The notes under the pieces were generated by a model that made no database searches, was not told the DNA's origin, and saw nothing but the letters and a program-made list of their open reading frames with translations. DNA of 63,206 nucleotides, counting the filler, from Rhabdomonas costata (Eukaryota), in the NCBI GenBank assembly GCA_019059605.1. It is 26 parts of 26 records of this genome, joined end to end, with 100 filler letters (N's around TTAATTAATTAA, not from the genome) between each part and the next. Parts side by side here need not be neighbours in the genome. Positions count along the whole stretch, not along the records: positions 34,111 to 36,445 come from JAHMHO010003955.1; 25 more parts are not named here. One strand, given 5' to 3'. Every line of letters begins with the position of its first letter. The first letter of the stretch is position 1. Below are positions 1 through 63,206 of the stretch, piece by piece. Made by a program: the position numbers and the translations under genes.

Positions 1-1600
1 TTCGTCAATGAATATATTTTCACCAGCCCGTGTCACCAGCGGCTGGGGTTGCAAACGCCAGTTATTCATCCTGAACGCTTGTAGCGCACGGCAGAGGGAC
101 AGTTGTGGAGGCACAAGACGTTGGACCCTTTGTTACCAGAAGATATTCTGTTTGGACACTTTTGAGCACAATTTTTTGTGGAGTTTACAGAACGTTCAGT
201 TTTTGTATCTCAGTGGTGTTAAGTGCACGGTTGAGTGGAGTGATTGTACAGATTGTACCACATAGCTGGAAGCTTTTTGGAAAATGAAAAAACTGATTCC
301 AAAGAAGTATTACACCACCTGACCCAACGGCGGAACCCATACACCCCTCGGACCCAACATCCAACGGAACCTGAAACCCAAACCCCGAAATCCAAATTCA
401 CAAATACCGAAGCAAGAATTCCAAACCCATGATGCAAGAACCCAGTGAAGCACATTACCAGTACAGACACGCTGCAGCTACGCTCCTGTTTATGGGGCCC
501 CCTGTCTTTGCTGGTACCCGGTACCGCACGCTCCCGAGATGTTGAACCCCGAATACCAAGAACAACGCTAACCCCACTCGCTACGCTCCACTCAGACTCA
601 AAACCCTGTGAAACTGTATCGCCGCAAAGGACAATTAACTTTTTGTGGGCCTTCAACATCTCTTCCTTTGAAGCAATCCCTGTAATCACCCAAAACTCGA
701 AGTCGTACTCTTTCATCCACTGCACCAGCTTCCGGCTATCTTGAGTGAATGGCAACTGGTCATAATACCATCGCTCCAGCAATCTCTGGAATGCGAACAT
801 CTCCTCCATGGATTGTCCAGGATCTCCCGCAACTGTTTCGTCGCAACGTCAATTGTCAACAAGAACCTCACCCAGCACTGGTACTGCGGAGATTGACGGG
901 CTCCATGGCCTCCTCCAAGTCCCCACACCCGTGAACATATATCCTGCAGTCACCGTAAGAACGCCTTCCAAAAGGGAGTAACCACCAAAACAGCATCACT
1001 GGAGTCCGTACGGGTCCGGACTCACCGGGTATACCGTGGTCCTAATGCTCGGAACCAACGCATACAGCACGTACACCTTGTCCTCTTTCCCGCACTGGAC
1101 TTGCCGTCCGTTTGCTGTGGAATAACAAAAAAGCTGGATACTCTGGCTTAGGTCGGGACTCTGGATGCACAGTACACCCTGATGTCTGGAGAAAGAACAT
1201 TCAACAACGTCTGGTTTTGTAATTTCTCTGTACTCAACTGCTGCACCCTTATCCCTATGGCCTACAACGAGTCAAACATTGTCTTCAGCTCAATTGTTGC
1301 TAAAAACGACTCAGAGAAAACCTCTGCCGTGAATTCCTTTTCTGTCCTCTCTCTTCTCAAGAATACCATATGTGGTTGTGTCTTCAACGCTTGGAGCCTT
1401 ATGATTTTCTTCTCAGCCTCATACTTGTTCTGTGAAGGGAGATGATGCCGGTCTGGCAAAATCGGAGCTCTTTGGGACAAAAGGTCTCCAAGAGTTAACC
1501 AAAGCAACCACACCCGGCACTCTGCATCATGGTCATGGGCAAAGCTCCATCTGCAACAAGTGGGAGGGTGGGTTGAGTTCACCTTGGTGGGGTTCACGTT
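1..1600 (-). mobile_element. Degenerate, internally deleted Ty3/gypsy LTR retrotransposon (gag-like, RNase H, integrase N-terminus)
   Basis: Minus-strand translation across stops and frameshifts: RNase H-like EEMFAFQRLLERWYY...KLVQWMKEYDFEFWVITG (~680-810); integrase zinc-finger/core start SLHSTVH...IFW*QRVQRLV...CRALQAF...LQPQPLVTRAGENIFID (1-270); helical gag-like ORF 1262-1597. Confidence 0.6.
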
Positions 1601-2337
1601 TGTGGGTTAAGGTCTGTGTGTGTGTGGGTCTTGGTGGTTGGGGTGGAGGTTGGGGCTCTGTATGTTTCTGTGGTTGTTGCTGGTGGGCTGGGGTTGGGGT
1701 TGCGTTCTTGCTGCTGGTGGTAGAGTGGGTGGGGAGTTCTGATCTTGGTTTTTTGGGGTTGCTTGTGAGTGGGTGGGTAGAATTTGACACCCAGGTTACG
1801 ACCGGAGCGCACTGGTGTACAATCATGCACTGTGGTGTAGAAGACAAGCGACATTGATGACAGCAGGGAATGGTGCGGGTAATACCTGGCTGCGATCAAG
1901 GAGGTGAGCTGTGCCGGTTAACCACGCATAGTGGCACTGACTGACAGCCTGGTTGGGTGCCCGCATGGTTTTTGGTGAAGGGTACGGCCATGTGTGAGGT
2001 GACATAATGGTGTCAGGAACGCTACTGTTGTGTGCACTCCATTGTATGCTAACGGTGACACCTTACACCGTGGTGCTGGGTACCATGTCTGCCCTCCCGT
2101 CGCACCCCCACCACCAGCTGCCGGTTCCTGGTGAAGTGACGCCCCCATGTACTCACCGGCGAGTGTGTGGAGTGGAGGTGGTCTTTCTGGGTTTCCTAAA
2201 ATCTCTGACACAAAGGAAGGTTTTGTGCAACTGTATAATTGGAGGGGAGGGGGGTTATGTAAGGTGCATAATTACCCCCACCACCTTCACCAAATGTCGC
2301 AGGTCACATCAACAGGGCACGAGGTCAACAGGTCACA

Positions 2338-2437
2338 NNNNNNNNNNNNNNNNNNNNNNNNNNNNNNNNNNNNNNNNNNNNTTAATTAATTAANNNNNNN
2401 NNNNNNNNNNNNNNNNNNNNNNNNNNNNNNNNNNNNN
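2338..2437. other. Artificial contig linker N44-TTAATTAATTAA-N44 (first of 25)
   Basis: Same ~100-nt spacer with stops in all six frames recurs every ~2.43 kb (e.g. 4775-4874, 7210-7309, 34011-34110, 60774-60873); flanking sequences are unrelated. Confidence 0.98.
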
Positions 2438-5199
2438 GTTTGGAAGCTCCCACGTTCAGGGTGCTTTTTTATGAAACATATACGGAATATGACACCAAGG
2501 TGACATCACATTGCTCAGTGTTCAAAGAGGGGGGATGCACACTTCCTCTTCCGCCTCACCATCCTCCGGCCGTGGCAGCGCAGAGTAGGGCGGCGGCGGT
2601 GGGTGTGGGGGCGGAGCTGCCGACTCCGCCAAGGGGGCGGCCACAGGCACAGGTTCCCCACCCATAGCGGAGCTGATCAAGTCGTGGATAGTGGCCACCT
2701 TTTGAGACCCGGAGACCACAAAGGATGGCTGGCATAAACCATTCCTGGTAATTACCGGGCACAGGGTCAAGTACAATTGCTCGGGTGCGAGGAATAAAGG
2801 AGGTGCCTGATAAGGGTCATAAACGGCCGCGCAGAGATCACAGCAGAGGGCCCTAGGAATCTTGAGCATTCCGGTGCCAGTATAAAATAATCCTGAAGGC
2901 AAAACGAATACTCCCAGACGAATGCTGGGGCTACTTCCGAGCCTGTAGAGGCAAGAAGACCCAAACAACCAACAACGCAGGTTCCAAACAACGTTTGGGT
3001 TTGGGGTTGAGAGGGAAAGGGGCGCCGATACCTTCTCTGCCAGAGGCGGGCTCGGGGCGGGTGGAGGCGGCGGCCTGATCCGCGCGAGCGCCACCAAGTC
3101 CAGTACACTGACCAGCCCACACATCATGGGGCTTTCCGAAGAAACCCCCGGAGAACCCTCGCCGCTGCTGCTGCCGTTGCTGCTTCTACTGCTGCTGCCC
3201 CACCACCCACCATACCCACCATTCCGCCACCACGACTACCCCAAGTCCCCTCGCCTTTGTGCCCACTTCCGCCACAGCCCACACCACCAGTATTTCCGCT
3301 GTCCTTTGGGGAAATGCTTTGGAGAGCGGAGCTGGGCAGAAAACCAGTTGGCTAGGGTTTATGATGTTTTGTGCGCTCCACCCACAGCCGTATATTGAGA
3401 GAGGGCGTTGAGAGGGGTGGGGGCAGGAATATAATCTTAGGGCCATGCTTTTTTTTTTGAATTCATTTCCCGGTGGGATGGGGATGGGTGGTCCGCCCTC
3501 TTACACGGAAGGGCCAGACTTTTCTCAGAACTCGGCGCCAGGGTGTGCAGCCGGGAAGATCCGCAACTGTGTGGTCGCGGAAACCAGTGAATAACACCCA
3601 TGAGGCAAATCTCCGCTCGCGCTCCATCTTAAAGTGTTGCACCAGAATCCCCCTTGTGCAGCTTCAGGTACTCACCGGATTTGTGTGCTGTTGGGAGTGA
3701 TTGTAAGGGCATACCACCACCACCACCACCACCACCAGGCGAGTGAATCGAAGCGAAATGCTCTATGCATCATCGTTGATGATAACATTGGCAGGAACGG
3801 CCATTACCCAACGTTGAATCGAGCAATGGGGTGATGGGGAGAGATTAGCATCCTATAAGCAGATACGATGCCATACAAACTTCTATTCAGTGTGCATACT
3901 GCCTCCCTCCCCTTTTCAAAACGGCATTTGCCCTCCACCACTGCTTTATTCTACCTCGCCCGCACCTCCTTCCCCTTCCCCAGCGCAAGATGGTGGTGAG
4001 GCCATCCTGTCCAATGCCCTGATTGCTTGGCTCACCGAATAAGGAGGGAGGGGTTTGGGAGGGCGGGAACCGCTTTCGTTTCATTTTTTTTGGGGACTGG
4101 CCTGCGGCCTTGGGGTTTGTCTTGTTCTTTGGTTTGCCTCGGGCCTTTCCCCTGACACTCACCTTTTCACCGCCCCGTGTGTCCCTCCTCAACTTAACAG
4201 CCGCTTTTAGCCGCTCAACCCGCTCCGTCACCGTGGTTTCTCAGCTTAGAATTTGGAATGCCACCCCACAGCCCTCCTACTCCACTTCTCACTCTAGTTC
4301 GCCTGCCTCACTTCTTCAACCATGCCGACGTTTTGGTCCACCACATGCTCATTTTTATGACGTTGTCTCTTCCCCCACACATACACGCAGACACAACTTC
4401 CACTGCGCACTCCTCTCAAATATGCCTCTACAGCCCCAGCCGCCGACATGGCCGCCGCCGAATGATTATGGCGGTGGATTCCCTTGCCTTTCTAGGTACA
4501 CACGCTATCATCCACACTTGGTTTGTGGAATCTTCCATTTTTTATGCTCACGGGCGCGGGTATGGCGTCAGCCATTTTTCTGTTTGCTTTCTGTTTGATT
4601 TTGCGAACTGGCTGCGGCTTTGCAAAGGAGCCCAAGACACTGCATGGGCCGCGCAGTAAAGGGCTTAACATCTACCAGCTCCTTTCAGGCGCTGGCACAC
4701 ACACACACACACATGCACACTCTCAATTGCTCGTCCTCTGGCGAGTTTGCTCACATACAGATGCACCCCAACACNNNNNNNNNNNNNNNNNNNNNNNNNN
4801 NNNNNNNNNNNNNNNNNNTTAATTAATTAANNNNNNNNNNNNNNNNNNNNNNNNNNNNNNNNNNNNNNNNNNNNTGGTGGTTGGGAATCTCTCTCCGATG
4901 GTCCGTTCGTCAGTCAAAGCGTTCTTTACTCTCTGCCCTTCTCTCTCTGGGTGTGTGTTTTTGTTTTTGAGGTGGTTGTTTAGCTGGGGAACTGTGAGAC
5001 CTTTCTCCTTCTATCTCTTTCTGTTCTCGGGCCCCACTTCGTCTGCCGCCGTTCCCCACTGTGTTTTGTGTGTTCCCACCTCCCTGCAGCCCCCGTGATC
5101 CACCCGATTGTCATGAAGTGCTTGTCTCTGGCTTCCCCCCGATCGTCGCCTTCTCCATTGTTTTTTGTCGCCATCACCAATCTCCATGTTGCACCGCAG

Positions 5200-6613
5200 G
5201 GCAGGCACACTGGACCCGCACGTTGGCGCAGCATCCTTGCTTTTTTTGTGGGTCCACTGCCTGGTGCCTGTTGAACTTTAGCCCTTATGTCTTCTTCACC
5301 CTGTGGGAAAGTGAGGGAGCTGCGATCGACCTCCGCTGCAGTCGCAGCACAGCAATTAGTTCACGGCATCGATTCGGGACCCCGTAACTGAGCACGCTTC
5401 CGATGCTCCTTGCCACCTATGGATACACTGAGATCGACACTGAGATCGATTGTAGGAAGTTCGCGTCCTCTTTCTCAAAATGAAGCAAGAGAAATTTCGA
5501 AGAAACGGTGGTCGATATACGCCCGCCCTTCCCCGCTTCGACAGAATGGATGGATATGGGGCTCATGGTTTCTTGCCTCAAAAGAGCGTGCTCCAGACGT
5601 TCTCCGACTCCCACCCAGCATGAGCACTCTGTCTCTTCCCCGGAGCATAGGCACAGGATCGTGCTGATTGGCTGGCACTTTGCAGTGGAAGGTTTGTCAC
5701 AAGGCAAAGGGAAAGCGAGAAGGCCATCCCTTGGAGATGGCGGTGCTGTCCTGGAAAAGAGGGGTCTGGCCACCGAACTGGCTGCTACTGGCACCCGACT
5801 GGAGATCTTCCCTCCCTTCGAGTGTTCAGGTTGCGCAGATGGTGCTGGCCACCTCTTTTTCGCAAAGAGAGTGGCATTCAACGGACCAGAACTTTCACCA
5901 CGGGCACTGGAACGAACCGAATGATCCACTCCCAAAAACTTGAGGAAGAGCCATGACCCGGCCACAAGAACAGCAGCTGTTCCCCATCGTGTCTGTGATG
6001 CTTGCAATGAGCTTGCAAGTGAGGTGGTAGGTGAGGTGTGCTGTTTGGGTTAGAATCACGAACGGTGATTCCGAGCCCTCCCGGGAACACTCACAGAAAA
6101 AAATCAGTGCATAACCCAAGCTTTCTGCCGGTTGCTGCCATCCCTGTGCAGAGCTGGAGCCGCTTTGGCAGGTGTAAAAATCACCCACACGCTCGCACGG
6201 ACCTTTTTTGCATCTACACCAAGGCAGGGTCAGCTACTTTCGAGTACTTTCCAGTCAAGACCCCACGAACCCGTCGGGGAAGGGGAAGGGGACCGCTTAA
6301 AAATGGAATTGCACGTGCGCGCGCTTCGAAAATTGTGTCAGGTTCCGGTGCAGGGTGTGGATGTGTATGGCCAGTCGTGCACCCTGCCGTGCAGCGATGC
6401 CTCCTCCCCCAACAATTCCCCCTCCCCCACACGGGGCTCACACTCGCACAGTTGCTGGCGTCCATCGGGTACTTCTCTAACGTGGTTCTGCTGGCGATGT
6501 CCAACGGGGAGAAGCCCGCGCTGCCCCCCCACGCGCTGTACGAGCAGCCCATGATGTTCCAGACCCCGCGGACGGCCAGCGAGCTCGAGGCCTTCACCAA
6601 GATGCTGCCCCAG
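5200..6613 (+). CDS. Hypothetical multi-exon gene fragment with very short exons
   Basis: AG/GT-bounded exons 5200-5221, 5282-5310, 5545-5567 and 5651-5691 join in frame (GQAHWTRTPYVFFTLWEKWMDMGLMAQDRADWLALCSG); GC3-rich exon ~6452-6613 (LLASIGYFSNVVLLAMSNGEKPALPPHALYEQPMMFQTPR). No family recognised. Confidence 0.35.
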
Positions 6614-7309
6614 GGTACACTTCTCCGTCTATCTGCCCGCTTGGAGAACGCAAATGAGTTTTGGGTTGGCCAGTATTATATTTATAGTTTTTATAGTACA
6701 AGGGTAAGGCAAGAATAGAAGACAGACCGATGAAGGGGAGAGGGAGGGAGAGGGTAAAGGAATAAAAGGCGAAAACTTAAAAAAAAAACGGAAGAAGAAA
6801 TGGCCACGTGTATCTCCCTTGTGTTTCTCCGTCTCCCTCTCCATGTGGTGTCCAAAAGTTCCGAAGCAAGTTCCGAAACAACTCGGACCCTCACCTCTCG
6901 CCGAATCTCGAAAACAACCCAAGGCTCCGCGATGGACACTCGATTCGAAGCGGTTCGCCGCACTGCCCCTTGGAGACTTCATCGCCCCAAATGAGAAAAA
7001 TGAAAAACCCTGTGCCTGTGCATAGAGGAGGTCAGTAAAGCGTAGAAGCCCTATTGCGGGCGCGTAGTGGGTTGAACCTTTATTACAAACACGACTGTGC
7101 AGATTTTGCTTCTTCGCTCCTTCTCAGGGGTGCGGTTCCCGTTCCAGGAGGTCCTCCCTGGAGCCTTGGCGGAGATGGGGCCGAACCCCCACAATACCCC
7201 AACCCCACCNNNNNNNNNNNNNNNNNNNNNNNNNNNNNNNNNNNNNNNNNNNNTTAATTAATTAANNNNNNNNNNNNNNNNNNNNNNNNNNNNNNNNNNN
7301 NNNNNNNNN

Positions 7310-8362
7310 GGTTTTGTGTAGTCTTTGCACCGCCTCAAAGCTCCACACCAAGAGCATGATGGTGTAGCTGTTCAGCGCGGCAAAGACTACGATAAACCCC
7401 AAGAAGGGAATCTGTGAAACGCGGACGGAGAAGGGACGAACAGGGGGGTTGTGGCATGAAGTTGTAGAAGGAGGAAGGTGTCTTTCGTCAGGATGGAGGA
7501 GAGGAGAAGGGAATACCGGGTTAGGAGGTTCTCCCTCCTCACGCAGACCTAGGGATGCAGGGAACCAAACTTGTTGATGGAGATCTGCAGTGCAGAGTTT
7601 CATATAAGTGTAACACAATGTGGAGAACCTCGACCCTACAAGAACGTTTTTTGTCCCCAGCAAATCAAATTTACGAGCCTCCCTTCTCCACCTGAACTGT
7701 ACAAGCTCCCAACGTAAAAATAGCATCGTCAAAACAGTGGTCGTTTGGTAAAGCATCGCAACCCCATGCAACGCCTCAACCGCCCGCCCGGTGAACTCCG
7801 GGGCCTCCCACCTCAATCCCTTCATCCTAATACAAAGTTAAGCTCCGTGCTAACCGTATATCATCACTCTCCCCCCCAGACGAAACTGCGGTTTTGCCTT
7901 TCTCTTGAACATTTGTTCATTTTATTGACACAACTCACTACCCTCCCTCCCGCCCAACCACTTTAAGAGGCTATGAACGGCGCCTTGTGTTGCCTTGGTT
8001 GGTAGAAAGAAAAAATTCCGTAAGAACACACTGTCCCAACACCCTCAGAACTCCGAGAGCAGACAAAAACATACCATCCCACAACCGCTCAGCACAAAGG
8101 GGAGGCCTAAGATCCCGCTCCCAATCGAGCTTTTCGCCATTGTGGAGAAGGAGTCCAGCAAGCCTTGGCCAGCGTGAAGCCCAACCGCGTCGTCCCAGCC
8201 CAAGTGCTTATCTGTGGAGTGTCGCCCCAGCAGCGGCTGCCCAGCGCCGAGGCTCAACCCTTCAACCACCAGCTCTGAGGGGCCCGCAACCATTAGAGAG
8301 TGCGCCGCAGAAAAGCTCTGAGGAGTGCTGCTCCACTGCGGAGTTAGTGCTTTGGACATCAT
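7310..8362 (-). CDS. Amino-acid transporter (Aa_trans/SLC38-like), 5' part; exons 8075-8362 and 7310-7411
   Basis: Joined translation FSTMAKSSIGSGILGLPFVLSGCGM|IPFLGFIVVFAALNSYTIMLLV matches the TM1-TM2 signature (IGsGILgLP...G...YT..LL); GT-AG intron 7412-8074. Confidence 0.85.
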
Positions 8363-9570
8363 TCTTCAATCAAAGAAAATAACAGAAAATACCCTTTTCC
8401 CACTGAGCCCCAACTCATAAAACATAAACGAAAACGAAAAAAAAAGCGGAAAATCCTGACCATGAGCAAAGGGTGAGAGCAAAAACTCCTTTTCCCCGAA
8501 AGGGATAAGCCCATCGCATAGGGCAACGAAAACTGGGGGCAACAAAAGGTTATCCCAAGGTTTTAAATGTCGAATAAACTTGTTTTCGTAAAGAGAGGGC
8601 TAAGCCGAAGCAGGCTTGGGGGGTTTTGCATACTTTCGTTTCATACACGTTTTTTTTGCAGAGAAATAAAACGACACTGACAGCCACAATTTCCAGAGGT
8701 TCGTTTTACTGAACGTAAGAAAAAACGGGGCTAAGAACGGGAAGGGGGAGGGAAAAGGGAGAAAAAAGAACAACCAACACAATGAATTCGCGGGTTGGGG
8801 GGGAGAAACACCGGGTGAACATTGTAAACATTGTTTTAGCCAGACCCAGAAATTCAAGCAGTGCAACAAATAGCCCTTCGAATTATCACAACAGAGCTGA
8901 AAACAGTTGTGGAAAGCATCATTGCTTAGCGTAGACAATGCGCATCCCTGAGAGCTTGATACTCACCAAAACAGACACCGAAACCACACGCAACAGTCTT
9001 AGCTGCAAAACACACAGTCATCAACCCGATCGATTCGGAATGACAGCAAAACGACACGACACAGAACCCGGCACGCTCGCTTCGCCACACCAACCCCTCA
9101 TCCATCCCACGTGAGACGGCGAAGCGCGCAATGGCAAGGGGAGCGTTCACCATCCCCAAACCACACTGCCACCACCCGTCAACTGGGGACAGGGGGGTGG
9201 TGGGAATCGTGACGTCTCAAAAAGGTTCCCTTCAGTAAAAGGCCGTGAAGAGCGTGAACACTGGAACACAGGACAGGCCAACAACCAGCATCAGCCAGGC
9301 ACCGTAGCGGGAAGGGTAGCTCTTATCGGGACCCACATTGGCGATCGACATCGTGACTTGGTTCACCTGGTCCAAGCAAAAATCATTCTTTGGGCGTGAA
9401 GGAGGAAACAGCGAACTAAGTTTCCTGCGCCGAAATTCCTGTCTAGAGAAAGCACTTTCGCAGTCTAGAGCCTACAGCCGCTGGAGGCAGAACCCGACGG
9501 AAATGAAGTGGGGATCCAATGCATTTGAATGTATCATTCAAAAACAAAAAGGGCCATCCAACAAAGCAAC

Positions 9571-9643
9571 GCAAAGCAAAGCAAAGCAAAGCAAAGCAAA
9601 GCAAAGCAAAGCAAAGCAAAGCAAAGCAAAGCAAAGCAAAGCA
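9571..9643 (+). repeat. (GCAAA)14 microsatellite
   Basis: Perfect pentanucleotide array at the contig end. Confidence 0.95.
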
Positions 9644-10099
9644 TCCGCTNNNNNNNNNNNNNNNNNNNNNNNNNNNNNNNNNNNNNNNNNNNNTTAATTA
9701 ATTAANNNNNNNNNNNNNNNNNNNNNNNNNNNNNNNNNNNNNNNNNNNNGTGGGTGTGTTTGGTTGGGTGGGTGCTGAACTTCGGAAATTCGGTTCAAGG
9801 CCCATTCCACGCAGCTTACACGCCAGGACACACGAGGGATTCTTCCCTGCGCAATCACATTTTCGGTTCGTTCTTTATCAACTTTTCAAGTTCGTGTGTG
9901 GTTGGCTTGTCCCTCAAAGGGTGTTTCTCGTAGAATTGAACTGGGAATCGGAACTGCCTGAAGCTGAATGGAGTTCGTGGGTACAAATAAATAAAAAAAG
10001 CCTCTAAAGATCTTGTGAGATTTAACCACTCCGGTTCTTCACGGTCAGCTCTCAGGGGAAGGGAAGTGCGTGTGTGTGTGTGTCTGTGTGGCGACAAAC

Positions 10100-10623
10100 C
10101 TTTTTGTGCACAGGGACAGGGACCACGACGTCCTGGGTGACCAAGTGCTCCACAGGAATGCGCACCTCCTGGTTCACCACCTGCTCGACAGCGTAGGGGA
10201 CATGAACGTGCCGAATCCGCTCCACGGGCACCTGAGCAGGCGATGCCATTCACTTTTGCATTGTACGCAAACATCAATATTGCGCATCAAATCAAAACGA
10301 CATTGGGGTGGTGCGCGTGTGAGTGCAAACCGGAATCTGGCGGGTGACGTTCTGGGTAACGTAGCGGGGCACGGGAACACTGGTCTGCACAACCCGCTCC
10401 ACGTGCACCGGAACAGCCCTCTGCACAATCCTCTCCACGGGCACAATGTGCTCACGGGCAATCGTCTCCACAACTAAGAGAGTACCCCACACACCAAACC
10501 GATGCGACGGGGTCAGCCGAGATGTTCGTATTCAATCGTGACGCATGTGTTTCGGAATCGACTATCGATTGTCTGGGAGCACTGGGGATGCTGGACTGCT
10601 CGCGAGGTTCCATATCCAGCCAT
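10100..10623 (-). CDS. Articulin (VPV-repeat pellicle protein), 5' exons 10563-10623 (tentative), 10331-10473, 10100-10231
   Basis: VETIAREHIVPVERIVQRAVPVHVERVVQTSVPVPRYVTQNVTRQIP|VPVERIRHVHVPYAVEQVVNQEVRIPVEHLVTQDVVVPVPVHKK shows ~12-aa VPV repeats; GT-AG introns 10474-10562 and 10232-10330 join in frame. Confidence 0.85.
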
Positions 10624-12186
10624 GCGAGGAGGAAGAGGAGCGGGCGCCCACTGTGACGGCTCGCTCACTCTCACGGCTCTCTCAATTCAGCTCTTCACTG
10701 GTGACGGCGACGCAACAGAAGATGATGTTGACGTTATTTTAACAACCTGTATGCGCGCTGCATCTGACCTGGCAGTGGCTGTATTTACTCTTCCTGTTGC
10801 AATCCCCACGCTGGTGAAAATGCCTCTTCTGGGAACGTTTGTGCATGTTTTTGTTACCTTCTTGTTGAAACCGAGAATTAGAATTTTAGGACTCTCAACA
10901 CAAATAGGCAAGGGCAATTTTGGAAAAAAAACAAAGCGCATACTTCGCTGGCGCTGAACGGGAACATAGTCGACTTCATTGTATACCTGAGAGAGTGCAA
11001 GAGCAGAGTCTTCCAATAAATCAATTCCAGTGGGCACCAAAATTAGTTCGTCACCTTTCGAAGCGCGCGTGGGTGAGGAAATGAAATGAGAGTTTGGAAC
11101 ACGCAGAAAAAAAAGAGTTATCCCACCCGGCTCATTCCACCAGTCAGTATTAGTCTTTGACTTTTGGACGGCGTGTAACAATCAGCAGATCAAACCCGAA
11201 CCCACAACGATTCTACCCACTAGCACAGAGCAAAGCCACTTCAGGTGATTCCAACTGTGCAGCGGCCCTCCAGGTCGTAAGCAAGTGAAAAAAAGCACTA
11301 GCAGAATCCCATCATCAAAACGACAGACTGATGGTGAGGTCGTGTGTGTTGAGCGCGCGGGCTGTTTGCTGACTGGCCGCTGGGGTCCCGGGCCTTATCG
11401 CGCAACTGCTTTTCCAGTAGCTATTCACGCTGCTCTATTGCTGCTTAGGTCTCGGAGGCTCCGTCCTCCAACTTTGGGTGGCCCGTTATTCTCCTCAAAA
11501 CTATCCTCTTGTGCTGTGGTGTGTCCAGCACCAGTGACACCCGTCTGAACCAAAAAAAACTGGGAGCGGCATTTGTGATGGCAGTATAAGCAATGCGCGG
11601 TGCCCCTTGAATAGAATAGAAGTGTATGCAGGGTATTTGAGGGCGAAGCACGGTTCTGTGATTAAAAAGTTCAAAAAAGAGAGAGAGAGAGTATCCCCCT
11701 GATGCCTTTGCTAGCGGCCTGTTTATCGCACAATCGCCCCAGGACTGCTGCATGGTTTCGCTTTGCTATGTTCTTGCTTTGGATGCACTACTCCAAGACC
11801 CAAACAACAGAAGGGAAACACACAAGAAATAAGAACTACAGGGTCTAATCTCTCATTCTATTATTCCCTTTCCCGCCTTTCTGGCAGATCAATTCTTCTC
11901 ATCCTCTCTCTCTCTCTCTCTCCATCCCTCTCTCGCTTTCCTCCCTACCTGAATCTGCAGTTTCCAACTATCACAGCAACACTGCTGTATACAATCCCAA
12001 TGGGTTGTGAAATAACTAGAAAAGTTCGTTGTGTGCGCTGGTAGGCCGAGAATCGAAAGTTTCCGAAATTGGTTGAAAAACCCACCNNNNNNNNNNNNNN
12101 NNNNNNNNNNNNNNNNNNNNNNNNNNNNNNTTAATTAATTAANNNNNNNNNNNNNNNNNNNNNNNNNNNNNNNNNNNNNNNNNNNN

Positions 12187-13285
12187 GGTTGTTGGTGGGC
12201 GCCTGATGGCAGGTCAGCTCTAGCGCCCGCCTGCAGAAGCTGAGCAACGATTTCCAGATGCCCCGAAAAAGAAGCGAGGAGCAAGGGGGTGGCCATATAT
12301 CTCTCGCGCTGCTCGTCGGTCAACGCTGTGTCTTCGTGCACAATAAAGGCGAAGAAAAGTCATCAGGGAGGGGTTGGGGTAAGGGATACCCTAAGGGATA
12401 CAGCTTGGGTTTGTTGGCTCCGATATATGCATGCGATTCCCGAAGATGTGCACGGGGTTAGACCTGTGACATTTCAGGAGAAGCGAAGCACGTGGTCAAA
12501 GTCAATACTCCCTTGATCAAATGTACCATACCGGATAAGTATCTGCCCGCGAGAGTATGCATCCCCCCTCCGTCCGCCAGGTACGGGGAGGCGGGGAAAC
12601 GTGGCCAAACGTGGCCAAATCCCGCCCATTACAGGGCAACATTTCCAGCAGGTGAGAAAAGGCACTGCAACCAAAGAAACAAGACGCACTTTTCCGACGC
12701 GCACGGACGTACCCAGGCCTTTCAGCCGCGGCTGAAGAGTGGGGCCGCTGAGCTCCACCCCATGAAGAACACCATCTATCGTTCACAGGGTGGTGGTGAG
12801 AGGGGGAGATAGGTGCAGACAAAACAAGGCAAATCCCTCATACACCACCATACACAGGTGCAGGCTCTTGTCTATCCTTCCCCAAATGAACGCGTACCTC
12901 TACACCTATACAGACAATTCGCAAAATAGCAGGATATGAAAGAAGGTAGGGAGAAAGCTCACATACAGGCGAACTTGACTTGGCGGAAGAGCACCATGCC
13001 TGAACATCCTGAATGCGGCTGGAAAGAAAGAGAGCTTTGTCCCTCGAGGCACCTGAAAGCTCTCTGGAGGCTAAAATTAACTTTTGGGGGGAATTTACAG
13101 GAATGCCATCTGGCAGGATGTGCACGCGTGTGAAGGTTTTTGTGACGACGAGGAGAGGGAGGGAGGGAGGGAGTATGAGGAAGACCAATGCGGGGAAGTC
13201 CCAAGCTATTCACATCACCGCCCCTCTGAAGGTGGCCCATAACTCCGGGGAGGTCTCCGCAAATAGCACAGGTCCAAATGTCCAT
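12187..13285 (-). CDS. Ankyrin-repeat protein, 5' part; exons 13186-13285 and 12187-12325
   Basis: MDIWTCAICGDLPGVMGHLQRGGDVN and TPLLLASFSGHLEIVAQLLQAGARAD match the ankyrin consensus; GT/AG boundaries are phase-compatible. Confidence 0.85.
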
Positions 13286-24857: not shown

Positions 24858-26228
24858 ATGACGTCCGCCCCGACGCTTTTTGTCCCATTCTGCGGCGCCA
24901 ACGTTTCCTTCGTTTTTCGCTACCCAACAATGGAGCCTTACTGCAAGCCGGACTTTCCTTTTGTAAGGGGTGTTGATTGGCGGCAAATCGCAGCCAAGGT
25001 TCTGGACAGAAGCATCCCAAAAACTTTGCTTTGGGTGGACGCGAACTTTGAGAGCGGTGACAACCGCAACCTGCAGCAAGCCTTCACCTCCGCGGGCATT
25101 CGGATAGTGAAGGCCTCTTCGACCGAGGAGGGTGTGGAGAAGTACCAAGCTCTTAGAGGAGAGGTGGGGCTGCTTCCTGAAAGCAAGTTTCGCGTCATCA
25201 CCAACAAAACCCGCATGGAGGGTGGGCAGTGGAACTACATGGCCGGGGTGGAGCTGACTACTCAACTCCGGGCAGCGGGGTACACCGGCCCTGTGCTGAT
25301 CTTCTGCGGGGACTTAGTCCATGCGCGGCTTGACGTTGAGGGACAGGTGTACGTCCTGCTGGCCAACCACAACCTCGCGGCGAAGGAGTTTGGGTGTTTC
25401 GGGACGCCCTTTTTGTACCAGCAGCCCGCGCTGGACGACGAAACGGCCTCGAGCTTCTTCGCTCAGCTGGTGAGCCAGGGCATCGAGCGCAAGGAGCAGG
25501 ACGGCTTCGTGAAGTATTACATTCCACGCGAGTCCACGGCGCTGGGGGACCCCAGCCTGCCCACCAGGATCTTCACGGAGGTCGAGGCGATGCTGAACCG
25601 CAGTGTGCAGCTGCAGGACAAGCAGGTGGTGTTGGAGCGGGTGATTCTGATTGAGAACGGTGGGCTTCGGAAGCGGTTTGTGGATGCCCTGAAGGCCCTG
25701 GATGCGGAGCCCGGGATGGATTGGCCGCAGCACCCGACCCACGATGCCTGTCTCAACATCCTGCGGTCGTTCATCCCGGAGACCAAGTTCAGGAATGCTC
25801 GGCCCTTGCTGCTGTGGCACCAGACCCGGGACAGCACCGAGGGCTGCGTGAACAAGGAGGGGTACAGGGTGGACAAGGTGGGCACCATGATTGGCAACCA
25901 AGGGTACTACGGAAAGGGCATCTACTTCACCAACTTTCCCACGTACGCGTACACGTACGCCCGCGTCCCCCGCACGGCGGTCATGAAGAAGGGCAAGATC
26001 TGCCTCCAGCTCAGCTGGGTTTTGGTGGGTCGCCCCTATCACATGACTAAGATTGAGATGGGGCGCTCCCTGGCGCCCGGGTATACCTCGCACTACGCTG
26101 TAGTGAAGAGGACTGAGCCCATCTCGAAAACCCCCACCGGACTACCCGACGGTGACGAGGTGGTCATTTTCCAAGACAGCCACATGCTGCCCATGTTCAT
26201 CGTGGAGGTGAATACTCGCTCTGCGTAA
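24858..26228 (+). CDS. Intronless PARP-type ADP-ribosyltransferase with N-terminal pseudo-receiver (REC-like) domain, 456 aa
   Basis: C-terminus LLWHQT...GYYGKGIYFT...YAYTY...VLVG...GYTSH...DEVVIFQDSHMLPMFIV gives the PARP H-Y-E triad; N-terminus LLWVDAN...FRVITNKTR...AGVELTTQLRAAGYTGPVLIFCG follows the receiver-fold pattern. Confidence 0.85.
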   Translation: MTSAPTLFVPFCGANVSFVFRYPTMEPYCKPDFPFVRGVDWRQIAAKVLDRSIPKTLLWVDANFESGDNRNLQQAFTSAGIRIVKASSTEEGVEKYQALRGEVGLLPESKFRVITNKTRMEGGQWNYMAGVELTTQLRAAGYTGPVLIFCGDLVHARLDVEGQVYVLLANHNLAAKEFGCFGTPFLYQQPALDDETASSFFAQLVSQGIERKEQDGFVKYYIPRESTALGDPSLPTRIFTEVEAMLNRSVQLQDKQVVLERVILIENGGLRKRFVDALKALDAEPGMDWPQHPTHDACLNILRSFIPETKFRNARPLLLWHQTRDSTEGCVNKEGYRVDKVGTMIGNQGYYGKGIYFTNFPTYAYTYARVPRTAVMKKGKICLQLSWVLVGRPYHMTKIEMGRSLAPGYTSHYAVVKRTEPISKTPTGLPDGDEVVIFQDSHMLPMFIVEVNTRSA

Positions 26229-29200
26229 AGACTTGCCTCCCTCCACCTCTTGGGCTGGTCTAAGCGTTTTATACCGAAGAGGCGTCAAATGGAACCCTGT
26301 CTTTTTTCATTTTCGCCGTTGGCCACTGTTAACCCCTCGAACGAAGAAATGCGCCTGTTTTTTTAATGCTCGTTTACCCAAACCAGCCTAGAATTAGGCC
26401 TTCTGCGGTTCGACCTTTCCTGGAGCAGAAGCGTAAGCTGCAGTGCGTCTTACCGCTACGATGCTGTGAAAGGAATGTTTTCGTTCGCCGTGAAACCAAG
26501 CAATGTTTTCCATAATGGAATTGAACCCCCCATTTTTCAGTGTTGGTTAGCAAAACGGTCTTACCCAACATTAAGGGGTGGAACGGGGCCAAAAACCTTG
26601 GCTGTTCAAAGTATTTGGGGCTATTTGGATTTAGGTGGCGATGCATGGTTCCCAGGATTAAAATAGAAGCTTTTTTAATCCTGGGAACCGTGCATCGCCA
26701 CCACCACNNNNNNNNNNNNNNNNNNNNNNNNNNNNNNNNNNNNNNNNNNNNTTAATTAATTAANNNNNNNNNNNNNNNNNNNNNNNNNNNNNNNNNNNNN
26801 NNNNNNNATCCACAATCGCATGTGCATGTTCATAACGTGGTCGCATACCTTACATTAATTCATTAAGTCATACCTTAACAATAAGTATCTGAACCCTTTT
26901 TCAATGCCAAGCAGCCCACTATAGAACTGCACCTGCGCAGCAATGGTCGAGTTACTCTGGAGGTTGCGGGTTTTTTTTGGAGCATTAAAAGTGGCTGATA
27001 TACGTTCAGTTGGACTTAGAGAAGCACGAAGGTAAAACGTTTTCAGACTTTGCCCCCACCACGGGATACTCGTCGCTTAGGGTGGAGACAAGTGAAGCTG
27101 CGGCCCGAGCGGGAGGGGCGCCGGGGTAGTCAAATTTTCCATGATGTTGTTTTCCGGCACAGGAGCAGGGGAGACTGCACTATCACCTCACCCCCATACC
27201 ATGTTGCCTTAACAAAACGGCTGGGTAATGTACACAAATTAGTCTTTAGTGTTTTAGTGAGATAGAAAAAACACGACCGCTCGAATACGAGAAAACCCTC
27301 GGCCCCACTCACAAAGACGTCATTCTACGACTTTCCTTCCGAGTCAACAGGATTTTCAGGCGCTTGCATGGGGCACCATTTAGACCTCCGAACGGTGGTT
27401 TCCGGCAGAAGAAAAAGAAACAACATCCACAACCCACGCAATGCTAAAAAATGCAAAGGGCGCGCATTCTAGCGCGGGAATTGGCAATAGGTACAACCCT
27501 TCGTTGACTAAAACCACGAAAAATATATCTCCTGTTGTGTGGCAGGGCGATGGTGTAGTCAACACATACCCAATAGCCGGCCTCGAACTCCATGAGCCCA
27601 ACGCGGAAATGATTGTCGAACTCCCTGAGGAAACCCAGCATTTCTGCATGAGCAAGCTGCAACTGCTGCAGCAGTTTCGAGTTGAAGACCTGCGCGACGT
27701 GATAAACGTAGGTTAGCGGGAGACTGCCCTGGCCTGGGTTGAAGTTCCCGTCCAGCAAAATAACGCGGATCAGCTGCACCAAGGAGTCCTTCCAAAGGGA
27801 GAGATTGGGCAATTGGAGTCTAGCCCTGCAAACCGCCGCGAAAAAGAATAAGAAATGGCAATGCTTTTTGTTTATCAATGAACAGCATTTCAAAGGGCTG
27901 GCAGTATTGATTCGAACTTTGCTCGAATCGGGTGTGATGTCCCAGCAAGCGGTGACGGCCTCAACTGCCTGATGATCTCACGTTTAAGCAACGTGACACT
28001 CGGCCGTGGTAAAGTTGGATTTCATTGGGGGCGGGGTATGGGATGCTGGTTGTCCCCATCAAATCAAACCGTCACCAATTAATCCACAAAAACGTCTCAA
28101 ATCTGTTGTTTCGCCGCTTTCACCTTGCCTCTCCTCACAGATCACATTCCAAGCTGTCGATTGTGTTCCGGTATCATTTGCTTTTCTGTGTCTCTCCACC
28201 CCGACGTTTTCCAACGAGCCGACTCCGCACCGCGCCGTACGGAGGACCCGCACCCGCCACCTAGCTAAGCATCGGCCTTCTTGATCAAGCGCGACAGCTG
28301 CAGGAGCGCCTAGACGCGCTCTCGAACTCGCAAACACCGAGGGCCCCGACCTACCCCGCCACCACTGATGAGGGCCATGCAGCAGGCATACAAACATGCT
28401 CCGCACCCAACTCCCACCATCACCAACTTCCGAACCCTAGCGATTGCGCTCCCAGAGCCGCTTCGTGACTGTCGGAGGTCGCCAGCTGTAGGTCACTAAC
28501 CGGGGCCAGCAGTACGATATCTCCCAGCCCCCACCTCGCCCCTGCCGCAGCTGTGGGGCTTTTCATTGGAGCTGGCAATGGCCCGTGCCCCAGACCAGCA
28601 AAACTCCTCCAGGGGAGTGGGGCCTTCGTGCAGAACCACTCCCGATGATGCCCACGCATGACTTGCTCGTCCCCGTTTTTCACAATGTTAGACCGCCAAC
28701 TGCTTTTGGTCAATTGAATTACCCCACGCGTTGGTGGTCAGTTCTCGCTGCAAACCCCTTCCGGCACCCTCTTCACCCGCCGTCTTCCTTTTGGCTGGTC
28801 CTGGAGCCCTTTTCTTGCTCACTCTTTTATCCGTCTCACACTCACTCCTCTATGCCAATTACTTTTTGGCAGTGCATTGACGACATTTGCTCGCTCATCG
28901 TATCTTCTCCAACTGACAGGGTTCCTGTTGAACGCAAAAGGTGTCACCACCCCCCACGTAAATGATCGCTTGGCTTGGCAAATCCATTGAGCCCACTGAT
29001 TTGTGTGGATGGATTGGCATCCTTTGGCGTAGTTGACCAGGGGATGTTTCTAACTGATGGTCCAGGGTGTTCTGCCGCCTCGCAGCTGGGGACGTGCGTG
29101 GCCCCGCGCGACAGCGCCCTGTGCACCCCCGGCTCGCGACNNNNNNNNNNNNNNNNNNNNNNNNNNNNNNNNNNNNNNNNNNNNTTAATTAATTAANNNN

Positions 29201-29319
29201 NNNNNNNNNNNNNNNNNNNNNNNNNNNNNNNNNNNNNNNNTGTGGTTGTGTCCCACGTTTCCCTGCTCATATGGACTTTGCCGTGTCAAAAAACCCGCAA
29301 TTCCGTTTTTCCCCTGCAG

Positions 29320-29655
29320 TCCCTGGTGAACTTCCTGCTGGGTCTCTTCGTCAGCCTGGTGCTGGCCCGGTGGTGGACGCTCCGCACCCTTTACCAGAAG
29401 AACATGGGTCTCTGCGTGAATACCGCGCGGATGGTGGCGACGTACATCCGGCTTCCGGTGGACGGTTACGGCACTCCAGAGAAGGAGGCCGCGGAGATCC
29501 GGATCAAGATTGTCCGGTACCTCAATCTGGCCACAACGATCGCCTGCCAGACGTTCAGCAACCCTGGGGGTAAGGTCATCAGGAAGGACCTCGGGGAGCT
29601 GGTCACTGATGAGGGTGTGCTGTGCGAAGGCCCAGAAGATTGGAAGAGCATTAAG
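29320..29655 (+). CDS. Bestrophin-family channel, internal exon (paralog A)
   Basis: FLLGLFVSLVLARWW...KIVRYLNL motifs; bounded by polypyrimidine-CAG and AAG|GT. Confidence 0.88.
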
Positions 29656-30355
29656 GTGGGGTGGCAGAGGATTTCTGCAGGCCTACGGGAATCGCATGCT
29701 ACAGTTAGAAGCAACGACGAATGTCACTGTGGGTTCCTTCTAGTCCAGCGTGAAAGTGCAGGATGGCCTCGTGGTGTGATGTCCAGGGTGTCCACAGTGT
29801 CCTTTCCTTCGACAGTGAAGAAAAAGAACAAGAACTTCTGCAGGCATAACCTGCAAAGATAAAAAAACTTACATCAAGGTTCGGTAATAGTTGTCTCCTC
29901 CACACGAGGGCAACCAAACAAAGCGATGTCTTGCTCGGGTGGTGTGACCGCTCACAGTCCCCGACTATTCCCTGCAAAATTTCTTCGCAGTCAAGGTTGG
30001 CACACCGGCGCATTAACAACCCTGCTGACCAGCTCTGGCTTTGCTCAGCAGCTGTTCTCTGAGGGCTGCATACTGTTGTAGTGTGCGCATTGCGTGGGGT
30101 GTGCTTTGTCGTACTGTGATTGTGGGTTAGGGAGGTGTTCGGGTATTTTGGTGTTTTTATTGTAAACCTCTCAGCTCGTTGGACCTTTACTTATTGGTCA
30201 TTGTGCTTGTTTTTCACCTCCCACCTCCCGTGTGAATGTGGGGGGCGGGGGTTAGGCGGTGCCGGAACTTTTCTCCTTGACGCAGAAAAGAAACAGAGAT
30301 AAGAATTCAGGGAGATAGCAACAACCACAGCACAGCCGGGTGCGCGTTCTGACAC

Positions 30356-31267
30356 ACTTGTGGCGGCTCTGGTAAACGGGTTTTCGAAGAACCCGAACAT
30401 CACAGGGATTCCCATGAAGACGCTCACACGGAGGTTGACCTCAAAGAAGCTCCAGAAGTACAAGTTGTATTGCATGGCACCAACATAGTTCCTGCCCGAG
30501 AACAACTTGTTTGCGGTGTAGCAGCAGATCATGAACAGAAACACGACCACGCACCAGCTCAGCACCTGAACAGCAAAAAGCATCCCCCAATCTCCCATGA
30601 CTTGAAAGAGGACCGTTGGTTTTTGCCCATATTTTTGGCCTCAGGGAGGCAACAAAACGCCGCCACTGTCTGCTCATAGCGTCAAAAAAAGGGAGCTTCG
30701 TTATGATACCTGCACGTAAGCGAAGGGTAACTGGGTGTTCAGCAGGGTCAACACATCATCCGCGCTGCGATGGATCTTTCCAATGTTTGACGACAAACGG
30801 GTCAGCATGAGGTCAGGGAAGGCCACCCTCCCTTGCTTCGAGCCTTGCCGCAGAACGGCCGTCAACCAGCTGAACACAAGCGTGTGCCGGTTTGCCACCA
30901 GTTGCGGATTCCTTAGAGCGTTCATCTCGATTTCAGTCACCAGACCCTCCCCGAGAAGCTCCTGCATCGGCTCGCCGCCCTTCTCAAACGACCGACGCGC
31001 TTCTAGCACAAGCAGTTTCTGACCCAGGTTGCAGTACCGCACAACCTCCTTTCGGATCCGAGCGTCGAGGCCGCCAAAGTCTTTAGTCGAGCCAGGGGTT
31101 CCAATCAGGCTGGCGGCCATCAGGGAGAGCTCTTCCGACCCGCTCAGAATGCTACCGTACTTCTCCCTCATGAGCCACCACCGGTTGATCACCAATGTCA
31201 TCGCCATACCCAGAAGGAAAGTCACCAGGTTTTGTAGGTTGGAGGGAGTGGCGACGAGGCGTAGCAT
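30356..31267 (-). CDS. Bestrophin-family channel (paralog B); exons 30710-31267 and ~30356-30565, possible last exon ~29720-29850
   Basis: FLLGMAMTLVINRWW...VVRYCNL...QLPFAYVQ|VL...ENPF; GT-AG intron 30566-30709. Confidence 0.9.
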
Positions 31268-31675
31268 CTGGAATTCAAAGCACGTTGTAAATAAGAACAA
31301 TTGGGAAGTGGCATCATTGCATCTAGTGTGACATCTGGCGAGCTTGTCGTCTTGCATATGATATGCTTACAACACGGCAGGATAGGAATCGTCACCTCCG
31401 TCGGACCGGTACTGCACCTTATCATGTGATTAGCGCCTCTCAACAAAACGATACCAGTGCAGAACAACGTTTGTCTGGCGGGACAAAGCTCACTGAATGG
31501 ATACGCTGAGAATCGCTGACAAACGTCACGAACTGCGCACCTGCGACGTGTTGTTGTCCGTGAAACCCACCCACCNNNNNNNNNNNNNNNNNNNNNNNNN
31601 NNNNNNNNNNNNNNNNNNNTTAATTAATTAANNNNNNNNNNNNNNNNNNNNNNNNNNNNNNNNNNNNNNNNNNNN

Positions 31676-32898
31676 GTTGGGTTGTCCCAGTTAAAATGTA
31701 ACAATATTTATTTGAATGTAATTCTTTTTTCTGGGCGTGTGAGTGCGGTTGGTGAAGGTGGGTGTTGCACTCCCATTTTGTTTAGGATAGATTTGACGAA
31801 CAGTGGGTAAAGGATTTGAGGTGGGTTTTCACTGAATTCTGCAGAAGAGGGAGAAAGTTCACCCTTGTTTTAGGAAAGTGGCGTGCTCGAATGGCCACGT
31901 TATCCACGGCCTTCTTGAGAGGGGCGGAGGGCAGCTTGTGTACGGCGTGGGTCACCGGCTCCGAGGCTGTCGTAGCGTGCGCACCGGTTGGGCGAAGACG
32001 GTCGCCTTAAGTTGGCCCCACAAGTAAAAGTCCAGTGGGGAGAGGTCCGGTAACCTCGGTGGCCAAGGGACCGTACCCCCCCTGGAAAGAACTTTTCCAG
32101 GAAAGGCGGGCTAAATCCCCACGCGTTGTGTGGGGAGCATCGTCTTGCTGGAACCAAACCGGGCGTAGGGGGATGTGGCAGCGGCGTAAAGCCGGAACAA
32201 GAAACTCGTCCAGCATCCCCTTGTACCGGGCTCCGGTCACAGTAACAGCCCTTCCCGGCACGGAACGGAAGAAGTTGGGGCCAACGGTCCCCCGTGAAGA
32301 CAGACCACACCGTAACTTGAAGTGATTGCTGGTCTTGCTCCACGAGAGCGTGAGGATTTTCGTCCCTCCCATACCGGCAGTTTTTGCTTCCTGACTTGCC
32401 CGTTTAAGTAAAAATGGGCTTCGTCCGTAAAGAGCAAAGACTGCCGGAAGGAGGGAATTCCCCACTTGTCCAGAAGCCAGCTACAAAATTGCAGCCGTTT
32501 GGCCCTATCCCCGCGCTGCAGCCTTTGAGTTAGCTGCAACTTGTAGGGGTAGAGCCGCAGCTGCTGACGTAAAAAGCGCTGGACACTGGACCGGCTGATT
32601 CCCGTCTTCGCGCTCAACCGCCGAGCCGCAGGGTCCTCCGAATGACCCGTACAGCCTCCGCTGCTGCCGGATCAGTCCGCCTGGCCCTTACCCGGCACGG
32701 GGCCCCAGGCACTCCCTACGCGCTGGAAGGCCCTGACCCCTTGCAAGCGTCTGGCGGGCCGGCACCGGCTCCCGCCCGCATTCTCTCCTGAGGGCTCGTA
32801 ACGCTCCTTCTGCTGAGCGATGATAGACCTCCACCGCATGGGCTCTCTCTTCCACCGTCCAACTAACGCAATGCATACATATTAACTGGGACACCTGG
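31676..32898 (-). mobile_element. Tc1/mariner-superfamily DNA transposon (maT/DD37D-like), frameshifted transposase, both TIRs present
   Basis: N-terminal WTVEERAHAVEVY, RRLSAKTGISRSSVQRFLR..L.LYPYK, FTDEAHFYLNGQV, WFQQDDAP, WPPRLPDLSPLDFYLWGQLK; TIRs TGTCCCAGTTAAAATGTA (31683-31700) and TACATATTAACTGGGACA (32876-32893) match 17/18; TA follows at 32899-32900. Confidence 0.92.
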
Positions 32899-33154
32899 TA
32901 CTTTGTCATTGTTGTTAATTCACCCAAGTTGCGGCCGAATCGCCGAAATTGAAAAGACAGGAACGCCCCCTTCGCCCCCGCGTTGACGTTTCAGTGCCAC
33001 GCGATACAAAACGTCTTTTTGCATCGCTTTACCCTTTGTCGTACGTTGCCTGCCATTTCAAAGGAATAGAAGGGCATTTTTTCTGTTTCCTCAGCGGTTG
33101 TTGTCCTTGTTTCCCTTTCCCTTGTTTCACAACGAAGTATTATCGCCGGTGGTG

Positions 33155-34010
33155 ATGTGTGACTCATCTGTGGCGATTTCCGGGTCGAGCTGGCCATCCG
33201 AAAGCCAGCCTGAAGGCAGCAACGATCGCAGGTGGGAGGCACCTGACCTTGGCATAACAACTGCCCGCCAGAACCTTTGCGTCTTCTCCAATGATCCTTC
33301 CACATCTGAGGAGCCAGCTCCCGGGGCAGCCCCGCAGAGTGAGGGACTTGTTGGGGGACTTTCCGAGCAGCCAGGTGGGGAGTGTGATGGTGTGTCCCAC
33401 TCGGTGAGGTCAGGATCGGAGCCAACCCAGCCCACCAGTCCTGGTCTGCAAAGCACCCAGCACAGGCCCTCCCAGGCGGTCCCAGAACTTCGCCGGAAAG
33501 TGTCTTCCTGGGGTGCCCTTTCACCAGCCGAGCGATCAGGTCCTCCTTTATGGACCAATCAGTCCTCATTTGCTTTCCCATGCTTTCTCCTTTTTTAAAT
33601 AGTTCTTCTCGTGCGCCGAATGTCGTTTGGATCCCAGTAAGGATTACAGCTGGGGAACGTCTTCGTGTCGAATTTAGTGGGTTTTCATTGATAGTCACTT
33701 GCAACCTCTCCGCTCTCCCCTTTCCCCAACCACACAAATACACACACGCTCTCTTATCCAGCGGTGCAAGTTTACCGTGAGCAGACGTTGCTGAAGCGGC
33801 AGGCCATGGCCGCTGTGGTACAGCAGGTGCTGCCTTTCCCCCCTTCTTTCTCCCGCGTCTTCACCCTTCGGTGTTCGCTCTCGGCTTCTCACTGTTTCAC
33901 TCAGGCGGAAGTGGAGTTCAAGAGAGACTGCACCTTCCAGCCTCGGATCAACTCCTCTTCGGGTCCACGCAAGCAACAGCCGGTCATACCCCCCCCCCGC
34001 GGCCACCGTT
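33155..34010 (+). CDS. Hypothetical protein; exons ~33155-33539, 33762-33826, 33905-34010
   Basis: Phase-compatible GT-AG introns; S/P-rich exon followed by AVQVYREQTLLKRQAMAAVVQQ|AEVEFKRDCTFQPRIN. Confidence 0.5.
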
Positions 34011-34118
34011 NNNNNNNNNNNNNNNNNNNNNNNNNNNNNNNNNNNNNNNNNNNNTTAATTAATTAANNNNNNNNNNNNNNNNNNNNNNNNNNNNNNNNNN
34101 NNNNNNNNNNGTTGGAGT

Positions 34119-34450
34119 GTCACTGACTATATCATTGATTCTTGTTACTAATTCTGTAATTGATTATGACATTAATTCTGTCACTGACTATATCATTGAT
34201 TCTTGTTACTAACTATGTAATTTATTATGTCATTGATTCTGTCACTGACTATGATATTGATTATGTCATTGTTTCTGACTATGACATTGATTATGTCATT
34301 GTTCCTGTCACTGATTATGTCATTGAATATGTCATTGATTCTGTCATTGATTATATCATTGTTTCTGTCACTAATTATGTCATTGATTCTGTCATTGATT
34401 ATGTCATTGTTTCTGTCACTGATTATGTCATTGAATATGTAATTGATATA
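34119..34450. repeat. 12-nt minisatellite (consensus GTCATTGATTAT; variants GTCACTGACTAT, GTCATTGTTTCT)
   Basis: Roughly 27 degenerate tandem units; open in one frame on each strand (VIDY on plus, NDII on minus). Confidence 0.9.
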
Positions 34451-34457
34451 TATATTG

Positions 34458-34762
34458 GGGCTGTGGAATTAAGAGGAAATAGACCATGAAAGACCATATA
34501 TTTAAAAATATTAAATCATATAAAAAATACATTTTTTAACATCTTATTATTGATACAAATAAATTTTATTTTTAGTATTAAATATCTAAAAATAAAATTT
34601 ATAAAAATCCTTATTTCCACAGCCCCATTTTTAATATTTTATCATATTTTTTATATTGTCCCAGTTTGCCCGTACATAGGGTATTTTTTAAATTTATTTT
34701 ATTTAAAAAATAAAAAATTTAAAATTTCAAGAATATTTTTAAAATTTTTATTACCACAGCCC
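34458..34762. mobile_element. Putative MITE-like element bounded by GGGCTGTGG/CCACAGCCC inverted repeats
   Basis: GC-rich motif at 34456-34473 (+), 34610-34627 (inverted, 17/18 match) and 34754-34762 (inverted) in very AT-rich DNA; internal perfect 17-bp stem 34559-34575/34586-34602. No target-site duplication seen. Confidence 0.45.
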
Positions 34763-34866
34763 ATCATCTTTGATTGATAAAGTTTAACATTTTGTTTTAG
34801 AGTTGATATGAGATCCATGTTAATAGATAGTTTTTTAAGCTTGATTCGTATAAATAATTTAAAAAA

Positions 34867-34874
34867 TCAATTTT
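34867..34874 (-). promoter_or_regulatory. AAAATTGA Mimiviridae-type early promoter motif
   Basis: TCAATTTT on the plus strand, ~50 nt upstream of a minus-strand ATG at 34818. Confidence 0.55.
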
Positions 34875-34952
34875 TTATATGAATTTTTAATAAATTTTAT
34901 TTATAAAAATGATATAAGAAATTTATTTATAAATCATATAACGTTATATAAT

Positions 34953-34964
34953 AAAAAAAATGAA
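34953..34964 (+). promoter_or_regulatory. AAAAAAAATGAA, variant of the early promoter motif, upstream of ORF 35100
   Basis: One-mismatch AAAATTGA variant ~140 nt upstream of the ATG, near where AT-rich spacer gives way to a more GC-rich leader. Confidence 0.4.
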
Positions 34965-35099
34965 ATAATATTTATCTGCAAAGTTCAATAAGATCAAATC
35001 TTATAGATCACTTGGTGATAACAACATCCGCTGCTTTACGATTTCTGCGCATTAACAATCGATTATCTCTTCGAAGTCCATTGCATTATCAACATCACA

Positions 35100-36071
35100 A
35101 TGGCTGCTCGTCACAACCGTTTGTCTGGATCTGCTACGTCTGCAGTTCGTCCTGTTCAGTCTGAAGTTAGACCTACGTCATCTACTTCTCGGTCTATTGC
35201 TTCGATTGCTGCTCCGCCTGTTGCTCCGCCTGCTGCTCTGCATACTGCTCCGCCTGCTGCTCTGCATGCTGCTCCGCCTGCTCAGTCTGCCGGATCTGTG
35301 AGTATTGAGTATGATATCGATGTTTACGTGAAAATGCGGAGAAATCCGTCATTCTTCACAGATCAACGACTGCAGGCAGCGGCGAAGGCCGTAGAAATAG
35401 CATGTGATTACTATAATCACATGGTTGCAGTGGCTGCAACAGTAAACATTGATCGTCTTCCTGACCCAAAAAAATATGAGTTAGAAATGACTCGACATTA
35501 CACAAGTGACTCAACGTCTATCAGATCTTTATATGGGATGACGGACCAGTACACGGTACCTTTTGACTCGGAAACAGACACAGTAGTTTGTGCATATATA
35601 AATCCTGGTCGCAATGATACAGTAACAAATACGACAATTATTATAAGATTTATGAGAGGATCTGTAGTTCTCCTTCGGTTTAGTGGACCGATAAATCTAA
35701 AAACTAGGAGATGTACTTTTGTCGATTCGTGGTTTGAACAAGTAGGAATAGTGTTCGCACCGATTACTAGTCAAGCAAATCAAAATTATGATCACAACAG
35801 ATGTCCCGTGCGATGTCCTTTTTGTAGAAAAAAGATTCTACAGATACGTGACTATCCTTGTAAGCTCAAGTGCTATGTTTGTCATATGGGAGTTGAACAA
35901 GGCGAAACGGCAACGCCAACAGATGAACCGTTGCCTGAATCTCGTATGATGGTGCAGTTTTACTGCGATGAAAAACCAAATAGTGACTGTATATGTAAAC
36001 ACGGTTGCTGTAGAGATTGTTTTGATAGAATGTGTTCTGCGGCAAGATCAACACAACTGTACGATTCGTAA
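35100..36071 (+). CDS. Intronless virus-like protein with A/P-rich N-terminus and C-terminal permuted RING-type zinc finger (323 aa)
   Basis: CPFCR precedes CYVC...CKHGCCRDC; A/T-ending codons unlike the host genes; no introns and no obvious Shine-Dalgarno. Confidence 0.75.
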   Translation: MAARHNRLSGSATSAVRPVQSEVRPTSSTSRSIASIAAPPVAPPAALHTAPPAALHAAPPAQSAGSVSIEYDIDVYVKMRRNPSFFTDQRLQAAAKAVEIACDYYNHMVAVAATVNIDRLPDPKKYELEMTRHYTSDSTSIRSLYGMTDQYTVPFDSETDTVVCAYINPGRNDTVTNTTIIIRFMRGSVVLLRFSGPINLKTRRCTFVDSWFEQVGIVFAPITSQANQNYDHNRCPVRCPFCRKKILQIRDYPCKLKCYVCHMGVEQGETATPTDEPLPESRMMVQFYCDEKPNSDCICKHGCCRDCFDRMCSAARSTQLYDS

Positions 36072-36130
36072 TAACTGACAAGACGGTAGATTAAGTCAAC
36101 TGTTTAAAAAACAATTAATTTAATTACAAA

Positions 36131-36162
36131 ATTTTATAATTATTTTGTAATAATTATAAAAT
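36131..36162. terminator. Perfect AT hairpin between convergent genes (Mimivirus-type 3'-end signal)
   Basis: ATTTTATAATTATT-ttgt-AATAATTATAAAAT: 14-bp perfect stem, 4-nt loop; 60 nt after the plus-strand stop and immediately after the minus-strand stop. Confidence 0.75.
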
Positions 36163-36163
36163 A

Positions 36164-36445
36164 TTAATTATCATCGTCTTCTATTTTCTCAAGAATTTCA
36201 GGTAATTCTTCATTTATTTTATATTTTCGTTTTAAATAACTGTATAATTGTATTATCGTTATTTTCTTTTTACCTTTTTCTCGTGTTTTACTTTCTTTAC
36301 CTTCTTTTTTTGAATCTTTTGAATCTTTAGCATCTTTTTTTAATTTTTCTGTATTTTCTTTTAATTTTTTTTCTAGTTCATTTATGTAATAACTTAAATA
36401 TTGTGTTTTCTCATTTTGATCTTGTATATAATAATATGAAAAAAA
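36164..36445 (-). CDS. 3' end of an AT-rich K/E-rich gene (absent from the ORF track because its start is off the contig)
   Basis: 93 open codons FFSYYYIQDQNEKTQYLSYYINELEKKLKENTEKLKKDAKDSK...LYSYLKRKYKINEELPEILEKIEDDDN* in very AT-rich DNA where stops would otherwise be frequent. Confidence 0.75.
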   Translation of the reverse strand, partial: FFSYYYIQDQNEKTQYLSYYINELEKKLKENTEKLKKDAKDSKDSKKEGKESKTREKGKKKITIIQLYSYLKRKYKINEELPEILEKIEDDDN

Positions 36446-37879
36446 NNNNNNNNNNNNNNNNNNNNNNNNNNNNNNNNNNNNNNNNNNNNTTAATTAATTA
36501 ANNNNNNNNNNNNNNNNNNNNNNNNNNNNNNNNNNNNNNNNNNNNTGTGTTGTTTCGTTGCATTGCGTGGTGGCTGCACTCGGGTTTCTAATAGTCTGGA
36601 TCCGCTGGCTGAAGGCAAAGTGACTTCCTCCTCATCCAAGCTTGACTGGCGTGGAAAGATCCTACCTACAGATCGTCCAGGGGACGAGGTGGTTGGAGTA
36701 GTGGAGGGCCCATCAGATATCGGTTTGTTGAGCTCGCGGTTTTCATCCACTTCGTCGTAGTTGTCGAAGTAGTCGGTTGTGATAGGAGTGGAGAGTTCTG
36801 GGCTAAAGCTAGAGGTTATTACGTCTGGCTTCTTGGCTTCTTTTCATTTGAGAGAGCCCAAGAGAGGAAGCCGACCATTGTAGTCTTCAATGCCTGGGTT
36901 GACATGCTCGCTCGTTGACTGCTGGCGCCAATGGAGGTCGTGGTGTGCCGATGGTTGTGGTCTGCGGTTGTGTTCTGCATCGTTGGAGTCTGCAGGTTTT
37001 CTGTGGTATGTGGTATGCATAATGCAGCTGCGCTGTATAGTTTTTGATGGAATAGTCAGCATTCAAATCCAGGGCGGTATAGTCCTCCAATTTTTTCACT
37101 TCAGAGGCGTTGGTCAGGTGATTCCACTGTATCTTCCCATTCGAAGTCAAATGGGTCAGTGTAGTGCTCCTCCTCAGGCAGTGGGAACACTTGCGGGTGA
37201 ATGGGATCGGTGTTCGAGTCTTCCTTACCAGCAACTACGCCGAATGTGGTGGTTTGGGTACATGTGTGCTGTCTTCATGAGGTTCTTCTGTAGTCTGAAA
37301 CTGTTCGAGGGACTCACTAGCATGATGTAGAAGCTCCATTGAAGTGAATGAGACATCTTTTGAAACTGGGTATCTTTGATGTAAGGCTATGGGGATCATG
37401 GCCTGCTGTTGATGTAGGTTTGGCGCTGGCGAGGAGCGTTATGTGGACTGGGGAGCATCAATCTGCGCTCCCTATTGTAATTGGTCAGTGCTTTAGGCTG
37501 AATTTTTAGCTGTAAATTGCTGACTGCTGGATTTTTCAAAACTATGTTTCGACTTGTTGGGTTAGCTCAGCGTAGTTTTGGTACAGCGGTTAAATGTCTT
37601 TGATCCACTTGTTATTCAACAAATTGCAATTTTCAGTGCCTGTAAGTCAAGCATGCAGCGCATTTTGGTTGAAGATATTCCACCATTTATGCACTCAGCT
37701 GGGTTATAGGGTCTATAGCGGCGTTGGAAGTCGTTGCTTTACATGTATCTGGCTTGATCGAGGCTTCTCTTTCTTCAGGAAATATCTGAGAGGTGAATGT
37801 AATAATGGAACGCCGTGCACGCGGTCGCGGGTTGGATGATGGTGCAGCATCCGTGGAAGATGAGCCTCTCTGATGGACT

Positions 37880-38872
37880 CTGTAACACTTAGGTTGGTCA
37901 TTCTAGGTGTCTTCGTGGAGGAAATATACCACGTACTCATTGTCTGTAGTGTGATTATCGTCTGCACGGGGAGTGACCGCCACGGTACGTCCGGCGGTGG
38001 GGGTACTTTGTGCCAGAGTCGTCAATTTACATTTCCAATGGGTGGTGGCGGTTCCTCGCCCTGAATGCGCAACATATACTGGATGAGTTCACTTGATTGG
38101 TAGGCATTGTAAAACTTCTGGGTAATACGACGTGGCATATTTAGCTTGAACGTCCGAGGTCCTGTTGCTTTGTCGATGATGAATGTGACGGTTGCCTTTG
38201 GGGGTGTGAACCCGGGAGTTGGTACCTCGCGTGCTTCCGTTGCCACAACAGGATTATTGGGTCCAGAACCATGACTTGAGGGTGGGATCATTATGATAAC
38301 TATTTTCTCGTTTGACGTACCTGTCATGATGTTGCAGAAAAACGTCAGAAATATGGCTCCAAGCAAAGATTCTGTTAGCAAACTGCAGGGGCCGTTCCTT
38401 CAGATGCTTGAGGGGAGCATTGTACGTTGAGAGGTCGATGTAGAAAGTCTGGTGATAGCAAAGGTTGAGGTATTACGGCGAATAGTTGGTCTCGACCAGC
38501 GGGGAGTTGTTCACCGCAATCTCGACAATGTCCAGTACATCGGTACATCGAGCCAAGACAGGTCTTTGTTATAATCCACTTGAATCAATTCCTTGATTGT
38601 GGCATTCACTCTTTCGGTTTGTCCATTGGTCTTAGGATAAAATGGGCTCGAAGTTCGGATCCAAGTGTTGAGGTGGGAACCTACAGTCTCCCAAAAGACT
38701 GACATGGAGCGCCAGTATCGGTCGGAGATGATGGAGAGTTGAAGGCCTTTGTACTCGCCACGTGCCGAATTAACTGCTCGTCTGTGTCAATTGCAGACGA
38801 CTGGTTTCAGGTAGTGATGAAGTGATCCATATTTGCGGCACGTGGCGAGTACAAAGGCCTTCAACCACCACA
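37880..38872 (-). mobile_element. Degenerate Ty3/gypsy integrase (core, GPY/F region, possible chromodomain relic)
   Basis: SIISDR...FWETV...SSPFYPKTNGQTERVNATIKELI, then NNSP...YSPYYLN and FIIDKATGPRTFKLNMP; several stops and frameshifts. Confidence 0.85.
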
Positions 38873-41800
38873 NNNNNNNNNNNNNNNNNNNNNNNNNNNN
38901 NNNNNNNNNNNNNNNNTTAATTAATTAANNNNNNNNNNNNNNNNNNNNNNNNNNNNNNNNNNNNNNNNNNNNAGCATGACTGTAGGGAGTAAGAAGGAGG
39001 AAGATGCCACCCTTCACACAGCATGCCATAAACCATCCAAACCACCTCACGTTGACATCACAGTTGGAGAATTAGTGTAGTTGAGTGAGGAGGATGAATG
39101 TTGAGAGGTGAATGGTGCCTTCTATCTGCAATGCCCTCCACTACTCCATCCACTACTACGGCAAGATCGCTGCGCACTCCTGCCTTCGTTCCTTCAACGT
39201 TACATTCACCCTCTTTTGGTATTCCCTGTAACTACGCCCGGACGACGGAACGAACCACCTTATGGTGGGGAGTGACGGAGTGACACGTGGTGTTGAAGGA
39301 GGAAGGATGCGAGGGACGGAGCATCCTGACAAGTAGGGATGTTGAAGTGTAATGGTGCTGATGGTTCGCTCCACCACCATAGGGTTCTTACGCTCACCGA
39401 TGGTTCCATCTACCGCCATAAGGCGGCTACGGTCACAGGAAGTGAAGAAGATGCCATGATTAATTCCGCCACCCTAAGGTGCCTCCACTCACTCGATGGA
39501 TGCTTGGTTCGTTCCACCGGCACAGTGCTTTTGTATGTTGGGGCAACAACACACACGTGAAGGAGAGCAATGACTTAAAAAAAAAAGAAAAGCGGCCACT
39601 AACATAGACGCGCTGCCTGGGTGCTCAAAAGAGGGGCCTGTAGCTCTGCTGTCCGACGTGGGGTGCCTGTTCACCAGACAACAGGCCAAGACTCTCCGCC
39701 AGCCCCACGTGTCCAATGATTAAGCACACAAACGCGCAAAAGAAACTCTTTGTCCTCCCCAACCTGCTCGTGGAGAAAATAACTTGAATTTTCCAATATC
39801 CAGCTGATTGACACAAAAGAAGGGCAGTTTGTCCCGTTTTGTGAACCGCTATGCCTAAAAGCCCCGTGCATGGCCAATTCTTGACAAAGGCACCTTGACA
39901 CAGAAAAGTATCAGAGTTTGGAAAAAAGTTCCAAAAACCTTTTTCAAAAGGCGCAACTTGTTGGCCCTGAAGAAACACCAAATGGCTGAGATCGCCACAG
40001 TTCGCGAAGTACAAATTCACGTTCAAAAGCAGAATCACAGCAGAACAAAAGGCCCGGATCTAAGAGAGGGAGGCATCTGATAGAGGCGCGCGGGCAAACG
40101 AATGAAAAAGGCGGCCGGAGGCGCAGGTGAACCGTGAAGAAACATGAGAATAAAGCCCTCTGCTTTTTGTAGTTTGTCTTGCTCGGTTTCTTCACTTGAC
40201 CGGGAATGCTATCGACGTTTGATATTGCACCCATGATGTTTTGTAAAATTCCCGGTAGTTTTAGTACTTTTCAGCTTGGTTAGCTTCTGTCCATATAGTC
40301 GCTTACCATGTGGCTGCGTTGCGAACGGTTTAACTATGGATTCTTCGGAAGTGTGTCAATCATATTAATTCTATTTTTTATAATCAAGATGATGCAATGA
40401 ACATTTAAAGTGATATGCGTCTAGTACCGCCATAAATACACTAAGTACCCTAAGTACCGCCCTAAATAAATTAGGATCCTGATCACAAATTACGCGGCAT
40501 TGTAGTAGGATAGTCCTGAATGATGGTTGAACCGTGTTTTTGATGTGCTTTTGGAAGTTTGATAGAAGTGATATCATTAAAAAACATTGGCGATGGTGTA
40601 TAATATAAGGTGGTTAACACAGGGAAAGTGTTTTAGCCTATATGCATACCGTTGTCTGGGGACGTAGCATGTCGTGAACCCGGATTTTTTTGGGGCGCGA
40701 GCTGAAAAATCGGTGAGATATGTAGAACTGCCAAGTGAATAATGCGCCGAAGGCGCGGCTTTTTGGTGGGTTGATTCCACGTTTGTGCTGGTATTTGAAG
40801 CGGATTTTGAAGCTCTGTACCACAATTCACATGCCTAATATCATCCATCTATCTATGTATAGATATATAGATGTATATATAAATACATACTACATCCAAT
40901 TTTAAAAGCAACTTCAAAAATTTTGAATTGAATGCGTTACTGTTGGTACTTGGGTCCAGCTTACAGGAAGTGCCTCGGAGGCATGCTCATATTTTCTTCT
41001 TGCGTTTCCCCGGGTGCAAATACCCCTTATCGCTGAAAATCTCAGAAAACAGAAAGTTCACGAAGGCATAAACAGGAACAATTTAACTGGATGGCGGGGT
41101 CTCAATTTAACCTCCGAAAAGGCGAAGGAAAGCACTCGCACGCAGCGCCTGGTTGTATACCACGGCTTTCATGGTGTCCTGGCGCTTGTCCGTTCCAGAA
41201 TGCGCTGCTCAAAACCCCCCGGCCCAGGATGGTGGAATCGGGGAAACGATTGAAAGACCAAATGGCTGTTCTTGCGCGGTTGGATCGTCAAATGGGCAAA
41301 CCAACACNNNNNNNNNNNNNNNNNNNNNNNNNNNNNNNNNNNNNNNNNNNNTTAATTAATTAANNNNNNNNNNNNNNNNNNNNNNNNNNNNNNNNNNNNN
41401 NNNNNNNTACAGTGAAATATGTCTGCTACTAGTAAACGTCTCCACTTTAAGGTGCTCCGGATATGCGAATGTACACAGAATGTTTTAAGCTAGTTCTACG
41501 AAATGACTGAGGTTTAGAAAAGTATTTCCAAAACGTCAGATGGTTTCGGATTGTGACGTTGTGAAGCATAAAAATACCTTTTGTGTAAATCTGAAAAATA
41601 AATAGAATCAATAAAATACGAGTAGGGTCCTAAATAAATTTGAAGAAGATGAATGTCATCTGAAGAATCGAAATTTAAATTTGCGCTCTTTTTGATGAAG
41701 TGTTGGAATATGATTGTGTAAATTAAGATTGTACGCACAATGTGATTAGAGGAAATCTGCAAAAGTCCAAGTTGCATACTTCCCACGCTTACCACCAATG

Positions 41801-42899
41801 AAAGGCTCACATTTGTTAAAATGGAGACTCCGAGCATATCACAGGCGTCAGGAAGTCAAAGGTAAACACTCAACGCTCAATGGCAAACAACATGCAGGCA
41901 TTTTGCTAAAAAAACATCTTTGTGTTGGTGTTGTAGTTAAAGCTTTCAAACAAGTAGCATATGTGTACAGGAAGGAGTGGGAATCACACCAACTGTTATG
42001 TTACCGATCAAACGTTGGAAAAGTTGGAAAGTTGGAATTGATAGGCAACATTCCAAGCGCCTCAAAATGCCTCGTAATTACAGCCAAGTTCTTGGTATAT
42101 AACAAGGTTAGTCACGACAGCGCCTAATGTGCTTCACATGAGTTCAGTAGGTTGTAAGTCCAAAGCCGTGACCGTAGTCCTGCTAATCCACCGTGACAGT
42201 TATGTGGATATGCAGAAGGGTTTGCCGTAATACGTGGTAGCATAGAAATTTTTTGAAACATCGTGTGAAGTCAAAGGCGCGTACAGGATGTGTTAGTGAC
42301 GTCATGTGCAGAAAGAGCGCAAAGATAAAATGAGGTCACACCTGCAACCTGCTTTATCGCATTTTCAAGCAGATGGTATGTTAAGGAAACCACTGTGATG
42401 TGCAATGCACGTAGCATCATTGTTTCTACAAGTCGTCGTGTAGTGGCAGAGTGTAGTTTGGGAAGTTTCGCACAAAGTAACGTATAAGAATTTGCGAGAC
42501 AGTATAACTTATAACAAGACGTTCAGCGACACGCAATGCGTTAATCGCTTGTAATTGATTGTATTACACAGAGAGTGTGAGTTGTTTTCAAGACCATTTT
42601 GTTAGTGGAGCGAAAAATCATCTTTTGTCCGCAACTGTGTGTGATTAACCCTAACCATTACCATATACCTAATCCTAACCCACACCACCATCCCGCCATC
42701 TCCATTACTTTCGTTCTCAAACCACTCCCGCAGATCCACAAACTTGCTCCACTTCACTCTTTTCCCCCTTCCATATATCATTCCTGTATTTAGCCGGTAC
42801 TCACCATGCTCTTTCATTTTGAGCGATTTTTCTCGTATGATTTCAACACTCCCAACATTCCAGAAGACACTCCTAAATCTTAGCACACATCGCACATCT

Positions 42900-43640
42900 C
42901 TCACTCGTTATATCCACCAGAGCGGCATATCGGCTACAAATGGGTTATTTCACTGCTTGGCTTTTGGAGCATCCATCCATATTCTGCACGAAGAACAACC
43001 TCAATCCTCACCGCCTTCCAAAGCTACCTTCTCTTCTTGGTTTCACCACCACCTCACTCCTCCTCCGATATTTGTGTTTCGGCGTGGGCCCACATGTTCC
43101 TGCTCTACGACATCCACGTCGGGACTTCCCGCTTGCACTGGAACGCCGTCAAGACCATGTCAAACCACGAAAAACGACGCGTCCGTGTGTGGTTCAATCC
43201 ATCGTGGCTCGGCGCAGTTCACCGACTCACCACAGCCAATGTCCTCGACTATTTTTCCATCATCATCTTCTTTCATGGATCTTTATGATCCGTGTGTCAG
43301 AGCTTCTTCGTCTCCGGCCCACATACATCTCTCTCTCACATTCGTGTCACGCGTGAGAATCACACCATTTCATAAGTATGCAGCATCCTTCCAGCACCTC
43401 TTCTCGATTGCCACGTTTCTCTCAAGCTCCATCCACAGCCATCAATTGTTCAACTCCCACAGCGCCCTCGCCTACGTTCGCATCATTGTCTCCCATGGTC
43501 AACGCAGCACCCTCACATTTCACACTTTTCGTAGGGCAGGCGCTGAAACCCTCATCCAACTTGGGTCCCCGCTTCCATCCATCGCCATGTGGGAACGTTG
43601 GAGAAAGTTATGTGGAATTATCCGCCCCCATCCAGTCCAA
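42900..43640 (+). pseudogene. Degenerate tyrosine recombinase of DIRS/Ngaro/Crypton type
   Basis: Box I LSWIFMIRVSELLRLRP (~43270-43320) and box II LTFHTFRRAGAETLIQLG...IAMWERW (~43512-43601) lie in different frames. Confidence 0.75.
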
Positions 43641-46600
43641 TTATCCACAGCTTTCTATATGCATCCACTACCACGCAACCACATTCTCCATTGCTTGTTA
43701 CTCCTGGCCACTGTGCACTCTGTGGTATTTACATTTCCTACANNNNNNNNNNNNNNNNNNNNNNNNNNNNNNNNNNNNNNNNNNNNTTAATTAATTAANN
43801 NNNNNNNNNNNNNNNNNNNNNNNNNNNNNNNNNNNNNNNNNNTTGGGGGCAACGCAAGCGAATGTCTTCCCAAGCCGACAGCAACCCAAGGGGGCCGGGG
43901 GGGGGGAGATGGTCATTGGGTGGCAAGTCTGCTGGGACAGCTGCGGTGAGGGAAGCGACGAGAGAGCGGGGAGAATGGTGAATTGTGGTGTGTCCGGGAT
44001 TACAGTACCAATGACTTTCCAGTTACACTCTAATTTCCCGTTATGAAAATCAAGGCACATTAATAGTAATAATAGTATACGCAACACTACTTCCACCACA
44101 AAAATACCACCAAAATGGTATGATAAATGATCTGCAACGGCATTTTGTTTTTACCAACCGACAGCACTGTTCTGCGTTCTGCTGCAGCCCGTTTTGGGAT
44201 GAAGGACACACCCCAAGAGATGACTGATGGGCAAGAAGGCAGGCAGAGAGGAGGGGACAACGAGCGATGGAAAACCAGAGAACAAAAGGAGAGCAGCAGA
44301 ATGCATTTTACGGAAGGGCATATGCAAGAGAAGTTTCTGGCGCACTCCCAAATCCAAATCATTTTTTGAGGGTGGATTTACTGAGGGGTGAGCGGAGTTG
44401 ATGGGGAAGAGGGGGGTAGAGAGGCACAATAGAAGAGCACGGGAAAAGTTGAAGGAGGGCGGGAAAAAAAGGGCAACGCGCGAGAATGAGAAAAGGAAGA
44501 AGGGATGCAGGTAAGAGGGGCCGGTGAGTGCTTGCTTGCAAATCACAGCGTGGGAAGCAGAAGGCGAGGAAGACCAGGAGGAAGTAGAAATGTGGGCGAG
44601 CCAAGAGCACAATAGAGCTGCGAGTTGGGTCGGGGAAGGAACAGGCAATGATGCGCGGGAGGTCCCCCCAACACCGGTGTGTGTGGTAACCTTAGCAAAA
44701 CCGCATTCCTGGTGACTCAAGCCCGTCCAATAGTCGCCATCTTGCGCGTGGGAGCGGACGAAATCAATGATTATGATTCGGCGGGAGGGGGGAGGGGAGT
44801 TAAATTGACACATTAAAACGGATATGTATGGTTATTATGCAAACGGAGCGTTGACGCAAAGGTCCCTTTCTATCCCACGGAAGGCAAAGACTGTGCCAAA
44901 GAGTGAATACAACAACCGCATTGCTTTGACGAAGTGTCGCAGCTACAAGACAAGGCGCGCAGATGAGCGAAAGGGGGGGCACCAAAGCCCAAAGTCTGAC
45001 CCGAATCTGAACAACCACAGGAAGCCACCGCAAAGTAGCCAAACGGAACGCAACCAGCAGTCAACCTCATCAAAGCGTCAAGGCCTTTTCCGCAGCCAAG
45101 GTGGCTCATCGCAGAATGTGCTGGTCTCCCCACCAGATCGGGAAGCAGAAGTCACGGTGTTCGAGAGTATGCTTCACCAGTAAGTCATCTTCCCCCAAAG
45201 GAGGCGGGACCCCCTGGATCAATGCCTGCAACAGGATGCAACCAAGACTGTGTTTGTGACCGAGGAACCAATCGCAAATGTCTTGCCGTGCAAAATTGTC
45301 ACTGTAAGGCCACACCTATTCCAATTGCTTCAGCCATCGTGCGCCAATTTGTAGTACCGCCCCATGCAACCTCTGTCTCTTGACTCTGACACCCATCGAC
45401 CCACACAGACCCGCACACCCATGGCGGGCCATGGGTGTGTCGAAAAACGGGAGACGTGTTCAATAAACAACGGCATAAAAAAAAAAGAGCAGCAACCGGA
45501 GGAGGCATGTTGGGCAAGTTGGACGGAGTGGGCTGCTCATGGAATGCTTCTGTCTGCAGCTCAGGTCATAGCAAGAGCCATCTTATGGGGCTTTTCTGGA
45601 TTTGGACAGAGAAGGAAATCATACAATTGGCACATCGGCAGCACGAGGCGAATGAGGCGGATTTCTGGACCGAACATTAGCCCACAGGTCAAATTCATTG
45701 CGTCACTGAACTCGACTTTTTTGTGCAGGGTACTCAGGATAACGTACCCTGGCCGGCGTCCTCCGAAGAAGAGCCTCGCAAGCGGCCACGAACGCCATAG
45801 TCCTGGTATTTGTCAGGAACCTCCAAGCTGCCATACAGCCGAGTCAGATAGCTGAGGCACACAGGCAAACGTATCAGGGGCGACAATTCCCACCAATCTC
45901 GATCACCAGACTTCTGCTACGGATAATGATGGGTACGCACCCCCTTTCTCTTCCCCACACCTATATGGTCCACTTGGCAGGGGTGGCCTTTTCTGAAGAG
46001 GACTCTAAGTCCACTCCTTGGTTTCCCAACCCCAACACACTGAACTCACTGGGCCTCATCCTCACCCCCTGACTCCCTGACGGTCCACTTTTTAACTAAT
46101 AGTGAGGGTTGGTGCCTACCTGGGGAAGCAGGGTTGGCCATCCCGATGTCGCAATTCGCCCCCCCACCCACACACNNNNNNNNNNNNNNNNNNNNNNNNN
46201 NNNNNNNNNNNNNNNNNNNTTAATTAATTAANNNNNNNNNNNNNNNNNNNNNNNNNNNNNNNNNNNNNNNNNNNNTTTGTGGAAGTTGTTTTGTTAGCTT
46301 TCAGGGCTATTCTTCTTTCTTTCTTTCTTCCATTCTCCGCTGTCACACAAAACCCCCAAAAACAGGCACGCACACACGCACACACCCAAAAACCCGCGCA
46401 ACCCGCGCACGCTTATCATGCACGGCGGAGGACACACACACGTGCTCGCGCGAACGCACCGCTTTTCCGGTGGTTACCGAGACACAGAAGAGGGGAGAGA
46501 AACCTTTACAAACAGACGAGGGACAAGAGCGGTGGGAACCCCATGAAAAAAATGGTGGGATTCGTAATGAAGCAAGAAACCAACACAGGTCCCCCAACCA

Positions 46601-48971
46601 GCGAAATCCGAATAAACAGAGTGGTCAGCGACAAGCTCACGATGCTGCAGCTGCCCTGGAACCCATCAGCGCATTGTCAGTACAGATTCCGCATGATGGG
46701 CCTTAACCGCTCGAAGTGCACAAGGGCAAAGGGGAAAAGGACCACAGACGCGGAGTGCAACACTTGGGCTCATCCTCCAACACACCCAGGGCGCGGCAAG
46801 GCATGCCTGAAAGATGAGAAGAGGGTTCCGATCCCGGATGAAGGATCGCGGGAAAAGCGTTGCGAAAACTCATTGGGGTAGAGGGTGGGAAGGGGGGAGG
46901 GGCACGTAAGACAGAATAAGAAGGCAAACATGACAACTGCCGTTCTCAGAAAGGGGTACCATTTCGCACAGGACGGTGAGGAGGCCGCTACCAGGAATGG
47001 AGAGATTCGGGTGGAGGGGATTGGTTCGGCAGAAAAAAAGAGAAGAAGTAACAGAGTGGAGACACGTTCACGGGAGGGGGGGGGCACCGCTTGACCAGGG
47101 CACCGGTGCTCTTCGGGGAGGAAGGACAAAACAGAAAGCCTTTTTCACAACAACCTGCTGAACCACACTCTGGCCCACCGGTCTAAGGTGCAACCATCAT
47201 AGATCAAAATCGGACTGCGCTCTAGCTCTCAGCCGGCATGTGGGGAAAGGCAAGGTCATCAGAACCCGGGAGAGGTGCGATGACTCCTGTCTGTCAACCC
47301 AAGCACGAGCCGAAACGTCTCCTTCGTCGTTACCCGTGGTGGTGCCAGCTCTTCCATTTCGCTCCGCATGCCACGCAGGTGAAGTAGTCATAGCCCTGTA
47401 TTTGTCACCCCATTGCTCTCCATGACACCACCACGAAAACACCCCCTCGCCTTCTCGCGAGACCCCCCCTAATGTTCCCAGCTTGAGTTAGCGTGCACCT
47501 GGAATGAACTGTTCCTATCCAGCAGTTCGGGCCAATGCACTTGTTACCTCCGTGTGTGGGTCCTTGACAGTCCGTTTTCGGTGTAGTTATGCCCCCCTCA
47601 CATTTCGCTCCCTTGAGAGTCCGGATTTTGGTGGGTGGTCGTCTTTCCAACTTTGCCGTGGTGGCCTTACTGATTAAGGGGTTATTAAGAGGTGGGGAGG
47701 GAGGGGAACGATTCCAACTTAGCTGCCAACTCACTTGGGGCTGAAGCAAAATCACTTCCAGAATAAGCGCAAACTCTTGGAGCTTACTTGGAGCCTAAAC
47801 AGCGAATTTCCAGCAGAAACTTTTTAAATTAGGGGAATGTGTGTCCACCTCGCACGTACGCACACACACGGGATCACTTGGGCACCCCTTGGGTGTGTGA
47901 AGGTGTGTGTGGGTGTGGTTTCTGTGCATGTGCCTGTGTGTCTGTTAGCAGGTCTCCAGCGAGTCTCCTATCCAGCCCCCACAGCCGACACCGCTGCGTT
48001 TCTCTGTCTCCGACCTGGGTGATGTGTTGGTTTGGGTGTTAATTTCTGCCTCCGGGAGTTCCGAAGTGGTGGTGGTCACCCTTCTCCTTTCTGGGAGTAT
48101 CGCAAGCGGAAACAGAGGTGGGTTCCTTACTTTGCTCGTTCGCTTTTGCGGGTGCCGTTTGTTTACAAAAAAGCAGTGGCTAACAATGCCTAAAGCCCAC
48201 AGCGATCTTGATCAAAGCCGACGACCGGAAAGGGGCATGGTGAGGAACCCGCCATGGCGGTTCACCTTGCGCTCCCAAATAGCAAACTCACAAATAGGAC
48301 AAACTGTACTAGAGCTGCGGAAAAGGGAAGGACCGTGAAGAGAATATTTTTAAAATAACGGAAAATTTTTTTCCTTGTTTGCGAAAAATCGAATTTTCTC
48401 CAAATTTTCTGAAGTAATCCATAATTCTCCCGATTCTTCGAGTTTCAGAGATGCAGTACTGCCTCGCCAAACCTCGCCAAACCTCCCCTTGCCCTAATGT
48501 ACCACTGAGGTTTAATTCCAAAGGTTCCCACACGTCACGTTCCCGCTACAACTGCCCGGCCTTCGCCCGCGTCCTGCTCATCTGAACAAATCCCAGCTAT
48601 AGGCCACGCNNNNNNNNNNNNNNNNNNNNNNNNNNNNNNNNNNNNNNNNNNNNTTAATTAATTAANNNNNNNNNNNNNNNNNNNNNNNNNNNNNNNNNNN
48701 NNNNNNNNNGGGGGGGTGGTTCCCTACCCGTGCGACAATTGGCCTGGATAATGCACACTGATTCACATAGGCCACTAATGTTCTGTACACAAACGTCTAA
48801 ACTGACCACGCTCTGCCCAGGCGAATGCCATCAGCAAAGAAATCGGCCCCTCATACATACAACATACAATACAGACACAGTCCAGACTTTCTACGTTGAT
48901 TCTCCCAGAACGTGGCAAGAAATGATGGGAATGAGCCTAGGGGGGTGAGGGGGAGAAGTAGGAGAGCCAAC

Positions 48972-49756
48972 CGCGTGCGAGATCTGCACTAGGGCGGCGG
49001 CGCCGCCGCCATGGATCGCCGCGCACAGCACCTGGTGCATGGGCAGCTCCCATCGACGAAAACGGGGGCTGCCCAAGCCCCACTGTCCCGAAGTGTTTGG
49101 CGAGACCCCTGCCGCGAACACGCACTTACACATAACCCAATCAACCAATCAAGCGAACCAATGAGGAAGCACTCATAAAGCACACAACGCGCAAAAATAA
49201 CAAAAACACATGACGTGAGTTTACGGGGTGTGGCGGTGCAGGCACGAACGACGACGCACAAACATACACAAATACACATATGCATATGCTCATACACGAC
49301 CGTGGCCCAAAACGGACATTGGTTGGCAATGCAAAATGCTAAACGAAACGGTCGCGAAGTCAGAGGGAGGTCAAGACGAAGCCCGGATTTGATCCTAGAC
49401 CTCCAAATTTGACTCCAGCTTACGCCCTTACAGCAACCAAAGAAAGGCCCTCTGCACTCTGTACATACCGCACACGCACAAACGCAGTCAGTCCTTTGAC
49501 GCGGCTCGTCTTCACACACACCTTGAGTGACGATCATTCCCACACCCTGCCGAGCCCGCTCCCCATAGAACCGAGCCAGCCAGTCGACCTGCAGCAGACC
49601 CAGCCCGGTCAGTACCGCGGGCATCACCACGCGGTTGCGCAGCTTCAGCGTGCCCAAATTAAAGGGCTGAAACAGTCGCGGGTACACCGCATGGGCCTCA
49701 GCAGAAAACCCCATGCCGCCCGAGGATGAGGACGACGAGGGCCCCGCAGCCGCCAT
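48972..49756 (-). CDS. Old-yellow-enzyme family flavin oxidoreductase, FadH-like 2,4-dienoyl-CoA reductase; exons 49522-49756 and 48972-49108
   Basis: YPRLFQPFNLGTLKLRNRVVMPAVLTGL...LARFYGERARQGVGMIVTQG|VSPN...HQVLCAAIHGGGAAALVQISHA parallels the FadH N-terminus; GT-AG intron joins in frame. Confidence 0.88.
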
Positions 49757-51656
49757 TGGGGCTCAACACTAATTCAGCTGCCTCAGTGACTGTGATGCGG
49801 CAACAGGCACCGTCCACACCGGTTCACGGTTCACGGTTGCGTCACAAGTACACGAAGCTTCTGAAAACCCTTGTTCTTGTGGGAACCCGGAAGGCACAGA
49901 GGGAACGCCACCATGCAGAAGAGAAACCGCGCTCAGGCACAAGTCACGCCCAACACCCCTACAAAGAGCCCGAAGTGAGAGTGGTGGACGAGGGGCACCA
50001 CACAAGACAGCCTCCTTAAAAATACGCGGAGACTCTCCCAACCCCAAAGAATGCATTGGGCGCATATGATATGTCATATGATCAAGGACGCTACCGCACC
50101 TTCCCCACCCAATGCCAACCCCATCACGATGTGTCTCACGGCGGTAGGTACGAGAACGTACGAACGTCAACGAGGCTAGGCTGAAAGACCACAACCCCTG
50201 TGGCCTCAGGTATGCTGCTTAGAAACTGGAACCTAACCGTCATTCGAAACTTTCAAGACCATTTGGACACGGCATTGCCTCACCACCTCCAAAATCGGAA
50301 TGATTTCAGCACATCTTTGCCTCTGACTGTGAACATTCCTTTTGCGATCGAGTTTCCTACTGCTCAGAACCAACCCCAACAATGCAAGCCCACACAAGAT
50401 GGACGTGCTTTAGCCACTCACCGCTCGACGTGGGCACCAGGCAGGCAGGATTCATAACACCATTCCGGTTCACATGAAGAGGAAAATGAAACACCCGCCA
50501 TCAGCACCTCGATTTCCAAGGTTGTGGAGTTCCTTACCAAGACAGAAAGATCCACGTACCAAGCCATTCAGGTTTCTTCCATGCAAATGCGGAAGTAAGC
50601 ACAACTGTGCAAGTATTAGTACTGTTGTTCAAGGCCGCAGTTGGGACACTCAATTCGGGAGATCATGCAGTGTTTCGTGCACGCAAAGCAGTTGGCGCAG
50701 GTCACCGCCTTGGGCTTGCCAAACTCCTTCGCACAGGGTGCGAAGCCGCAGCGGTTGCACGTCGTGGTGAAAGCGTTTTTCTGTAGAACGCGAGCCCACA
50801 CCCACGCTTGCACAGAGGCGGCATACGACATCGGGATGTGCTCGCAACGCTCTGGACACTTCTGATTTTCAAATTACTCCACGACACCAATCGCATTTCG
50901 ACTCAAGGATCTTGGTAAGACAGCACCAAAAGCAAAGCAAAAACAGAAAGGAAGTGGATAGGATAGGATTCCTGCTGGAGGGGGAGGGAACTCCGACCCC
51001 AAAGAAGGGGACAGTGAGACCACCCCTCCTTCCCACCCACCCNNNNNNNNNNNNNNNNNNNNNNNNNNNNNNNNNNNNNNNNNNNNTTAATTAATTAANN
51101 NNNNNNNNNNNNNNNNNNNNNNNNNNNNNNNNNNNNNNNNNNTGTGGGTTTTGACTGGAATCTTTCTGATCTTTCGATCTGTACGAGGGTGCATTTGTGG
51201 GCATCTTCAATCCACTTCGTACTTGCTACTGAATCGAAGGATTGCATATGCGGATCTGAAATGCATTCTCGACGCGGCAAAGGAGGCCGCATGACACCAC
51301 GCCTTTTACGTCCACCTCCACGAGGGCAGTCTAAGTGTGCTTGCGATTCAGGGGACCACAAGACTCGAAATTCAGGATCAAAATCACCATTTCTCTCGCA
51401 TTGAAGAGTCCTCAAACTATATTGTGACATTATCTCCTGCTCGATGTTCCGAGCCCCTGTCCCGAAAGGTGCACGTTGAAAGGCTACTTCAGCAAATTTG
51501 TTCTTGCGCACTTCCAAGCTGGGGATAGTGATAAGTTGAACCGTTGTCGACACAAAACCCGCCTTCATGGAAAGCAGGATGTGCTCGCGTTTTCTGTCAT
51601 TCTGAGTTTACGGTGTGACGTACTTCAGCAAACTAATTCCACTATGCTCCACTCGC

Positions 51657-53066
51657 CTGCATAAGTTGGGCCGCCAGCTCAAGGTCAGTGTGGTTCTTCT
51701 TCTTCAGAAGGTTCATGACCGCCTGCTTGGGGTGACCTTCGACTTCCATGGCCGGATCAGACGCGACTTCAGGCCTGCATCCCAAGCCAAAGAACGGCAA
51801 AAAGCAGCAGGAAGCAACAGCATTACACAATTTCTGCCACAACACCGTCAGAACTCCTTGCAGCTCGATCAATGAAGCTTGCAACTCAATCAGCTCTCAA
51901 GGGTCCAGCTCCTTTTCGCGTTCCGAGAGTATACACCTGCTCGATCTGACAAAGCTTACAATGATGCAGTTTCCTTTTTTTTGGGGGGGGGGGTTTAACG
52001 GGTTACCGTTGTTAAACAATATACTACAATTTTTTTATGCCAAACTATTGGACGTTTTGCAAAGGGGTACCTTTCCTCGGTGCTTCTGGTGTGTTAGAGC
52101 AGGGGTTGCACAAACCTCAATGCTCCATGCGCACCAAAAACGTTCAATTCAATTCAATGTCACCCCCTTCAACGTTCAATGTAATTACATTCGGGCGATG
52201 AGGTCAAAAATCCTCAAAGTTCGTTTTCAGCCAAAACCCCTAAACCTCAAAGTTCAATCCAACAAAAGAGTTCCAAGTTCGAAGTTCAATGCAACTCTGG
52301 TTAGAGACCGACTTCGGTGAACAGTTCTCCGGAGATGCCACACATAATGACGGAGTTATTTTAGTGGCGAGTTGCCTGGGGGGACGGCGGGAGTTTTCGT
52401 CGTAATGCGCCCCAAAAGCGATGGTGGCGGAGCCTACCAGAATAATTTTGAACATCATCGTTCAACGTCGTTAACCCCTGCAAACTCTGAGTTGCGTGGA
52501 CTGAAATCGCAGCAAAGCAAAAAGAACATCAGCCCGCGTGTAAGCTTTGTTTTTTGAAAGCGAGGTTGTTTCAGTCTTGACCTCAATAGGACTTTTGGGC
52601 AAGGCAAGTTACATCCCGAAACTCAGAATTTAGTATGTTACGAGTTTCCAATTGAAGTCCCGGGAACGCTATAAAATGCCGGGATGCATACGATATGTTT
52701 TCAACGTTTTCATGCTACTGAGGCTAACGTTTTCTGAGTTTACGGTGTAATGTGCTATAGAAAGAGTTTCAGGGCTGAGAGAGTGGGCGGAAACATCCAT
52801 ATCGACGCATGTGGTTGGACATCAAAGATCAAGGCGGAAGCACAAGATGATAAAGCACAAGATTCACCAGATATCATTTGCAGCAGTGTCCAGGAGCTCC
52901 ACCCAGGAGGGCCCCTTGGCGGGGGCACAGAATCCGGCGCCCAGGAAGGCCACACAGTTGCGATGCGCGATCTCCTTCAGGAGGTGGGGGTGCTGGCGGA
53001 CCAGCTCGTCCGAGTCGAAGCACGGGAAGGGGTACCGAATCACCAGCCTCACCGCGGACCACTTTT
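51657..53066 (-). CDS. SIR2-like (SIR2_2-type) domain protein; exons 52868-53066 and 51657-51774
   Basis: HLLKEIAHRNCVAFLGAGFCAPAKGPSWVELL is the GAG Rossmann start with the PxW..LL signature; the next exon ends NLLKKKNHTDLELAAQLMQ at a CAG|GCGAGT donor. Confidence 0.75.
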
Positions 53067-54399
53067 CTGGGAGCACCCACCCATGTCATGCCATGCCATG
53101 CCGGCACAAAGCCACCGCCCGTTACTCGCAAAATATCTTGCTTAATTTGCTTTCACCTCTGGACAGCCAAGGAAATTCGTAAATTCGCAAACGACGCTTT
53201 TTCTCTGCATTTCCATGTTTGCAGTGGTGTATTTCCCCTCCATTACTTTTTCCCATGTGATCCCCAGGATTAGCACATCAAAGGCTTCCCACATTTCCAT
53301 ACAGGAACTAGAGAGAAAAGTAGTGAGCTCATATATGCAAGGCTCTTTTCAGGCTCTTTTCCACGGGTTCTTTCCGCAAAATATGCGCGTGCCGAGTCCA
53401 ACCAAAAGCCAGAACCCCACCGGCACCCAGCCCCACGGGTCACGTTCAGATAAAGAACGGCTTTCCAACAACCACANNNNNNNNNNNNNNNNNNNNNNNN
53501 NNNNNNNNNNNNNNNNNNNNTTAATTAATTAANNNNNNNNNNNNNNNNNNNNNNNNNNNNNNNNNNNNNNNNNNNNTGTTTTGTTTTGCAACATAAAAAC
53601 ATCTCAATACACTTCACGAGCTGTCCATGTCGTAGAATGCACTCGTAGATCACAATTTGCACTCTATTGAATGCATGGCATCCTATAAACCCGGCACATT
53701 CAATAAGCAAGTATATTGGAAATGTGTATCGCCTGTAAACACTATGCGTGTACACATGGAGCCGCAACCGGTAATCAACGTCCGACAGTATACGAAGAGT
53801 GGAACTCAAGTAATGATCAAGTAATAGAAGTGTTGCCACCACGCACTCACTTGGCTGTGCCAGACTCCCGGATGTATGTCACACTTCCTGCGGCGGTCTG
53901 GCAAAACACGCCTCCGCGGAGACCCTTGGTTTATTATCGTATTTAGCCTCAACTCGCGCGCGACGAGAAAGATAGAAACCGCACGCATCCAAAACTCTGG
54001 CAAAGCGCATATCGTAGCTATTAAATCTTCAACGTTTGGGCAACTGATTAGAACATTACCATGTTAATTCAAGGTGTGACGCATTAGGACATCGGCTGGC
54101 GAACGGCACACCGCCTTATAGGATTTGGTGGAGGAGTGACCCCAAAAATATTAACAATCAAAATATATAATTTGGTTTCAGCACAAAATCAACACACACA
54201 CACCTATTCAAAACGCACAAGCCAACGGCAAGGCAACTGTAGGAAGGGCTTTTTTGTTGACATTCCCGCGCCGGTACCACCTACACCTGTGGGCGTAATC
54301 TTTTGCCCAAAAGATCTTGACATTACACACCTGGACATTGTGACAGACTTGCTTGTTGCTGCCATTTTTTCTGCCTGCATCATGCTACCCCGCGGAGTA

Positions 54400-55040
54400 T
54401 GTAACAGCAGTACTAGACCTCTGGCTGCGCCAATGTGCACTTCTCGGTTCCTGCAAAGAAGCGCTCCTCACGAGGCTTGTCGTACACCTGCCTCAATGCC
54501 ACCAAATGCTCCTCCATAGTCTTGGAGTAGACCAAGATGTCGTCGATGTAGGATCCTGCAATCTTCCTCATCTTTTGGAAGATGACGTTCATCATATTCT
54601 GTGGCATTTCAGAGTCCAAACGGCATGACCTGGTAGGCAAATGTGCATGCTGTGCGATCCACATGGACTGTCTGGACCAGTTCTGGTGGAAGTCAGAGTG
54701 CAGGTCAAGCTTGGAGAAGAAGCAGCTATCTCCAACTTGATCAAGAATCTCGTCGATTGGAATGGGGTAATTGTACACCAGGGTCATCTTGTTTATGGGT
54801 AGGTATGTCCATCATGATCCGTAGCTTCCCGTTGGCTTTCTGGACAAAAATGTTCCTGATCCGTATGGGGACGTGACTTTCTTGATGTAATGATGGTCAG
54901 GCAAGTCCTTCAGATGATTCTGTAACTTTGCATCTTCGCTGGGGGCCAATCTTTACATGCGTGGAGATGGGATGCGAATTTCTCTTGGAAGTCAATGCTG
55001 TGATAGGTAGGACGAGCTGGTGGTAACCCTGGGGCAGCTT
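54400..55040 (-). mobile_element. Degenerate Ty3/gypsy reverse transcriptase
   Basis: LPPARPTYHSID, FVQKANGKLRIMMD, YPIPIDEILDQVGDSCFFSKLDLHSDFHQ, YIDDILVYSKTMEEHLVALRQV, EKC; frameshifted. Confidence 0.92.
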
Positions 55041-55412
55041 CTCTTGATCAGCTCCTGAATGTCATTGCGCGCAGCTTCTTCCGCTTCCACATCCTTTCGG
55101 GTCGGCGACAAGCAGCGCACGCATGTAACGATCAGAAGGTTCCACCTCTTCCAGACTGTGGAGAGCAGACATGAAGGAGATGATGACTTGACTGGTTACC
55201 TTGATACCTTGAATAGAGCAGTACAAAATTGCTTGAAATGGCAACCTGGGATATATATGTGAAAGCATTTTCCAATTCCGGAGCGGCCAAAATTGAAGAT
55301 GCCGCATGCCGTTTGTCCAACTGCAGTGTGACGTCGGCTTCGTGGTCGATCAGTTCTGTGGTTAGCTGCTATGAAACACCAGGAGCGGCATGTGGTTCCA
55401 AAAACGAACCAG

Positions 55413-55845
55413 CTCCATAGGATCCAAACCCACCTTCACCTCGCACACTCACCGGCAGTTGTGGAACAGAGCGCACTGGTGGTGTATCAAGGTAATCTAA
55501 CAGCAATTGCGCCACACAATCACACTTTTTGACGTATTAGTCACTAATTCCGTGGTTGAAAAGCAAGATCCTCACATTACCTTGGTAGTCAGGATCAATT
55601 ACTCCCGCTCCAACCGAGATGTGGTGCTTCCAGGCCAAATCAATGCGCAGGGCAATGCGTCTATACATGCCTGTAGGAATGGCAAAGGCCAAGTCTGTGG
55701 GAATGAGCGCATTGTCTCCAGCTGCAATGACCACATCTTCTGCACTGGCCATTTCAAAACCTGCAGCACAAGGGTTCATAGGCGCGGCAAAACAGTCTTG
55801 ATTCTGAGACATTTTACCAGCAGAGGTTCCATCTATGAAACGCAA
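55413..55845 (-). pseudogene. dUTPase domain within the retrotransposon pol region (one in-frame stop at 55537-55539)
   Basis: Motifs AAGFEM, RIALR, GAGVIDPDYQGNV, VAQL and RGEGGFGSYG in one frame; same strand and ~400 nt upstream of the RT. Confidence 0.9.
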
Positions 55846-58439
55846 ACCTTCTACTGAGCAGCCGGATTGGTTCCTATCAAGTAAGGGAATGAATCATGAT
55901 CCACAACACNNNNNNNNNNNNNNNNNNNNNNNNNNNNNNNNNNNNNNNNNNNNTTAATTAATTAANNNNNNNNNNNNNNNNNNNNNNNNNNNNNNNNNNN
56001 NNNNNNNNNTGTTTTTGGTGTCAGGCATAACGGGATCTCTAGGTGTTTTCCGAGGAACGAATTGCGGACTCGGACCTATATAAGTGCAATCTTGGGGCAA
56101 TGTTGCTCTTGGCAGCGCTCCGCCCGCCCGGTAGGAGTAAACATGATGCTATCCGCGGCTACGCTTTTTTATTGCATTCTCAAGATGTGGAAAACTAGCA
56201 GTCTGAAAACCTCTGAAACCCATTCGGTTAGCGTGGACACTTCTGTTTGATTGAAGACGGCTGCAGTGAGAAGTCTTCAGATCTGTTTATAATAGCTTAA
56301 CCACCAAAATCCGAGCTCACAAACACCACACACTTGGTAGGTCCTGCTCGTCAAACAGAGGGAATTAGAGCAACATCAGATCAGGGTGTGACCGGGCAAT
56401 GAAAAAGTGAATGCATCAGAATCACGCCGGCGGGTTCAAGACGGGGGAGGCCCTCCTTTTATTTCATCCTCACCGAGTCACTCTCACAACTCCCGTAATT
56501 CTCGCGCACCTTGCTTGTATTGCTGCTTTTCTACCACGTTCAGTGCATTTATGTCTATATTTTGTCCATGCACACCAAAAATGTGCGGTCAGTTGATTCG
56601 ATGTTGTGGTATCGAGCTCTTCCCTGACAACCATCACAGCGGACATGCCTTTGAAGCTGCCAACTTTCCATTCCTTTCGAAATAAATGAACCATGAAAAC
56701 AAGAATGTTACCAGCAAATCTTCTTCGGGGATCTTGAATCACACTGGCGCTGCAAGTGGCCGTGGCAACTCTTTCTTTCTGAATATTGCTCAGCAGAAAT
56801 CCCGAGCACCAAACTCATTGTTATACCAAAGTACCATTGCACTTTGGTATACAGTATCAGCGCTCTGGACCTCTTGTTTTTTCCTATAATTCTAATATTC
56901 AAGGCAAAGCCAAATTTAAGCTATCGTTTACATTCTGACTTTAATTTTGCCAAACCGCGGTGTCTCTTGTGATCTCATCGATTTATCACCTCAGTTTCCC
57001 CCCGATGGCCTCCTCTTCTCCAAGACTGTTTAAACCTGAAGGGCTCTTGGGCGAATGACCCCTTGGAAACAAGAAGCAATGGGCAATGGTGTAAATATCA
57101 GCCAAACAGCAATTTCACGAGGCCTTTTTTGTATTTGTGTTATCCCCGCTTTTCTTCATCAGTATCTAAAAAACATTGTGGCAACATTTTAACTGATATA
57201 TCTGGTGGATTACGTGGGTATGACAAGCGAGAAGTTACCTAGGTGACGAGAGGTGGAAGCAAGAATTCAAGAGTGGAACCAGAGTCAGGGAATGCGTGGA
57301 TTCGGAGGCGGAGACTGTGCGTGAGACCGAGGGGTGGAAGTTGAGGATGTGGATCAAGAGAGATATCTTTGTTTCATAAGGTTTCAGAATGAGATTCAGG
57401 TCAGCGAGGAGACAAGGAAGCCCATCAAGCCCAAGGTCTTTGAGATCAAGGAGATCAAGGAGGAGAGAGCAACCAAAAGGAAAACCATACCGAAAGAAGG
57501 AGAAGAGCCCGCGGAAGGCGGAGGGTGCCAATACCGCTTTCTTTATATATCTTTCAAGGGGCTTTGCTTTTGCTGTTGCAAACTGCTGGTGGACAATGCG
57601 GGAAATTGTGAATCGTGGTTGTTTCACCTCAATTCTTAAAGGCAGAAAGAGAAAGGAAGGAGGCAAGGTGGTGTTCAGGGGCATGAAATGCTGGCTGTCC
57701 CCCGGATTTTTCAGCAAGAACCGCCTTTTTTCCCTCAGGAAACGCGAACGCTTCGTGCACACAGTCGTGCCAGACTTCCCTGGCAAGGCAAAATGGCCAA
57801 CCAAAGCTCAAAGTCGAGAACTCCGTAAACTCCGTTCTGGGTTTTGGGTTTTTGGTGCTACTGGTCTTGCTCGCTGGTTTGCCATGTGTCCGGCCTTGTT
57901 TTGTGTTGGTGTTTGCTTTGTTCGCGCTCTTGTTTGCGTGCCGTGTTGTAACTTTTCGGCGCGTCAGGCAGATTACCGGTTTTCGGCACAGGTAAAAAGA
58001 GCAACGAGATATCACAGACAGAACCGTTCAAGAACCGTCCGCTCAAACAAGTCAAAACCTACCCTTCCAATATGCTCCGTCGGGCAAATGCGCCCTTGGA
58101 GAACAAGATAACTTCAGTATTGGGACGCTCGGCCATTCCGGCGGTGAGGGTTTTGACCAGACTTTACGGTAGGAAAGCGCCACCGTCCTTCAACAAACGC
58201 AGATTGTGCCAATCAAGCAAGGGGCAGAAGCAGCACCACTAAGCAATTAACCGATCCAATGAGCACCCAAGCGCACGCCACTTTCCACCCAGGCGGCTGT
58301 GAGGCATTCAAACCAACTTCCCAGCGCCCACCCCAACCCNNNNNNNNNNNNNNNNNNNNNNNNNNNNNNNNNNNNNNNNNNNNTTAATTAATTAANNNNN
58401 NNNNNNNNNNNNNNNNNNNNNNNNNNNNNNNNNNNNNNN

Positions 58440-60059
58440 TTTTGTTGGGCAGCATCAACGTGCGCCCTTCTTCGTCCTCCGCAAAGGGAGGCAGCACGGG
58501 GTCCGTGGGCAGCCCCAGCACGGGCGGGACCACAACAATGGACAGCACAAACAGCAGTTGGAGCGGCACCCTGGGCACCACCCCCACTCCTTTGGGGGGC
58601 CTGGCCGGTCACCGTGGTGGTCTCACCCGTGCGGTACAGGTCCGAGCCCAAGTCCCTCTTCCCCCTCGTTCGTGCGCCGAGTGGGGAGCAACCAATTTCA
58701 CGCTGAACAGGGCAGATGTGTGGAACGAATCTCTTGGTGTAATACGAGTGAGTAAAACAGATAAAATTTGAGGTTTACAAATTGAAACGAAGTTTTTCTT
58801 GCGAATTCTTTACGGATCAAAGGGGAAAATTCGAGTCTGTGAGTTCCCTGCCTCATAATGGAACTGGAGGCGTTTCAAAACTTAGGTGTGGGTTTTTGAC
58901 TTCATTTCTCTGCTCTGACAAATAACGGTACCTCTGTCTTGAGCACACACATATGCATACACTTCAGGGAGCCTCCGCCGCGATGGCCTCTTCGGTGCTG
59001 CGAGAGGACTGCGGGCTGTTGCTGGGACGGGGGCTGCTAGGCTCGCCAACTACCGCTTCGGGGGAGATGGCCCCGACCAGCTCTGCTGCCGCGGGAATCC
59101 CGGGGATGTCCTTACCCCCGACAGCGTCCGGTGTTTTTTTTTTTGGAGTTGTTCCGGCGCACGTCTCCTCTCCCGGCCCTTCATGGGCTTTTACCTTTTG
59201 GTTCTTTGATTGTGGAGGGAGGAGGGTTTGCTTTACGTAATCTTTCTTTATTAGTTGGCAACTGCTTGCTCGCAGCAACCCTGGTGAGGTACAGAATGCG
59301 CATCGTGGGCTGATGTGTGTGTATAGTCGTCCAGGCCAAGTGCTTAAAGTGTATGTGTGTGTGCCGGCGGTGGAACAGGCGCAGTACGGTGCTACACAAG
59401 AGGGAGTGAGGAAGCAAGGCTGAGGCCCCACGAGACAAGAAGAGAAGCCCGGGCAAGCGGAGAGTCCGGATGGCATCAGGGACATTTTAAGGCAACCAAG
59501 CGCGTCCACCAGGAAACGGGGTCCAAACCCAGAGTGGGGTTGAGGACCCAAGCCCACAAAGGCAGTCGCGCCCAAGGGGCAGCTTACGAGCGCGGAAGGT
59601 TGGGTACCCATAAAGAGATCTCTAAGCCCGCCAATTGGAGTTCCCAAGGCGTACATTATGGATCGGGGGTCAGATAAAAGATAAGAGAGAGGGACAAGGT
59701 TATGTGGACTAATGAGGGGGTGAGGCCCGATGTGCCCAACGTGCTCCATCGAAAGTTGGGAGCCCCATTGGGGGGAAGTGGACCTCGAGTCCTCCCCAGA
59801 AAAAATCACCCTGGTCAAGTGCACCATGTGTGTTTTTGTGTTTGCCAGAGTCACCAGCTGTGGCTGGTATTTCTGTTTGCCCCCTAGGTGCCCCCTAGGT
59901 GCGGTTTTGTTTGCAGGGGAACCGCTCGCACTTTCGGCTCTGGGGGGCATCCCGACGATGGGCTCTGGAGGAGTGGGGACGCAGTCCGAGACGGCTTCGA
60001 CAGTCTCAGTGACCTACACCGCTGCCCTACAGCCTGTGCACTGGGAGGCCCTCCAAGAA
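58440..60059 (+). CDS. Hypothetical S/T/G-rich protein; exons 58440-58639, 58968-59130, 59917-60059
   Basis: Three GC-rich exons with phase-compatible GT-AG boundaries; no family recognised. Confidence 0.5.
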
Positions 60060-60622
60060 GTGAGGTAGGGGCTTCGTTACCTATTTCGTTGCCCCTGTTT
60101 CTGAGACACTATAAGCCCAAAGGGAAAACGGCGCATTGCCCTTGGCCAGGGATTTTCTGTGTGGCGGCACAGAGGGAGAGTAGGATCCTTCACCTGCGCA
60201 AGGAACCAGACATGAGGTAGGTGCGTGAAAGATTCCCGGGAAGGTGGATGAACGTCGTGGGCATTTTGATGTCCAGAATCCCCAATCGCTGAGAATGTTG
60301 TGGTGGAAACGAGGGGGGGGGGGCCTGTAATTTCTGTTCTCAATTTTGACCGGAACGAAAGGCAGAAGAGTATCGAAGAAGTCGGAAACTGAGCAAATCG
60401 TGCCCACCTCACCCAACGTTTTTATTCCGGCGTTTTTGGTGGAGGTTTTTTGGACTTTTTTCTTGGAGTGCTGGGTCCCTATTATGCCCTTGCTTTTCGG
60501 TGTCATTGGTTTGTTTTCTATGGCGGGATGGAAGGTCGTTATTCCTACTGGCAGAGAAAGTCAGGGCAACGCAGACAGCAAAGGGCGGGTCTGCCCTGAT
60601 AACAGCTCTTCTTTGGGAAATA

Positions 60623-60767
60623 GTTTCCGTTTTGGCCACCCACCCTCCCTCAGGAATGCTGCCAAGCTGCTGCCGCTGCTCGCGCACGCCTCCCACGTGA
60701 AGGTTTCCCTGCTGCGGCAGCAGCTTGGCAGCATTCCTGAGGGAGGGTGGGTGGCCAAAACGGAAAC
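60623..60767. repeat. Perfect 54-bp inverted repeat at contig end (probable amplification fold-back)
   Basis: Arms 60623-60676 and 60714-60767. Confidence 0.9.
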
Positions 60768-60880
60768 CACCCCNNNNNNNNNNNNNNNNNNNNNNNNNNN
60801 NNNNNNNNNNNNNNNNNTTAATTAATTAANNNNNNNNNNNNNNNNNNNNNNNNNNNNNNNNNNNNNNNNNNNNTGGGTGG

Positions 60881-60982
60881 AAAACACGGAAAACACGTTA
60901 AAGCACGTCGCGTGTGGGCTTGGCCCTGAGGCCTCAGCGCCAAGCCCACACGCGACGTGCTTTAACGTGTTTTCCGTGTTTT
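60881..60982. repeat. Near-perfect 102-bp palindrome at contig start (probable amplification fold-back)
   Basis: Single mismatch (60925/60938) around central CTGAGGCCTCAG. Confidence 0.9.
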
Positions 60983-61752
60983 TTGGTTACCATTCACACT
61001 AACCAGCAGATGTTCTGACGGCGGATTTCTGTCTTCACTTTTGTGCCCAAAACCCTTACGGCCCTGAACGAAGCTCATCTAATGGCAATATCTTCGCCAT
61101 TGTTCTCGTCCATGCGAAACTGAAACGAGCTTGAAATGATACAAATTCCGCGTTTTTGACTCCGTTTCTGAACACCATTCCCAACCACTTTCTGTGTGCT
61201 TCTGCGGAGTCTTCTCAGCAAGTTGTGACTCAAGGCATTCTTTTCAGGTTTCTTTTTCTTTATCCGCGTTTTCTTGGTTGTTGCTGAAACTGTGCTGAAG
61301 GTTCTTTTCGATGGAAGACCGGGCGGGAAAGTCCTCCGAACGTGATGGTGGGGAGGACAATCACGCCGAAGAGGTTGGGGTTTTTATCACCTCATTTCGC
61401 TGAGCCAGCTTTGCTTCAGTTCTCAGTTAGAGTTTGAAATTTTGAGCAACTCTGACCCATTGATCAGCTGACCCTTTGATCAGGTGTGATCAGATGTGAT
61501 CAACGCATTAGCAACAGTGAACGGATTTTCCTTGATGTAGTTCAGCGCCCCTGCGGAACCCCCTGATATTTTCCGGGTGCAACAAATGATTTCTCTCCAA
61601 TAGTCATCACACAACAAAAGGAACATGAGATGCAAGCAAATCGGGAAAAAGAAACCGGGAAGGAGTGGGAAGGAAGGCGCGAGTGAGAGGTAGGTGTAGG
61701 CAGTTTGTCTTTTTGAGTTTGTCTTAATTCTTTTGACCTTGGTCTTCCTCAG

Positions 61753-62452
61753 CAGCCACCGGAGGAAATAAATGCTGATTACCTTGCGGGGATGATTCCC
61801 CGGAAGAACCTGAAAAGGCTTGCTGCTCTGGGAGGCCTCGAGGGATTGGCCAAGAAATACCTGGAAACCGATCTGAAGCGAGGCGTGCATCAGCGCGTGC
61901 GTGCCTTGGCCCCTCTGCTTTCCACCAAGCTAGCTTTTGACGTATTTCAAGTCGCGTTCGTCATGACGAGGACCTTTAAAAATTCTCCCTCCCCCCTTCA
62001 ATGCTGCGCGATTCCAAGTTGTGGCCCTTTATCATTTTTTCAGTATAATCAAGGGGCGGGTGGGAGGCGGGGGGCGGGCTCTCACGTTTTCCTGTCTCCT
62101 CCTCCGCGTTCGAAACGCCAGTTACTTCAGCAGTGCATGAGGTCACTCAGCTGCTCAGCTCCGAGTTCACCCCTTTCATCCTCACTTACCACGGGCCTTC
62201 TACAGTTACCCGCACATGTCGTGTATGTGTTGATGTTCGAGCACTTTCGCGAAGTTTTGGCGGGCGCACAGACGAGTGCGGGGGAGCAGTGGTTTTGTCG
62301 TGGTTCCAGGTATTGAACCACTGACGATTGCTCAGCGCAAGGAGCGGTTCGGGGTGAACCAGCTTCCTCCTGCCGAGGAAGTCACCTTCCTTGGGCTGGT
62401 GTGGGACGCCCTTCAAGACAAAATGATGCAGATTCTCATCGCCGCCGCTGTG
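61753..62452 (+). CDS. P-type Ca2+-ATPase (PMCA-like), N-terminal exons 61753-61882 and 62310-62452
   Basis: LAALGGLEGLAKKYLETDLKRG|IEPLTIAQRKERFGVNQLPPAEEVTFLGLVWDALQDKMMQILIAAAV is the cation-ATPase N domain; the in-frame join needs a GC-AG intron 61883-62309. Confidence 0.9.
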
Positions 62453-63206
62453 GTACGCCTTCACGCGGAGGGTCCACGAATTTAACGTAAAAGTGTCAAT
62501 CATGGATCAGTATAAATAATGGATCAGTGGGATGGTGGGTGGGGGGCTGTGTAAGTTGGAAACGAGGTGTCAGGGAAATGGGGACAGCAGAGCACAGCAG
62601 CGGACGAAAAGGAAGGACAGCAAAAGGGGAAGGCAAAAATCGTTGGTGCGGTGGAAAGTTTTGAGTGCTGCGTGGATAATGACAGGGAACGGAGAAAAGC
62701 AATGATCCATTATTTGTACTGATACATTATTTCCGCTCTCTCGAAGGTGAAGGGAATTTTCTTTCATTGGCACGGAGGTCGATCCATTTTTTGATGATCC
62801 AATATTTTTCTTCACCAAAAATTCCGAGTTGATTCATTATTAATCCGATCCATCATTAAATTATTTACGGTAACCTTTTTGCCCAGACCGTGTTGTTAGT
62901 TTAGTTACAAGTTTTTCTATTTTTTCCTCTTTTTGTAAGTCTTTTGTAAGGCATGTGCAGGGCGTCCAGGCGCGTTAAGGCTGGTAACCTCATTTAAGTC
63001 ACCCCCTGACCGGACCGGTTGAGTACTGGACTGGAGCCAGACTTAACGTGCACCTCACAATGTCAGCTAGAGTGGCGGTTTGGGGCTCATTTTTGGTGGT
63101 GTGGAAGTACTCCAGAGCTGAGTTGAATGGCCCCTTTCGGGCCTCGACTTTTTTGTGCCGAGTTCTGGGGCTCTTTGGTGTTTGAACATGGACATTTTCG
63201 ACATTC

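Follow-up and report, generated by a model that had tools for sequence, protein, structure and literature searches.

The window analyzed here is a 63,206-nucleotide stretch of DNA from the Rhabdomonas costata assembly, made up of 26 contigs of about 2335 bp each with N spacers between them. One of these contigs carries a complete open reading frame (ORF1) and part of a second (ORF2), arranged tail to tail around a perfect hairpin, together with a minisatellite, a palindromic element, two further hairpins, and candidate promoter motifs. Its features are as follows, with the strand given wherever one was assigned:

34111-36445: outlier contig, whole, 2335 bp, GC 0.31
34118-34447: 12-bp minisatellite, consensus TGTCATTGATTA, 27.8 copies, 69% matches
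34457-34626: MITE-like composite palindrome, hairpin H1 flanked by exact inverted GGGGCTGTGGAA arms
34490-34774, plus strand: stop-free frame of 95 codons in 17% GC DNA, 1/2000 shuffles
34559-34602: hairpin H1, perfect 17-bp stem, 10-nt loop
34682-34712: hairpin H2, perfect 12-bp stem, 7-nt loop
34865-34874, minus strand: AAAATTGATT, which contains an exact AAAATTGA, 47 nt ahead of the start codon (ATG) of a 39-codon ORF
34867-34874, minus strand: TCAATTTT, divergent to AAAAAAAATGAA
34953-34964, plus strand: AAAAAAAATGAA, a variant with one mismatch, located 136-147 nt before the ORF1 ATG
35100-36071, plus strand: ORF1, 323 aa, complete, orphan, ending TAA TAA
35207-35282, plus strand: in-frame 12/24-bp repeat in ORF1, encoding an APPAALH(T/A) low-complexity N-terminus
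35802-36035, plus strand: Cys-rich C-terminal domain of ORF1, residues 235-312, 13 Cys and 2 His
36131-36162: hairpin H3, perfect 14-bp stem, 4-nt loop (TTGT)
36167-36445, minus strand: ORF2, last 93 codons of the gene for a K/E-rich protein, running off the contig, orphan

The GC content of this contig (0.31) compares with 0.44-0.586 in the other 25, whose mean is about 0.52 (averaged by hand), and its minimum per 300 bp is 0.16, whereas the others never fall below 0.32. Its median tetranucleotide distance to the other contigs is 0.070, about twice the 0.026-0.035 found among those others. The first-pass annotation had singled out this contig as unlike the other 25 and described its intergenic DNA as AT-rich; GC and tetranucleotide distance agree with the former statement, and a GC of 0.16-0.18 in the noncoding stretches with the latter. 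The contig therefore deviates from the host in both GC and tetranucleotide usage, a deviation that is not specific to viruses. The GC pattern is also that of the endogenous viral elements of Euglena gracilis, which, like a codon usage opposite to that of the host, counts in favor of a viral origin. By composition and codon usage together, the contig is clearly foreign to the other 25. The latter consist of eukaryotic nuclear DNA with scarce long ORFs and no feature diagnostic of euglenids; PARP and OYE domains are present, and a midasin-like ORF shows 31-42% identity to proteins of fungi, algae, and oomycetes in a search among longer proteins only. The low-GC parts of two of these contigs proved to be ordinary sequence, with no junctions to AT-rich DNA, and no host junction was found on the outlier contig.

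ORF1 and ORF2 are both shown to be real by stop-codon statistics, a stop-free run as long as that of ORF2 having a P value of 0.008 in shuffles. Both are open and TAA-terminated under the standard code, and the sole Trp of ORF1 is TGG. The A/T-ending codons reported previously are borne out by GC3 values of 0.31 (ORF1) and 0.08 (ORF2), compared with 0.75-0.78 for a pair of host ORFs that have strong Pfam matches. ORF1 prefers AGA, GCT, TCT, CCT, and GTT, opposite to the host ORFs, and its C3 is 0.11 versus about 0.36 in the host, indicating that ORF1 is not a host-adapted gene. The ORFs had also been described as closely packed. This holds for the 95-nt tail-to-tail spacer between ORF1 and ORF2, but only one complete ORF and a 93-codon fragment are present, covering 1251 of 2335 bases. 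The resulting confident coding density of 54%, which adding the repeat ORF and the 39-codon ORF would raise to about 73% (a count that is unsupported), falls short of the 85% to >90% expected of giant viruses.

The C-terminus of ORF1 contains seven of the eight RING ligands in canonical order, read by eye from the listed positions (C258-x2-C261 ... C299-x-H301-x2-C304-x2-C307-x4-C312), with an extra Cys cluster ahead of them. A RING pattern with canonical or relaxed spacing found no match in ORF1, and the best Pfam hit of the Cys-rich domain was PF24921 (E = 0.1, 13.1 bits versus a cutoff of 50). What had been called a zinc-finger gene thus does encode a Cys-rich, RING-like C-terminus, but one that stays below the Pfam cutoff and lacks canonical RING spacing. 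Among the protein-language-model neighbors listed for ORF1, RING-type Nucleocytoviricota clusters occupied 7/9 and 7/10 places, a weak lead with scores of 0.78-0.85, which lie below the 0.9 level in a range where shuffled proteins attain 0.8 one-third of the time. Predicted structures had pLDDT values of 32.2 (whole ORF1) and 41.3 (C-terminal 109 aa), and the models were consequently too poor for a fold search. ORF1 therefore resembles giant-virus RING-finger proteins in its C-terminal Cys/His cluster, with seven of eight ligands in RING order, and in its closest language-model clusters, but differs from them in having no significant HMM match or canonical spacing and in its incomplete last ligand pair.

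Comparing both ORFs with viral proteins had been proposed as one check of a viral attribution, and it yielded no relative, viral or other. A word-indexed protein search scored 0/2292 candidates as relatives of ORF1 and 0/1168 as relatives of ORF2 (among proteins of 162-2000 aa), and the single match of ORF1 among 1.84 billion representative proteins (E = 7e-4) was merely compositional, resting on the Ala/Pro repeat. Pattern matches were confirmed neither in IMG/VR (0/3 for ORF1 and 0/76 for ORF2) nor in metagenome contigs (0/62 and 0/594) nor, for ORF1, in 185,579 prokaryote species genomes (0/48). The best E values of ORF1 were 0.29 against PDB sequences and 0.05 in PHROGs, where ORF2 had no relative. 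Exact-DNA scans of IMG/VR with an ORF1 31-mer, a GC-islet 21-mer, and a degenerate minisatellite pattern were all unmatched, as was the whole contig in a blastn search against plasmids, and scans of the window for Rfam families and tRNA genes found none. Known giant-virus proteins included no homologue of ORF1 or ORF2, and Pfam gave nothing better than E = 0.08 for any ORF of the contig. The latter agrees with the first-pass observation that no core viral gene (major capsid protein, PolB, A32 ATPase, VLTF3, RNA polymerase, D5, SFII helicase) is present, genes that a 2.3-kb piece could easily lack. Against a viral origin, then, count the missing viral homologue, core gene, and host junction and the coding density of 54%.

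Three perfect hairpins with stems of at least 12 bp lie on the contig, versus 0.018 expected; 0/500 segment-wise dinucleotide shuffles reached three, and only 1/25 of the other contigs has any such hairpin. The perfect hairpin reported earlier between convergent stops is H3 and is thus one of three. All the features that the first-pass annotation had listed on this contig were found in place, with unequal weight, and the hairpins, by their excess, are the strong signal. H3 lies 60 nt past the ORF1 stop (36071) and 5 nt past the ORF2 stop (36167), with a fold z-score of -4.37 and equally good folds in 0/200 shuffles; it is a palindromic hairpin 3′ of stop codons, of the Mimiviridae type. H2 overlaps the stop of the 39-codon minus-strand ORF (34818 down to 34699). 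Since H1 and H2 are located inside the stop-free frame, their reading as 3′ signals is insecure. The hairpin excess and the position of H3 in the 95-nt tail-to-tail spacer count in favor of a viral origin. In the accessible portions of the literature, 3′-end palindromic hairpin signals are described for Mimiviridae, Pithovirus and, per a review, Iridoviridae, and in Mimiviridae and Pithovirus hairpin-forming palindromes of unconserved sequence serve as the polyadenylation signal (PMC4402537, PMC11814242).

AAAATTGATT agrees at 9/10 positions with the core early promoter motif of ASFV, given as AAAATTGAAT in the accessible part of PMC8906413. An exact AAAATTGA occurs once on the contig, versus 0.50 expected when the AT-rich parts are shuffled under a Markov model (P = 0.39) and 0.68 under dinucleotide shuffles (P = 0.5), and twice more in other contigs of the window. 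The divergent pair formed by TCAATTTT and AAAAAAAATGAA, to which the first-pass annotation had given weight, is indeed present, but the exact AAAATTGA is at chance frequency. Enrichment of this motif just upstream of start codons, as in Imitervirales, was not seen on the contig, a 2.3-kb length that does not suffice for promoter statistics. AAAATTGAWT (P = 0.19), TATATA (P = 0.38), and the pacmanvirus 3′ motif (P = 0.09) were likewise at chance on the contig, and a scan for bacterial-type promoters (20 versus 14.4 expected) and terminators (2 versus 0.5) was uninformative. The accessible text of PMC11788076 assigns AAAATTGA to 44% of pacmanvirus genes. The motif, shared in related or identical form by ASFV and pacmanvirus, is therefore not specific to Mimiviridae, and the earlier step from motif to Imitervirales does not hold. 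Compared with the early promoter of nucleocytoplasmic large DNA viruses (NCLDV), the contig offers one exact copy within AAAATTGATT, in AT-rich DNA and 47 nt before a small ORF; in contrast to that system, this lone copy is at chance and precedes merely a 39-codon ORF, while the copy near ORF1 is mismatched and 136-147 nt off. The chance level of all promoter-type motifs and the distance of the variant from the ORF1 ATG count against a viral origin.

The left part of the contig is repetitive, its first bases being already within the minisatellite, the left end of which holds a 61-bp higher-order duplication that breaks the reading frame. The 12-nt GGGGCTGTGGAA arms of the MITE-like element occupy 34457-34468 and 34615-34626, with a degenerate third arm at 34748-34762, and the element has a fold z-score of -6.12 (0/200 shuffles as good). 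Both exact copies of GGGGCTGTGGAA in the window belong to this element (0.55 expected window-wide), and two further matches have one mismatch each. The stop-free frame is in frame with a repeat ORF (34160-34486) across one TGA and has no ATG, codon-position gradient, or Pfam match. Reading TGA as Trp was the sole alternative code with an effect, lengthening 34160-34777 to 206 codons; it was not adopted because this stretch has no coding gradient or Pfam match. The minisatellite, the palindrome, and the orphan state of the ORFs are compatible with a viral origin.

Several origins were weighed for this DNA. The contig might be an ordinary nuclear gene pair that entered the sequenced material with a different AT-rich eukaryote or with a microbe of a poorly sampled group, which we consider somewhat unlikely. 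Moderately GC-rich coding sequence between very AT-rich spacers is typical of AT-rich eukaryotic genomes, and here a coding GC of 0.43 alternates with spacers of 16-18% GC; the 610 nt without a confident gene (34490 to 35099), the confident coding density of 54%, and the K/E-rich low complexity of ORF2 fit the same picture, as do ORFs that are orphans throughout, which is expected of an unsampled lineage. Against this origin, neither ORF has a relative among 1.84 billion representative proteins, eukaryotes included, and the perfect-hairpin excess, with one hairpin exactly between convergent stops, is to our knowledge not a feature of AT-rich eukaryotic genomes. That no second AT-rich contig of like composition occurs among the 26 is a weak point against it, given so few contigs. 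The low GC and the stem-loops 3′ of genes would also fit DNA from a plastid, a mitochondrion, or an AT-rich bacterial endosymbiont, stem-loops after genes being a plastid habit as well, and TGA=Trp would lengthen an ORF to 206 codons. This origin is nevertheless very improbable: no tRNA or Rfam family and no organelle or bacterial gene was found by Pfam, PHROGs, or other searches, ORF1 has no relative in the 185,579 prokaryote species genomes, and the contig has no plasmid blastn match. The TGG codon of ORF1, the TAA ends of both ORFs under the standard code, and the lack of a coding gradient in the stop-free frame also speak against it, and the combination of many Cys residues and an Ala/Pro repeat in one protein is unlike organelle proteins.

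A host-resident element other than a giant virus (a transposon of high AT content, a selfish element of the polinton-like or another type, or an island of the protist's own genome rich in satellite repeats) would account for the MITE-like palindrome with its exact 12-nt inverted arms, the minisatellite with its frame-breaking duplication, the low coding density, and a stop-free frame that is broken by one TGA and could be an eroded gene. Curation in Euglena gracilis also threw out 20/28 predicted viral regions, keeping those with a score of >1 and removing repetitive regions and false positives, as stated in the accessible part of PMC12455990. We regard such an element as quite unlikely here. 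The codon usage is opposite to that of host genes, making a long residence with host-type expression unlikely; furthermore, the GGGGCTGTGGAA arms are exact nowhere else in the window, and Pfam finds no transposase, integrase, or capsid.

Our preferred reading, to which we assign a probability of roughly 0.45, is that the contig is AT-rich DNA from a giant virus (Nucleocytoviricota) or its satellite element, probably endogenous, although none of its features amounts to proof of a viral source. What we infer for the contig is a viral origin, integration, the ends of its transcripts, and the function of its protein. Residence in the protist genome as an endogenous viral element, like those of Euglena gracilis, appears most likely, over a free virion. 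Under this giant-virus reading, the genes on the contig would carry their own AT-rich control regions, and the ORF1 and ORF2 transcripts would end at their common hairpin H3, which would act as a structure-defined 3′-end and polyadenylation signal. The ORF1 protein would begin with a disordered segment rich in Ala and Pro, continue through a middle domain of uncharacterized fold, and end in a zinc-binding, RING-like region. In line with the role assumed for many RING proteins of giant viruses, it could act on host proteins as an adaptor of the ubiquitin-ligase type. The minisatellite and the MITE-like palindrome would represent the repeat load typical of endogenous viral elements.

The first-pass annotation had read the contig as a fragment of an Imitervirales-like virus, an interpretation with partial support: foreign composition and hairpins beyond chance stand in its favor; the motif at chance level and the ORFs without relatives do not. 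Regarding lineage, the hairpins may point towards hairpin-using lineages (Imitervirales, Pithoviridae), and the only published euglenid precedent towards Asfuvirales. The sole lineage published for Euglena is described, in the accessible part of PMC11788076, with T-rich 3′ motifs and not hairpins, an observation against a viral reading of the contig. An undescribed hairpin-using giant virus (Imitervirales- or Pithoviridae-like), or a virophage or polinton-like satellite, associated with euglenids as a second lineage independent of the Asfuvirales elements, is in our view unlikely. The annotation also knew of no characterized giant virus of euglenids. Our literature search found no isolate, and the accessible text of a paper from 2025 mentions no Discoba virus isolate other than Bodo saltans virus (PMC12455990), whereas the same paper describes giant endogenous viral elements in Euglena gracilis, eight in number and assigned to Asfuvirales (J Virol), which weakens the novelty premise. 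In the accessible part of PMC12344493, Euglena appears only regarding methyltransferases. If viral, the contig would add to very recent evidence of giant-virus DNA in euglenids, and its hairpins would hint at a lineage beyond the published Asfuvirales, widening the known virus range of Discoba. As it stands, it is a small orphan fragment whose value is as a flag for binning and screening the low-GC fraction of the assembly.

In the accessible text of PMC12455990, the Euglena gracilis elements span 86-311 kb with >90% coding, and core genes serve to define them (capsid, A32, PolB, VLTF3, and others); Bodo saltans virus has a published coding density of 85%. The fragment here differs in its 2.3 kb, about 54% coding, with no core gene or asfarvirus-like protein, and its host is not shown to be Euglena. 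In the same source, those elements have a GC of 25-37%, against about 51% for the host, deviant tetranucleotide usage, about 50% of proteins without a database match, and tandem repeats, terminal inverted repeats, transposon invasion, and erosion. The contig is like them in its low GC and deviant tetranucleotides, and its orphan proteins and repeats are compatible with theirs. Set against the "hairpin rule" of Mimiviridae and Pithovirus, it differs in having 2/3 hairpins within a stop-free frame, in hairpins known from sequence alone, and in having no RNase III gene, poly(A) polymerase gene, or Imitervirales marker. It resembles these viruses, as described in the accessible literature, in its AT-rich DNA, in its unconserved palindromes past stops, and in H3, which is common to a convergent gene pair.

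The window is built of 26 contigs, each of about 2335 bp, with N/TTAATTAATTAA spacers between them, and the analysis is based on the 2.3 kb of the contig at 34111-36445, its 25 neighbour contigs and public collections. As the first-pass annotation had claimed, this contig is sharply unlike the other 25. Its GC content is 0.31 compared to 0.44-0.586 in the others (average about 0.52, calculated by hand), and its minimum per 300 bp is 0.16, with none of the others falling below 0.32; the two lowest-GC 300-bp stretches of the latter were inspected and are ordinary sequence. In tetranucleotide usage, the AT-rich contig lies at a median distance of 0.070 from the others, versus 0.026-0.035 for the rest.

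Features of the AT-rich contig
34118-34447: 12-bp minisatellite, 27.8 copies; the contig begins within the array
34457 and 34615: inverted pair of GGGGCTGTGGAA, both copies exact, within a 17% GC stretch
34559-34602: H1, perfect 17-bp hairpin, enclosed by the composite palindrome 34440-34645
34682-34712: H2, perfect 12-bp hairpin
34748-34762: third copy of GGGGCTGTGGAA, degenerate
34867-34874, minus strand: exact copy of AAAATTGA
34953-34964, plus strand: one-mismatch variant of AAAATTGA
35100-36071, plus strand: ORF1, 323 aa
36131-36162: H3, perfect hairpin with a 14-bp stem and a 4-nt loop, 60 nt past the ORF1 stop and 5 nt past the ORF2 stop
36445 down to 36167, minus strand: ORF2, last 93 codons; continues off the contig

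The very AT-rich intergenic DNA and the A/T-ending codons described earlier were both confirmed. GC content is 0.28 in the minisatellite, 0.175 in the spacer 34448-34984, 0.43 in ORF1, 0.16 in the tail-to-tail spacer and 0.20 in ORF2, while GC1/2/3 values are 0.51/0.49/0.31 for ORF1 and 0.35/0.17/0.08 for ORF2, compared to a GC3 of 0.75-0.78 in a pair of host ORFs to which Pfam domains were clearly assigned. ORF1 favours AGA, GCT, TCT, CCT, GTT and AAA, the reverse of the CGC/CGG, GCC, AGC, CCC, GTG and AAG favoured by host ORFs, and its higher GC content stems from its amino-acid composition. ORF1 is not a gene of host type that was inserted into AT-rich surroundings.

The neighbour contigs are eukaryotic nuclear DNA, with PARP and OYE domains detected by Pfam; their genes displayed no euglenid-specific features. 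A midasin-like AAA_5 ATPase is the product of a 603-codon frame open from its contig start (14623-16431, plus). Its identity to the midasins of fungi, algae and oomycetes is no more than 31-42%, so that among the long proteins searched the host lineage lacks a close relative. The PARP catalytic domain (E=3.6e-8) lies in a 497-codon open frame (24735-26225, plus) on a contig of host composition. Only eight stop-to-stop ORFs of at least 250 codons occur in the whole 63-kb window, a scarcity that suggests interrupted genes. Three long frames in host-type contigs matched no Pfam family at E<=0.001: 42645-43742 (plus, 366 codons), 32991-33860 (minus, 289 codons) and 58964-60013 (minus, 349 codons). 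One host contig ends in a (CAAAG)n microsatellite (9562-9643, 16.4 copies, 97% matches), and another, of GC 0.55, is closed by a near-perfect inverted repeat (26637-26697, arms of ~30 nt) with a perfect 17-bp core at 26647-26689 and a 9-nt loop, the repeat lying 10 nt from where the contig stops. The end of a MITE, a palindrome with a regulatory role and an artefact of the assembly are candidate explanations.

The perfect hairpin reported between convergent stops is H3, and it is one of three. Using 500 segment-wise dinucleotide-preserving shuffles and loops of 3-12 nt, 0.018 perfect stems of at least 12 bp were expected against three observed, and 0.002 of at least 14 bp against two; none of the shuffles reached either count. 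Such a hairpin (stem of at least 12 bp) is present in 1 of the 25 other contigs. The hairpin excess is statistically solid. Furthermore, 34440-34645 folds into a single long composite palindrome (z -6.12, matched by 0/200 shuffles), and a window-wide search found no exact copy of GGGGCTGTGGAA elsewhere. At the left end of the minisatellite, a 61-bp higher-order duplication causes one peptide-like repeat to appear in each of the three frames.

Stop-to-stop, ORF1 spans 349 codons in 43% GC DNA, an estimated length far beyond chance; for ORF2, 93 open codons in 20% GC DNA have P=0.008 by shuffling. ORF1 comprises an Ala/Pro-rich N-terminus encoded by an in-frame 12/24-bp repeat, a middle region and a C-terminal cysteine cluster. 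The zinc-finger assignment held in part: residues 235-312 contain 13 Cys and 2 His, and RING order is kept at seven of eight ligand positions (C258-x2-C261 ... C299-x-H301-x2-C304-x2-C307-x4-C312, read by eye), but neither canonical nor relaxed RING patterns matched, and the best Pfam match, a RING model, scored 13.1 bits (E=0.1) against a cut-off of 50. Homology searches of both ORFs found no relative, viral or otherwise. For ORF1, 0 of 2292 candidates scored in a word-indexed protein search, the single match among 1.84 billion representative proteins (E=7e-4) covered the APPxxL repeat only, and IMG/VR, metagenome contigs, prokaryote genomes, PDB sequences and PHROGs yielded none; for ORF2, neither did word-indexed proteins, Pfam, PHROGs, IMG/VR or metagenome contigs. 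Single-sequence AlphaFold models of ORF1 were unusable (pLDDT 32.2 for the whole, 41.3 for the C-terminal part). In a protein-language-model atlas, the nearest clusters were RING-type and labelled Nucleocytoviricota in 7 of the 9 rows listed for whole ORF1 and 7 of the 10 listed for residues 66-323, with scores of 0.78-0.85, where according to the atlas's calibration shuffled sequences reach 0.8 one third of the time, and a recognition value of 1887, under the 2300 mark. This possible link to Nucleocytoviricota (NCLDV) RING proteins is a lead, nothing more.

Both AAAATTGA sites noted previously are present, yet none of the sequence motifs tested on the contig exceeded chance. AAAATTGA occurs once against 0.50 (P=0.39) or 0.68 (P=0.5) expected in two shuffle tests, with two further copies in other contigs of the window; AAAATTGAWT (P=0.19), TATATA (P=0.38) and the 3′ motif of pacmanvirus, WWTTTATTTTTTAWW (a single exact match, 34702-34716, minus strand; P=0.09), behaved likewise, and T7 runs fell below expectation. 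Nor is AAAATTGA a hallmark of Mimiviridae alone, since the core early promoter motif of ASFV is given as AAAATTGAAT (PMC8906413) and 44% of pacmanvirus genes reportedly have the motif, alongside a T-rich 3′ motif (PMC11788076). The specific Imitervirales-like assignment is based on this motif, which is not enriched here and not specific to one lineage.

In 17% GC DNA, the plus frame 34490-34774 runs 95 codons without a stop, a length reached by 4/1000 whole-spacer and 1/2000 local shuffles. It shares its reading frame with the repeat ORF 34160-34486, and reading the one intervening TGA as Trp would give 206 codons. The lack of an ATG, of a codon-position gradient (GC1/2/3 0.17/0.16/0.18, 5% G at position 1) and of a Pfam match, the location of H1 and H2 inside it, and period-9 repeats that may help hold it open argue against a gene; the frame may be an eroded one. 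If it were coding, only H3 could be read as a 3′-end signal.

Overall, the earlier observation is largely real, and the hairpins, stronger than it knew, are its best part. We assign a probability of roughly 0.45 to giant-virus-derived DNA of any lineage, most likely endogenous. The GC contrast as in euglenid viral elements, the foreign codon usage and the hairpin excess make a viral origin plausible, and orphan genes and repeat load are both expected of a viral element. Zero homology, the absence of a core gene (as stated earlier), low coding density, promoter motifs at chance and hairpins that do not fit Asfuvirales count against it. Another AT-rich organism in the sample is an unlikely source, a host-resident element from outside the NCLDV is more doubtful again, and organelle or bacterial DNA is very improbable; a small rest of the probability is assigned to none of these. 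The broader giant-virus-like reading is plausible, with published precedent, but unproven.

Hairpin 3′ signals have been described for Mimiviridae, Pithovirus, Iridoviridae and virophages (PMC4402537, PMC11814242). The premise that no characterised giant virus of euglenids was known is weakened: the literature searches likewise yielded no isolate, Bodo saltans virus being named as the only virus isolate from Discoba (PMC12455990), but endogenous elements have been published. From Euglena gracilis, eight giant endogenous viral elements are reported (PMC12455990, J Virol 2025); they measure 86-311 kb and together make up about 1.9 Mb, with GC of 25-37% versus ~51% in the host, deviating tetranucleotide usage, coding density >90% and about half of the proteins without database matches. 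They contain repeats, both tandem and terminal inverted, have been invaded by transposons and are heavily methylated at cytosines. They are placed in Asfuvirales, close to pacmanvirus and ASFV (PMC12455990), the only lineage published for Euglena and one that the contig's hairpins do not fit. The contig's contrast in composition is exactly as large as that published for these elements, and with them its giant-virus-like reading now has a published precedent.
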